DNA from: Cyanobacteriota bacterium
GTDB lineage: Bacteria; Cyanobacteriota; Cyanobacteriia; PCC-6307; Cyanobiaceae
Direction of reading: 5' to 3'
DNA: 64,000 bases
Assembly (NCBI GenBank): GCA_046052125.1
Contig: JBJOMY010000002.1
Coordinates: forward strand, 96,001-160,000
Made by a program: the position numbers and the translations under genes. Shown here piece after piece: positions 1 through 64,000 of this stretch. Position 1 is the stretch's first letter. Each line of letters opens with the position of its first letter. The notes beneath the pieces were generated by a model. It had not been told where the DNA came from. It did not search any database and worked only from the letters and a program-made list of their open reading frames with translations.

Positions 1-102
1 CACCAGCGAGGCACTGGCCATCGGCTTGTGGCCGCGCTGCTCGTAGAAATCGAGGAAGGCTGCGCGGATCTCAGCACCAGTGCGATGAGTGGCGGCAGCC
101 AT
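1..102 (-). CDS. alaS: alanine--tRNA ligase, N-terminal fragment (continues beyond window)
   Basis: Manual translation of minus strand from ATG at 102: MAAATHRTGAEIRAAFLDFYEQRGHKPMASASLV, the typical AlaRS N-terminus. Confidence 0.9.
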   Translation of the reverse strand, partial: MAAATHRTGAEIRAAFLDFYEQRGHKPMASASLV

Positions 103-143
103 GGCGAAGCAAGAAAAGCCTGAACCGGGCATGATCGCGCAGC

Positions 144-611
144 ATGAGCGCCCCTTCCGCCTCCACCAGCAGCCGCGACGCCACCGCAACGGCGAGCCCA
201 TCGCGGGCCCAGCTGCGGTTGCAGTCGATCGCCTGGGCGCTGGGGGCGGGGCTGAGCGCACTGCTGCTGGGGCTGCCCTTTGGTGTGGAAGCGGCGCTGC
301 GGGCGGGGGGCTGCGGCTTCTTCTATGGCCTGCTCGCCTTTCACCTGCAGCGGGTCGACCCCGACGACAGCCACCTACAGGCGGGCTTGGTGGGGGCTGT
401 GTGCGGCATTCACAGCCTGGCGTTACCGCCCCTCAGCCCCTGGCCGCTGCCCCAACCCTGGCTGCCGGCCTTGGCGCAGGTCGCGCCAACTGTGATGATG
501 GAGCTCGTTCGTGCCTGGCTGCCGCTGATCGGCGCCGCACTGGTGCTGCACGGATCGCAGGTTCTGCCACGAGTTCTCGCGGCAGGGCATACCGCGATCC
601 GGCGCTCCTGA
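144..611 (+). CDS. hypothetical membrane protein
   Basis: 155 aa ORF with several hydrophobic segments; fills the gap between alaS and the SNF2 gene. Confidence 0.7.
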   Translation: MSAPSASTSSRDATATASPSRAQLRLQSIAWALGAGLSALLLGLPFGVEAALRAGGCGFFYGLLAFHLQRVDPDDSHLQAGLVGAVCGIHSLALPPLSPWPLPQPWLPALAQVAPTVMMELVRAWLPLIGAALVLHGSQVLPRVLAAGHTAIRRS

Positions 612-630
612 GTCCTCAGGCCCCGCCTTC

Positions 631-3600
631 ATGAGCCTGCTGCATGCCACCTGGCTGCCCGTCGTTCCGCGGGGCAGCTTCGCCAAGGGCAAGGCCCCGA
701 GTGCGGGCCTGTTCATCTGGGCGGATACCTGGCGTGTGGCCGATCCGGTGGTGCCCGAAGCCGAAGCACCCTTCCACCCCCTCAGCCTCAACCTCGACGA
801 TCTGGCCACCTGGCTGGATGAGAACAACTTCTGGTCGGAAGACCTGCGCCAGGCCAGCGTCACCCTCACCCTGCCCAGCCGTCAGCAGCTGAGCCGCGGC
901 CAGAAAAGCAGTGCCGGCGATGCCTGGAGCGGGCTGCCCCTGCAGGCCGGCGAACCCCTCCCCAAAGACCTCACCTGGTGGCCCTGGCAGCTGGAGGGCT
1001 GGTTCCTCAAACCCGGCCCCGCCGCCGAGTGGCTCAACCAGCTGCCCCTCTCCGGCACCGCCGCCGCGGGCCTGGGGGATGACCTGCTCTGGTGGTGCCA
1101 CCTGCAGCGCTGGTGCCTGAGCCTGATCGCCCGCGGCCGCTGGCTCCCCGATGCCGCTGAGGGCAAGGCCAGCTGGCTGCCGCTGCTCAACCGCGAAGAC
1201 GACCGCCGCCGCCTGGAAGACCTAGCCACCCGCATGCCCCAGGTGGTGGCGGCCTCCAGCGCCGACACCCATCTCGCCTGCGGCCGGCCCCGCTCCAACC
1301 GCCTGCTGGTGGCGAGCATCGTGGAAAAGCTGGTGGACGGCCAGCTGCGCGCCGCCTTCGCCCCCGGCGGCCCTGGGCTCGATCCGCTGCTGGCGGCCTG
1401 GCAGGAGGGGCTCGCCAGCCACGACGGCAAGCTCCAACTCGACGAGGAAGACCAGGAACGTCTGGCGATCGCCAGCCACCACTGGCGCGAAACCGTGGCC
1501 GGCAAGGTGGCGCCAGCGCGGGCCTGCCTGGAGCTATTCACTCCGCCGGAAGGCGAAGAGCTGTGGGAGCTGCGCTTCGGCCTGCAGGCCGAGGCCGACC
1601 CCAGCCTGCGAGTGCCGGCCGGAATCGTGTGGGGCGCCGGCGACGGCAACCTGGCCCTGGGCGAGATCCAGCTGGAGCAGCCCGGAGCGCTACTGCTGGA
1701 AGGCCTGGGCCGAGCCCTGTTGGCGTTTGAGCCGATCGAACGGGGCCTCGATGCCGCCACCCCGGAAGCCATGCAGCTCACGCCGGCGGAGGCGTTCGTG
1801 CTGGTGCGCACCGCCGCCAGCCGCCTGCGGGATGTGGGCGTGGGCGTGGTGCTGCCCGCCAGCCTCTCGGGCGGCCTGGCCTCGCGCCTGGGCCTGGCGA
1901 TCACCGCCGAGCTACCCGAAAAGTCGCGCGGCTTCACCCTCGGCGAAACGCTCGAGTGGCGCTGGGACTTCATGATCGGCGGCGTCACCCTCAACCTCAA
2001 GGATCTCGAGAAGCTGGCGGCCAAGCGCAGCCCGCTGGTGCAACACAAGGGGGCCTGGATCGAGCTGCGGCCCCTCGATCTCAAGAATGCCGAGAAGTTC
2101 TGCGCCGCCGAGCCACCCTTCAGCCTCGACGACGCCCTGCGCATCACCGGCAACGAAGGCGAAACCCTGCAACGCCTACCGGTCCATGCCTTCACCGCCG
2201 GCCCCCGCCTGCAGGCAGTGCTCGAGCAGTACCACCAGCAGAAAGCCCCCGATCCGCTGCCGGCGCCCCCCGGCTTCGCCGGCCAGCTGCGGCCCTATCA
2301 GGAGCGCGGCCTGGGCTGGCTGGCCTTCCTGCACCGTTTTGATCAGGGTGCCTGCCTGGCCGACGACATGGGCCTGGGCAAAACGATTCAGCTGCTCGCC
2401 TTCCTGCAGCACCTCAAGGCCGAGGAAGAGCTGAAGCGGCCGGTGCTGCTGGTGGCGCCCACCTCGGTGCTCACCAACTGGAAGCGCGAGGCAGCGGCCT
2501 TTACACCGGAGCTGGTGGTGAACGAGCACTACGGCCCGCGCCGCCCCAACAGCCCCGAAGCGATCAAGAAGGCGCTCAAAGGCGTGGACCTGGTGCTCAC
2601 CACCTATGGCCTGCTGCAGCGCGACAGCGAACTGCTGGAGGCGATCGACTGGCAGGGCGTGGTGATTGACGAGGCCCAGGCGATCAAGAACCACAACGCC
2701 AAGCAATCGATGGCGGCGCGGGATCTGGGCCGGCCCGGCCGGGGCAGCAAGAGCGGCCCCCGCTTCCGCATCGCCCTCACCGGCACACCGGTGGAAAACC
2801 GCGTCAGCGAGCTGTGGGCGCTGATGGATTTCCTCAACCCCAAGGTGCTCGGCGATGAGCCGTTCTTCCGTCAGCGCTATCGCCTACCGATCGAGCGCTA
2901 TGGCGACATGTCGTCGCTGCGGGATCTCAAGGGCCGCGTTAGCCCCTTCATCCTGCGCCGCCTCAAAACCGACAAATCGATCATTTCCGATCTGCCGGAG
3001 AAGGTGGAGCTGAGCGAGTGGGTGGGCCTCGCCCCCGAGCAGAAGAAGCTCTACAACAAAACCGTGGAGGAGAGCCTCGATGCGATCGCCCGGGCGCCGC
3101 TGGGGCAGAAGCACGGCCAGGTTCTGGCGCTGCTCACCCGCCTCAAGCAGATCTGCAATCACCCGGCCCTTGCGCTCAAGCAGGATCCCGACCCCAGCGA
3201 TGCCGGCTTCTTCAAGGAGTTCGCCGCCCGCAGCGCCAAGGTGCAGCGGCTCGAAGAAATCCTCGAAGAGGTGATCGAAGCGGGCGATCGGGCGCTGCTG
3301 TTCACCCAGTTCGCCGAATGGGGCCACCTGCTCAAGGCGCATCTGGAGCAGAAGTGGCGCCAGGAGGTGCCGTTCCTGTACGGCAACACCAGCAAGACCG
3401 AACGCCAGGCGATGGTGGATCGCTTCCAGGACGACCCCCGCGGACCGCAGCTGTTCCTGCTTTCCCTCAAAGCTGGCGGTGTTGGCCTCAACCTCACCCG
3501 TGCCAGCCACGTGTTCCATATCGATCGCTGGTGGAACCCCGCCGTGGAAAACCAAGCCACCGACCGCGCCTACCGGATCGGTCAGCAGAACCGGGTGATG

Positions 3601-3762
3601 GTGCACAAGTTCATCACCAGCGGCTCGGTGGAGGAGCGCATCGACCGGATGATCAAGGAGAAGTCGAAACTCGCCGAAGACATCGTGGGCTCCGGCGAAG
3701 ACTGGCTCGGCGGCATGGACGTGAGCCAGCTCAAGGACCTGGTGACCCTCAGCGAGGACTGA
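631..3762 (+). CDS. SNF2/SWI2-family helicase-like ATPase
   Basis: LADDMGLGKT (motif I), DEAQ (II), ALTGTPVEN (III), GLNL, QATDRAYRIGQ (VI). Confidence 0.95.
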   Translation: MSLLHATWLPVVPRGSFAKGKAPSAGLFIWADTWRVADPVVPEAEAPFHPLSLNLDDLATWLDENNFWSEDLRQASVTLTLPSRQQLSRGQKSSAGDAWSGLPLQAGEPLPKDLTWWPWQLEGWFLKPGPAAEWLNQLPLSGTAAAGLGDDLLWWCHLQRWCLSLIARGRWLPDAAEGKASWLPLLNREDDRRRLEDLATRMPQVVAASSADTHLACGRPRSNRLLVASIVEKLVDGQLRAAFAPGGPGLDPLLAAWQEGLASHDGKLQLDEEDQERLAIASHHWRETVAGKVAPARACLELFTPPEGEELWELRFGLQAEADPSLRVPAGIVWGAGDGNLALGEIQLEQPGALLLEGLGRALLAFEPIERGLDAATPEAMQLTPAEAFVLVRTAASRLRDVGVGVVLPASLSGGLASRLGLAITAELPEKSRGFTLGETLEWRWDFMIGGVTLNLKDLEKLAAKRSPLVQHKGAWIELRPLDLKNAEKFCAAEPPFSLDDALRITGNEGETLQRLPVHAFTAGPRLQAVLEQYHQQKAPDPLPAPPGFAGQLRPYQERGLGWLAFLHRFDQGACLADDMGLGKTIQLLAFLQHLKAEEELKRPVLLVAPTSVLTNWKREAAAFTPELVVNEHYGPRRPNSPEAIKKALKGVDLVLTTYGLLQRDSELLEAIDWQGVVIDEAQAIKNHNAKQSMAARDLGRPGRGSKSGPRFRIALTGTPVENRVSELWALMDFLNPKVLGDEPFFRQRYRLPIERYGDMSSLRDLKGRVSPFILRRLKTDKSIISDLPEKVELSEWVGLAPEQKKLYNKTVEESLDAIARAPLGQKHGQVLALLTRLKQICNHPALALKQDPDPSDAGFFKEFAARSAKVQRLEEILEEVIEAGDRALLFTQFAEWGHLLKAHLEQKWRQEVPFLYGNTSKTERQAMVDRFQDDPRGPQLFLLSLKAGGVGLNLTRASHVFHIDRWWNPAVENQATDRAYRIGQQNRVMVHKFITSGSVEERIDRMIKEKSKLAEDIVGSGEDWLGGMDVSQLKDLVTLSED

Positions 3763-3766
3763 AGCC

Positions 3767-4705
3767 ATGACCATCACCCCCGGAAACGCCAACGGCATCA
3801 CCACCCAACTGGGCGATCAGGGCCTGGGCCAGCAGCCCTGGTGGGTGGAGCAGTGGATGGAGCTGATCAACGGCTACCGCTTCAAGAAACGGCTCGAGCG
3901 CGCCTGGGAGTACGCCCGCAGCGGCAACGTGCTCTCGATCCGCTTCGAGGGGCGCCGCGTGCACGCCCGCGTGCAGGGCAGCGGCGAAGACCCCTACAAG
4001 GTGAAGCTCTGGCTCGATGTGCTCAGCGACGACGACTGGGGCTACGTGCTCGAGGCCCTCGGCCAGAAGGCCCGTTGGTCGGCCCAGCTGCTGGCGGGGG
4101 TGATGCCGCAGGACATCGAACGCGCCTTCGCCGCCAGCGGCCGGCGCCTGTTCCCGTTCAAGTTGCAGGAGGTGCGCAGCGAATGCACCTGCCCCGACAA
4201 GATCAACCCCTGCAAACACGTGAGCGCCGTCTACTACCTGATGGGCGAGCGCTTCAGCGAAGACCCCTTCGTGCTCTTCCAGCTGCGCGGCCGCACCCGC
4301 GCTCAGCTGCTCAGCGATCTGGCCGTGAAGCGGCGGGCGCTGCTGGCGAAGAAAGCCAAAGAAGCGAAAGAGGCGGCTCCAGCCGATGCCCTCCCGCAGC
4401 CAGCCGCCGAAGGCTCCCTCAATCCCGCCCCCGCAGCCATCCGCGATCCCAACCGCTGGTGGAACTACGGCGCCGCCCTCGATCCGGGGCTCGTGGTGAT
4501 CACCCCCGCGATGGAGGGCGACACCGGCCTCGATGAAGCCGGCCCCCTGCCGTTGGCCGAAGACGGCCGCTTCCCGGAAGCCGGCAAGCTGTTTGTGGAG
4601 CAGCTCAAGGCCCATGGGGCCGCCTGCGGCACCCAGGCGATGGCCACCGCGATGGCCGCCGGCAGCAACAACGGCGAAGCGGAAACATCCCAGGCCTCCA
4701 ACTAA
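3767..4705 (+). CDS. SWIM zinc finger protein
   Basis: CTCPDKINPCKH = CxC-xn-CxH SWIM motif; 4 nt downstream of the SNF2 gene. Confidence 0.92.
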   Translation: MTITPGNANGITTQLGDQGLGQQPWWVEQWMELINGYRFKKRLERAWEYARSGNVLSIRFEGRRVHARVQGSGEDPYKVKLWLDVLSDDDWGYVLEALGQKARWSAQLLAGVMPQDIERAFAASGRRLFPFKLQEVRSECTCPDKINPCKHVSAVYYLMGERFSEDPFVLFQLRGRTRAQLLSDLAVKRRALLAKKAKEAKEAAPADALPQPAAEGSLNPAPAAIRDPNRWWNYGAALDPGLVVITPAMEGDTGLDEAGPLPLAEDGRFPEAGKLFVEQLKAHGAACGTQAMATAMAAGSNNGEAETSQASN

Positions 4706-4709
4706 CGCG

Positions 4710-5267
4710 ATGGGCGCCTTGATCGCCGGTTCACGCCGCAGACGGCTGCGGCGCCTCGCCGTTCAACAGGCACCCGCTGTTTGGCTCACCCCGGCCAAGC
4801 ACCATCTAGCTGCATGCATCGTGCGCTCCTTCGAGCAGGCCTTCGGGCGCCCGCTGCTGCCGCGGGGCAACGCTGAGCACCTGGCCCAGGAACTGTTCGC
4901 AAGCGACACCGTTGTGCTCGCCCACGACGGCAGCGCCGACCCGTGCTTGATCTACGCCAATGCCGCCGCGCTTCAGCTCTGGGAGCGCCCCTGGGCCGAC
5001 ATGATCGGCATGCCTTCGCGGCTCACGGCCGAACCACAGGAACGCGAAGGGCGTGCCCGGATGCTCGCCACTGCGCTGCAACAACACGCCAGCGAGGGCT
5101 ACAGCGGCGTGCGCATCAGCAAGAGCGGTCGCCGCTTCCAGATCCACAACGCCCGCCTCTGGACCCTCTGGGGGCCGGGCGATCAACCCTGCGGCCAGGC
5201 AGCAGCCTTCAGCAGCTGGTGGTGGCTCCAAAGCCCCCATTCGGCTCTTACGAAAACCCTGGTGTAG
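4710..5267 (+). CDS. MEKHLA domain (PAS-like) protein
   Basis: VLAHDGSADPCLIYANAAALQLW...GMPSRLTAEP...GYSGVRISKSGRRF is MEKHLA-like; start uncertain. Confidence 0.85.
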   Translation: MGALIAGSRRRRLRRLAVQQAPAVWLTPAKHHLAACIVRSFEQAFGRPLLPRGNAEHLAQELFASDTVVLAHDGSADPCLIYANAAALQLWERPWADMIGMPSRLTAEPQEREGRARMLATALQQHASEGYSGVRISKSGRRFQIHNARLWTLWGPGDQPCGQAAAFSSWWWLQSPHSALTKTLV

Positions 5268-5394
5268 CAACCGAACTGGAGGCGTGACGACCGTACGGAG
5301 CGGATCGGTTCTCACCCTTCTGGTGATCAAGCAAGCGGAGCACATTGGCGTTGCGGGTGATCACCCCGCACCCGCACATTCAGGAGCTATCGCC

Positions 5395-5847
5395 ATGCTC
5401 ACCCTTCGTCAATCTGCCTTTGATCGCGCCGGTTTTGATCGCATTGAATCCGATCTGTTCAAGCGCCTCGAGCAGCAACTCCACAGCGCCGAGCGAGTTC
5501 CGGCTGCAGAAGTTCGTGAAACCGAAACCGGTTACAGCATCAGCCTGGAGCTCCCCGGCGTCGCCCGCGACTCCATCGATGTGAAAGCCACGGATCGCAA
5601 CCTGGTGATCAGCGCCGAGCGCCGGGCTCCGCAACCCAGCGAAGCTGCATCGGCCACCGAATCCGAACAACCGCAGGCCGCCCCGCTGCTGAGCGAATTC
5701 CGCTACGGCACCTGGAGCCGCAGCTTCCGCTTCCCTGGCGGCATCGACCGTGAGGCCGTGCAGGCCGTCTATCGCGATGGTCTGCTCACGGTGAGCGTGC
5801 CCAAGGCCCAGACGCTCACCAGCGTGAGCGTGAAGGTGGAGGGCTGA
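5395..5847 (+). CDS. hspA: small heat shock protein (Hsp20/alpha-crystallin family)
   Basis: ELPGV..DSIDV, EFRYGTWSRSFRFP, AVYRDGLLTVSVPK; AGGAG RBS at 5382-5386 before ATG 5395. Confidence 0.93.
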   Translation: MLTLRQSAFDRAGFDRIESDLFKRLEQQLHSAERVPAAEVRETETGYSISLELPGVARDSIDVKATDRNLVISAERRAPQPSEAASATESEQPQAAPLLSEFRYGTWSRSFRFPGGIDREAVQAVYRDGLLTVSVPKAQTLTSVSVKVEG

Positions 5848-5898
5848 AGCCAGCGGCTCGACGCCGCCCACCACGACCACACCAACGAGACGGGATCG

Positions 5899-5927
5899 AG
5901 CCCTGGCCTCACCGCCGGGGCTTTTTT
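5899..5927 (+). terminator. Rho-independent terminator after hspA
   Basis: GCCCTGGC-ctcacc-GCCGGGGC stem followed by TTTTTT. Confidence 0.8.
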
Positions 5928-5985
5928 GTGAACCCCTGGCCCCAGCTGGCTTACCTACAGTTGCTCCCAATCGCGAGCGGATCCC

Positions 5986-7728
5986 ATGGCTGAGACAGCC
6001 GTTGCCAGCACACCGCGCCTGAGCCTGCAGTGCGAGGCAATAGCTGCCGACACCACCACGATCCGCTCGCTCGACTGGGACCGCAGCCGCTTCGACATTG
6101 AGTTCGGCCTGCGCAACGGCACCACCTACAACAGCTTTCTGGTGCGGGGTGAGCGCACCGCCCTGATCGACACCAGCCACCTCAAGTTCGAGAGCACCTG
6201 GCTGCCGCTGCTGCAGGAGCAGATCGATCCGAAGGCCATCGATCACCTGATCGTGAGCCACACCGAACCCGATCACTCCGGCCTGATCGGCCACCTGATC
6301 GATCTCAACCCCGAGATCGAGATCGTGGGCTCCAAAGTGGCGATCCAGTTTCTGGAAAACCAGGTGCACCGCCCCTTCAAGAGTCGGGCGGTGAAGAGCG
6401 GCGATGAGCTGGATCTGGGCACCAACCCTGAGAGCGGGGTGCAACACCGCTTCGAATTCCTCAGCGCTCCCAACCTGCACTGGCCCGACACAATCTTCTC
6501 GTTCGACCACGGCACCGGCATCCTCTACACCTGCGACGCCTTCGGCCTGCACTACTGCTCCGATGACGTGTTCGATGTGGATCCCGGCGCCATCGCTCCA
6601 GACTTCCGCTTCTATTACGACTGCCTGATGGGGCCCAACGCCCGCAGCGTGCTGCAGGCGATGAAGCGCATGGACGCGCTGCCGGCGATCAACACCGTGG
6701 CAGTGGGCCATGGGCCGCTGCTGCGCGAACACCTCAGCCTCTGGCTCTCCGACTACCGCGAGTGGAGTGAAGGCCGCAGCAAGGGCGAGGCCTACGCCGC
6801 CGTTTGCTACGTGAGCCAATACGGCTTCTGCGATCGCCTCAGCCAGGCGATCGCCCGCGGCATCGGCAAGGCGGAAGCCCAGGTGCAGCTGGTGGACCTG
6901 CGCGCCACCGATCCTCAGGAACTCAGCGCCCTGATCGGAGAAGCCAGCGCCGTGGTGGTGCCCACCTGGCCCGCCAACCCCGATGCCGACCTTCAGGCCT
7001 CAATCGGCACGCTGCTGGCAGCGTTGCAACCCAAGCAGTGGGTGGCCACCTACGACGCCTATGGCGGCAACGACGAACCGATCGACACCGTGGCCTCCCA
7101 GCTGCGGGGCCTGGGCCAGAAGGAAGCCTTCGAGCCACTGCGCATCCGCCAAGTGCCCGACGGCAACGACTACCAGCGCTGCGAAGAAGCCGGCACCGAC
7201 CTGGGCCAACTGCTCACCCGCGCCAAGACGATCGCGGCGATGAAGTCGCTTGATGGCGACCTCGACAAAGCCCTTGGCCGTCTCTCCGGCGGCCTCTATG
7301 TGGTGACCGCCCGGCAGGAGGAGCGAGCCTCGGCCATGGTGGCCAGCTGGGTGAGCCAGGCCAGCTTCGAACCGCCCGGCCTCACGGTGGCGGTGGCGAA
7401 AGACCGCGCCATCGAAGCGCTGATGCAGGTGGGTGATCGCTTTGTGCTCAACGTCCTGCGGGAAGACAACCACCAGGGCCTGCTGCGCCATTTCCTCAAG
7501 CGATTCCCGCCCGGTGCCGATCGCTTCGCCGGTGTGGCCACCCTCGAGGGCGTGGCAGCCGGCGGGCCAGTGCTGGGCGATGCCCTCGCCTACCTCGGCT
7601 GCCGGGTGCTGCAGCGCATGGAAGGGCCCGATCACTGGATCATCTACGCCGAAGTGGAGCAGGGCAACGTGGCCGACACCCAAGCCAGCACTGCAGTGCA
7701 TCACCGCAAAGTGGGGAACCACTACTGA
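5986..7728 (+). CDS. flv3: class C flavodiiron protein (Flv3 type)
   Basis: Metallo-beta-lactamase di-iron motif SHTEPDH, HWPD, flavodoxin-like domain and C-terminal flavin reductase domain (ASWVSQASF..PPG). Confidence 0.88.
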   Translation: MAETAVASTPRLSLQCEAIAADTTTIRSLDWDRSRFDIEFGLRNGTTYNSFLVRGERTALIDTSHLKFESTWLPLLQEQIDPKAIDHLIVSHTEPDHSGLIGHLIDLNPEIEIVGSKVAIQFLENQVHRPFKSRAVKSGDELDLGTNPESGVQHRFEFLSAPNLHWPDTIFSFDHGTGILYTCDAFGLHYCSDDVFDVDPGAIAPDFRFYYDCLMGPNARSVLQAMKRMDALPAINTVAVGHGPLLREHLSLWLSDYREWSEGRSKGEAYAAVCYVSQYGFCDRLSQAIARGIGKAEAQVQLVDLRATDPQELSALIGEASAVVVPTWPANPDADLQASIGTLLAALQPKQWVATYDAYGGNDEPIDTVASQLRGLGQKEAFEPLRIRQVPDGNDYQRCEEAGTDLGQLLTRAKTIAAMKSLDGDLDKALGRLSGGLYVVTARQEERASAMVASWVSQASFEPPGLTVAVAKDRAIEALMQVGDRFVLNVLREDNHQGLLRHFLKRFPPGADRFAGVATLEGVAAGGPVLGDALAYLGCRVLQRMEGPDHWIIYAEVEQGNVADTQASTAVHHRKVGNHY

Positions 7729-9545
7729 TGGGCACCCCTGCCAATGACCGCCGGGTGATTCAGATCCCGGTGGAGCCAGGCCTGGTGTGCCTGCGAGGGC
7801 TGAGTCCCAAGCGGCTGCGCTTCGAGGTGGAATACGGCCTGGAGCGGGGCACCACGGCCAACAGCTTCCTGTTCCTTGCCGCTGGCGAAGATCCAGCCCT
7901 ACTGGTGCACCCACCCGGGAACACCTTTGCCGAGCCCTACCTGGAGGCGTTGGCTGAGCTGGTCCCATCCAGCAGCAGGCTGCAGGTGGTGGTGGGCCAC
8001 ACCAACCCCAACCGAGTCCAATTGCTGCGGCAGCTGGCCCAGCGCTGGCCTGAGCTGGAACTGATCAGCTCCAACCCCGGCGCTCAGCTGCTGCGGGAAC
8101 TCTGGGATCAGCGCAAGCCCACGCCCCCAGGCGCAGACACCACCAGCAAACCAGAAGCCCTTCCGCCGCTACCGCCGCTGCAAGTGGTGCGCGGGGAACT
8201 CCTACTGGAGCGCGCCGATGGCCACAGCCTGCAGTTGCTCTCCACCCCCACGCCGCGCTGGCCGGGTGGATTGATGGCCTTCGAGGAGAGCAGCGGCCTG
8301 TTGATGAGCGGCAAGTTCTTCGCGGCCCACCTCTGCATCGAGGACTGGGCGGAGAGCAACCGCAGCAGCACCGAGGAAGACCGCCGCTACTTCTATGACT
8401 GCCTGATGGCTCCGATGGTGCGCCAGGTGGAGGCGGTGCTCGATCGCATCGATGAGTTGGCGATCCGCACCATCGCCCCCGGCCACGGCCCGGCCATCGC
8501 GGAAAGCTGGCGCAGCCTCCTGGTGGACTACCGTCGTTGGGGAGCCACCCAGGAGCGCGCCAAGCTCTCAGTGGCGCTGCTCTACGCCAGTGCCTACGGC
8601 AACACTGCGGCCATCGCCGACGGGCTCGCCCAGGGGGTGGCGCGCACGGGCGTGCGGGTGGAAAGCATCAACTGCGAATTCACTCCCCCGGACAAATTGC
8701 TGGAGTCGATCCGCAGCTGCGACGCGGTGCTGATCGGTTCGCCCACCCTCGGCGGCCACGCCCCCACGCCGATCGTGTCAGCCCTGGGCACGTTGCTGGC
8801 CGAAGGCGACCGCGCCAAACCAGTGGGGGTGTTCGGCAGCTTTGGCTGGAGCGGCGAAGCGCTCGATCTGCTCGAGAGCAAATTGCGCGATGGCGGCTTC
8901 CGCTTCGCTTTCGAGCCGATCAAGGTGAAGTTCAGCCCGGATGCCGCCACCCTCAAGACAATCGAGGAAACGGGTACAGCCCTCGGCCGCAAACTGCTGA
9001 GCGAGCAGCGCAAAGAACAGCGCCGCAGCGGCGGAGGCGGTGGCCTGAGCGAAAGCCGCAGCAATCCCGCCGTGCTGGCCCTGGGCCGGGTGGTGGGCTC
9101 CCTGTGCGTGCTCACCACGGTGAAGGGGAGCGGCGACACGCCACTGAGCGGGGCGATGGTGGCCAGCTGGGTGAGCCAGGCCAGCTTCTCGCCACCCGGG
9201 CTCACGGTGGCCGTGGCCAAAGACCGGGCCGTCGAAGCCCTGCTGCATGTGGGCGACTGCTTTGCACTCAATGTGCTGGCGGCGGGCCGGGAAAGTGGAC
9301 CGATGAAGCAGTTCCTGCAGCCCTTTGCACCGGGTGCCGATCGCTTCGCGGGGCTGGAGCTGGAGAACAGCCCCTCGGGCCAGCCCGTGCTGCCGGAAGC
9401 CCTGGCCTGGCTGGAGTGCAGCGTGAAACAACGGATGGAATGCGGCGACCACTGGCTGCTCTATGCCCAGGTGCAAACCGGCGCCGTGCTCGATGCGGCT
9501 GCCACCACCGCCGTTCATCAACGCCGTAGCGGCGCGAATTACTGA
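7728..9545 (+). CDS. flv1: class C flavodiiron protein (Flv1 type, non-canonical metal site)
   Basis: Same architecture with degenerate motif GHTNPNR; YASAYGNT flavodoxin loop; TGATG overlap with upstream gene. Confidence 0.85.
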   Translation: MGTPANDRRVIQIPVEPGLVCLRGLSPKRLRFEVEYGLERGTTANSFLFLAAGEDPALLVHPPGNTFAEPYLEALAELVPSSSRLQVVVGHTNPNRVQLLRQLAQRWPELELISSNPGAQLLRELWDQRKPTPPGADTTSKPEALPPLPPLQVVRGELLLERADGHSLQLLSTPTPRWPGGLMAFEESSGLLMSGKFFAAHLCIEDWAESNRSSTEEDRRYFYDCLMAPMVRQVEAVLDRIDELAIRTIAPGHGPAIAESWRSLLVDYRRWGATQERAKLSVALLYASAYGNTAAIADGLAQGVARTGVRVESINCEFTPPDKLLESIRSCDAVLIGSPTLGGHAPTPIVSALGTLLAEGDRAKPVGVFGSFGWSGEALDLLESKLRDGGFRFAFEPIKVKFSPDAATLKTIEETGTALGRKLLSEQRKEQRRSGGGGGLSESRSNPAVLALGRVVGSLCVLTTVKGSGDTPLSGAMVASWVSQASFSPPGLTVAVAKDRAVEALLHVGDCFALNVLAAGRESGPMKQFLQPFAPGADRFAGLELENSPSGQPVLPEALAWLECSVKQRMECGDHWLLYAQVQTGAVLDAAATTAVHQRRSGANY

Positions 9546-9777
9546 TCGAACAGCTGAACCAAAGAACACAGTTGCAGCCCCTGATCTGTAGCTCAGCGCA
9601 CAGCGAACCAATTGTTCACGATGGCCGCAAAATCGGCAAAACCCAGGCTGGCACAGCGGTTTGAGCCAGCCCAATCATGTCTCTGTCAGGAGACTTGATC
9701 TCCTGAGGAAGAAAAGCTGAAGTCTGCCTGGATCGGCCTGATCACCGCTCAAATGGGAGCAGCCGATTGCCAGCACA

Positions 9778-9981
9778 ATGTCGATGGCCGTGAGTCCCAA
9801 CCCACTGCATCAACGCTGGGTTGTGCGCTACCGCGGCTTTGTGCTGATTCCGCAGAACGACCTCAGCTGGCTGGTGCGTCCTGAGCGCAGCCCGATGACG
9901 CTGCTTCCCTTCCGCACACCGGCCAGCTCGGTCGACGATGTGAAGGCCCTGATCGACTGGCGCCTGAATCAGGCGGCCTGA
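9778..9981 (+). CDS. small hypothetical protein
   Basis: 67 aa ORF with protein-like composition (VRYRGFVLIPQ..SWLVRPERSP), ATG start. Confidence 0.65.
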   Translation: MSMAVSPNPLHQRWVVRYRGFVLIPQNDLSWLVRPERSPMTLLPFRTPASSVDDVKALIDWRLNQAA

Positions 9982-10223
9982 GGCGGCGGGGGGGTCGAGC
10001 CACCAGCCACAAACGGCAGCACCACCGTGGCCCAGCGCTCCGGACGGGCGGGACGCTCACGGCGCGGGCGTCGCACGCCGAAGGGCACGCGAACGACGTT
10101 GGTGCCCTCAACCCGCAGCGTTTGATCGTTGCTCAGTACCGGCGTGGAGACATCGCTGAGCGACGGCAACGACACATCGGCGAGGAGCTTGATCGAATTG
10201 GTTCCCTGGTCGTCAGCGCTCAT
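9969..10223 (-). CDS. small hypothetical protein
   Basis: 84 aa ATG ORF, 3' end overlaps the convergent small gene. Confidence 0.6.
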   Translation of the reverse strand: MSADDQGTNSIKLLADVSLPSLSDVSTPVLSNDQTLRVEGTNVVRVPFGVRRPRRERPARPERWATVVLPFVAGGSTPPPPQAA

Positions 10224-10368
10224 GGTGTTGTTCCAGTACCGGTTTCACCGATGCCCAGTGATGCTTGCAGTTGCAGCAGATCCTGCTTGGAAAGCAAGGG
10301 TGAATGCGGGAAGAAATTCCGCACTTTTCATCCGGCGAAATCTAAACGCAACCCGGCGGGAATCAAGT

Positions 10369-13338
10369 TCAGCTGAGGGTGGTGCTCGCCAGTTCCTCCA
10401 CCGACGGGCAGGTGCAGACCAAATTGCGATCGCCGTAGGCGTTATCAATCCGGGCCACAGCTGGCCACAGCTTGTCCACCAGCTGCTGTTCACCCAGGGG
10501 ATAACCCCCGCGCTGACGGCTGTAGGAACGCTCCCACTGATCGGCCGTGATGGCCGCCAGGGTGTGGGGCGCCTGCTTCAGCGGGTTATCGAGAGGATCA
10601 CTGGTACCGCTCTCAATCGCCGCGGCCTCCATGCGGATGGCGGCCATGGCATCCACGAAGCGCTGCAGTTCCGCCAGGCCCTCGCTCTCGGTGGGCTCCA
10701 CCATCACCGTTCCGGCCACGGGCCAGCTCACGGTGGGGGCATGGAAGCCGTAATCCATCAACCGCTTGGCCAGATCATCCACCTCAAGCCCGGCGCTGCG
10801 CTTGAGCGGACGCAGATCGAGGATGCATTCATGGGCCACCCGACCGCCGGCGCCGCGATACAGCACCGGGAAGTGAGAATCCAACTGCTCCGCCAACCAG
10901 TTGGCCGCGAGCAGGGCCACCGCTGAAGCCTGGCGCAGGCCGGCACCACCCATCATCCGGATGTACATCCAGCTGATCGGCAGGATGCTGGCGCTACCCC
11001 AGGGGGCAGCGCTCACCGGCCCGATCGCCTGCTCACCGCCGCAGCGCTGCGCCAGGGGATGCCCTGGCAGAAAGGGCAGCAGGTGCTCGGCCACCGCAAT
11101 CGGACCAACTCCGGGCCCACCACCGCCGTGGGGGATGCAGAAGGTCTTGTGGAGGTTGAGATGGCACACATCGGCGCCGTAGAACCCCGGCTTGGCCAAG
11201 CCCACCTGGGCGTTGAGGTTGGCGCCATCGAGATACACCTGACCGCCGTGCTGATGCACCAGGGCACAGATCTCCTGAATGCCCTGCTCGAACACCCCGT
11301 GGGTGGAGGGGTAGGTGACCATCAACGCCGCCAGTTCGGCGCTGTGGGCCTCCATCTTGGCCTGGAGATCGGTGCGGTCGATGTTGCCCTGCTCGTCGCA
11401 GGCCACGGGCACCACCTGCAGGCCCGCCATCACGGCGCTGGCCGGATTGGTGCCATGGGCACTGGCGGGGATCAAACAGATGCGGCGCTGCTGCTGGCCG
11501 CGGCTTCGATGCCAGGCCCGAATCACCAGCAACCCGGCGTATTCGCCCTGGGAGCCGGCGTTGGGCTGGAGTGACACCCCGGCAAAGCCGGTGATCGCCG
11601 CCAGCCACTGCTCCAGGTCCGTCACGAGGCGCCGGTAACCGGCACTCTGCGCCGCCGGTGCAAAGGGGTGCAGGGCTGAAAAGCCCGGCCAGCTCACCGG
11701 CTGCAGCTCGGCGGCCGCATTCAGCTTCATGGTGCAGCTGCCCAGCGGGATCATCCCGTGCACCAGGGAGAAGTCGCGGGCAGCCAACCGCTGGATGTAG
11801 CGGAGCAGCTCGGTTTCACTGCGGTAGCGGCGGAACACCTCCTGCTGCAGCCAGGGCCGCTGGCGCCGGGGCACCGCATCAGCCCAGAGGAGCTGCTCGG
11901 GCACATCGCCGGCCGCAGAGGCGGCGAGCTCCTGCTCAAGCCGTGCCGCCAGGTCCCCTGCCTGGGGCACCGAGGCGGATCCAGCCACAGGTGCCAGAGC
12001 CTCCAGTAACTGCTGGAGCTCGCCCAGATCGCTGCGCTCATCGAGGCTGATGGCCAGGCCATCGGGCTCAGGCCGCAGGTTGAAACCGGCTGCCTCTGCC
12101 GCGGCCAGCAGCTCAGCGGCTGCGGGGGTGCGGAGTCGCAGGGTGTCGAACCCGGGGGTGGGCTCCACGGGCAGCCCCAGCTGCTCCAGCCCACGCCGGA
12201 GCACCTCCCGCAGCCGCAACACCCGCCGCGCTATCTCAGCCAGACCGTCTGGGCCGTGATGCACGGCGTAGAAGCCGGCCATGACAGCCAGCAGCACCTG
12301 AGCAGTGCAGATGTTGCTGGTGGCCTTGTCGCGGCGGATGTGCTGCTCCCGGGTCTGCAGGGCCAGGCGCAGAGCCGCCCGCCCTTCCGCATCCAGCGAT
12401 TGCCCCACCAAGCGGCCTGGGATCCGGCGTTGATGCGCGGTAGTGGTGGCAAAGAAGGCGGCATGGGGACCGCCGAAACCGAGTGGGATCCCAAATCGCT
12501 GACTGCTGCCGATGGCGATCTCAGCCCCCAGCTCGCCCACCGGCGCCATCAGAACCTGGGCGAGGGGGTCGACAGCGGCCGTCACCATCACGCCCGAGGC
12601 ACGGGCAGCAGCGATCAGCTCGGCTGGATCCCAGAGGCCGCCGCTGGCACCAGGCAGCTGCAACAGCAAGCCAAAGGCTCCAGCGAAGGGTGCATCGCCG
12701 CTCGCCTCCGCTGCCTGCAGGGCCGCCGGCTCCACGCGAACCAACTCAATCCCCAAGGGTTCAGCGCGGGTCTGCAGCACCGCCCAGGTTTGGGGCAACA
12801 CATCCGCATCCACCAGGAAGCGCTGAGCGCTGCTGTCGCGGCAGACGCCGTAGCTCAGGCTCATCGCCTCCGCCGCTGCGGTGGCCTCATCCAACAGCGA
12901 GGCGTTGGCAATCGGCAGTCCGGTGAGCTCGCTGATCAGCGTCTGGAAATTGAGCAGCGCCTCCAGGCGCCCCTGGCTGATTTCGGCTTGGTAAGGCGTG
13001 TAGGCCGTGTACCAGGCCGGGTTTTCAAACACGTGGCGCTGCAACAGCGCCGGCGTGATGCAGTCGTAGTAGCCGAGGCCGATCAGGCTGCGGCGCACCT
13101 GGTTGGCAGCGGCGATGCCTGTGAGTTCTGCCAGGGCTTCAGCCTCGCTGCAGCCAGCTGGGAGTCCCTGAGCGGCGCCAGCGGCATCCAGGCGGATGGC
13201 TTCAGGCACCACCGCCGCGATCAACTCGTCGAGAGAGCCGAGCCCCAAATCCGCGAGCATCGAGGCCTGCTCGCCGGCCGTGGGGCCGATGTGGCGAGCG
13301 ACAAAGGGGCTGAGGGCCGTGCGCTGATCAGTGGCCAT
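10369..13338 (-). CDS. gcvP: glycine dehydrogenase (decarboxylating), P protein
   Basis: [46 protein letters not shown]; start placed at MATDQ (13338). Confidence 0.97.
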
Positions 13339-13717
13339 CCACCTTGGCGCTGTAGGTGGTTGCATCCATCAGCCCCTGCAGCTGAGCGGGGTCGCTGGGG
13401 CGCACCAGCAGCAGCCAGCCCTCCCCGTAGGGATCGTTCTGCAACTCCTCTGGGCTGGCGAGCACGGCTTCATTACGGGCCTCGATCGTGCCGCTGATCG
13501 GTGCGATCACCTCCTCGACGGCCTTCACCGATTCCACGGAGCCGAAGCTGCTGCCTTGGTTGATGGCCGCTCCCACCTCAGGCAGCTCCACAAACACAAT
13601 GTCGCCCAGCTGATCCACGGCGAAGGCACTGATGCCAACCCGCACCAGCTCTCCCTCCGCCCTGGCGTATTCGTGGCTGTCGGCGTAACGGCAGTCGTCG
13701 GGGTAGCTGAGAGCCAT
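13328..13717 (-). CDS. gcvH: glycine cleavage system H protein
   Basis: [10 protein letters not shown], lipoyl motif [15 protein letters not shown]. Confidence 0.97.
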
Positions 13718-13837
13718 GGGGCCGCCTGGGCGGGTCGCTGGGGAGCAGTTTGTCGGAAATCGGCGAAGGCGGGTTGAGAAGCGGCCTGGCTTGCAGCTCC
13801 CGCAACACTGTCCTCAGTTCTGTACAGACCTAAGGAA

Positions 13838-15109
13838 TCAGCCAGCGACTGGCCCGCACCACCCCCCATCCGCCAGCGCCAGCAGCGCCCGCTCCAAGGC
13901 GAGCTCTGCGTGGGCCTGGGTGGTGCCGCCCTGGGCATAGAGCACGTAGGGCTCCCGCAGCGGACCATCGGCCGAGAACTCACTGGTGCTGCCATCGATG
14001 AAGGTGCCGCCAGCCATCACCAGCTCGCTTGCGTAGCCGGGCATCGGCGCCGGCACCGGATCGAGATAGCTGCCCACAGGCGAGCAGGCCTGGAAAGCAC
14101 GGCACACCGCCTCGAGCGGCTCGGGCGAGCCGAAGCGCACCGCCTGGATCACATCGCTGCGAATGCCCCCCACCAGGGGCTTCACCGCGTAGCCCAGCTG
14201 CTCGAACACCGCCGCTGTCAGTTCGGCGCAGAGCAAGGCCTCACTCACCATCTGCGGCGCCAGAAACAAGCCCTGGAACAGCAAACGGTGCAAATCGAAG
14301 CCCGTGCCCCCCTCGCTACCGATCCCCGGGGCGGTGAGCCTGCAGCAGGCCTGCTCCACCAGCTCGGCCCGGCCCGCCACATAGCCGCCGGTGGGGGCGA
14401 TGGTGCCGCCGAGGTTCTTGATCAGGGAGCCCGCCATCAGATCGGCCCCCACAGCGGTGGGCTCCTGCAGCTCCACCAACTCGCCGTAGCAGTTGTCCAC
14501 GAACACCAGGCAACCGGGTTGGATCGCCTTCACCCGCTCCACCAGCCGGCCGATCTGCTCCACTGTGAGCGAAGGGCGCCAGCTGTAGCCGCAGCTGCGC
14601 TGGATCAGCACCATGCGCGTGGGCAGCGCCAGAGCGTCGGCAATGCCCGCCTCGTTCACCGTGCCATCCGGCAGCAGATCGAGCTCGTCGTAGGCGATGC
14701 CGAACTCCGCCAGCGAGCCCTGGCCGCTGCCGCGGATGCCGATCACCTCCTCGAGGGTGTCGTAGGGGCGGCCGCTGAGCGCCAGCAAGCGATCGCCAGG
14801 GCGCAGCACGCCATAGAGCGCCGCGGCGATGGCGTGGGTGCCGCTCACAAACTGCAGGCGCACGGCGGCCGCTTCGGCCTGGAGCACCTGAGCGAACACC
14901 CGATCGAGGACCTCACGGCCCAGATCACCGTGGCCGTACCCACTCACCGAAGCGAAGTGATGCACCCCCAGCCGCTCGGCCGCAAACGCCGACAGCACCC
15001 GCTCCAGCCGCGGCTTAATGCCGGAACGGCGCTCGCGGGCTAGAGGGGCGGTGCGTTCCAGGGCAGCAGCCAGCTGATCGGCCGCCCAGGCCTGATGGGA
15101 GGCGGTCAT
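13838..15109 (-). CDS. methionine gamma-lyase family / aluminium-resistance (YnbB-like) PLP enzyme
   Basis: GYGHGDLGRE, FVSGTHAI, DNCYGE, AGSLIKNLGG, MAGGTF. Confidence 0.9.
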   Translation of the reverse strand: MTASHQAWAADQLAAALERTAPLARERRSGIKPRLERVLSAFAAERLGVHHFASVSGYGHGDLGREVLDRVFAQVLQAEAAAVRLQFVSGTHAIAAALYGVLRPGDRLLALSGRPYDTLEEVIGIRGSGQGSLAEFGIAYDELDLLPDGTVNEAGIADALALPTRMVLIQRSCGYSWRPSLTVEQIGRLVERVKAIQPGCLVFVDNCYGELVELQEPTAVGADLMAGSLIKNLGGTIAPTGGYVAGRAELVEQACCRLTAPGIGSEGGTGFDLHRLLFQGLFLAPQMVSEALLCAELTAAVFEQLGYAVKPLVGGIRSDVIQAVRFGSPEPLEAVCRAFQACSPVGSYLDPVPAPMPGYASELVMAGGTFIDGSTSEFSADGPLREPYVLYAQGGTTQAHAELALERALLALADGGWCGPVAG

Positions 15110-15290
15110 GGCAAGTCGCGGGGATTCACCATGCTGCCGGCCGCGTGCCGCTCGCCCATCCGTCTAGATTTTTTTGGATTGGTGTCTTGGCTACAGCTCA
15201 AAACTGTTGCCAGCGCCCCAGGCCAGTGGTGCGTAGGTCCCCAGGGACCCTCGAGCGAACCGGAGCCTGCGCACCCTCTAGGAGTTCACT

Positions 15291-16243
<953 letters not shown>

Positions 16244-16256
<13 letters not shown>

Positions 16257-17026
16257 AGCTGCCGGCGGATCGCCTCCGCCAGATCAAGTTCCCCGTCCCC
16301 TGAGCCCGGTTGCTCCTGCAGCCGGGCTTTTTGGCGCAGCAACTCCAGAAACTGATCGGCACTGAGCTCTTCCTCCTGGGTTGCCCCCAACGCCGCCAGG
16401 GTGCGGCGGAGGTCGTTGAGCTCCGCGTCCAGCTCCTCCGCGCTGAAATCGCGCTGACCTGCCATCACCTCCGCAAAGCGCTCCCGCCGCTGACGCTTCT
16501 CCGCCGGGTAGGCCGCCAAGACCTGCTCCCGGCAAAGTCGCCAGGGCCTTCCGGCGGTGAACAACTCCGCGAGGGCCGCGCTCAAGCCGGCCGCCTCCGC
16601 AGCCTGAATACGCAAATCAAAGCCCGGCGGCAACGGCCTTAGACCCACAAAGATCTCGAACAACTGGGCCGGCCCCAGGGCCGCGCCGTTATCCGCCAGC
16701 AGGGGCAACGCCGAGGCCTGCAAGGCCGCGAGCAACTCCGGCTGATCGACAAGCTGCTCCTCCAACGACGCTGACAACCCTCCAGCTCCCGCGTCTTGAG
16801 CGAGCAGCTGGTTAATCCGCCCCAGCGCCACAAACAGCTCGGGCCCCGGGGAGGCGAGCTTGCGGTTACGCAGGTTGGAGAGCTGCGAGTTGTGAACGCG
16901 GCCCAGATCGAGCCGCTCCGCCAGCGCCGGCAACACCCGCTGGCTCCAGCCATTGCGCTCATGCCAGACCCTGATCAGATGCCCGAACGCGTCGCGGCCC
17001 GCTTCGAGTTCGCTCCGATAATCCAC
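16244..17026 (-). CDS. hypothetical protein with N-terminal XRE-like helix-turn-helix
   Basis: FGHLIRVWHERNGWSQRVL...HNSQLSNLRNRKLASP resembles Cro/C1 HTH pattern; GTG start. Confidence 0.65.
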
Positions 17027-17077
17027 CTGATACGGATCCGTACTGCTACCATTTTATCGGAAACAAACGGAGGGCCC

Positions 17078-18007
17078 ATGACGGCCACCATCACCAGCCC
17101 CGGCAGCGTGCAACACCTGCACCGGCCGCGCGGCGCGCACCACGCCACAACCCCAGTTGCCACTCAGCCGCAGAACCGCGACTGGGTCGTCATCTTGTTT
17201 ATGGGCGCCCTCCACGTACTCGCCCTGGTGGCATTGCTGCCCCAGTTCTGGAGCCTCACCGCCATCGGCACCCTGGCGGTTCTTTATTGGGTGACGGCGT
17301 GCCTGGGCGTCACCATCGGCTACCACCGCCTCCTGAGCCACCGCGCTTTCCGGGTGCCCCGCTGGCTGGAGCGCTTCTTTGCCACCTGCGGCGCCCTCAG
17401 CTGCCAGCACGGCCCGATCGACTGGGTGGGCCTGCACCGCCATCACCACAAATTTTCTGATACGGAACCAGATCACCACAACAGTCACCGCGGCTTCTGG
17501 TGGAGCCACATGGGCTGGATGTTCCGTCCCATCCCTGCCAAAGGAGCAATCCCACGCCTCACCGGCGATCTGGCTTCCGACCCCTATTACCGCTGGTTGA
17601 ACACCAATTTCCTGCTGCTGCAGCTGCCCCTGGCCGGCCTGCTCTTCTGGCTTGGCACCATCACCGGCGCCGGCGGCTGGGCCCTGGTGCTCTGGGGCAT
17701 CCCGCTACGCCTGGTGCTCGTGTATCACGCCACCTGGCTGGTGAACTCCGCGACCCACCGCTGGGGCTACGTGCTCCACGACAGCGGTGACGGGTCCCGC
17801 AACAACCCCTGGGTAGCGGCGCTCACCTTCGGTGAGGGCTGGCACAACACCCATCACGCCTATCCCCATTCGGCGCGCCACGGCTGGGGCCGCCGCGAAC
17901 CCGACCTCACCTGGCTGCACATCCGCCTGATGCAACGCCTGGGGTTGGCGACCCAGGTGCGGCTGCCGGCAGCGCTGACGAACCGTGCTCAAGCACCCGT
18001 GGCGTAG
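17078..18007 (+). CDS. desC: delta-9 acyl-lipid desaturase (second paralog)
   Basis: HRLLSH, HRHHH, GEGWHNTHH; GGAGG RBS before ATG 17078. Confidence 0.93.
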   Translation: MTATITSPGSVQHLHRPRGAHHATTPVATQPQNRDWVVILFMGALHVLALVALLPQFWSLTAIGTLAVLYWVTACLGVTIGYHRLLSHRAFRVPRWLERFFATCGALSCQHGPIDWVGLHRHHHKFSDTEPDHHNSHRGFWWSHMGWMFRPIPAKGAIPRLTGDLASDPYYRWLNTNFLLLQLPLAGLLFWLGTITGAGGWALVLWGIPLRLVLVYHATWLVNSATHRWGYVLHDSGDGSRNNPWVAALTFGEGWHNTHHAYPHSARHGWGRREPDLTWLHIRLMQRLGLATQVRLPAALTNRAQAPVA

Positions 18008-18050
18008 GCTGACCCACTGCCCAAATGTCGATCGTTAGTTCGTAGATCCC

Positions 18051-18509
18051 ATGGCCAAGCGCGTTTCCGTGGTCCTCAGCGAGGACGTCCTCAGCCTGGG
18101 TAAGGACGGCGATCTGGTGGAAGTGGCTCCTGGCTACGCCCGCAACTTCCTGCTGCCCCAAGGCAAGGCTGTGCCCCTCACCCCTGCCGTGATGCGTCAG
18201 GTGGAGCACCGCCGCGCCAAGGAGGCCGAGCGCCAGGCCGCCCTCAAGGCTGAGGCCGTGGCCTTCCGCACCGCCCTCGACACCATCGGCCGCTTCACCG
18301 TGAAGAAGCAAACCGGTGGTGACGACGTGCTGTTCGGCACCGTGACCAACGGCGACGTGGCTGAAGCCATCGAAGCCGCCACCAAGAAGGAAGTGGATCG
18401 CCGCGACATCATTGTTCCTGAAATCCACCGCACCGGCAGCTACAAGGTGCAGGTGAAGCTGCACAGCGAAGTGACCGCTGAGATCAACCTGGAAGTGGTC
18501 AGCCACTGA
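18051..18509 (+). CDS. rplI: 50S ribosomal protein L9
   Basis: [27 protein letters not shown]. Confidence 0.98.
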
Positions 18510-18581
18510 TTCACCCTCACCAGATCGCTCATTCGTCCACTTGCCGCCTGCGGGCAGCGCGAGAGAATGGTGATTCCCTTT

Positions 18582-18614
18582 GCCGTCAGGCCCCCCGGGG
18601 TCTGGCGGCTTTTT
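18582..18614 (+). terminator. Rho-independent terminator after rplI
   Basis: GCCGTCAGGCCC/GGGTCTGGCGGC stem followed by TTTTT. Confidence 0.75.
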
Positions 18615-18637
18615 GATTCCGTAGGCAGCAATCGGCC

Positions 18638-20053
18638 ATGGTGAGCGTTCCCCTCAGCAACCTCGATCCCGAGGAGGGTCAAGGTCGCCGAGCGGGCTCC
18701 CGCGGCCGGCCCCGCGATGAGGCCAGCTTCGAGGCGATGCCCGATGGCGTGCCGCCGCAGAACCTCGAGGCCGAAGAAGCGGTGCTCGGCGGGATCCTGC
18801 TCGACCCCGATGCCATCGGGCGCGTCGCCGATGTGCTCCAGCCCGAGGCCTTCTATCTCACCGCCCACCGGGAGATCTATCGCACGGCCCTGATGCTGCA
18901 TGGCCAGGGCAAACCCACCGACCTCACGGCGATGACCGCCTGGCTGGCGGACACCGGCGCCCTCGAGAAAGTGGGCGGCAGCGGCCGGCTGGTGGAGCTG
19001 GTGGAGCGCACCCTCTCCACCGCCTCAATCGACCAGGTGGCGCGGCTGGTGATGGACAAGTTCCTGCGCCGCCAGCTGATCCGCTCCGGCAACGAGGTGA
19101 TCCAGCTCGGTTTCGATCAGAGCAAGCCGATGGAGCAGGTGCTCGATGAGGCCGAGCAGAAGATCTTCGCCATCAGCCAGGAGAAGCCGAGCATCGGCCT
19201 CACCCCCACGGCCGAGATCCTCACCGCCACCTTCAACGAGATCGAGAGTCGCTCACTGGGCACAGCGGTGGCCGGGATCCCGGTGAACTTCTACGACCTG
19301 GACGCGATGACCCAGGGGCTGCAACGCAGCGATCTGATCATCATTGCCGGCCGCCCCGCCATGGGCAAAACAGCGATCACGCTCAACCTGGCCAAGAACG
19401 TGGCCCAGCTCCACCAGCTGCCGGTGTGCGTGTTCTCCCTGGAGATGAGCAAGGAGCAGCTCACCTACCGCCTGCTGGCCATGGAGGTGGGCATTGAAAG
19501 CGGTCGCCTGCGCACCGGCCGGCTGCAGCCGGAGGAATGGCCTCTGCTCGGCCAGGGCATCAGCACCCTCGGCCAGATGCCGATCTACATCGACGACAAA
19601 CCCAATGCGGGCGTGCTGGAGATGCGCTCGCTCTGCCGGCGGCTGATGGCCGAATCGGGCAAGGAGCTGGGGCTAGTGGTGATCGACTACCTGCAGCTGA
19701 TGGAAGGTGGCGGCTCCGACAACCGTGTGCAGGAGCTCTCCCGCATCACCCGCGGCCTCAAGCAGATGGCCCGCGAACTCAACGTTCCCGTGATCGCCCT
19801 CTCCCAGCTCAGCCGGGGCGTGGAGGCCCGCACCAACAAGCGGCCAATGCTCTCCGACCTGCGGGAATCGGGCTCGATCGAGCAGGACGCCGATCTGGTG
19901 CTGATGATCTACCGCGACGAGTACTACAACCCCGACACGCCCGATCGCGGCATCACCGAAATCATCGTGACCAAGCACCGCAACGGCCCGGTGGGCACGG
20001 TGAAGCTGCTGTTCGAGCCGCAGTTCACCCGCTTCCGCAATCTGGCGGCCTGA
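18638..20053 (+). CDS. dnaB: replicative DNA helicase
   Basis: PPQNLEAEEAVLG, AGRPAMGKT, IDYLQL, DLRESGSIEQDAD, KHRNGP. Confidence 0.98.
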   Translation: MVSVPLSNLDPEEGQGRRAGSRGRPRDEASFEAMPDGVPPQNLEAEEAVLGGILLDPDAIGRVADVLQPEAFYLTAHREIYRTALMLHGQGKPTDLTAMTAWLADTGALEKVGGSGRLVELVERTLSTASIDQVARLVMDKFLRRQLIRSGNEVIQLGFDQSKPMEQVLDEAEQKIFAISQEKPSIGLTPTAEILTATFNEIESRSLGTAVAGIPVNFYDLDAMTQGLQRSDLIIIAGRPAMGKTAITLNLAKNVAQLHQLPVCVFSLEMSKEQLTYRLLAMEVGIESGRLRTGRLQPEEWPLLGQGISTLGQMPIYIDDKPNAGVLEMRSLCRRLMAESGKELGLVVIDYLQLMEGGGSDNRVQELSRITRGLKQMARELNVPVIALSQLSRGVEARTNKRPMLSDLRESGSIEQDADLVLMIYRDEYYNPDTPDRGITEIIVTKHRNGPVGTVKLLFEPQFTRFRNLAA

Positions 20054-20095
20054 GCGAAGCGCTGCCTAGATTGAAGTCAATCACCGGAGGCTGCC

Positions 20096-21787
20096 ATGGA
20101 GCCGCTCTCCCCATCCTCCGCCTCACCGATCGGGGCGATCCTCAGCAGCGTCAGCGAGGGGCGCGACGATTTCTCCGCCTCGGCGGCCAGCCTGGGGCAG
20201 GTGGCGATCGATTCCGCCGCCACAGGCCGCTGGAAGAAGGGTGACCGCGACTGGTTTGCCGTCTCCCTCGACGCAGACCGGAGCTATCAGTTCCAGCTGA
20301 GCAGCAGCGGCAAACGCCTCACGCCCCAGCTGCTCCTGCGCAACGCAGCGGGCGATGTGGTGGCCCGCAGCCTGGACAGTGCCGGCAGCAGCTGCGCTCT
20401 CTCCTTTGAAAGCACCAGCAGCGGCCTCTTCTATCTCGATGCCGGCAGCAGCGGCCGGGGCAAGGGCAGCTACCAGCTGAGTGCCGCCGTTGCCGATCGG
20501 ATCAACCCACCGCCGCCGGCTCCCGTGAGCCCGGCTCCAACGCCGCAGGATCCGATCACCGCTGCCAACCCAGCACCGCCGGCGCTCACCATCGCGCCGG
20601 CCCCCGAGCGCACCGATGGGATCACCGGTCTGCTCGACGAAACCATCCAGCAGTGGGTGCACACCAGCCTCAGCGACAGCTTGCTCAGCAAAGCGGAACT
20701 GCGCCAGATCCTGGCCTGTGCCGGTGATGGAGGGGTCGTGGATGCCAACGAACTCACCGATCTACGCCGCATTGGCGCCGTGCTGAGCACCTACCTCGAT
20801 CCCAGTCAATCGGCCTATCTCAGCGACATCTATTCCAATGTGGCCGAGAGCAATCCCGCCAACGCCTGGTGGAGCGGGGGCGGCGGACGCACGGCCCTCG
20901 GCAATCTGCAGGCCGGCTCCAGCAGCCTCACCCTGGAGCGGCTACTGGGCAAATGGTTTGACGGGACCGACCTGCCCGTTAATGAGATCGGGGGCGACAG
21001 CGCCGCCGGCATCAGCGGCAGCCGCTTCAGCTACGGCACCACCACCGGCTCCTTGTTGGTGGACGATGTGAACCTGGACGATGTGAGCCAGGGTGCAGCG
21101 GGCACCTGCTACTTGCTGGCCGCCGCTCAAGTGGCGGCTGACAGCATGCCCGCGCTGATCCATGAGCTGTTCTGCGACAACGGCGACGGCACCTACGGGG
21201 TTCGCTTCTACGGCAACGATCGCAGCAGCTTCTGGGTCACCGTGAATAGCAGCCTGCCGCTGAACGGGCAGGGGCAGTTGCTGCTGGCCGGCAACGCCAG
21301 CAAAAGCCGCTCCGGCGAGCTCTGGGTGAGCCTGCTGGAGAAGGCCTATGCCCAGGCCAATGAAACCGGCTGGCTCGGCCGCGATCTCGCCATCAACAGC
21401 TACCAGGAGGTGGAAGGTGGCCTGTTTGAAGCGCTGAGCCACCTCAGCGGCAGCGCCGTCACCGCCTATTCCGCCTACTACGCCGTGGCCGGCAGCACCT
21501 GGGCGGGCCGAACACGAAGCTGGCAGCTGGCGGAAGCCGCAGCCCAGGCAGCTCTGAGCAGCGGCAAGAGCCTCTGGCTGGGCAGCTTCGGCTCCAGCAA
21601 CGGCAGCAACGGCAAAACCAACCTGGTGGCCGGCCATGCCTTTGCCATCTCCAGCTACAACAGCAGCACCGGCACCTATCGGGTGCACAACCCCTGGGGC
21701 GCCAGCGGCGGTGCCAACTGGAACGGCAGTTTCGAGGTGAGCTGGAGGGAGCTTTACAGCGCCCGGGGCATCGTGGCCTGGGTGTGA
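20096..21787 (+). CDS. calpain-family (C2) cysteine peptidase with N-terminal PPC-like domain
   Basis: QGAAGTCYLLAA (Cys), ELWVSLLEKAYAQ, LVAGHAFAI (His), VHNPWG (Asn); N-terminal GDRDWFAVSL...G.Y.L. Confidence 0.88.
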   Translation: MEPLSPSSASPIGAILSSVSEGRDDFSASAASLGQVAIDSAATGRWKKGDRDWFAVSLDADRSYQFQLSSSGKRLTPQLLLRNAAGDVVARSLDSAGSSCALSFESTSSGLFYLDAGSSGRGKGSYQLSAAVADRINPPPPAPVSPAPTPQDPITAANPAPPALTIAPAPERTDGITGLLDETIQQWVHTSLSDSLLSKAELRQILACAGDGGVVDANELTDLRRIGAVLSTYLDPSQSAYLSDIYSNVAESNPANAWWSGGGGRTALGNLQAGSSSLTLERLLGKWFDGTDLPVNEIGGDSAAGISGSRFSYGTTTGSLLVDDVNLDDVSQGAAGTCYLLAAAQVAADSMPALIHELFCDNGDGTYGVRFYGNDRSSFWVTVNSSLPLNGQGQLLLAGNASKSRSGELWVSLLEKAYAQANETGWLGRDLAINSYQEVEGGLFEALSHLSGSAVTAYSAYYAVAGSTWAGRTRSWQLAEAAAQAALSSGKSLWLGSFGSSNGSNGKTNLVAGHAFAISSYNSSTGTYRVHNPWGASGGANWNGSFEVSWRELYSARGIVAWV

Positions 21788-21806
21788 GCAGCCGTAGCGT
21801 GGCGGG

Positions 21807-23720
21807 ATGAGCGCCTCCTCCGCAACCGAACACTTCGACGTGATCGTGGTGGGTGGTGGCCATGCGGGCTGTGAAGCCGCGATCACGGCGGCCCGGCTCG
21901 GCTGCTCCACCGCGCTCTTTTCACTCAACCTCGATCGCATCGCCTGGCAGCCCTGCAACCCCGCCGTGGGCGGGCCCGCCAAGAGCCAGCTGGTGCACGA
22001 AGTTGACGCCCTCGGGGGCGTGATCGGTCGGCTGGCCGACGCCACAGCCCTGCAAAAACGCATCCTCAATGCCAGCCGCGGTCCGGCCGTCTGGGCGCTG
22101 CGGGCCCAGACGGACAAGCGTCAATACGCCCGCCAGATGCTGCAACTGCTGCAGCACACCCCCAACCTCGCCCTGCGCGAAGCGATGGTGACCGGCCTCC
22201 TGGTGGAGGGCGAGCGCGTGCGCGGCGTGCGCACCTACTTCGGCAGCAGCTATGGCGCTGGCGCCGTGATCCTCACCGCCGGCACCTTCCTGGGCGGCCA
22301 GATCTGGGTGGGCAACCAATCGATGAGCGCCGGACGGGCCGGCGAGCAGGCCGCCGAAGGGCTCACCGAAGTGCTGGAGACGCTCGGTTTCCAGATGGGT
22401 CGCCTCAAAACCGGCACCCCGGCCCGGGTGGACCGGCGCAGCATCGCCCTCGATCAGCTGGAGGAGCAGCCCAGCGACGCCCACGGGCGCTACTTCTCCT
22501 TTGACCCGGCCAGCTGGGTGAGCGGCGAGCCGATGAGCTGCCACATCACCCGCACCACCGCGGCCACCCACCAACTGATCCGCGACAACCTGCACCTCAC
22601 GCCGATCTACGGCGGCTTCATCGACAGCAAGGGCCCGCGCTACTGCCCCTCGATCGAAGACAAGATCGTGCGCTTCGCCGACAAAGACAGCCACCAGATC
22701 TTCCTGGAACCGGAAGGGCGCGACACGCCGGAGATCTATGTGCAAGGCTTCTCCACCGGCCTGCCGGAGCGGCTGCAACTGGAGCTGCTGCGCACCCTGC
22801 CCGGCCTGGAGCAGTGCGTGATGCTGCGGCCCGCCTACGCCGTGGACTACGACTACCTGCCCGCCACCCAGCTCAAACCGTCCCTGGAAACCAAGCGGGT
22901 GCAGGGGCTCTATTCAGCCGGCCAGCTCAACGGCACCACCGGCTATGAGGAGGCAGCAGCCCAGGGCCTGGTGGCCGGCCTCAACGCCGTGCGCCAGCTG
23001 CGCAACCAGCCGCCGGTGCACTTCCCACGGGAGGGCAGCTACATCGGCACGATGATCGACGACCTAATCACCAAGGATCTGCGCGAGCCCTACCGGGTGC
23101 TCACCAGCCGCAGCGAATACCGGCTCGTGCTGCGGGGCGACAACGCCGACCGGCGCCTCACACCCCTGGGCCGCGAGCTCGGCCTGATCGACGATCGCCG
23201 CTGGGAGATCTACACCCGCAAACAGGAGGCGATTGCAGCCGAGAAGCAGCGACTCGAAACGGTGCGCCTCAAGGTGAGTGATCCAGCCGCCGATGCCGTG
23301 GCCACCGAAACCGGCGCCGCGATCAAGGGCTCGATCACCCTGGCGGATCTGCTGCGCCGCCCCGGTTTCCACAGCGCCGATCTGGTGCGCCATGGCCTGG
23401 CCGACGCCAACCTGCCGCTCGAAGTGCGCGAGGGCGCCGAGATCGACATCAAATACAGCGGTTACCTGGCCCGCCAGCAGCAGCAGATCGATCAGGTGAA
23501 AAAGCAGGAGCACAAGGCGATTCCCAGCGGGATCGACTACGCCGCCATCGGCACCCTCTCGCGCGAAGCCCGCGAAAAGCTGGCGGCGGTGCAACCGATC
23601 AACCTGGGGCAGGCCTCACGGGTGCCGGGGGTGAGCCCCGCCGATGTCACCGCCTTGATGCTGTGGCTGGAGCTGGAGCAACGGCGTGAACGCCTCGTCA
23701 AAGCCAGTCAGGGCCGATAA
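21807..23720 (+). CDS. mnmG: tRNA uridine 5-carboxymethylaminomethyl modification enzyme MnmG/GidA
   Basis: [45 protein letters not shown]. Confidence 0.98.
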
Positions 23721-23772
23721 GGTGCGGCCACTTGCTGCAACGGTGCTGATCCACTGATCGCACCGGATTCCT

Positions 23773-24549
23773 TTGAGCGCTTCTCGCCCCACCAACACCT
23801 CGCGGGCCTACTGGGAGCTCAAGGCTGAGCAGGTGATGGATCGGGTGTTTGCAAACGCCGGCCGAAGCGAACCCGCAACCCTGCACGCACCGCCAACGCC
23901 ACCACCGGCCGCGAGCGAGGAGCCGATCGATGTGGAGGTGCGCGACACCAGCCGGCATTGGCCCGGGAGCTGGCGCCAGACCTGGCTCCGCCCTTGGCAG
24001 GTCGCCGCGGGCTCTGTGGCCTGCCTCGCCCTGATCGGCGGCTTCAGCCTGTGGCGCGGTTGGAGCGAAGCCCGCAACGACCTGCGCCAGGAGCGCAACC
24101 TGCGGCTGCTGGAAGGGATCCGCAGCCTCGGCACCACGCCAGACGCCAGCGGAACCAACCCCGCTCCCGCGGCGACGGGCAGCGACAGCCTGCCGCCACC
24201 GCCCCCCAGCGAGCCCTGGATCGAGGAACTCGGCCAGCTGGAAGCCCGCTCCCCTGGCGGCGTTGCACCCCTGCAGGTGCCCCTCAACGGCACTCTGCAG
24301 GCGCCGGCTCCCGCTGCCACCCTGCCCGTGGCACCAGCCGCAGGTGCCACGCCGGAACTGCTCGGTGTGGTGCAGATCCCGGGCAAGCCCGGCTCAGCGA
24401 TCTTCCAGGTGGGCGGCAGCTCCACCAACGCTCTGGTGGGCGAAAGCATCGGCGGCAGCGGCTGGCGATTGGTGTCCACCAGCGGCGACAGTGCCGTGAT
24501 CGAACGCGGTGGCACGAGCCGGCGCGTCAGCATCAGCAGTGGTTTCTAG
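23773..24549 (+). CDS. hypothetical bitopic membrane protein with C-terminal GspC/PilP-like beta domain
   Basis: One TM segment, short coiled coil, Pro-rich linker, C-terminal LLGVV...SAIF...GESIG.SGWRLVS; start uncertain. Confidence 0.65.
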   Translation: MSASRPTNTSRAYWELKAEQVMDRVFANAGRSEPATLHAPPTPPPAASEEPIDVEVRDTSRHWPGSWRQTWLRPWQVAAGSVACLALIGGFSLWRGWSEARNDLRQERNLRLLEGIRSLGTTPDASGTNPAPAATGSDSLPPPPPSEPWIEELGQLEARSPGGVAPLQVPLNGTLQAPAPAATLPVAPAAGATPELLGVVQIPGKPGSAIFQVGGSSTNALVGESIGGSGWRLVSTSGDSAVIERGGTSRRVSISSGF

Positions 24550-24578
24550 GGGGCCGGCGGGTCCTCAACCCTGCGCCG

Positions 24579-25181
24579 ATGCCCCCTTCTGAGCTCTGGC
24601 CCTCCCCTCGGCCCATCTGGCAAGCGGCGCCAGAAGCGGTGGCGGCAGGGCTATCGGGCCAGCCCGATGCTGATAGCGGCTCCTTGAGTGGCCCCTGGCG
24701 CCTGCTGTTGCTGGGCGATGGCAGCCCCACTCGCCACCTGCAATCGCTCACCGGCCTGGAGGTGGAGGTGGAGGTGATCGCGATGGAAGCGGATGCCGAC
24801 CGATGCCATGAAGCGCCGGCGGAGGTGGCGGAACTCGATCAGCCGTTACTGCGCCGCCAGGTGTGGCTGCGCTGCGGCTGCCAGACCCTGGCCTGGGCGG
24901 AGAGCTGGTGGAATCAGCTGGAAGCTGAGCGACACCTGCAGCAGCGCAACCAGCCGATCTGGCGCAGCCTCACCGCGAAGCGCGCCGAGCTCTACCGGGA
25001 AGTGGATGGGCTGGCCCTGGTGGAGGCCCCCGCTCTGGAGGAGGGCTTCGGCAGGCCCGGCCCCTACTGGAGCCGCCACTACCGGTTTTTTCGCGGCGGC
25101 AAGGAACTCACCGTGATCCGCGAAGTGTTCTCACCGGCCGTGGAGCAGTGGCTGGGCCCAGCCCAACACACAGCTTCATAA
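24579..25181 (+). CDS. ubiC: chorismate pyruvate-lyase (DUF98/Ycf21 type)
   Basis: WRLLLLGDGSPTRHL, RRQVWL, AESWW, PIW, WSRHYRF, IREVFSP. Confidence 0.85.
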   Translation: MPPSELWPSPRPIWQAAPEAVAAGLSGQPDADSGSLSGPWRLLLLGDGSPTRHLQSLTGLEVEVEVIAMEADADRCHEAPAEVAELDQPLLRRQVWLRCGCQTLAWAESWWNQLEAERHLQQRNQPIWRSLTAKRAELYREVDGLALVEAPALEEGFGRPGPYWSRHYRFFRGGKELTVIREVFSPAVEQWLGPAQHTAS

Positions 25182-25277
25182 CGATTTCCAACAAAGAATA
25201 CGAGTGGCTACAAAGGGAACTTGACAGGTTGCACAGGGATGTGCTGTGACCAGCATGAAGTCACTCGCAGCAGGACC

Positions 25278-25805
25278 ATGCATCAACCAATCCGCAGCAG
25301 CCAGGGGCCGCCTGCCCCGGCGAGCAGCGAACCCCAGTGGCTCTCACTCACCGATTTAGGCCGCGTTTATGGCATCTCCGCCGTGCATTGCGGACGCCTG
25401 CTTAGCGATGCGGGCCTGCGCGACAGCAGCGGACAACCCACACGCCATGCCCTGCGCAGCGGTTGCGCGATCCGCGGCCACCAGCCCCAATCCCATGGCC
25501 CCACCCAGTGGCACCGCAGCCACTGCAAGGCGGTGTTCCAGCGCGCGGGCCTGGAACCGATCCAGCGCACCACCCTGGTGCAGCAATGGGCCCAGCTGCT
25601 CAGCGCCCTCACCGATGGCTCACCCTCGATCAGCACCAGTGCGGATCAGATGGCCGAAGAGATGCCGGGCGAACTGGTGGACTCGGTGAACGCTGAGCTG
25701 CGCGAGATCGGCTGCAGCTTCCAGGTGGCCGCAGCCGGCCGCGCCCGCCACAACGCTCAGGCCGGTCGGCGCCGCGAAGAGCGAGGCAGTGCACGGCCGC
25801 TCTGA
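25278..25805 (+). CDS. hypothetical protein, possible HTH at N-terminus
   Basis: ATG 25278 after AGGA; WLSLTDLGRVYGISAVHCGRLL. Confidence 0.65.
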   Translation: MHQPIRSSQGPPAPASSEPQWLSLTDLGRVYGISAVHCGRLLSDAGLRDSSGQPTRHALRSGCAIRGHQPQSHGPTQWHRSHCKAVFQRAGLEPIQRTTLVQQWAQLLSALTDGSPSISTSADQMAEEMPGELVDSVNAELREIGCSFQVAAAGRARHNAQAGRRREERGSARPL

Positions 25806-26341
25806 GCAGGCGGTTCGCCCCGGAGCTCCCTGGCAGGGGGTTCTGAAGCTGGCGCAGCGCTGGAGTTGCGCTGCCAGCGGCTCACACTGAAGCTCTCATC
25901 GTCAGGCCAGGGCTCCGCAGCGCCCGCTGCATCGGTGGGCCTGGCAACCGGCGCTTCAGCGGGCACCCGACCAGGCGCAGACGAGGCGGCTCGGCGACGC
26001 GACAGGGCCTCCAAAGGCTGACGCTGGCTCCGCCGCTGCGGAGCGGATGCGGGCGGCTGCTCCCAGGATTCGCGCCAACCCTCGTCGTCTTCCAGCAACC
26101 AATCGAGCTTGTCTTCCACCCAGCGGCCCAGGTGATCGAGCCGCAGGCCGGGGCGGGCTCCACCACGGGATCCCGGGCGCGCTCCCGACACACCATCCAC
26201 CAATTGGCGGCCCGCCGACACCCACTGATCCAGGCGCTGCTCCAAGCGGGGCTCCTGTCTGAAGTCGGAGCGGCGGGGTCCGCGGCGCTCTGGCCGCTCG
26301 TCGGAGCGCTCCTCCCGCCAGTTGTCGTAAGCGTCCACCAT
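25757..26341 (-). CDS. hypothetical protein (low complexity, Trp-containing motifs)
   Basis: LDQWVSAGRQLVDGVSGARPG, LGRWVEDKLDWLLEDD, WPDDESFSV.RWQR. Confidence 0.65.
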   Translation of the reverse strand: MVDAYDNWREERSDERPERRGPRRSDFRQEPRLEQRLDQWVSAGRQLVDGVSGARPGSRGGARPGLRLDHLGRWVEDKLDWLLEDDEGWRESWEQPPASAPQRRSQRQPLEALSRRRAASSAPGRVPAEAPVARPTDAAGAAEPWPDDESFSVSRWQRNSSAAPASEPPARELRGEPPAQSGRALPRSSRRRPA

Positions 26342-26472
26342 CAGCGCAGGCTAGGGAGAGTCAGCGCCCGAGGCGCCGGGCCCGCAACCAGCGTTCGCGG
26401 CCCAGCCCCAACAGGGCGATCGCCACCCCGCTCCACTCCAGTGTCCACAAGGCCGTGCCCATGGCCGGCAAC

Positions 26473-27063
26473 CTAGGCGGCCGCGGGCTTGAACACCAGC
26501 TGGCAGCTGGCGTGCCACAGGCCGCCATGGTGCCGCTCACAGCAGAGGCGACAGGCCACCCCGGGCCGGCGACGCCGATAGGGCGACTCAAGCCCGCAAC
26601 ACGGACAACTGGCGATCCAGCGGGCCGGTTCGCTGGGAACGGGGAAGCGATGGCGAACGCTCACCTCAAACTCCTGCTGCGCCGCATTGATGGCGGCCAT
26701 GCGAGAGCGGAAGTGGGGCCCGTGCACCTCGTCGGCATGCACCACCCGATGCACCCAGGCGTGGATCATCTCGTGGCAGAGCGTGCTCGCCGTGGCCTGC
26801 TGAGGCAGGGCTTCCAACAACGGCCTTGAGAGCACGATCTCGCTGATCGCACGCCCCTGGCGGTCGCGCCCGTAACGATATAGCCCCGCGCTGCGGCGCA
26901 TGCGGCCATCGCTCCAGCGCACCGCCACCAGGGCGGAACCATCGCCATCCGCCAGGGATCCCTCGAAGTGCTCCCGGTTCAAGCGATGAAACAGCGGCAG
27001 CAGCGGAACGAGGGGCACGCTGGCGCTAGAGCGCTGGGCGCCGGCAGTCTGACGGACACCCAC
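26473..27063 (-). CDS. SprT-family zinc metalloprotease
   Basis: TLCHEMIH (HExxH), HGPHF, C-terminal CPCC...CRLC zinc ribbon; start uncertain. Confidence 0.88.
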   Translation of the reverse strand: MGVRQTAGAQRSSASVPLVPLLPLFHRLNREHFEGSLADGDGSALVAVRWSDGRMRRSAGLYRYGRDRQGRAISEIVLSRPLLEALPQQATASTLCHEMIHAWVHRVVHADEVHGPHFRSRMAAINAAQQEFEVSVRHRFPVPSEPARWIASCPCCGLESPYRRRRPGVACRLCCERHHGGLWHASCQLVFKPAAA

Positions 27064-27140
27064 GGTGTGGTGGAGGGAACCGCACTGCAGGAGAAGGGGG
27101 TTAGTCCTGCAGAATCAGCCGCACTCCTCCCCGCGCGCCC

Positions 27141-27560
27141 ATGGACGGACAACTGGTGCAGACGATCGGCACCAAGGCCCTACTGGCCGGCGCCGGCACG
27201 CTCCTCCTCTACTGGACGATCAACGCCGTGAAGCTGGTGTTGAACGCGCGCGGGATCAATCCGGTGATCAAGCAGTTCTTCACCCAGGTGGCCTCCGGGC
27301 GCGTGGATGCCGCCTACCTGCTCACCACCAAGAACTACCGTTCCCACGTGAACCGGCAGCAGTTCATCCGCTTCCTGGCGGGGCTGCAACTGAACAAGTA
27401 CCGCAACCTCAAGTCGGGCCGGCCGCGCATTCAGGAAGACCAGATCACCCTCACGGTGAAGCTCAAAGCAGAGAACAACGACGAGCTGCCCCTCGATTTC
27501 ACCTTCGTGAAGGTGGAGGACGACTGGAAGGTGGACCGCATCCAGCAGGCCGCCGCCTGA
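27141..27560 (+). CDS. conserved hypothetical protein (NTF2/lumazine-binding-like fold possible)
   Basis: N-terminal hydrophobic anchor, FF..VASGRVDAAY.L, C-terminal FVKVEDDWKVDRI; strong codon bias. Confidence 0.75.
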   Translation: MDGQLVQTIGTKALLAGAGTLLLYWTINAVKLVLNARGINPVIKQFFTQVASGRVDAAYLLTTKNYRSHVNRQQFIRFLAGLQLNKYRNLKSGRPRIQEDQITLTVKLKAENNDELPLDFTFVKVEDDWKVDRIQQAAA

Positions 27561-29651
<2,091 letters not shown>

Positions 29652-29671
29652 GTCAGCCCCACTCACACCCT

Positions 29672-29962
29672 TCAGCGGAAGCCCGCCCGGTTCACCGATC
29701 CACCGGCATTCGGACCCACGCCAGGGCCAGCTGCGGGACGCACACCCACGCCAGGAGCGCCGTAGCCCACACCCGGCGTTGGATTCACCACCGGGCCGCC
29801 AGGAGCCGCAACCGGCCGGCCATAGACCCGAACCGGCGCTGCCTCCACTTCCACACAGCCGACGGGGTAGCCGGGAGTGGTGCAGACCACAGCCGCCTGC
29901 ATAGGGCCGGCGGCGAGCAGGCCCAAACCCGCCAGACCTTGCAGCAACCAACGCCTGTTCAT
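29672..29962 (-). CDS. small secreted Gly/Pro/Val-rich protein
   Basis: MNRRWLLQGLAGLGLLAAGPMQA signal-like N-terminus, two Cys, PGVG repeats. Confidence 0.65.
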   Translation of the reverse strand: MNRRWLLQGLAGLGLLAAGPMQAAVVCTTPGYPVGCVEVEAAPVRVYGRPVAAPGGPVVNPTPGVGYGAPGVGVRPAAGPGVGPNAGGSVNRAGFR

Positions 29963-29998
29963 GGTGGCTCGTGCCCAGAGATCCTTACCCTGGCACGT

Positions 29999-30172
29999 AT
30001 GCAGCAAAGCGCCATCCACCGCTGGATCAAAACCGAGTGCGGGCGGGCGAAATACGCCGAGCTGGCCGCTCGCCCGGGGGTGCTGGCACGGCTGCGCCTG
30101 GCTTGGTTCGTGCTGATCGCCGCGATCCGCGATTGGCGATTGCCGGATCATCCCGGCGGCTCTGACGCCTGA
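29999..30172 (+). CDS. small hypothetical protein
   Basis: 57 aa from ATG 29999: MQQSAIHRWIKTECGRAKY...WFVLIAAIRDW. Confidence 0.6.
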   Translation: MQQSAIHRWIKTECGRAKYAELAARPGVLARLRLAWFVLIAAIRDWRLPDHPGGSDA

Positions 30173-30765
30173 AGCGCCTGCCTGGCAGCCCGGCTCACCA
30201 GCCACACCACCCCCACCGTGGCCACGATGCCGGCGATGCGCAAAGCCCAGGTTGGGGCGTCGGCTTCGCCGCTGAGCACCTCGCCGAAGCGCGCCACATC
30301 ACCGGCTAGGGCCCCCAGGCCACAAAAGAGGATCGTGCCTGGCAGGATTCCGATCAAGCCCAGGCTGTAATCGCGCAGGCTCACCTCGCTGAGGCCATAA
30401 GCCAGGTTGAGCAAGGAGAAGGGGAAGGCCGGCGACAGGCGCGTGAGTAGCACCAGCTTCAAGCCCTCGCGGCTCACCGCCTGCTCCACGGCCTGCAGTT
30501 TCGGCAGGGCGGCCAACCGGCGCTGCGCCCAGCCGCGCAGCCAGTGGCGACCCAGCAGAAACGCCGCCTCAGCCCCGAGGCAGGCACCCACAAACACGAT
30601 CAAGCTGCCCCACCAGGTGCCGTAGAGGGCACCGGCGAGCATCGAAGCCCACACCCCCGGCAACAGCAAGGTGACCCAAAGGGCATACAGGGGCACGAAG
30701 GCCACGGCCCCAGCCGGTGATTGCAGCGCAGGCCAGAGCGCCTGCAGGGTGGAGAGATCAGCCAT
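30148..30765 (-). CDS. TVP38/TMEM64 (DedA/SNARE-associated) membrane protein
   Basis: LLLPG, AGALYG, GA..AFLLGR, LTRLSPAFPFSLLN, GILPG. Confidence 0.9.
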   Translation of the reverse strand: MADLSTLQALWPALQSPAGAVAFVPLYALWVTLLLPGVWASMLAGALYGTWWGSLIVFVGACLGAEAAFLLGRHWLRGWAQRRLAALPKLQAVEQAVSREGLKLVLLTRLSPAFPFSLLNLAYGLSEVSLRDYSLGLIGILPGTILFCGLGALAGDVARFGEVLSGEADAPTWALRIAGIVATVGVVWLVSRAARQALQASEPPG

Positions 30766-30800
30766 GGCATGGATCCTGATCGCTCAGACCTCTCAACCGC

Positions 30801-31553
30801 TCACACCTCTGATGAATAACCACCATCCACGGGGATGGCCGCGCCGGTAATGAAGTTCGAGGCCTCGCTGGCCAGAAACACCGCGATGCCCTCGAAATCA
30901 GCAGGCACACCCCAGCGGCCCGAAGGAGAGCGGGCCAGCACCCGCTCGTTCAAACCCGGCAGCTGCTCGCGGGCGGTGCGCGTGAGGGCCGTATCAATCC
31001 AGCCCGGGAGAATCGCATTCACCTGAATGCCATCGGCCGCCCAGCCCACCGCCAGCGACTTGGTGAGCTGCACCACGCCACCCTTGCTGGCTCCGTAGGC
31101 GGCCGCCACGGCGGAGCCGAACAACGACAACATCGAGCCCACATTGATCACCTTGCCTCCGCCCATCAAATGCGGGTAGGCCGCCTTGGCGCACAGAAAG
31201 GCTCCCGTGAGGTTGGTGTCGAGCACCTGATGCCACTGCTCCAGCGTCAACTCCTGAGCGGGCAGCCGCACATTCGTGCCGGCGTTGTTCACGAGCACAT
31301 CCAAACGGCCGAAATGGGCCACGGCCTGCTCCATCAAGGCTGTGATCGAGCCTTCGCTGGAGACATCCGTTTCGATCGCGATCGCCTGAACGCCCAGCGC
31401 CTGAAGCTCAGAAACGGCCAGGGCCGATTTCTCGGGGTTGCGGGCCGCCACCACGAGCGAAGCCCCAGCCCGTGCCAACCCACGCGCCATCCCCAGGCCA
31501 ATCCCTCCATCACCGCCGGTGACGATCGCCACCTTGCCGCTGAGATCAAACAC
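30801..31553 (-). CDS. SDR family oxidoreductase (KduD-like)
   Basis: TGGDGGIG, NNAG, YGASK, VNAILPG, VDGG. Confidence 0.9.
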   Translation of the reverse strand: MFDLSGKVAIVTGGDGGIGLGMARGLARAGASLVVAARNPEKSALAVSELQALGVQAIAIETDVSSEGSITALMEQAVAHFGRLDVLVNNAGTNVRLPAQELTLEQWHQVLDTNLTGAFLCAKAAYPHLMGGGKVINVGSMLSLFGSAVAAAYGASKGGVVQLTKSLAVGWAADGIQVNAILPGWIDTALTRTAREQLPGLNERVLARSPSGRWGVPADFEGIAVFLASEASNFITGAAIPVDGGYSSEV

Positions 31554-31860
31554 GCGACGGTGGCTGGCACTGCATCACCACGCCCTTGGCGCGGCTCCAG
31601 CGGGCCCGATCACCCTTGATCCAGAACTCCTGATCAGCGGCGCCATAACGACCTCCATCCCCGGAGGGCAGGCGTGGCAGGCGTGTCGCGCTCTGGCCCT
31701 CCAGCAGCACCACCTCGGAGGGGTCCTGGTTGAAGAAGAAGGCGGTGACATCCACCGCGTCAAAGCGACCAAGGCAGCGGTACTCCGCCCGGATGCCCGG
31801 TTCAGCCTGAACGGCGACGGGCAGAACAGCCAGCAGAGAAAGACAGCTCAACCAGCGCAT
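31546..31860 (-). CDS. MliC/PliC-family lysozyme inhibitor-like protein
   Basis: Signal peptide, YRC, SGDGGRY (cf. SASGARY), FWIKGDRA, C-terminal Cys. Confidence 0.75.
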   Translation of the reverse strand: MRWLSCLSLLAVLPVAVQAEPGIRAEYRCLGRFDAVDVTAFFFNQDPSEVVLLEGQSATRLPRLPSGDGGRYGAADQEFWIKGDRARWSRAKGVVMQCQPPSRV

Positions 31861-31889
31861 CGGAATCAACTCCAGGCCTCACGCCATCA

Positions 31890-34667
31890 TCAGCCCAGAT
31901 CCGCCAAACGCCTGCGGGCCAACTCAGCCTGAGCCTCGGCTTCGGCCAGGTTGGCCTTGCATTCGGCCACCACCTCCGGCGGTGCTTTGTCCGCGAAGTT
32001 GGGATTGGCGAGGCGGCCAGCGAGGCCTTTGATCTCTTTGTCGGCCTTGGCGATGTCTTTCTCAAGGCGGCCGCGCAGGGCCTCGAGATCCACCAGTCCT
32101 TCGATTGGCAGCAACACCTGCAGCTCACCGCTCACGCCGGCGAGGGCCTTGGTGGCTGGCTGGGCCTCGGCGGCGGCGGGATCGAGCACCTCAACGGTTT
32201 CAGCGCGGGTGAGGGCAGTGATATCCGCCGTGGCGGCTGAGAGCACCGCAGCGAGGGCGCCGCGGCCAGTCACGAACCGCACCGGCACGCTCTGGCTTGG
32301 CTTGAGGCCCGCCACGGCACGGAGGTTGCGCACCACCCGAATCGCTTCGATCAGATCACTGAACGACGCCTCCAGCTCGTCATCCAGCGAAGCAACGTCG
32401 ACCACCGGCCAGGGCTGCAGCGCCAGGAACGTCTCTTCAGAAGAGCCGGTGAGGCCATGCCAGAGCTCTTCGCTCAGGTGGGGCATCAGCGGATGGAGCA
32501 TCACGAACAGCTCGTTCAGCACCTTGGCGAGCACCTGCCGGGCGGTGCGCTGATCGGCCAGGGCGGCTGCGCTGGGGGACTCGCCGGGATTGAGGCGGCG
32601 CTTGATCAGCTCCACATACCAATCGCACACCTCGTTCCAGGCGAACTCATACAGACCCTTGGACGCTTCACCGAGGCCGTAGCTGCCGTAGCGCTCAGCG
32701 GTTTCACGATTCACCCGCGCCAGGCGCGAGAGGATCCAGCGATCCGCCAGCTGCAGCGCGGCCGGATCGGGTTCACCCAGGGAGGCGGGGGTTTCGCCAC
32801 CCAGGTTCATCAGCGCGAAACGGGTGACGTTCCAGAGCTTGTTGGCGAAGTTGCGCGAGGCCTCCACCGTGGCGGAGGTGTCGGATTTGCGGTCGTAGTC
32901 GAGGCGGATGTCCTGGCCGGCACCAGCCACCTCACGCACCAGGGCGAAGCGCAGCGCATCGGCGCCGTAGCGATCGATCAGCAGCAGCGGGTCGATGCCA
33001 TTGCCCGCCGATTTGCTCATCTTGCGGTTGTTCTCATCCCGCACCAGGCCGTGGATGTAGACGTCCTGGAAGGGCATCCGGCCGGTGAAGGCGCCGGCCA
33101 TCATCGTCATCCGGGCCACCCAGAAAAAGATGATGTCGAAGCCCGTCACCAGCACGCTGGTGGGATACCAACGGGCCAGATCGGCAGCACCCGCATCGGG
33201 CCAGCCGAGGGTGGAGAAGGGCCAGAGGCCGCTGGAGAACCAGGTGTCGAGGGCGTCAGGGTCCTGTTCGAGCACCAGCGGGTGGGCATGGGTGCCGCCG
33301 CTGAACTGGGCTTCGGCCTTAGCGCGGGCTTCCGCTTCATCGCGGGCCACCACATAAGGAGTGGTGTCGGTGATCACGCCACCGGTTTCGCTCACCACAA
33401 ACCAGGCGGGGATGCGATGGCCCCACCAGAGCTGGCGGGAGATGCACCAGTCGCGGATGTCGGTGAGCCAGTCGCGGTAGACCTTGCTCCAGCGCTCTGG
33501 CACGAAGCGGGGATCGGCTTGCTCGAGGGCCTCGCGGCAACGGGCGGCGAGGGGCTCTGTTTTCACGAACCACTGGGTGGAGAGCAACGGCTCCACCGGC
33601 ACCTTGCCGCGATCGGAGAAGGGCACGCTGTGGCGGTAGTCCTCCACCTTCACTAGGAAACCTTCGGCCTCCATCGCTGCCACCACGGCCTTGCGGGCCT
33701 CGAAGCGATCGAGACCCCGGAAGCGACCGGCGGCCTCGTTCATCGAGCCGTCCTTGGCCATCACCGTGATCAGCGGCAGGTTGTGGCGCTGGCCGATCGC
33801 GAAGTCGTTGGGGTCGTGGGCGGGGGTCACCTTCACGCAGCCGGTGCCGAACTCCGCATCCACGTGGTCGTCAGCCACGATCGGGATCTCGCGGCCCACC
33901 AGCGGCAGGGTGAGGGTCTGCCCCACCAGATCGGCATAACGCGGATCCTTGGGGTTCACGGCCACGGCCGTATCGCCGAGAAGCGTTTCGGGGCGGGTGG
34001 TGGCCACCTCCAAGTGGGTGCGGCCATCGGCGGCGGCACCGGCTGTGAGCGGGTAGCGGAAGTGCCAGAGGTGGCCATCCACCTCCTTCATCTCCACCTC
34101 CAGATCACTCACCGCCGAACCGGAGGCAGGGCACCAATTCACCAGGTATTCACCCCGGTAGATCAGTCCCTGCTCATGCAGGCGGTTGAACGCTTCGATC
34201 ACTGCCGCGCTGCAGCCGGCATCGAGCGTGAAGCGCTCGCGCCGCCAGTCCACCGAATAACCGAGCCGGCGCAGCTGGCCCACGATCGTACCGCCGCTCT
34301 GGGCCTTCCACTCCCAGGCCTTCTCCAGAAAGGCCTCACGGCCGAGATCCTCCTTGCGCTTGCCCTCAGCCTTGAGCTGCTTCTCGAGGATCGTCTGCAC
34401 GGCGATCGAAGCGTGATCGGTGCCGGGGAGGCAGAGCACGTTTTTGCCCTGCAGGCGCTGGAAGCGCACGATCGTGTCGATCAGGGCCGTGTTGAAGGCA
34501 TGGCCCATGTGCAGGCTGCCGGTCACATTCGGCGGCGGGATCACCACCGAGAACGGCTCACCGGGAGCACTGGGATCGGGGTGGAAGGCGCCGCTGGTTT
34601 CCCAGGCCTGCTGCCAGCGCGCTTCGGTGCCCACCGGGTCGTAGGTCTTGGGCAGGGCGTCGGTCAC
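31890..34667 (-). CDS. valS: valine--tRNA ligase
   Basis: [33 protein letters not shown] start at [11 protein letters not shown]. Confidence 0.98.
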
Positions 34668-34743
34668 AGGCAGCAGTGAGGCAATCGGGCCATGCTCGCA
34701 AAACGGCACCAGAGCCGGGATGATGTGCCCGCTTGCCGCGGCC

Positions 34744-36006
34744 ATGGCCCTGTTTCCTGCACCCCGATTGAGGCCATGGCGGCGCCGCGGCCTGCTGCTG
34801 GCACTCCTTGGCAGCCTCAGCCTCACCGGCTGCAAGGGCGGGCTCGAGCTTCCGAATGTGCTCTACCTGGCGATGAGCACAAACAGCGATCAAGCGATCG
34901 ATGCCGACCTTCTGGAAGAAACGCAGGCGCGCCTGAGCGTGCTGGAACGGGGCTACCGCCAGCTGCACCCCGCGAGCCGGTTTCAGTTCGCGCTCTACTC
35001 AGACAACACGATCAGCAAGGCCCTGATCCGGCGCAACAGAGCCGGACTGGGACCGGATGTGATCTTCGTGAACGGCGAAACGGCTTTACGGATGCTGGCG
35101 GACGGGGTGGTCTCCCCCTACCCCGCAGCCCCCGAGCAGTTGAAGCTGTTCGACCCGGACGATCTCGATCAACTCCGCAACAGCCGCGGCGAGTTGGCGG
35201 GCATCCCGGTGGTGATCCAGACCCAGCTGGCTTGCTTCAACCGCAAGCGCCTACCTGAGCCGCCTGCCACGGTGACGGACTTGCTCGCTGCCAGTGCTGC
35301 GGGGAACACTGTGGGGCTCACCGTGGACCCCTACTACTTGTATTGGAGCACCGGCAGCCTGGGGGCGCTGAAAGGCATCAATCGAGCCATCGCCGGACAA
35401 CAACCATCGCCAGCCGAGGTGAGGCAGATCGAGCAATGGCTGGCTTGGCTCCAGAACGCCAACAGTCAGCAGCGGGTGACCTTCTACAGCGACCAGAAGT
35501 CCGTGATCGCAGAGTTCCTGGCTGGGCGCATTGATTGGATGCCCTGCAACAGCATCACGCTCCCAAAACTGCGCAAACAGCTCGGCTCCAGCCTCGGCGT
35601 GAGCGCCCTACCCAACGGCCCCGATGGCAGTCCGCCAAGCCCCATGAAGCGGCTGCGTGTGTTTGCTCTGGGCAGCAGCTCCAGCGCCGCCGGGCGAGCT
35701 CGTGCCATTGCGTTCATTCGATTCTCAGCTAACCCGCTGATGCAGCGCATGCTCACCGTGGGATCTCAAACCCTTCTGCCGGCGAATCGCTTCGTGAAGG
35801 TGCCCGTGCAGAGCTCACAGGTGCTGGCGGCGATGGAGCTGTCCAACCGCCAGAGCGACCAGTTCAGCCAGATCGTGAAGCTCATGCATGACGACGATCC
35901 GCGTGTTCCCAAGGTGCAAGCGCTCATCACGGAGCTCGTGTTTGGCGAGGAGAGCGCCCGATCCAGCACCGAAACCCTGATCCAGATCCTGAGGGGCAAG
36001 GCATGA
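34744..36006 (+). CDS. extracellular solute-binding lipoprotein (sugar/MalE-like family)
   Basis: RRRGLL...LSLTGC lipobox; [40 protein letters not shown]. Confidence 0.8.
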
Positions 36007-37247
36007 GAACCCTGCTGCTCGAGGTGTTCGGCTGGCTGGGCTACCTGGAGCGCCCAGGCGTGGTGCTCCAGCTCCTGCTGATGGCGGGGCTCGTGCTCGG
36101 AACGCGCCTGGTGCGCCGCCGCCGCTTAGTGCCCCAGCTCCCGCGCCAGGCCCTCACGCCCATCGCCCTGGGGCTGGTGGTGATCTGCGTGCTGATCCTG
36201 GCTGCGGTGGGACTTCCCTACGCCCTCATGGCGCTGTTGGGGGTGATCTGGCTGGGCTGGTATGGGCTGAACAGACTCCACAGCCTGCTGTTGCGCTGGC
36301 TGCCGGGGTCACGGGTGCACCAGCTGGAGAGCCGCCTGCTGCGGCCGGCTTATCTCGTTCTGGTTGCGCTGGTGCTGATCAGCGAGGTGGACAGCCTGCA
36401 GGATCTTGCGGTGGCTCCCCTAGGGAAGCTGTTCGGGGTGGCGATCAGCTTCGGCAAGCTGTTTCAAGCCCTGGTGGTGATCTATCTGGTGCTGGTGGGC
36501 TGCGGCCCGCCGGCGGCGGGGCTGGCCTGGCTGGTGCAGCGGGCCGTGGGGATGAGCGAGGGCAGCCGCAAGGCGATGGAGCTGATGCTCCGTTACGCCG
36601 TGGTGGGCGTGGGATTGGTGGCCGTAGCCGTGCAGCTCGGGCTGAACACCACCGCCCTGATCGCGGTGGCCGGTGGCCTGTCGGTGGGCCTGGGCTTCGG
36701 CATCAAGGAGGTGTTTTCCAACTTCGTGAGCGGCCTGTGGCTGCTGTTTGAGGGCTCGGTGCGGCCTGGGGAGGTGCTGATGCTCGATGGCGACCCCTGC
36801 GAGGTGAGGAAGCTGGGGCTACGGGCCACCCTGCTCTGGCGCGACCGCGACAACGCCGAACTGCTGATCCCCAATCAGACCTTCTTCACCGAGGCGGCCA
36901 CCACCTACACCGCCAGCGACCGGATGCGCCGCAGCCAGGTGAGCGTGGGTGCGGCCTATCACCACGACCCGGCCGAAGTGATTGCCCTGCTGGAGGCCAC
37001 AGCCTTTGAGGTGCCCCGGGTGCTGCACGAGCCGGCGCCGAAGGCTCTGCTCCTGAGCTACGGCGATTCAGCAATCAACTACGCCCTGCGCTTCTGGATC
37101 GCCAATCCCATGGACAACGTGGGCATCTGCAGCGAGGTGAACCAGGCCATCTGGCATGCCTTCAAGCGCCACAACATCGAAATCCCCTTCCCGCAGCAAG
37201 TGCAATACGAGCTGCCCTGGCCCTCATCAGAGCGGGCGGAGGCTTAA
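36003..37247 (+). CDS. small-conductance mechanosensitive channel family protein
   Basis: GGLSVGLGFGIKEVFSNFVSG, VRPGE, LGLRAT, IPN, VGAAY, IEIPFPQ; ATGA overlap with upstream gene. Confidence 0.92.
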   Translation: MRTLLLEVFGWLGYLERPGVVLQLLLMAGLVLGTRLVRRRRLVPQLPRQALTPIALGLVVICVLILAAVGLPYALMALLGVIWLGWYGLNRLHSLLLRWLPGSRVHQLESRLLRPAYLVLVALVLISEVDSLQDLAVAPLGKLFGVAISFGKLFQALVVIYLVLVGCGPPAAGLAWLVQRAVGMSEGSRKAMELMLRYAVVGVGLVAVAVQLGLNTTALIAVAGGLSVGLGFGIKEVFSNFVSGLWLLFEGSVRPGEVLMLDGDPCEVRKLGLRATLLWRDRDNAELLIPNQTFFTEAATTYTASDRMRRSQVSVGAAYHHDPAEVIALLEATAFEVPRVLHEPAPKALLLSYGDSAINYALRFWIANPMDNVGICSEVNQAIWHAFKRHNIEIPFPQQVQYELPWPSSERAEA

Positions 37248-37867
37248 CCAGCCGCCAAACGGCTCAGATAACCCTCGCGGCTGCCGGCATTGATCCAGCC
37301 GGTGGCGATGGTTTTGGTGTCGGTGTGGTTCACCCGCCCGCGGTGAATGTGCGAGGGCCCAGCGGGAAAGATCACGAGCTTTCCGCGCTCCGCGTCCTCG
37401 TGGTGGGCCTGCCAGTGAAACTCCGTGCCGGCCTCCTCCACGCTGTTGCAGTAGAGGATCCAGGCCAGCACCCGGTGCACGGGCTCCGTGGCTTCATCGC
37501 TGATGGTCCAGTCACAGTGCCAGCGCTTGAAACCCTCCCCCGGCGCATAGCGCTGCAGGTTGAAGATCGGATTCACAAACAGCTGCTGCTCGGGGCAGCA
37601 GTCGCGGAACAGGGGCCGCTCCTGCAGGTAGCGCTCCAGGCCGGCGCTCACGCCGCGCAGGATCACCTCCGCCAGGGCAAAGGCTTCCGGATCGGAGCGA
37701 TCGATCGCCACCAGGCTGATGTCGGTGGACACCTTGGCGGGCTCGCCGCCACCGGGACCGAAGGCCACACCAGGGCGCCGCAGATCACTGCGGCGATCGA
37801 AGAAGGCGATCACGCCATCGGCCAGGGCCTCATAGCCGGCGTTGCGGTAGCGGGCGATCAGCTCCAT
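37244..37867 (-). CDS. 2OG-Fe(II) oxygenase
   Basis: LQRYAPGEGFKRWHCD (HxD), WILYCN, GTEF, IFPAG..HIHRG, KTIATGW. Confidence 0.88.
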   Translation of the reverse strand: MELIARYRNAGYEALADGVIAFFDRRSDLRRPGVAFGPGGGEPAKVSTDISLVAIDRSDPEAFALAEVILRGVSAGLERYLQERPLFRDCCPEQQLFVNPIFNLQRYAPGEGFKRWHCDWTISDEATEPVHRVLAWILYCNSVEEAGTEFHWQAHHEDAERGKLVIFPAGPSHIHRGRVNHTDTKTIATGWINAGSREGYLSRLAAG

Positions 37868-38325
37868 CAGCGCTGCTCCAGCCAGGGGATGGCCACCAGC
37901 GCGTCCAGGTGCTGCCAGCGAGCCTGATCGGCGGGCACCCTGGCCGTGAGCCCCACCCGCTCCAGGGCCTGGGCGATCCGCTCGTTGGTGAGCACCTCCT
38001 CAGCCGGCCCCTGGGGAAGCACCAGCAACTGCTGCTCTGCGGGATCGGCCATCAACTGCAACTCCAGATCCCCCAGCTCCCGCTCGAAGAACACCCGCCG
38101 CAGCCGCCCCATCTGCAGGGGGCCGATCGCCTCAGCAAAGGCCTTGAGGCCGGTCTCATCGCCGCTGCAGCCGCAGTTGAGCGCCAGCCAGATCAGCAAC
38201 TTGGCCCAGCTCTCAGGCGTCCAGAGGGGCGGAAAACTGTCGCGGTGCTGACGCACCAGTTCCGCCAGGGCGAAATCCACCAGGGTGGCCTGCAGGGCCA
38301 GTGGGTCAGGGGATGCGGTCGTCAT
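37867..38325 (-). CDS. hypothetical protein
   Basis: LVRQHRDSFPPLWTPESWAKLLIWLALNCGC; stop overlaps the oxygenase start; start uncertain (38325 or 38334). Confidence 0.75.
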   Translation of the reverse strand: MTTASPDPLALQATLVDFALAELVRQHRDSFPPLWTPESWAKLLIWLALNCGCSGDETGLKAFAEAIGPLQMGRLRRVFFERELGDLELQLMADPAEQQLLVLPQGPAEEVLTNERIAQALERVGLTARVPADQARWQHLDALVAIPWLEQR

Positions 38326-38380
38326 GGTCACCATCTTCCCCACCGGCCGGCAGACTGCAGGCAGCTCGCCCGCTTCTGCG

Positions 38381-38635
38381 ATGGCCCTGGACTTCAACGA
38401 TCCCGATCTGGAGTTTTCCGATCTGGTGTACGCCTACCAGAGCTGGGTGATGGCGGTGATCAACGATGAAAAGCTCGACGGCGACAAGCTGCTCACCGAT
38501 GACATCGCGGATGACGCCTTGAGCGCCATGCGCTTTCTGCCCGGCGAGGTGACCGCAGCGATCGAAACCAGCCTGGCCCGCGTTTACGACGTGGATCCCG
38601 ACGAACTCGCCGCCCTGCTGTTCCCCGAAGACTGA
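38381..38635 (+). CDS. small highly acidic hypothetical protein
   Basis: 84 aa from ATG 38381, strong GC3 codon bias. Confidence 0.75.
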   Translation: MALDFNDPDLEFSDLVYAYQSWVMAVINDEKLDGDKLLTDDIADDALSAMRFLPGEVTAAIETSLARVYDVDPDELAALLFPED

Positions 38636-38646
38636 GCACTTAGGCC

Positions 38647-39459
38647 ATGGCTGACTCCAGCTATCTGCTCGGCACCCATGCCGAGGAGCTGGATCGGCTG
38701 CGATTCCAGCATCAGCTCTGGCTACCGGAAGCCCAGGCCGCCTGGCAGCGAGCGGGTCTCGCGTCAGGAGGTCGCGTGCTGGATGTGGGCGCCGGGCCGG
38801 GGTTTGCAGCGATGGATCTGGCCAGAGTGGTGGGCCCTTCCGGCCGGGTGCTCGGACTCGAGCTCAGCGCCAACTATGTGGCAGCTGGCCGCACCCTGGC
38901 CAGTGCGGAAGGGATGGCACAGCTGGAGCTGCGGCAGTGCCACCTGCTGGAGGATGCCTGGCCCGAGGAGCGCTTCGAGCTGATCTGGTGCCGCTGGGTG
39001 GCGATGTTTCTCCCCCGGCTCGAGCCCCTGCTCGATGGGCTGGATCAGTGCAGCCAACCGGGCGGCCAGGTGCTCATCCATGAATACGTGCACTGGGACA
39101 GCTTCGGCCTGTATCCCCACGGACAAGCCATCCGCCGCTTTGGCGAGGCCTGCCAACAAAGCTTCCGCCAGGCAGGCGGTGATCCGGATGTGAACCGCCG
39201 GCTGCCGGCACTGCTCGCCGCCAGAGGGTGGCGGATCGAAGAGCTGAGACCCCTACCAGTCGCGGGACGGCATGGCTCGATGGCTGCCCAGTGGCTGCAG
39301 ACGTTTGTGGCGGTGTACGGAACGCGTCTCCAGGAGCTGGGCTGTTGGACGAGCGCTGATGCAGCCGAAGCTCACGCTGAAATCAGCGCGGCCGCTGAAG
39401 ATCCCGGCAGCTTCTGGGTGGGCCCAACCCTGCTGGAGCTCATAGCCCGACGCGCGTAG
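38647..39459 (+). CDS. class I SAM-dependent methyltransferase
   Basis: VLDVGAGPG motif I, FELIWCRWV, QPGG. Confidence 0.9.
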   Translation: MADSSYLLGTHAEELDRLRFQHQLWLPEAQAAWQRAGLASGGRVLDVGAGPGFAAMDLARVVGPSGRVLGLELSANYVAAGRTLASAEGMAQLELRQCHLLEDAWPEERFELIWCRWVAMFLPRLEPLLDGLDQCSQPGGQVLIHEYVHWDSFGLYPHGQAIRRFGEACQQSFRQAGGDPDVNRRLPALLAARGWRIEELRPLPVAGRHGSMAAQWLQTFVAVYGTRLQELGCWTSADAAEAHAEISAAAEDPGSFWVGPTLLELIARRA

Positions 39460-39500
39460 GGCTCCGCCACCCCCCTGGCCGTCGTTTGCTGGCGCGCGAT

Positions 39501-40187
39501 TCAGGCCAGAGCGCCACCCTCGAGGTGCACAATCCGATCGGCGATATCCAGCACTTTGTTGTCGTGGGTCACCATCACAATCGCCGCGCCACGGGTGTCG
39601 GCCAGCTCCCGAAACAGGGCCACCACATCGCGGCCTGATTCTTTATCCAGCGCGGCGGTGGGCTCGTCGGCGAGCAGCAGCTGGGGGTTGGAGGCCAGGG
39701 CGCGGGCAATAGCCACCCGCTGTTTTTGGCCGCCGGAGAGTTTGGCGGGCATGAAATCCACGCGATGGCCCAGGCCCACTTGGGTGAGGCGCTCGCGGCA
39801 GCGTGCATCCATGGCGCGCCGCCCCTGCTGCAGCCAGCTTGGGGCCACCTCCAGCCCCAGGCGCACGTTCTGCAGGGCACTCAGGTAGGGCATCAGATTG
39901 TGGGCCTGGAAGATGAAGCCCACCTGCCGGCGCAGCTGCGTGAGCTGCTGCTTCGAGGCGCCGCGCAGCTCTTCGCCGAAAAGCCGCAGGCTGCCGTCCT
40001 GGGCGGCGCGCAGGCCTCCCACCATGGTGAGCAGCGTTGTTTTGCCCGATCCAGAGGGGCCGGTGAGGATCACAATCTCGCCTGCGTTCACGGTGAGGTG
40101 GATGTCGCTCAACACCTGTTTGCTGCTGCCGGCCTCCTCAAACCAATGGTTGAGGCCCTTGATCTCCACAGGGGCTGCCGCGGCCAT
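39501..40187 (-). CDS. devA: DevA-family ABC transporter ATP-binding protein
   Basis: GPSGSGKT, IFQAHNL, LSGGQKQRVAIARAL, ADEPTAALD. Confidence 0.9.
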   Translation of the reverse strand: MAAAAPVEIKGLNHWFEEAGSSKQVLSDIHLTVNAGEIVILTGPSGSGKTTLLTMVGGLRAAQDGSLRLFGEELRGASKQQLTQLRRQVGFIFQAHNLMPYLSALQNVRLGLEVAPSWLQQGRRAMDARCRERLTQVGLGHRVDFMPAKLSGGQKQRVAIARALASNPQLLLADEPTAALDKESGRDVVALFRELADTRGAAIVMVTHDNKVLDIADRIVHLEGGALA

Positions 40188-41348
40188 TCAGAACACCTCG
40201 GCCGGATCGAGGCGGCGCAGCTTGCCGGTGGCCAGCCATCCCGATGCGCCGCAGATCACCAGGGTGAGCGCAAACACCAGGCCAGCGCGACTGAGGGTCA
40301 TCGTGAGCAGCAGCCCTGTGGAACGCACCAGGATCTGATAGAGCCCTATCGACACCACAACGCTGGGGAGAAACGCCACCGAAGCCAGGATCAACGACTC
40401 CTGCAGGATGATCCCCACTACGAAGACATCGCCGTAGCCCATGGCCTTCATCGTGGCGTATTCGCCGAGGTGATCCCCCACGTCGGAGTAGAGGATCTGG
40501 TAGACGATGATCGCCCCGACGGCGAGCCCCACCAGCACGCCGAGGTTGAAAATCAGGCCAAAGGAGCTGTTCTTTCGCCAGTGCTCCATTTCACGATCCA
40601 TCAGCTGCGGGATCGTGAGCACCTGCACCGAAGGCTCGAGGAAGCTCCGCAGTGTGGCTTGCACCCGGGTGGCACTAACGCCCGGGTGCAGCTGGATCAC
40701 GCCGATCTGGATGTCGTCGTTATTGGTTTCTGGGAGGTAAGTCTGGAAGTTGGAGCTAGAGCTGATCAGGTTGATGTCGGCTGCAAAGGTGAGCCCGAGC
40801 TGGAACAAACCCACCACCTGGGCCCGCTGGCCGCGCAGCTCTGTGTCGTAGGGGTGCCCTGACGCCAGGGTTTGGGCGACGGGCCCGGCACTCTTTTTGG
40901 AGCCGCGATCAAAAAAGATGCTGTTGGGCCGCTCCAGCAGGCTGCGCTGTTGCTGAAGCTCCGACAGCTTCAGGGCGGGGTTGTCTGGGCTAACGCCAAA
41001 CAACAGGGCCTGTTTTTTCTGGCGGGTGTCCTGGTTGATCCAATCGATCTTGCCGATGTAGAGCGGCGTAACCGCCTTCACCCCTTCCACACCGAGGGCC
41101 CGCGCCAGCTGGGCCCGGGGCATGGTGAGGGGTTCCCCCAGGTTGCTGTAGCGGCGTGGCACCAGCACCAGTTGGCCATTGATCTGCTGGATCGGCCGTT
41201 TCTGACTGTCGTAGAGGGCTCCCGAGAGGCCCATCTGAAAGAACACCAGCACGTTGGCGAAGCCCACGCCGGCGATGGCGGCCAACAGGCGCATCGGTTT
41301 GTGGCTGAGCTGCAGCCAGGCCACCGGCGTGCGGGGCTTTGGCCTCAT
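40188..41348 (-). CDS. devC: DevC-family ABC transporter permease
   Basis: PVAWLQL...LLAAIAGVGFA, IVYQILYSDV.DHL.EYATMKAMGY, LRRLDPAEVF. Confidence 0.9.
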   Translation of the reverse strand: MRPKPRTPVAWLQLSHKPMRLLAAIAGVGFANVLVFFQMGLSGALYDSQKRPIQQINGQLVLVPRRYSNLGEPLTMPRAQLARALGVEGVKAVTPLYIGKIDWINQDTRQKKQALLFGVSPDNPALKLSELQQQRSLLERPNSIFFDRGSKKSAGPVAQTLASGHPYDTELRGQRAQVVGLFQLGLTFAADINLISSSSNFQTYLPETNNDDIQIGVIQLHPGVSATRVQATLRSFLEPSVQVLTIPQLMDREMEHWRKNSSFGLIFNLGVLVGLAVGAIIVYQILYSDVGDHLGEYATMKAMGYGDVFVVGIILQESLILASVAFLPSVVVSIGLYQILVRSTGLLLTMTLSRAGLVFALTLVICGASGWLATGKLRRLDPAEVF

Positions 41349-42337
41349 GGCTGGCTCGGCCGCTGCTGGCGTTGCTCCGGCGTGAGCGGGTCAAACACCA
41401 CGTTCACCTGCAGGTAGTTGACCCGGCTGGCCTTGGCGATCGCCTCGGCCGGTAAGGCGATCTTCACCTCCACCACCCTCCGGTCGACGTTGTCCCCCGA
41501 CTCCCCCGTGGTGACGCTCTGACGGCTCACCTGGCGGGAGATCGCACTGACGTTGCCGCGAACGCTGTGGCCAGGGAATCCATCGGCACTGATCGTGACC
41601 GCCTGGTTGGGCCTGATTTCGGGGAGATCGGATTGGTACACCTCGGCGATCACCCCCATGCGGCTGCTGTCCCCCATCTCCAACAGCCCGCCTTCGCCGA
41701 TCTTGTCGCCGGCATGGGCAATGAGTTTGAAGATGGTGCCGCCATAGGGCGCCCGAATGGTGGTTTTGGCCAACTCGGCTTGATCTTTGACCAGGGATCC
41801 ACGGCTTTCGATCAGCTCCGCCTGCAGGGTCTCGCGATCCGCAAGTGCCTCCTGCAACTGGGCCTCACTACTCTCGGCTTCGGCCTGCTTGGCCTCGTAG
41901 CGATTGGCGGATGTGGCCCCTGCTGCAAACAGCTCTTTGGCGCGGCGAGCCTCGGCCTTGGCCTGATTGAGTTCTGCGCGGTAGCGACGGATCACTGCAT
42001 CCTGGGAGCGCAGCTTGCGCTCGGCCACCGCGATGCTCGCCTTGGATTTCTGAGCGGTGGCATTGAGGCTGTCGAAACTCTCCAGGATCGCCAGGGGTTG
42101 GCCCTGCTCCACCCGTTGGCCTTCGCTAACCAAAATCTCGCGCACCCGGTCATTGCTCAGGCTGCTGGGCACGGACACCTTGCTGATGCCACCGAGGGGT
42201 TCGATGCGCCCCAGGGCAGACACTCTGCGGGCTAGCGGTGCTTCAGCCTGCGGTGCATTGCTTGGGAGCAGCTGACAGCCTCCGCTCAAGCCCCCCACAA
42301 GCACAAGGAGCGCCGACAACGCAGCGCGGTTAGCCAT
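41345..42337 (-). CDS. devB: DevB-family membrane fusion protein (HlyD family)
   Basis: VSALGRIEP, IRAP..G, AEVYQSD, DRRVVEVKI. Confidence 0.88.
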   Translation of the reverse strand: MANRAALSALLVLVGGLSGGCQLLPSNAPQAEAPLARRVSALGRIEPLGGISKVSVPSSLSNDRVREILVSEGQRVEQGQPLAILESFDSLNATAQKSKASIAVAERKLRSQDAVIRRYRAELNQAKAEARRAKELFAAGATSANRYEAKQAEAESSEAQLQEALADRETLQAELIESRGSLVKDQAELAKTTIRAPYGGTIFKLIAHAGDKIGEGGLLEMGDSSRMGVIAEVYQSDLPEIRPNQAVTISADGFPGHSVRGNVSAISRQVSRQSVTTGESGDNVDRRVVEVKIALPAEAIAKASRVNYLQVNVVFDPLTPEQRQQRPSQP

Positions 42338-42472
42338 GGCGCAGTAATGGGCTGGGTGGCGCTCAGTATGGCCATGGTTGGAGCAGGTGCCTAGGCCACT
42401 GCAACAGGCTCGCTCAGCAAGCCGTCAAACCTGCAAGACCGGCAATCTGGGCGGAGCGTTGCGCCGCACACC

Positions 42473-43375
42473 ATGCCCTGGACCCTCGCCGATTGTCCGG
42501 ATCAACAAGGGCGCACGGCCCTAATCACCGGGGCCAACAGCGGCCTGGGGCTTGAAACCGCCCGCGCGCTGTCAGCCCGCGGGGCCCGGGTGCTGCTGGC
42601 CTGCCGCAGCCACGCCAAAGCGACCGCCGCCTGTCAACAGCTTGGAGCAGTGGGCGGCGAACTGATCCCAATCGAGCTGAATCTGGCGGATCTCGAGAGC
42701 GTGCAACAGGCAGCCCGCACGGTGAGCGAACGCTGCGGCGCCCTGGATCTGCTGATCAACAACGCCGGTGTCATGGCTCCGCCCCGTGAGCTCAGTGCCC
42801 AGGGGCATGAACTGCAATTTGCGGTGAATCACCTGGGCCACTTCGCCCTCACCCAGCAGCTGTTACCCCTGCTGCAGGAGCGGCCGGGCAGCCGCGTGGT
42901 GCATGTGAGCTCGGGCGCCTCCTACTTCGGCCGCATCGCCTTCGACGACCTGCAGGGAGAACGGCGCTACGACGCCTGGGCCGCCTATGCCCAGAGCAAG
43001 CTCGCCAACGTGATGACCGCCCTCGAGCTGCAACGGCGCCTGCAGGCCCAGGGCAGTGGGGTGCTCTCCATCGCCGCCCATCCAGGGCTCGCTCGCACCA
43101 ACCTGCAGCCCACCTCGGTGGCAGCGCGGGGCTCAAAGCTGGAAGCCTTGGCCTACAAGCTGATGGACCCGCTGTTCCAGAGCGCCGCCATGGGCGCCCT
43201 GCCCCAGCTGTTTGCGGCCACGGCGCCAGGGGCAGAAGCAGGAGGCTTCTATGGACCGGGCGGACTGGGCAACCTCAAGGGCTACCCGAAGGCCTGCCGC
43301 ATTGCACCAGCAGCGCTGGAGCGCGAAGCCTGCACTCGGCTTTGGAGTGTGAGCGAGGAGCTCTGCCAAAGCTGA
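42473..43375 (+). CDS. SDR family oxidoreductase (retinol dehydrogenase/WWOX-like)
   Basis: [30 protein letters not shown]. Confidence 0.9.
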
Positions 43376-43445
43376 GGCCGGCGCCGGCCAAGCGGAGCTG
43401 CGGGGAATGCGGGGAATGTTCGGCTCAGTTCCCTCGGCCCCTGGC

Positions 43446-43613
43446 ATGCACACAGCCCCCACCCCGGCTCAGCAATCGGTCCTCGCCCTATTGCGCGCGC
43501 CCACTCAGAACGATTGGCTGGGCCCTCTGCAGCCGTGGGTGAACCTGTGCCGCCGTGGCGTGGATCCCCAGGAGGCCTGGCAACAGCTGCAAAGCCAAGA
43601 AAAAACCCGGTGA
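43446..43613 (+). CDS. possible small hypothetical protein
   Basis: 55 aa from ATG 43446 in an otherwise empty gap; no recognisable motif. Confidence 0.35.
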
Positions 43614-43746
43614 CGGAGATCACCGGGTCCCATCCCCTTGTCGTTGCTGGGCGCATTGGAGCGCGGGGCCGCGCCAGCTGCCATAGGTGAGATCACTCAA
43701 CACTGCGCGATTTGATCGCTACGGTTCGCGCAGTGAAGCCGACCCA

Positions 43747-44052
43747 ATGAGCTACACCGTCCTCAAGTTCAGCTCGGAAGATTGCGGCACCTGCCATCGC
43801 ATGAGTCATTACGACGCCGCGGTCTGCACCGAACTGGGCTGCAGCTTCGTGAGCGTGATGCTGCAGGACACCGACACCTACCGGCGTTACCGGCGCGTGT
43901 TGATGGCTCAATACCCGGACAAACAGGGCATGGGCTGGCCCACCTATCTCGTGGTGAGTGATCCAGAAGGCGAGTTCACCATCCATGGCGAACTCAGAGG
44001 CGGCATGCCCAAGGGCGATTTCCGCACACGCCTCGGCGGCTTGATTCCCTGA
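43747..44052 (+). CDS. thioredoxin-like protein
   Basis: KFSSEDCGTC (CxxC), GWPTY cis-Pro loop. Confidence 0.8.
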   Translation: MSYTVLKFSSEDCGTCHRMSHYDAAVCTELGCSFVSVMLQDTDTYRRYRRVLMAQYPDKQGMGWPTYLVVSDPEGEFTIHGELRGGMPKGDFRTRLGGLIP

Positions 44053-44124
<72 letters not shown>

Positions 44125-44162
44125 GGCTCGGCCATTCTGCAACGCGACACCTGCCACAAGCC

Positions 44163-44684
44163 ATGGCCAGCGGCCAGCAGCACGACCGCGCCACCTGGCT
44201 GCTCGCCCTGCCCTACGGGCTGCTCTGGGCCCCCTGGCTGGGGCTGGCCGGCATCGCAGCCGGAGCGCTGGCGTTTCTGATCGGGGGGCTTTGGCTCTCC
44301 CCTGATCTCGACACCCGCTCCAACCCCAGCCGCCGTTGGGGGCCGCTGCGCCTGCTCTGGGAGCCCTACCGGCGCTTGCTCCGCCATCGCTCCTTGCTCT
44401 CACACTCACCGTTCCTGGGAAGCGCCGGGCGGCTGCTGTACCTGGGGGCGCTGATCGCCGGGCTGGCTTGGCTGCTTCAGCCCTGGGGCGCGCCGAGCCC
44501 ACTGCAACTCGGCCGAAGCCTGCACATGCTCTGGCAGGAGCAGCGCGGCCTCAGCCTCGCGGTGCTGATCGGCGTGGAAGCCAGCACTTGGCTGCACCTG
44601 ATCCAGGACGGCGATCCAATGCCCCGCTGGCCACGGCCTCGACGATCACCGAAGCGAAAGCGGCGGCAAGCCCATCGATTTTGA
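44163..44684 (+). CDS. DUF2227-family putative metal-binding membrane protein
   Basis: MASGQQHDR, LSPDLD, RWG, PY...HRS.LSH, HLIQD. Confidence 0.85.
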   Translation: MASGQQHDRATWLLALPYGLLWAPWLGLAGIAAGALAFLIGGLWLSPDLDTRSNPSRRWGPLRLLWEPYRRLLRHRSLLSHSPFLGSAGRLLYLGALIAGLAWLLQPWGAPSPLQLGRSLHMLWQEQRGLSLAVLIGVEASTWLHLIQDGDPMPRWPRPRRSPKRKRRQAHRF

Positions 44685-44938
44685 GGACGCAGCAGCGAAC
44701 GCGCCGGAAGACACTCGGCAAGACAACAGCGCAAGGATCACACTGAGACCTGCAGCATCAAGCTGCAAAGTGCTGCATAAAGACGCAAGAAGTGGCGCCG
44801 ACATCAAGCGCTGCAACGACAGACTTGCTCAAAAGCGCAGCCTTGCCGCCAAAACGCACTGATCAAGAAAGAATAAAGAGAATCTATAGACGGAATAGGG
44901 GTATTGACGCTTAGTTGATAGAGCGGACGAATCAAGCC

Positions 44939-45121
44939 ATGCACAACGAACTGAGCTCGCCCAAACAACAGCCCTGGGCGACCACAGCCCGATTTCGCAC
45001 CCCAAAACGTATCACCATCACGCTGCCCTATGGAACCTATCAACGCTTGATCGATCGGAGCGATCACGAAGGAAGGTCGTTGAGCAATCTGGCGGCATTC
45101 TTACTAGAGACAGCTGCATAA
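44939..45121 (+). CDS. ribbon-helix-helix (CopG/Arc-like) DNA-binding protein
   Basis: KRITITLP beta ribbon, helix, EGRSLSNLAAFLLE second helix. Confidence 0.75.
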   Translation: MHNELSSPKQQPWATTARFRTPKRITITLPYGTYQRLIDRSDHEGRSLSNLAAFLLETAA

Positions 45122-45174
45122 AAGCCAACTATCATCTCGCGATCACCAACCACCACTGCCAACGGAGTGGCATC

Positions 45175-46218
45175 GTGACCCAACCAACTCCTCCTAACGA
45201 CGAGCAGCTGGCAGCACTGCAGTTCCCCCTTCAGAACAGCAAAGAGATTTTTTCGCTGGACCCCGTGGATATGGCGAATGAGATTGATAGCGTCTTTTCA
45301 AAAGGCAACCACGGCAATCAACCCACGGTCAAACATCCCTATGCCGATTTCGCCTTTGCAAACCTTGGCGGAATGACAATGGTGGCCTCACGCTTGACGC
45401 CATCCATCATCATCGAGCAAGAAAACAGTGGATGCAGCACGTTGGCGGCATGCACAGCAGGTGATGTGCACACCTATAGAGACGGGTCGTATATCGAGCA
45501 CATCAACCCAGGCGACATCTTCTTGAACCCAAGAAACGGAAGCAGGGCTGACACGGGCTATATCTCCGGCCTCTATTGCCAGATAGAGCACAAGAAACTA
45601 CAACGAACGATCAGGGTTATCAGCGGAATCGAGATCGATCAAGAACTAGAAAATCCCTGGCTTTTCGGATCTGGCAGCCACGCCGAGCGCATGGCATTAG
45701 CAGGACCCTTCCTAGCCTTCTTCTCCTATATCGACAACCTGCTTGGAGAGAGCTTTTATCTGCCGGAAGCCCTTGGGCTATCCGAACAGATTTACCGCTT
45801 GCTGGCACTAGCACTGATGCAGCAAACCGGCCTACTGGAGCTTTATCAGAGGCGCTCAGCATCCGCAATCAGTCAATGGAATGCAAAGCTTGACGACCTT
45901 GTGGACTACATCCAGGCAAACACGCATCTCAACCTCACACTGACCGACCTGCAAGAGCACAGCCATTACTCAGCAAGGCACCTCCAAAACCTTTTCAGGG
46001 AGAAGTTTGACTGCACCCCAATGCAGTTCGTCAGAAAGCAGCGCCTCAACAAAGCCATGGAAGAACTGCAAACAGCAGGCGAGGAAGACACCGTAACGAG
46101 CATCAGCAGAACCTACGGCTACCGCTCTAGCTCCAATTTCACCACAGAATTTCGGCGTCAATTCGGTGTTAGTCCCTCAACGGTGCTTAGAGCATCGAGA
46201 ACGGGGGGTAGGAAGTAA
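45175..46218 (+). CDS. AraC-family transcriptional regulator
   Basis: C-terminal DYIQAN...LTLTDL...SARHLQNLF...TPMQFVRKQRL...VTSISRTYGY.SSSNFTTEFRRQFGVSPS. Confidence 0.92.
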   Translation: MTQPTPPNDEQLAALQFPLQNSKEIFSLDPVDMANEIDSVFSKGNHGNQPTVKHPYADFAFANLGGMTMVASRLTPSIIIEQENSGCSTLAACTAGDVHTYRDGSYIEHINPGDIFLNPRNGSRADTGYISGLYCQIEHKKLQRTIRVISGIEIDQELENPWLFGSGSHAERMALAGPFLAFFSYIDNLLGESFYLPEALGLSEQIYRLLALALMQQTGLLELYQRRSASAISQWNAKLDDLVDYIQANTHLNLTLTDLQEHSHYSARHLQNLFREKFDCTPMQFVRKQRLNKAMEELQTAGEEDTVTSISRTYGYRSSSNFTTEFRRQFGVSPSTVLRASRTGGRK

Positions 46219-46228
46219 AAACACTGAA

Positions 46229-46263
46229 TTACGAGAAAAGTATTGGCACAACGCTTCTCGTAA
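46229..46263. terminator. hairpin downstream of AraC gene (possible terminator)
   Basis: TTACGAGAA ... TTCTCGTAA perfect 9-bp inverted repeat; no U-tract. Confidence 0.4.
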
Positions 46264-46410
46264 GCCTGGAATAGTGATTCAACTTTCGATTGCAAGCAGC
46301 CGAGCATGCGGCCCCTACGCGTTTGACCAGGGTTAGTACAACCGCCGCATACCCATGGCCCGGCGTCCAACGGCAATGCGAGGGTGGCGTCAACGCCTCA
46401 GAGCCCATTC

Positions 46411-47247
46411 ATGGCCGCCTCGCCCACAACTACAGAAGCTCTGAGCGAGCTGATCGATGTGGTGGCCCAACTGCGCAACCCTCAGGGTGGCTGCCCCTGG
46501 GATCTGGAACAGACCCACGCCTCTCTGGTGCCCTACGTGCTGGAGGAGGCCCACGAGGTGGCCGATGCGATCCGCCACGGCGATGACGCCCACCTCAAGG
46601 AAGAACTGGGCGACCTGCTGCTGCAGGTGGTGCTCCACGCCCAGATCGCCCAAGAGGAGAACCGCTTTGATCTGGCCCAGATCGCAGCCGGGATCAGCGA
46701 AAAGCTGGTGCGCCGCCACCCGCATGTCTTCGCCGGCGCCGAGGCGGCTGATAGCGCGGCCGTGAAAGCCAGCTGGGAAGCGATCAAGGCCGAGGAGAAG
46801 GCGGCGAATCCAGCGGGCGCACCCTCCGCCAGCCCCCTCAGCGATCGCCTCGCCGGCAAGGTGCGCGGCCAGCCCGCCCTCGCCGGCGCCATGACCATCT
46901 CCAAGAAAGCGGCAGCGGCCGGTTTCGAGTGGGACGACATGGCCGGTGTGTGGGAGAAGGTGCATGAAGAGCTCGATGAGCTCAAGGAAGCCGTGGCCAG
47001 CGGCAATAAGACGCACGCCCAGGAAGAACTAGGGGATGTGCTGTTCACCCTGGTGAACGTGGCGCGCTGGTGCGGCATCGATCCCGAAGCCGGCCTGGCC
47101 GGCACCAACCGCCGCTTCCTGGATCGCTTCTCCCGGGTGGAGGCCGCCCTGGGCGGTGATCTGCAGGGCCGCAGCATTCGGGAACTGGAAGGCCTCTGGC
47201 AACAAGCCAAAGCGGAGATCCGCGCAGCTCAGTCGTCGGGCAGCTGA
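46411..47247 (+). CDS. mazG: nucleoside triphosphate pyrophosphohydrolase
   Basis: LR..GGCPWD.EQT, EELGDLLLQV, KLVRRHPHVF, second domain EELGDVLF. Confidence 0.95.
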   Translation: MAASPTTTEALSELIDVVAQLRNPQGGCPWDLEQTHASLVPYVLEEAHEVADAIRHGDDAHLKEELGDLLLQVVLHAQIAQEENRFDLAQIAAGISEKLVRRHPHVFAGAEAADSAAVKASWEAIKAEEKAANPAGAPSASPLSDRLAGKVRGQPALAGAMTISKKAAAAGFEWDDMAGVWEKVHEELDELKEAVASGNKTHAQEELGDVLFTLVNVARWCGIDPEAGLAGTNRRFLDRFSRVEAALGGDLQGRSIRELEGLWQQAKAEIRAAQSSGS

Positions 47248-47681
47248 GGCCTGCCGCTGCGCTGCTGCTTCACAGCGCTGCGCTGTTTCTTGGCCGCCAG
47301 CCGCCGTTGCACCGAACCGCGTGTGGGCTTGGTGGCACGCCGCGGCGGCGGTGGCGGCTTGATCGCCTCCTGCAGCAACTCCACCAGGCGCCGCTGGGCT
47401 GCCACCCGGTTCTGCCATTGGGAGCGGTGTTCGCTAGCGGCGATCACCACGCAGCCCTCCACCAACCGACCTTCCAGCCGCCTCAGTGCCCGAGCCTGCA
47501 GATGCGGCGGCAACGAGGGCGTGGCCGCCAGATCAAACAGCAACTCCACCCGCGAATCGGTGGTGTTCACGTTCTGGCCGCCTGGTCCAGAGGAGCGCGA
47601 AAAGCGCCAGCGCAGCTCCGCTGCGGGGATCACCACACCCGGGATCAACTGCAGATCGCCAGGCGTCGCTCCTCCAGCCAT
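47229..47681 (-). CDS. arfB: alternative ribosome rescue peptidyl-tRNA hydrolase
   Basis: RSSGPGGQNVN, basic C-terminal tail RRATKPTRGS.QRRL..KKQRS. Confidence 0.93.
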   Translation of the reverse strand: MAGGATPGDLQLIPGVVIPAAELRWRFSRSSGPGGQNVNTTDSRVELLFDLAATPSLPPHLQARALRRLEGRLVEGCVVIAASEHRSQWQNRVAAQRRLVELLQEAIKPPPPPRRATKPTRGSVQRRLAAKKQRSAVKQQRSGRPQLPDD

Positions 47682-47767
47682 CACCAAAGCCTGTCACGGG
47701 GCACACCGGCAGAACAGGAACCGGCGACCGGTGATGCGCAAATCTGGAGACACGATCCTCACTGCCC

Positions 47768-48661
47768 ATGGCTGAGAGCAGCACTGCGCCCGCCCCCACC
47801 CCTGGCTGGCCCCTCTCCAGCTCAGGCTGGATTGACGAGATCTTCGATGGCGTGCGCTACGGCCTGGCCGGGCGGGTGATCGCCGAGGAGCAGTCGCCCT
47901 TCCAGCGGGTGACGATCATCGAGAGCGAGCGCTACGGAAAGGGCCTGCTACTCGATGGCTGCTGGATGACCGCCGAGCGCCAGGAGCGGCACTACCACGA
48001 ATCGATCGTGCATCCGGCCCTCTGCAGCGCCGCCTCGGTGGAGCGGGTACTGGTGATCGGTGGCGGCGATGGGGGCACCGCCCGCGAATGCCTGCGCCAT
48101 GCCGGCGTGCGACACCTCGACATGGTGGAGATCGACGGCCTGGTGGTGGAGTGGAGCCAGCAGCACCTGCCCTCGATCGGGGCTGGCTGCTGGAGCGATC
48201 CCCGCTTTCACCTCACCGTGGGCGATGGCATCGCCTGGGCGGTCAACGCAGCAGACGCCAGCTACGACGTGGTGATCGTGGACGGCTCGGACCCGGCCGG
48301 CCCCGCTGAAGGTCTGTTCAACCGCGCTTTCTTCGAGCAGTGCCGACGCATCCTCAAGCCGGGTGGTGTGTTCGCCACCCAGAGCGAATCGCCGGAGGCC
48401 TTCCGCCAGGTGCACATCGACACCGTGAAGGTGATCCGCGAAGTGTTCGGCCACGCCGATCCGATGTACGGATGGGTGCCGATGTATCCGAGCGGCTGGT
48501 GGAGCTGGACCTTCGCCGCCACCGACGGCCGCCGCTACCTCGAGCCCGATCCCAGCCGCGCCGCTGCCGTGGCCGAGGGTTGTGAGATCTGGAGCCCCCG
48601 CTGGCAAAGCGGCGCCTTCGACGCCATCCCCGCCGCGATCGAGCGGGCCCTCAACGCCTGA
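47768..48661 (+). CDS. speE: polyamine aminopropyltransferase (spermidine synthase)
   Basis: [34 protein letters not shown]. Confidence 0.95.
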
Positions 48662-49533
48662 TGCACACCGCCATGCCCGACCTCTCCCTGTTCGACACCG
48701 ACGGCGCCATCTACATGGGCAGCCAGCGCGATCCGGCCGGCTGCCGGGTGGGTGTGTTCGGGGTGCCCTACGACGGCACCACCTCCTTTCGCCCGGGAAC
48801 CCGCTTCGGCCCGGCGGCGATCCGGGAGGTGAGTTCGGGGCTGGAGAGCTACTGCCCCCAGCTCGATCGCGACCTGGAGGAGCTCGCCATCGCCGATCTC
48901 GGCGCCGTGGACATTCCCTTCGGCGCACCAGAGCCGGTGGTGGCCGCGGTGAAGCAGGCCACCGAAACGGTGCTGGCCCTGGGGCTCAAACCGTTCATGC
49001 TCGGCGGTGAGCACTCGATCAGCTCCGGCGCGGTGGCTGCGGTGGCGGAGCAGCATCCCGATCTGGTGCTGGTGCAGCTCGATGCCCACGCCGATCTGCG
49101 ACATGAATGGCTTGGCACCCACCACAGCCACGCCTGCGCAATGCGCCGCTGCCTGGAGGTGCTGCCCAGCCAACAGCTGCTACAGATCGCCATCCGCAGC
49201 GGCACCCGCGAGGAATTCTCCGAACTGCGCCAGACAGGCCGCCTGGTGGCAATCGAGCGCATGGCCGAAGCGCTGAAGCCCCTGCGGGGCAAGCCCCTCT
49301 ATCTCACCGTGGATCTCGACTGGTTCGATCCCTCTGTGATGGCGGGCACCGGCACCCCCGAGCCAGGCGGCTTCCTCTGGAGCGATTTCGCCGCCCTGGT
49401 GGATGAGCTGCGCCACCACAACCTGGTGGCCGCCGATGTGGTGGAACTGGCGCCGATGCTCGATCCCACAGGTGTGAGCAGCGTGCTCGCATCCAAGGTG
49501 GTGCGCAGCCTGCTGTTTCTGTTGGATCGCTGA
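48661..49533 (+). CDS. speB: agmatinase
   Basis: GVPYDGTTSFRPG.RFGP, GGEHS, DAHAD, DLD.FDP...GTGTPEPGG. Confidence 0.93.
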   Translation: MHTAMPDLSLFDTDGAIYMGSQRDPAGCRVGVFGVPYDGTTSFRPGTRFGPAAIREVSSGLESYCPQLDRDLEELAIADLGAVDIPFGAPEPVVAAVKQATETVLALGLKPFMLGGEHSISSGAVAAVAEQHPDLVLVQLDAHADLRHEWLGTHHSHACAMRRCLEVLPSQQLLQIAIRSGTREEFSELRQTGRLVAIERMAEALKPLRGKPLYLTVDLDWFDPSVMAGTGTPEPGGFLWSDFAALVDELRHHNLVAADVVELAPMLDPTGVSSVLASKVVRSLLFLLDR

Positions 49534-49562
49534 ACGGAGCCGCGAACCCTGACGCGCTCGAT

Positions 49563-49958
49563 TCAGTAGGCGCAGGTGCCGCTGGCCCGCTGCTCACGCA
49601 GCCGCTCATGCTGCTGACCGATGAGCAGGATCGCCATCGTTGGGTGGTTGTGCAGCAGGTTCAGAAAGCGCAGGCGATCGAGCCGCACCAGCTCCACAGG
49701 CGTGCGAGCCACCGCGTCGTTGTGGCGCACATCTTCATTCCAGACGATGTCCTCGTAGCTGAACAGCTCACCGGGGCGGTAGCAGAGCTTGTCGCCTTTG
49801 GCGTTGATCACTTCCACGATGCCGCGGCGCACGCCGTAGATCGCATCGGCCGCCTGCCCACGACTGAAGATCGCCGCGCCTGTCGGGAACGAGACCGTCT
49901 CACTGTCCACCTGGGTGGCCATTAAGTCGATCGGACTGGCAACAGCGGCAACAGCCAT
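49563..49958 (-). CDS. stand-alone cyclic nucleotide-binding domain protein
   Basis: F..G..IF..GQ.AD.IY.V..G.VEV...PGELF; no C-terminal HTH; start 49958 or 49973. Confidence 0.8.
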   Translation of the reverse strand: MAVAAVASPIDLMATQVDSETVSFPTGAAIFSRGQAADAIYGVRRGIVEVINAKGDKLCYRPGELFSYEDIVWNEDVRHNDAVARTPVELVRLDRLRFLNLLHNHPTMAILLIGQQHERLREQRASGTCAY

Positions 49959-50068
49959 CAACGGTGTCCTCATCGAGCTGCGTAAGTCCAGCTTGGCACC
50001 GCCAAATGGCAGATCTGGCATGCGGGAACACATCCCACCCGCTTTGTCCGCGAATCTTCGGCTTCTCT

Positions 50069-50305
50069 TCAGCTTTCCAGCACATCGGCGAGGGCCAGCT
50101 GCCGATCGCGGCGCTGGGGCTCGAGCTCCGTGCCGCCATCGCCCATCACCGGCAGCCGTGGCGGTCGCGCCGTCCAGTGATGGCACCACAGCTCGGATGC
50201 CAGCTCCCCGTGGATCGGCAACTGGCGCAGCTGGCACCAGCCCATCTCCACACCGCTGGGCGGAGTGCAGTGACGGCAGCTGCGGCAGCAGGCGCGAGTG
50301 CCCAT
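50069..50305 (-). CDS. small Cys-rich putative metal/Fe-S binding protein
   Basis: 78 aa: CCRSCRHC...GWCQL...LWCHHW; occupies an otherwise empty gap. Confidence 0.6.
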   Translation of the reverse strand: MGTRACCRSCRHCTPPSGVEMGWCQLRQLPIHGELASELWCHHWTARPPRLPVMGDGGTELEPQRRDRQLALADVLES

Positions 50306-50445
50306 GGCGGAGCTTCAGGGTGCTCAACGTAGGCAGCGGATTCGGCGGCGACCAGTGCAGAACGAGAAGCTGCAGGTTGTCTTCCCCTTGTTGAAGCCAA
50401 CCGATCCAAGGCGCTCCATAGGATCCGCTCCGACGCCAAGCCGCC

Positions 50446-51564
50446 ATGGCTCCCCTGCAGCGCACCCCGTTGTTTGAAGCAGCGCAACACGCCGGGGGGC
50501 GCATGGTGCCCTTCGCCGGCTGGGAGATGGCCGTGCAGTTCGCCGGGCTGCTGGAGGAGCACAAGGCTGTACGTGAGCGCTGCGGCCTGTTCGACATCTC
50601 CCATATGGGGGTGCTGCGCCTCAGCGGCCCAGGCGCCAAAGATGCGCTGCAGGGGCTGGTGCCCACGGATCTGTTTCGGATCGGCCCAGGCGAGGCCTGC
50701 TACACGGTGCTGCTCAACGAGCAGGGCGGCATCCAAGACGATCTGATCGTGTACGACCGCGGCTGGGATGCCGCCGCCCAGACCCATGAGCTGCTGCTCG
50801 TGATTAATGCAGCCTGCGCTGAGGCTGACACCGCCTGGATCCGCAGCCAGCTCGAGCCGGCCGGGATCCAGGTGAGCGATCACAAAGGAGATGGCGTGCT
50901 CGTGGCGCTGCAAGGGCCTGAGGCGGCTGCCCAGCTGGAAGCGCTGAGCGGCACCAGCCTGGAGGGCCTGCCCCGCTTCGGCCATCGCCAACTGGAGCTG
51001 CCGGGGATCGGCTCGGCGTTCGTGGCCCGCACCGGCTACACCGGCGAAGACGGCTTTGAGCTGCTGCTCGAGCACGCCGCAGGCCAGGCGTTCTGGGCGG
51101 AGTGCCTGGAACGGGGCATTCAGCCCTGCGGCCTCGGCGCCCGCGACACGCTGCGACTGGAAGCGGCCATGCATCTCTTTGGCAGTGATATGGATGCAAG
51201 CACTAGCCCCCTGGAGGTGGGCCTGGGCTGGCTGGTGCACCTGGAGATGCCCAAACCGTTCATCGGCCGGGAGGTGCTCGAGCGACAAACCAGTGATGGG
51301 GTGGAGCGGCGCCTGGTGGGCCTCCAACTCCAGGGCCGTGCCATCCCCCGCCACGGCTACCCCGTGCTCGCGGCCGGCGCCGAACCGGGCTCAGCGCCGA
51401 TCGGCACGATCACCAGCGGTGGTTGGTCCCCCAGCCTGCAGGCGGGCATCGCCCTGGCCCATGTGCCCGCCGATGCCGCCAAGCTCGGCTCTGAACTGGC
51501 CGTGGAAATCCGCGGGCGCGCCGAGAGGGCCGTAGTGGTGAAGCGCCCCTTCTACAGGCGCTGA
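50446..51564 (+). CDS. gcvT: glycine cleavage system aminomethyltransferase T
   Basis: [40 protein letters not shown]. Confidence 0.97.
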
Positions 51565-51646
51565 AGGAGGCCCCACCAAGCCAAACCCAGCCTGGCAGCA
51601 CCAACGGCCGAGTGGGACAATCGCCCATTACCCCCTCGATCCCAGC

Positions 51647-53476
51647 ATGCGCAGCCACGGATGCGGCGACCTGCGCCAAGACGCCACCGGCCAGGCCGTG
51701 CAGCTGTGCGGCTGGGTTGATCGCAGCCGTGATCACGGCGGGGTGATCTTCATCGATCTGCGCGACCGCAGCGGCACCGTGCAGATCACGGTGGATCCGG
51801 ACAACGGCGCCGAGATGTTCGCCGTGGCCGAACACCTGCGCAACGAAACGGTGATCCAGGTGGAGGGCAAGGTGCGCGAGCGCCCCGCCGACGCGATCAA
51901 CGAGAAGCTGGCCACCGGCCGGGTGGAAGTGCTGGCCAGCGCCATCACCGTGCTCAACAGCGTGAGGGGGAACCTGCCCTTCGCGGTGTCGGTGCACGAC
52001 GAGGAGAACACCCGCGAGGAGCTGCGGCTGCGCCACCGCTACCTCGATCTGCGCCGCGAGCGCATGAACAGCAACCTGCGCCTGCGGGCTCAGACCATCC
52101 AGGCGGCGCGGCGCTTCCTCGAAGACCAGGGCTTCATTGAGGTGGAGACCCCCGTGCTCACCCGCTCCACCCCTGAAGGCGCCCGCGACTATCTGGTGCC
52201 TTCCCGCGTGTGCGGTGGCGAGTGGTTCGCCCTGCCCCAATCGCCCCAGCTGTTCAAGCAGCTGCTGATGGTGGGCGGCATCGAGCGCTACTACCAAGTG
52301 GCTCGCTGCTTCCGCGACGAAGACCTGCGCGCCGATCGCCAGCCGGAATTCACCCAGCTGGACATGGAGATGAGCTTCATGGATCAGGAGCAGATCCTCG
52401 AGCTCAACGAAGCGCTGATCGCCTCCATCTGGAAAACCGTGAAGGGCGTGGAGCTGCCGCGTCCCTTCCCGCGCCTCACCTGGCATGACGCCATGGAGCG
52501 CTACGGCACCGACCGCCCCGATACCCGCTACGGCATGGAGCTCACCAACGTGAGCGACCTGGTGGCCGACATGGGTTTCAAGGTGTTTTCAGGCGCCGTG
52601 GCCGCCGGCGGCTCGGTGAAGTGCATCGCCGTGCCCGGCGGCAACGACGCCGTGAGCAACGTGCGCATCAAGCCCGGCGGCGATGTGTTCAGCGAAGCCC
52701 AGAAAGCCGGTGCCGGTGGCTTGGCCTTCATCCGCGTGCGCGAAGGCGGCGAGATCGACACCATCGGCGCCATCAAAGACAACCTCTCTGACGAGAAGAA
52801 GGCCGAGCTGCTGGCGCGCACCGGCGCTGAGCCCGGCACCTTGATCCTGTTCGGCGCCGGCGACACCGCCACGGTGAACAAGGCCCTCGATCGGGTGCGC
52901 CAGTACCTGGCCCGCGAGCTGGGGATGGTGAAGCCCGACAGCGAAAACGACAGCTGGAACTTCCTCTGGGTGGTGGACTTCCCGATGTTCGAGTTCAACG
53001 CCGACGAGAACCGCTACGAGGCGCTGCACCACCCCTTCTGCGCCCCGAACACAGCCGATCTGGGCAGCGACCCCGCTGCCTGGGCCGACACCCTGCCAGC
53101 AGCCCGCGCCCAGGCCTACGACCTGGTGCTCAACGGCCTGGAGCTGGGCGGCGGTTCGCTGCGCATCCACGATTCAGCCCTGCAGCGCCAGGTGCTCCAA
53201 ACCGTGGGCCTGCCCCTCGAGGAGGCCAACCAGCAGTTCGGCTTCCTGATGGAAGCGCTCGACATGGGCGCCCCGCCCCACGGCGGCCTGGCCTTCGGCG
53301 TGGATCGCATGGTGATGTTGCTGGCTGGTGAGGAATCGATCCGCGACACCATCGCCTTCCCCAAAACCCAGCAGGCCCGCTGCCTGATGACCGGCGCCCC
53401 GGGCGGTGTGGCCGCCAAACAGCTCGAAGAGCTGCACGTGGCCAGCACCTGGGTGGAGGAAGACGCGGAGGCCTGA
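51647..53476 (+). CDS. aspS: aspartate--tRNA ligase
   Basis: [45 protein letters not shown]. Confidence 0.98.
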
Positions 53477-53554
53477 GCCACCGCAACGGCGCGGCAATCC
53501 CGAACAGAAACAAGCGATTCGGAGACGAATCTCAACTGAGACTCGATCCTTGGG

Positions 53555-54727
53555 TTGCTGTTTCAGGCGCAGCCTGTGCCCCAGGGCCCTTCCAGCCCCA
53601 AACCCTCTTCAGCCGGCAGGCGCGGCAGCAGCGATCTGGTGCGCCTCTACCTGCAGGACATCGGCCGGGTGGACCTGCTCAGCCACGAGGAGGAGCTCAC
53701 CCTGGCCAGGCAGGTGCAGAAGCGTGAGCGCCTACTGCGGGAGCGACAGGGTCTGGCCAGCCAGGCCGCACCCCTGGCTGATCTGATCAGCCTGGAGACC
53801 GATCGCCAGCGGCTTGCCACACAGCTCGGACACTGGCCTGCGGTGCAGCAATGGGCCGAGCATTTGGGCTGCTCCGTACCGGAGCTGCGCGAGAAGCTGA
53901 GGCAGGATCATGAAGCCTGGGCGGAGCGCAGCGGCCTGAGCGTGGCCGAGCTCAAGCAGGCGTTGCATCACGGCCGCCGCGCCCGCGACCGGATGATCCA
54001 GGCCAACCTGCGCCTGGTGGTGGCCGTGGCCAAGAAGTATCAGCAGCGGGGCATGGAGCTGCTCGATCTGGTGCAGGAAGGCACCCTCGGGCTCGAGCGC
54101 GCCGTGGAGAAATACGACCCCACCCGCGGCTTCCGCTTCAGCACCTACGCCTACTGGTGGATCCGCCAGGGGATCACCCGCGCCATCGCCACCCAGAGCC
54201 GCACCATCCGGCTGCCGGTGCACGTCACCGAGAAGCTCAACCGCATCAAAAAGGCCCAGCGCCAGATCGCCACGGAACACGGCCGCCTGGCCTCGGTGAG
54301 CGACCTGGCCAAGGAACTCGGAGTGAGCGAAGAGGTGGTGCGACTCACGCTGATGCGGGTGCCGCGCTCGGTGTCGCTCGACACGCGCGTGGGCCGCGAG
54401 CAGGACACGCAGCTGGGCGATCTGCTCGAGGACAGCCACGCCACCCCGGAGCAGGAGCTGGCCCGCGAAGCCCTGCACGACGACCTGGAGGCATTGCTGA
54501 AAGAGCTCACCAGCCGCGAAGCCGCCGTGATCCGCCTGCGCTACGGCCTCGAGGACGACACCCCCCAGACCCTCTCCCAGATCGGCGAAGACCTGCACCT
54601 CTCGCGGGAGCGGGTGCGGCAGATCGAATCGCGCGCCCTGCTCAAGCTGCGCCAACCCCAGCGGCGCTGCCGAGTGCAGGACTACATTCGCAGCCTCGAC
54701 AGCGACCAGCCCGATGCCGGCCGGTAA
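53555..54727 (+). CDS. RpoD/SigA-family (group 2) RNA polymerase sigma factor
   Basis: DLVRLYLQDIG, ANLRLVV.VAKKY, RFSTYAYWWIRQ, SRERVRQIE; start uncertain. Confidence 0.93.
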   Translation: MLFQAQPVPQGPSSPKPSSAGRRGSSDLVRLYLQDIGRVDLLSHEEELTLARQVQKRERLLRERQGLASQAAPLADLISLETDRQRLATQLGHWPAVQQWAEHLGCSVPELREKLRQDHEAWAERSGLSVAELKQALHHGRRARDRMIQANLRLVVAVAKKYQQRGMELLDLVQEGTLGLERAVEKYDPTRGFRFSTYAYWWIRQGITRAIATQSRTIRLPVHVTEKLNRIKKAQRQIATEHGRLASVSDLAKELGVSEEVVRLTLMRVPRSVSLDTRVGREQDTQLGDLLEDSHATPEQELAREALHDDLEALLKELTSREAAVIRLRYGLEDDTPQTLSQIGEDLHLSRERVRQIESRALLKLRQPQRRCRVQDYIRSLDSDQPDAGR

Positions 54728-54732
54728 ATTAA

Positions 54733-56406
<1,674 letters not shown>

Positions 56407-56425
56407 GAAGAGCCCGCCAAGGCCA

Positions 56426-57607
56426 TCAAATTCGACGCAAAGACTCCGTTTTGTCTTTGAACTCACCCAACAAGAGCTGCAAATAGCTCACCTTGCGTAG
56501 CTTGATATTGGCAGTAAGAGACATTCCCACCTGAAGAGGCAGCTGAGTGCCAGATTTCACCTGGAGCTGTTGCGAAGCCAACTGAATCTCAGCCGGATAC
56601 CGGTAGGTCTGCTTGAGTTGATCAGGCGGTAGGGCATCGGAGGCAATCCGCTTGACTGTCCCGTGCAGTACACCGAAATCAGAAGATGGGAAGGAGTCAA
56701 TACTGAGATCAACAGGCTTACCCACAGAGACGAAGCCAATCTTACTGCTATCAATTTCCACCTTCGCCTTCAGGTTGTTGTAAGGCACGATCTTCATCAC
56801 CGGTTCACTGCCCTGAGCAACAAAGCCCGGACCCGTAGGCTTGAGATCAAATACCAAACCATCCACTGGTGAGCGGATGTCCTGATAGCGGATATTCACC
56901 CGCAACTCCGTGAGCTTGCTTTGCAGATCAGCGAGCTCACCGCGCAACTGCTGAACCTGCTGTTGGAGGATCGCTACCTGACGCTGGCGATCCATGGTGG
57001 TTTTCGCGAGGTCACCCTCCACCTCGCGCACCTTGTTGCGTTGCTGCAAAACCTGCAGCTCCGCAGATGCCCCCGTTCGCTGCAAACCAGCAAAACGCTC
57101 AAGAATCTCTCGCTCCAGCACAAGATTTTGCCGCAACACCGCCTGCTCCGTGTCGTTGAGGCCTAGGTAGCGCTGAAGCTCAACTTCCTTCAACCCCAGC
57201 TGCTGCTGTTTGGCAGCAATGGTTTTTTGCAGACTAATCTCGCGATCTTTCGTTGTTTCGCTATCCAAACGCAGAAGAACCTGCCCTTTACTCACTCGCT
57301 GACCTTCCTTCACGAGCATTTCATCCAACACACCGCCCACTGGCACCTGAATCGTTTTCACATCACCAATAGGCTCTAATTTGCCGGGAGCAACAACCAC
57401 TTCCTCAGTCTGAGCAAAGGTGAGCCAGGCCAATCCGAAACCAGTGCAACCAATCAGCGACCAGGTCAAAGCCCGAGCCAATACGCGAGACTGCTGCAAG
57501 CCCATCTGGTCTTGACTGCTCTGCACTCTGCGCTCGATCGCATTTTGAGCAGCACGAACAAGCGAGCCGGGCTGGATGGGTTTACGCCGCGGAACCAAAT
57601 CAGACAT
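56426..57607 (-). CDS. HlyD-family secretion membrane fusion protein
   Basis: TM anchor, APGKLEP, coiled coil, IRSPVDG, IGFV..G, FP.SDFG. Confidence 0.92.
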   Translation of the reverse strand: MSDLVPRRKPIQPGSLVRAAQNAIERRVQSSQDQMGLQQSRVLARALTWSLIGCTGFGLAWLTFAQTEEVVVAPGKLEPIGDVKTIQVPVGGVLDEMLVKEGQRVSKGQVLLRLDSETTKDREISLQKTIAAKQQQLGLKEVELQRYLGLNDTEQAVLRQNLVLEREILERFAGLQRTGASAELQVLQQRNKVREVEGDLAKTTMDRQRQVAILQQQVQQLRGELADLQSKLTELRVNIRYQDIRSPVDGLVFDLKPTGPGFVAQGSEPVMKIVPYNNLKAKVEIDSSKIGFVSVGKPVDLSIDSFPSSDFGVLHGTVKRIASDALPPDQLKQTYRYPAEIQLASQQLQVKSGTQLPLQVGMSLTANIKLRKVSYLQLLLGEFKDKTESLRRI

Positions 57608-60555
57608 CAGCTTGCCTCCTGCTGGCGATAGAGGGCGAAATAGCGACCCTTTCGGGCAATCAACTCATCATGCGTTCCGGTTTCCACAACCGCACCCTGA
57701 TGCATCATCACAATCAAATCAGCCCGACGAATTGTGGACAAACGGTGAGTGATGAAAAACACCGTGCAGTGATTGACATGTTCAAGAAGGTTGTTGCACA
57801 CTCGGCGCTCTGTGTCGTAATCGAGCGCGCTAGTGGCTTCATCCAGCACCAGCATTTTGGGCCGGCTCAGCAAGGTGCGCGCCAAAGCAATCCGTTGACG
57901 CTGCCCCCCCGATAGGCCAGCCCCCCTCTCACCCACATTGGTGCTGTAGCCGGAGGGCAACTCCATGATGAATTCATGGGCACAGGCCAGCGATGCAGCC
58001 TCCACAATGGAGTCACTCGTGGCATCGGGATCAGTGAGCGCAATGTTCTCTGCCACAGTGCCAGAGAACAGCAATGGCTCCTGCGGCACGATACCGATCT
58101 GTCGCCGCAACGAGTACAGCTCAACCTTATCAATGTCGTAACCATCCATCAGCACACGGCCCTGGCCAGGCGCATAGAGACGGGTCAGGAGTTTGGTGAG
58201 CGTGCTCTTACCACTGCCGCTCTGACCAACAATGCCGACAAAGGTTCCTGCAGGAATATCGAGATTGATGTTCTGCAACACAGGCGTTGACGTGCCCGGA
58301 AATGTGAAGCTCACATTCTCAAAGACAACCCGTCCATCCACGGGTGGCAATGGGATCTTCTGCTTGTCTTCTTCGTTCGATTCCTCTGGCGTATCAACAA
58401 CATCGGCCAGACGCTCAAAAGAAACCTTGAGCTCCTGGATATTTTGCCAGATGCCGGACAGCCGCAACATGGGCTGGGTGACATAACCAGAAATGATCCG
58501 AAAAGCAATCAACTGCCCAAGGCTCATCTCTCCTTTGAGAACAAGACTGGCGCCCACCCACAGCACCAGAAGCTGAGAGAGCTTCTGCAGCACCTGACTG
58601 GTTTCTGTGAGCGCCGTACCCGTAATTGTTTTTTCAAAGGTTCGCGCAATGTATTGGCTGTAAAAATCTTGCCATTTCCAACGGCTGATCATTTCTACGT
58701 TCTGGGCTTTCACCGTCTGGATACCACTGAGCACCTCCACCAGGTGACTTTGAGTACGAGCGTTTTGGTTGGCCGCATCGCGGTATTGACGGCGAAACAG
58801 TGGCGCACCCAGCAAAGTGAGCCCAACCTGAATGGGCAGCACCGACAAAGCGATCAGGGTGAGCAACCAGCTGTAGATCACCATCACCACGATGTAGATC
58901 ACCGAAAAAGCAGCATCCAAAACCGTCGTGAGGGCTTGACCAGTGAGGAAATTGCGAATTTTCTCCATCTCGGCAATGCGAGTGCCAAGCTCGCCGACCG
59001 GCCGACGATCGAAATAGCTCAGCGGCAGACGGAGCAGGTGATCGATCACTTCAGATCCCAGACGCAGGTCGATCCGATTGGTTGTTTCCGAAAAAAGGAA
59101 GGTGCGGAGCGATCCGATCACACCTTCCATCAAGGTGACTACCACCAGGGCGACACCCAGCACTTGCAGCGTGTCCAAGCTGCGCTGACTGATCACCTTA
59201 TCGATGATCACCTGAATCAATAGGGGATTGGCCAGGCTGAACAGCTGCACCACAAAGGATGCCAGCAAGACCTGGAGCAATAAGCCGCGATAGCGGCGCA
59301 GGGCCGGCCAGAACCAGGAAAAACCAAAGCGCTGCTCGGGAGTGCTGTTACTCCTCTCCAACAACAGAAGCTCGATCCCTTCCGGGAAGGTGGTCTCGAT
59401 CTGCTCGGGCGACAGCTCAACCCAACCATCACGAGGGGAGGCCAACACAAGGCCTTGCGCGTTACTGAGCTGCACGAGAGCAAACCCACCGTTCCAGCTC
59501 ACCAATCCAGGTGTCTGAAGCCGGGTGCCCTGAGAAGCTGGGACCCGCACGCCGCTCACGTGCAAGCCGAGCATGGCGCCAAGGCTTCCGCATAACTGCA
59601 GATTGGGCTGTCGCCCGCGATTCAAGCCTTCGCGCAGGATCCGCTCAATTGCATCGCGGCGAAAAGGAAGACGCAGCTCGGCCGAGAGCATCTGGAAGCA
59701 CGCCAGCACTTCATCAAGCGGTCCAGTCGCGCGCACCAGCGCAAATCTGGCTCGATCACGGCTACCCAGATCGAGGCCCGATTGCAACGGTGCCGTAGGC
59801 AACGCGGTATCAGCAGCAACCAACGCTCCTGCTGAAGGAGTCTCGACTTTGACTGTATCCAGACCGTCACCGAGCAGTGCCTCTAAGGGCTCGCGCTGCC
59901 AGGCCAACAACCGTGCTTGAAGAGGTGGATGAGCCTGCGGAACGCCCGCCGCTGGATCCAGGCTGGCGCCCAGCTCATGGTCGGCAAGGTTGTTGCTGGC
60001 GGCTAGGAGCTGCTCGTTAGCCCGCACGGATCCCAAGGAGGGAGCTGTCGCGTCCACGCAGCGTGCGTAGGGCAGAAGATCGCGACATAGATCACGCAGA
60101 CCGATCCGTGCCGTGGGGTGCACCTGCAACAACGGCGCGAGGAGATCAGCCAACTCCGCAGGCCACAACTGCGAACTACACCAGCTGCGAAAACTGGGTT
60201 CCTCCTGTAGCAGCTGCAGCAGATCTGCATCCGAAAGCGCTGCTGCCCGTAGCTCGGAAGCGGCAGCCACCTCCTCGCAACCCTTCACGCGCAGAAAGGA
60301 AGCCAGGCCAACCCACTCGCCGGGACCAAGTTTGCACAGGGTGACGGTGCGTCCATGCTCCTGGACCAGCACCCGGGCTTCTCCCTCAAGGATGAGGAGC
60401 ACCTCCTTGGGCACCAGGTCGCGATGGCACAGCGGCTGGCCAACCCCGAACCTGCGCTCTTGCAGCTGTGTGCTGAGCTGCTCCAAGCGAGCCGGAGAGA
60501 GCTGGGCCAGAGCGGGGTGGGCGGCCAACAGGTTGTCGGAGACGACCTGAGTCAT
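57607..60555 (-). CDS. type I secretion ABC transporter with cNMP-binding and C39-like domains (HlyB/HetC-like)
   Basis: N-terminal cNMP-like domain, C39-like segment, ABC TM domain, GQSGSGKST, LSGGQRQR, LDEATSALD. Confidence 0.92.
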   Translation of the reverse strand: MTQVVSDNLLAAHPALAQLSPARLEQLSTQLQERRFGVGQPLCHRDLVPKEVLLILEGEARVLVQEHGRTVTLCKLGPGEWVGLASFLRVKGCEEVAAASELRAAALSDADLLQLLQEEPSFRSWCSSQLWPAELADLLAPLLQVHPTARIGLRDLCRDLLPYARCVDATAPSLGSVRANEQLLAASNNLADHELGASLDPAAGVPQAHPPLQARLLAWQREPLEALLGDGLDTVKVETPSAGALVAADTALPTAPLQSGLDLGSRDRARFALVRATGPLDEVLACFQMLSAELRLPFRRDAIERILREGLNRGRQPNLQLCGSLGAMLGLHVSGVRVPASQGTRLQTPGLVSWNGGFALVQLSNAQGLVLASPRDGWVELSPEQIETTFPEGIELLLLERSNSTPEQRFGFSWFWPALRRYRGLLLQVLLASFVVQLFSLANPLLIQVIIDKVISQRSLDTLQVLGVALVVVTLMEGVIGSLRTFLFSETTNRIDLRLGSEVIDHLLRLPLSYFDRRPVGELGTRIAEMEKIRNFLTGQALTTVLDAAFSVIYIVVMVIYSWLLTLIALSVLPIQVGLTLLGAPLFRRQYRDAANQNARTQSHLVEVLSGIQTVKAQNVEMISRWKWQDFYSQYIARTFEKTITGTALTETSQVLQKLSQLLVLWVGASLVLKGEMSLGQLIAFRIISGYVTQPMLRLSGIWQNIQELKVSFERLADVVDTPEESNEEDKQKIPLPPVDGRVVFENVSFTFPGTSTPVLQNINLDIPAGTFVGIVGQSGSGKSTLTKLLTRLYAPGQGRVLMDGYDIDKVELYSLRRQIGIVPQEPLLFSGTVAENIALTDPDATSDSIVEAASLACAHEFIMELPSGYSTNVGERGAGLSGGQRQRIALARTLLSRPKMLVLDEATSALDYDTERRVCNNLLEHVNHCTVFFITHRLSTIRRADLIVMMHQGAVVETGTHDELIARKGRYFALYRQQEAS

Positions 60556-61289
60556 GCCTCGGGAAAGCGCAGGGGAATCAGCTGATTGATGCGTTGAAGC
60601 ACGGCCTCCTCAACAGCCTCCTCAAAGAGTTCGCGGGCCATCTGCTCAGCCGTTTCGTCGTTCAGGGTTGCAGGGGTGTAGCTCTCCAGCCTCACAACCA
60701 GCCACCACTTCTCAATCCGAAACGGCTCCAGCAGCACACCAGGCGTCCCTGTGCGCAGCCGCTCCGCCAAAACAGGGTGCGCCTGCATCAACGGGACAGG
60801 ACCGACCACTCCACGGGTGGTGCGCTCAGGTCCTTCGGCATAGCGCGATGCCAGTTCTGCGAAATCCGATTCACCTTCATTGATCCGCAGATAGAGCTCG
60901 CGGGCCAGACCGGCATCCTCAAGACGCAACAAGCTGTAAACCACACGGTCGAGTTGGTTCTTGCGCTGCAGAAAGCGAGCTTCGGCCTTGGGCCGGTAAT
61001 GCTCCTCCACGTATCGCTGCAGACGCCAGGGTTGGAGGAGCTGTTGCTCCAACTCCTCGCGATGCAACAAGTTGAGGCGCAGAAAGACCTGTAGATCCTC
61101 TTCCGTCGAAAGTTGCTGCTCCTGCATGAATGCCTGCAGAGCCTGAGCGGAGTCTTCAGGAGTCACCGGCACAGCAGCTGCGTATTTGGCGACCACCATC
61201 TGACGCAGTAGAGGTTTCACCATCCGATGACGCGCCAACAGATCGACCTGATCCGGGCTCAGCGACGGAGAGGGTTCACCGGCGAGCAA
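60552..61289 (-). CDS. PpiC/parvulin-type peptidylprolyl isomerase
   Basis: VVYSLLR, ARELYLRI..GE.DFAELA..YAEGPE..TRGVVGP; start uncertain. Confidence 0.85.
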   Translation of the reverse strand: MLAGEPSPSLSPDQVDLLARHRMVKPLLRQMVVAKYAAAVPVTPEDSAQALQAFMQEQQLSTEEDLQVFLRLNLLHREELEQQLLQPWRLQRYVEEHYRPKAEARFLQRKNQLDRVVYSLLRLEDAGLARELYLRINEGESDFAELASRYAEGPERTTRGVVGPVPLMQAHPVLAERLRTGTPGVLLEPFRIEKWWLVVRLESYTPATLNDETAEQMARELFEEAVEEAVLQRINQLIPLRFPEA

Positions 61290-61390
61290 TGCAACACCTA
61301 AGAAAGCCGCTGCAAGTTAGGTTCAAAACCATTGGATCGCACCACTGGTGCAGCATCTAGGGATCGATCCCCTGCAATTGACAGCAGAGA

Positions 61391-62023
61391 GTGACTGAAT
61401 TGAGCCTGCCGGTGGTGGAAACCTTCCACTCGCTCCAGGGCGAAGGAATCCACGGCGGCCGCAGTGCCTTCTTCATTCGCCTGGGGGGCTGCAGCGTGGG
61501 CTGCAGCTGGTGCGACACGAAGCCGTCGTGGCCGCGCGACGTGCATCCGAAGCTGGCGATCGAGGCACTGCGGCGTGAGGCGGAGCAGGCCACCGCTGCC
61601 GGAGCGGCCTTCGTGGTGATTACCGGCGGGGAGCCGCTGGAGCACAACCTGTCTCCACTCTGCGAGGTGCTGCAGTCCATCGGAGTGCCGCTGCATCTGG
61701 AAACCAGCGGCGTGGGTGATCTGAGCGGATCGTTCCACTGGATCACCCTGTCGCCCAAGCCGCACCGACCGCCCAGCCCTAGAGCCTTGGCCGCCTGCCA
61801 TGAGCTCAAGGTGGTGGTGCATGAAGCCAGTGATCTGAGCTTCGCCGAAGCGATGGCCGCCGCAGCCATCCAGGGGCGCGGCGCCGATCAATCAGCGCCC
61901 CAGCTGCTGCTGCAACCCGGTTGGGCAAGCGAAGCCGGCCAGCAGTTGGCGATCGATTACGTGCGTAGCCATCCCCAATGGAGGCTGAGCCTGCAGAGCC
62001 ACAAGTGGCTGGGGGTGCGATGA
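61391..62023 (+). CDS. queE: 7-carboxy-7-deazaguanine synthase (radical SAM)
   Basis: ETFHSLQGEG, CSVGCSWCDT, TGGEP, ETSG, LSLQSHK. Confidence 0.95.
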   Translation: MTELSLPVVETFHSLQGEGIHGGRSAFFIRLGGCSVGCSWCDTKPSWPRDVHPKLAIEALRREAEQATAAGAAFVVITGGEPLEHNLSPLCEVLQSIGVPLHLETSGVGDLSGSFHWITLSPKPHRPPSPRALAACHELKVVVHEASDLSFAEAMAAAAIQGRGADQSAPQLLLQPGWASEAGQQLAIDYVRSHPQWRLSLQSHKWLGVR

Positions 62024-62044
62024 GGGATCCCACGCCTCGGCATC

Positions 62045-62749
62045 ATGGAGCTGGCGCCCGTTTCGCAGCACTTGCCCACCGCCATTGCTCTGCTCTCCGG
62101 CGGGCTCGACTCCGCCACCGCCGCCGCCCTGGCCGTTGAAGCGGGCCAGCGCGTGATTGGGCTGTCGTTTGATTACGGCCAGCGCCATCGGCGTGAACTG
62201 GAAGCCGCCGCCTGCGTGGCGCAGCGCCTTGGCCTGGCGGAGCACCACACCATCAGCGTGAACCTGGCGGCTTGGGGCGGATCCGCTCTCACCGACAGCA
62301 GCATCGCCGTCCCCAGCGAAGGGGTGCAGAGCGATGTGATCCCCAGCACCTATGTGCCCGGGCGCAACACCGTGTTCATCGCCATCGGCCTCAGCCTGGC
62401 GGAAGCGCGAGGCGCCGAACGGCTGGTGCTCGGCGTGAACGCCGTGGACTACTCCGGCTATCCCGACTGCCGGCCGGATTACCTGGAGGCCTTTCAGCGC
62501 CTGGCCGATCTGGCCAGCAAAGCCGGCCGGGAAGGCCATGGCAGCCAGCTCTGGGCGCCCCTGGTGCAGTGGAGCAAAACCAAAATCGTGCAGGAGGCCC
62601 TGCGGCTGGGGGTGCCGATCGAAGACACCTGGAGCTGCTACAGCGGCGGCAGCGAACCCTGCGGTGTGTGCGACAGCTGTCGGATCCGTGATGCCGCCCT
62701 GATCGAAGCGGGCCGGCCCGACCTGGCCAGCCGCGCCGGCCGGAGCTGA
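62045..62749 (+). CDS. queC: 7-cyano-7-deazaguanine synthase
   Basis: LSGGLDS, YGQRH, YVPGRN, YPDCRP, TWSCY...CGVCDSC. Confidence 0.97.
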
Positions 62750-64000
62750 TGCCCACCACGCGCTTGCGGGTGAGCTGGCGCACGCCAGCCAACCTGGCAC
62801 CCCTGCTGGCTGAGCACTGGGGCCAGGAGGGGCTGATCTGGCTCGATGGGGATGGCAGCGCCCTGGGCCGCTGGGCCACCCTGGCCGCCGATCCGGTGGA
62901 GCAGTACTGCTGCCGAGGCCGCCCGGGCGATCCGGGCGCCAGTGATCCTTTCAACGTGCTCAGCAGCCTGGGGCCAGGGCATTGGTGCGGCTGGCTCAGC
63001 TACGAAGCCGCAGCCTGGGTGGAACCGTCCAACCCCTGGAAGGCAGACCGCATGGCCAGCCTCTGGATCGCCCGCCAAGATCCGGTGCTGCGCTTCGATC
63101 TGGAGGAGCAACAGCTGTGGCTGGAGGGGCAGGATCTAGCGCGGCTGGAGGCCATGGCTCAGTGGCTGGAGTCGTTGCCCGATGGCGGAGAGCTGCGCCG
63201 CGAGCAAGCGCCCTCCATCCCCCTGGAGAGCTGGCAGTGGCATAGCGATCGCGCCGCGTTCGCCAGAGGGGTGGAGCGCATCCGCGCCTTGATCGCCAGT
63301 GGCGATCTGTTTCAGGCGAACCTCACCGCCTGCTGCAGCACGGTGCTTCCGGGCGGCGGGCCCGAGGAATCAGCGGTGGCTTTGCCGCTGTTTGAGCGGC
63401 TGCGGGATCGCTGCCCAGCACCCTTTGCCGGACTGGTGGTGGCAGCGGGCGAGGCCCGCGGCGAGGCAGTGATTTCGGCCTCGCCGGAGCGTTTTTTGCA
63501 AGTAAGCGCCGATGGCCTGGTGGAAACCAGGCCGATCAAAGGCACCCGGCCGCGGGATCCCGATCCCCAGCGCGATGCGGATCAGGCGGCAGAGCTGGTG
63601 TGCAGCGGCAAAGACCGCGCCGAGAACGTGATGATCGTGGACCTGCTTCGCAACGACCTAGGCCGGGTCTGCGTGCCGGGCTCCATTCATGTGCCTCAGC
63701 TGGTGGGGCTGGAGAGTTACCCACAGGTGCATCACCTCACCTCGGTGGTGAGTGGACAGCTCCAACCCGGACGCAGCTGGGCCGACCTACTGCAGGCCTG
63801 CTGGCCGGGGGGATCGATCAGCGGTGCGCCAAAACTGCGGGCCTGCCAACGGCTGGCGGAACTGGAGCCGGTCGCCCGCGGCCCCTATTGCGGCTCGCTG
63901 ATCCGCCGCGACTTTGACGGCAGCTTCGACAGCAGCATCCTCATCCGCACCCTGCTCTTGCAGGGCCGCGAACTGCGCTGCCATGCGGGCTGCGGCATCG
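62749..64000 (+). CDS. pabB: aminodeoxychorismate synthase component I / anthranilate synthase I family (truncated by window end)
   Basis: Manual translation from ATG 62749: GDLFQANL, SASPERF, RPIKGTRPR, KDRAENVMIVDLLRNDLG, PGGSISGAPK. Confidence 0.88.
   Translation, partial: MPTTRLRVSWRTPANLAPLLAEHWGQEGLIWLDGDGSALGRWATLAADPVEQYCCRGRPGDPGASDPFNVLSSLGPGHWCGWLSYEAAAWVEPSNPWKADRMASLWIARQDPVLRFDLEEQQLWLEGQDLARLEAMAQWLESLPDGGELRREQAPSIPLESWQWHSDRAAFARGVERIRALIASGDLFQANLTACCSTVLPGGGPEESAVALPLFERLRDRCPAPFAGLVVAAGEARGEAVISASPERFLQVSADGLVETRPIKGTRPRDPDPQRDADQAAELVCSGKDRAENVMIVDLLRNDLGRVCVPGSIHVPQLVGLESYPQVHHLTSVVSGQLQPGRSWADLLQACWPGGSISGAPKLRACQRLAELEPVARGPYCGSLIRRDFDGSFDSSILIRTLLLQGRELRCHAGCGI

Follow-up and report, generated by a model that had tools for sequence, protein, structure and literature searches.

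Bacterial MscS-like channels are described, in the available parts of PMC13591265, as self-sufficient proteins that open under tension without accessory proteins, with little known beyond E. coli, and these parts mention neither an accessory protein nor a binding-protein partner. According to the same parts, the periplasmic rings of MscK and MscM shape gating, removal of the MscM ring lessening gating hysteresis, and MscS-like proteins such as bCNG and MscCG have added regulation or a role other than in downshock. Periplasmic binding proteins, for their part, can have membrane partners other than transporters, including chemoreceptors, sensor kinases and cyclases (PMC8050422, available portion), all systems that need ligand binding; the search terms channel, mechanosens, MscS and accessory are all absent from that portion. 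Among studies closer to the present organisms, the available main text of PMC8786288 lists several clusters of picocyanobacterial binding proteins that lack an assigned function and makes no mention of MscS, that of PMC9361551 reports 24 MscS clusters with a habitat bias and notes no partner (supplements aside in both cases), and the available part of PMC12903740 does not mention the pair considered here.

Full-text searches likewise returned no paper that describes this pair in its title or abstract, in a body of text in which subscription journals are mostly uncovered. A binding-protein fold does control an ion channel in GluR0 and the ionotropic glutamate receptors; there, unlike in our case, the domain is fused, belongs to another class of binding protein, keeps an intact ligand site and acts on a potassium-channel-type pore. 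Here we describe a MalE-fold lipoprotein (P0001) that is inherited together with an MscS-family channel (P0002), and conclude that this partnership is real, widespread and new.

Organization of the locus

The two genes lie in the window, the 64,000-nucleotide stretch of a Cyanobiaceae genome analysed here (Table 1); homologues that bear names suggest a picocyanobacterium of the Cyanobium type. As an earlier note on this DNA had proposed, two same-strand open reading frames overlapping by ATGA are found at these coordinates, and Pfam assignments agree with a divergent valS and a convergent oxygenase on either side of them. The absence of an ABC import permease nearby was also borne out, with none of the genome's 18 BPD_transp_1 matches on this contig. 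An ABC ATPase at 39501-40187 adjoins FtsX- and HlyD-family genes and is of exporter type (Pfam); this set of ATPase, FtsX-type permease and HlyD-type adaptor (39501-42337) is unrelated to the lipoprotein-channel pair and amounts to a DevBCA-like exporter. Elsewhere in the genome (G000), its only other MscS gene (L124:6615-7613) closes a sugar ABC operon with genes for a binding protein and MalF-, MalG- and MalK-like proteins, a second and looser link between sugar import and MscS.

The flanking genes themselves were rejected as parts of the module, since, of 141 cyanobacterial loci, only 33 have valS next to the pair and 40 have the 2OG-Fe(II) oxygenase. Transcribed divergently, valS and the lipoprotein gene have starts just ~76 bases apart (34668-34743). 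No sigma-70 consensus was found in this interval, and a promoter and terminator scan of the locus gave nothing exceeding chance. River and freshwater RNA libraries contained contigs across both genes, two of them spanning the junction, although such contigs cannot prove transcription or a single message. An ESM Atlas look-up, the channel N-terminus aside, matched cyanobacterial clusters only, under generic names, and no relative was found in the viral contigs searched.

Table 1. Features of the lipoprotein-channel locus and its neighbours, in window coordinates.
Feature	Position	Strand	Basis
valS, divergent neighbour, outside the module	31890..34667	-	Pfam
MalE-fold lipoprotein P0001, 420 aa	34744..36006	+	SBP_bac_8 match, model, MalE-type folds, pocket analysis
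Signal peptide up to lipobox Cys30, predicted lipid anchor	34744..34833	+	Sequence; lipobox-like motif in homologues
G101-L102-G103-P104-D105 patch; with S314, N330 and G401, candidate docking surface	35044..35058	+	Inferred from conservation
Cys164 and Cys268, predicted disulfide	35233..35547	+	Co-presence, intra-protein coupling
R303 and R305, cleft floor	35650..35658	+	Conserved only in the picocyanobacterial family
ATGA stop-start overlap	36003..36006	+	Sequence; kept in same-genus loci
MscK-like MscS-family channel P0002, 414 aa	36003..37247	+	Pfam, NCBIfam, model, best folds, hydropathy and charge pattern
R17-x2-V20-x2-Q23 motif, predicted periplasmic end of first membrane helix	36051..36071	+	Subfamily signature
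Pore helix, residues 216-250, MscK-type, presumed gate V228/F232	36648..36752	+	Conservation; presumed MscS equivalence
2OG-Fe(II) oxygenase, convergent neighbour, outside the module	37244..37867	-	Pfam

A MalE-fold lipoprotein with an eroded sugar pocket

The MalE-like, sugar-binding-type identity proposed for the first gene product holds at the level of the fold. P0001 matches SBP_bac_8 at 57.6 bits (cut-off 27), and its model (pLDDT 93.8) aligns with MalE-type proteins at a TM-score of ~0.6-0.7 and 12-17% identity. It is not a TRAP or TTT binding protein, SBP_bac_8 being its sole Pfam match (no DctP or TctC) and its neighbours differing from DctQM and TctAB. The twin-arginine-like leader noted earlier is present in P0001, but Tat export is unsupported as a trait of the lipoprotein family, only 16 of 106 homologues having a Tat-like pattern; a lipobox-like motif occurs in 91 of 106.

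We mapped twelve MalE sugar-contact positions onto the family by sequence alignment, the three C-terminal positions less surely than the others, using a contact list and E. coli MalE numbering that we take to include D65, E111, Y155, W230 and W340. Identity at these positions was below the average of the protein in each channel-linked lineage, at 0.16 vs. 0.36 in 124 Cyanobiaceae, 0.25 vs. 0.40 in 19 other cyanobacteria and 0.23 vs. 0.41 in 87 Chloroflexota-type first domains, levels reached by no more than 2% of randomly drawn position sets; in 14 ABC-linked proteins it was 0.79 vs. 0.52. Tryptophan at the W230 or W340 position was found in 0/124 Cyanobiaceae and 0/19 other cyanobacteria, compared to 14/14 members of the ABC-linked clade. 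Since the pocket also varies among 32 valS-linked orthologues (0.24 vs. 0.45), relaxed selection is favoured over ligands that differ between paralogues. The compatible solutes suggested previously as ligands are thus unsupported: with the MalE contact positions lost, and more variable than average in all three lineages, it is unlikely that sucrose, trehalose or glucosylglycerol would be bound in the MalE manner.

Conservation is instead found elsewhere in the protein. First domains of channel-linked proteins retain G101, L102, G187, S314, N330 and G401, most of which are missing from the later tandem domains and from ABC-linked proteins, with L102 present in 200 of 230 pairs; G101-L102 lie at the end of the N-lobe helix through which MalE touches its membrane partners. 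Cys164 and Cys268 are jointly present or jointly absent in 230/230 sequences and form the ninth-ranked intra-protein coupling. On the cleft floor, R303 and R305 are arginine in 86 and 92 of 124 Cyanobiaceae, respectively, and other cyanobacteria and Chloroflexota differ there; among the valS-linked orthologues, R303 is kept in 24/32, R305 in 28/32, S270 in 31/32 and Q161 in 32/32. The two arginines may be an anion site or structural fill, and the conservation of all four residues in Cyanobiaceae would fit a retained ligand site, although no cleft residue is common to all three channel-linked lineages.

P0001 therefore resembles CUT1 binding proteins of the MalE type (MalEFGK, GacH, UgpB) in its fold, its SBP_bac_8 match and its lipoprotein anchor, and the nearest sister clade of the family is a MalE-like protein with MalF/MalG-type neighbours. 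Unlike CUT1 proteins, channel-linked lipoproteins have lost the sugar contacts, have no recurrent permease or ATPase neighbours and are co-inherited with a channel, and they feature a putative disulfide (cyanobacteria) or two to four tandem domains (Chloroflexota).

An MscK-like channel with a short periplasmic side

The second gene product was claimed to be an MscS-family protein with extra N-terminal helices, and both parts of this description were recovered: MS_channel_1st, 2nd and 3rd all score above their curated Pfam cut-offs, and the model (pLDDT 87.9) comprises an N-terminal helix, seven membrane-type helices and an MscS cage. The best NCBIfam match is PRK11281, the C-terminal part of MscK, over residues 147-398, at 174.8 bits against a cut-off of 991, and among known folds the E. 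coli MscK structures 7ux1 and 7uw5 match best (over 403-427 columns). No Pfam match to MscS_porin or MscS_TM was found in P0002.

MscK (KefA) and MscM of E. coli are hence the closest matches in sequence and fold, sharing the pore helix, the beta and alpha-beta cage and extra membrane helices. They differ in size, with ~1100 aa and eleven membrane helices compared to 414 aa and seven predicted helices, and P0002 lacks a large periplasmic domain of the helical-bundle type, carries a unique N-terminal motif and is strictly linked to a separate lipoprotein of unrelated fold. The channel falls outside MscK proper and the lipoprotein outside MalE-type importers, though both folds are known. bCNG and MscCG differ in another way: each has its additional domain fused to the channel, on the cytoplasmic side in bCNG, and a separate periplasmic partner is absent. 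P0002 also lacks the Pfam match that corresponds to bCNG and stops just past MS_channel_3rd.

Basic residues are concentrated in loops 36-47, 91-111 and 180-192, a pattern that by the positive-inside rule would make the N-terminus periplasmic, along with loops 70-73, 130-149 and 212-216. R17 and Q23 of the N-terminal motif occur in 228/230 partner channels. This count comes from aligning to a profile every pair that cleared the filters on score and length, unlike alignment A6, which had been trimmed with the motif as a guide. The pore helix is the most conserved region of the channel and, together with the cage, lies closest to MscK. V228 (215/230) and F232 (224/230) are taken to form a hydrophobic gate, through an assumed equivalence to MscS L105/L109. 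A few residues excepted, the periplasmic loops are not above the membrane helices in conservation.

Strict co-inheritance in cyanobacteria

The earlier note had staked its reading on the pairing being conserved across genomes, and a neighbourhood survey found the pair kept in different neighbourhoods, in both gene orders and in duplicate. Within the genus, the lipoprotein was found in 30 of 36 genomes, and in 30/30 loci the channel lies directly downstream with the identical ATGA overlap; such an overlap alone is common in the genome studied here (125 of 1341 same-strand neighbours, as called by a rough gene finder). Six genomes hold a second lipoprotein copy, each with a second channel adjoining, and, of the six lipoprotein-free genomes, five have no channel orthologue and the sixth has a channel fragment at a contig end. 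At least five distinct neighbourhoods contain the pair in this genus, and no import permease was seen among the open reading frames read there.

Across cyanobacteria, the two genes adjoined in 141/141 loci (genus 36/36, family 90/90, further cyanobacterial 15/15), the family loci coming from 90 of the 136 lipoprotein-positive genomes. These 136 were identified among 221 family genomes, 138 of which had a channel match; the two surplus matches (in G016 and G549) score under the subfamily tier, and per-genus tallies are otherwise equal. Up to three pairs occur per genome, genera with small genomes (~1.7-1.9 Mb) have neither gene, and most of the larger-genome picocyanobacteria that were sampled carry the pair. 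A draw of 251 genomes across the cyanobacterial phylum gave 18 lipoprotein genes in 16 genomes (at least 279 bits) and 18 full-length channel genes in the same 16 genomes (>400 bits), with a clear score gap beneath, and all 18 channels adjoin a lipoprotein, in either gene order. No recurrent permease and no recurrent signalling gene was found among the neighbours of homologues. Because the genomes are kin, the counts overstate independence; despite this kinship, the pattern of co-inheritance holds in three lineages.

Among all loci surveyed, L353 and L363 depart from the usual arrangement. At L353, no channel lies within 1140 bases downstream of the lipoprotein gene, and at L363:3-752 a single open reading frame starts as the N-terminal half of the lipoprotein and continues as the final domain of the channel, which looks like an internal deletion or an assembly fault.

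The pair outside cyanobacteria

A profile search of 1.84 billion representatives returned 882 matches, including one cluster bearing the name Caldilinea and lipoproteins in which the domain is repeated in tandem two, three or four times; such arrays of two to four binding domains characterize the Chloroflexota lipoproteins. Using an alignment of ten tandem proteins as the query, a GTDB scan recovered 78 loci, mostly from Anaerolineae, with two from Ca. Moduliflexus and a few from cyanobacteria. The channel is adjacent in 70 of these (68 by rule plus L079 and L108), lying upstream in three, while 3 loci end at a contig edge and 5 have no channel. In two of the latter five, the genome carries a subfamily channel elsewhere (G063 and G064), and the other three proteins fall outside the channel-linked clade and retain the sugar pocket, including both pocket tryptophans. 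Among 53 metagenome loci, some of which duplicate GTDB records, 36 have the channel adjacent, 14 lie at a contig edge and 3 have none. The pairing thus holds in cyanobacteria and Chloroflexota as well as in two genomes of Ca. Moduliflexus, in agreement with the proposal of a dedicated two-gene module without an ABC permease. An even draw of 201 Chloroflexota genomes contained no subfamily channel, the best match (L206) having neither the motif nor a partner, and the pair is therefore patchy in this phylum.

Several of these loci show other arrangements. G063 (L111, L138) and G064 (L089, L140) each keep a lipoprotein and a subfamily channel at separate loci, and the two are adjacent in L155, a close relative of the G063 case. 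The Caldilineaceae proteins at L104, L109 and L112, with an intact MalE-type pocket, are encoded within a gene cluster for the biosynthesis of aromatic amino acids that has no channel and no evident permease, and branch between ABC-linked and channel-linked proteins. In a cyanobacterial metagenome-assembled genome, the partner channel (L108:8173-9996) lacks the N-terminal R-x2-V-x2-Q motif and carries an extra C-terminal globin-like domain, with a flavohemoprotein model match at 475-602.

Controls and phylogeny

At 38 control loci with other MscK-like channels, neither a family lipoprotein beside the channel nor the N-terminal motif in it was found (0/38). The binding proteins next in score, of which 14 from non-photosynthetic relatives were examined, align with MalE, keep the pocket and, among the matches listed, sit in MalF/MalG-type clusters, as read from open reading frames. 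Each partner forms its own clade: the channel-linked lipoproteins are split from ABC-linked and lone ones with a support of 0.993, in a tree that left out later tandem domains, and 110 subfamily channels are split from 50 others with a support of 0.969 (FastTree). All cyanobacterial lipoproteins group in a single clade (0.969) that lies within the Chloroflexota-type first domains, which may point to a transfer of the pair into cyanobacteria. The mirror-tree correlation between lipoprotein and channel is 0.78-0.87, which we do not count as evidence because linkage and kinship predict it.

A candidate periplasmic subunit and its alternatives

Two proteins of recognizable fold, each a clade of its own, are strictly co-inherited, the pocket of one is eroded, and both carry family-specific motifs. 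A dedicated periplasmic subunit fits best, because inheritance is one-to-one, the pocket is lost and the motifs on the periplasmic side match. We give an about even chance to the reading that the lipoprotein docks on the periplasmic face of the channel as a separate subunit and tunes its gating. The lipoprotein would once have been the MalE-type binding protein of an ABC importer for sugars and would later have switched partner, its G101-D105/S314/N330/G401 surface meeting the R17-V20-Q23 elbow and the short periplasmic loops of the channel. Up to seven lipid-anchored copies could then form a cap that would set threshold, kinetics or hysteresis during osmotic change, like the periplasmic rings of MscK and MscM. 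In Chloroflexota, docking would fall to the first of the two to four tandem domains; those behind it, which lack the patch, may reach outward as spacers or tethers.

Three computational tests addressed physical contact. Inter-protein covariation over 230 pairs, underpowered at an effective number of 148, gave nothing above three shuffles and no periplasmic enrichment. Complex prediction with alignments, for two copies of channel residues 1-302 and lipoprotein residues 35-420, reached a median of 0.31 vs. a mark of 0.32, which we count neither for nor against contact. No lipoprotein-channel fusion was found in 5 longer binding-protein matches, 150 representatives or the 120 longer channels listed (lengths of at least 861), all weak tests.

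The same strict co-inheritance would also be expected if the lipoprotein bound a small molecule not of the maltose type and thereby opened or fed the channel; for picocyanobacteria this molecule might be an anion, bound through R303, R305 and S270. The two-lobed fold is intact, the clade-specific cleft residues R303, R305, S270 and Q161 persist in valS-linked orthologues, as many as three pairs occur in one genome, paralogous pairs and tandem domains would broaden the range of ligands, and MscS-like channels with roles beyond downshock are known (bCNG and MscCG; PMC13591265, available parts). However, the cleft residues are not common to the three lineages, the classical pocket varies even among orthologues and the pore helix is of a plain MscK type, so that we consider this reading unlikely. 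Its feeding variant faces a further obstacle in that a wide passive pore cannot give concentrative uptake. The general proposition of an MscS-family channel controlled in trans by a separate periplasmic protein of binding-protein fold, the cleft of each lineage reading a different small molecule, we regard as conceivable but somewhat doubtful.

We think it improbable that the MscS-fold protein is a scaffold or sensor rather than mainly a pore, with the lipoprotein as an envelope link or assembly chaperone. The MscS-like YbdG gives no current under tension (PMC13591265, available parts), the tandem domains of Chloroflexota could bridge the envelope, and one partner channel has a C-terminal globin-like domain, but conservation is highest in the pore helix and cage, which are also nearest to MscK, and the neighbours include no recurrent signalling gene. 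Lastly, service to a distant sugar-type ABC permease, for example recapturing solutes released by the channel, with the genes merely co-regulated, appears quite improbable: the genome does hold two MalF/MalG-type permease pairs, one of them scattered, as well as a sugar ABC operon whose last gene is the genome's other MscS gene, and split lipoprotein and channel loci occur, yet the reading is weakened because a canonical binding protein is available to each permease pair (L124:2679-3893 and L126:2605-3933), P0001 is absent from the genome's seven SBP_bac_1 matches, its sugar pocket is eroded, and gain, loss and duplication of the lipoprotein track the channel rather than a permease.

Implications

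A dedicated and separate periplasmic partner would represent both a new form of regulation for MscS-like channels and a new job for the binding-protein fold. Should control in trans prove true, the lipoprotein would belong to an undescribed class of binding-protein partners beside ABC, TRAP and TTT transporters and signalling receptors, and would give this channel family an accessory subunit, which its reviewed members do without in gating. The pair is testable now, since the cultured strains Synechocystis sp. PCC 7338 (QUS60648/QUS60649) and Rippkaea orientalis PCC 8801 (ACK66046/ACK66047) carry both the lipoprotein and the channel. Picocyanobacterial lipoproteins of this family are annotated as a sugar-importer subunit (source names), and if they have neither a sugar pocket nor a permease, such annotations would overstate sugar uptake by these abundant phototrophs.
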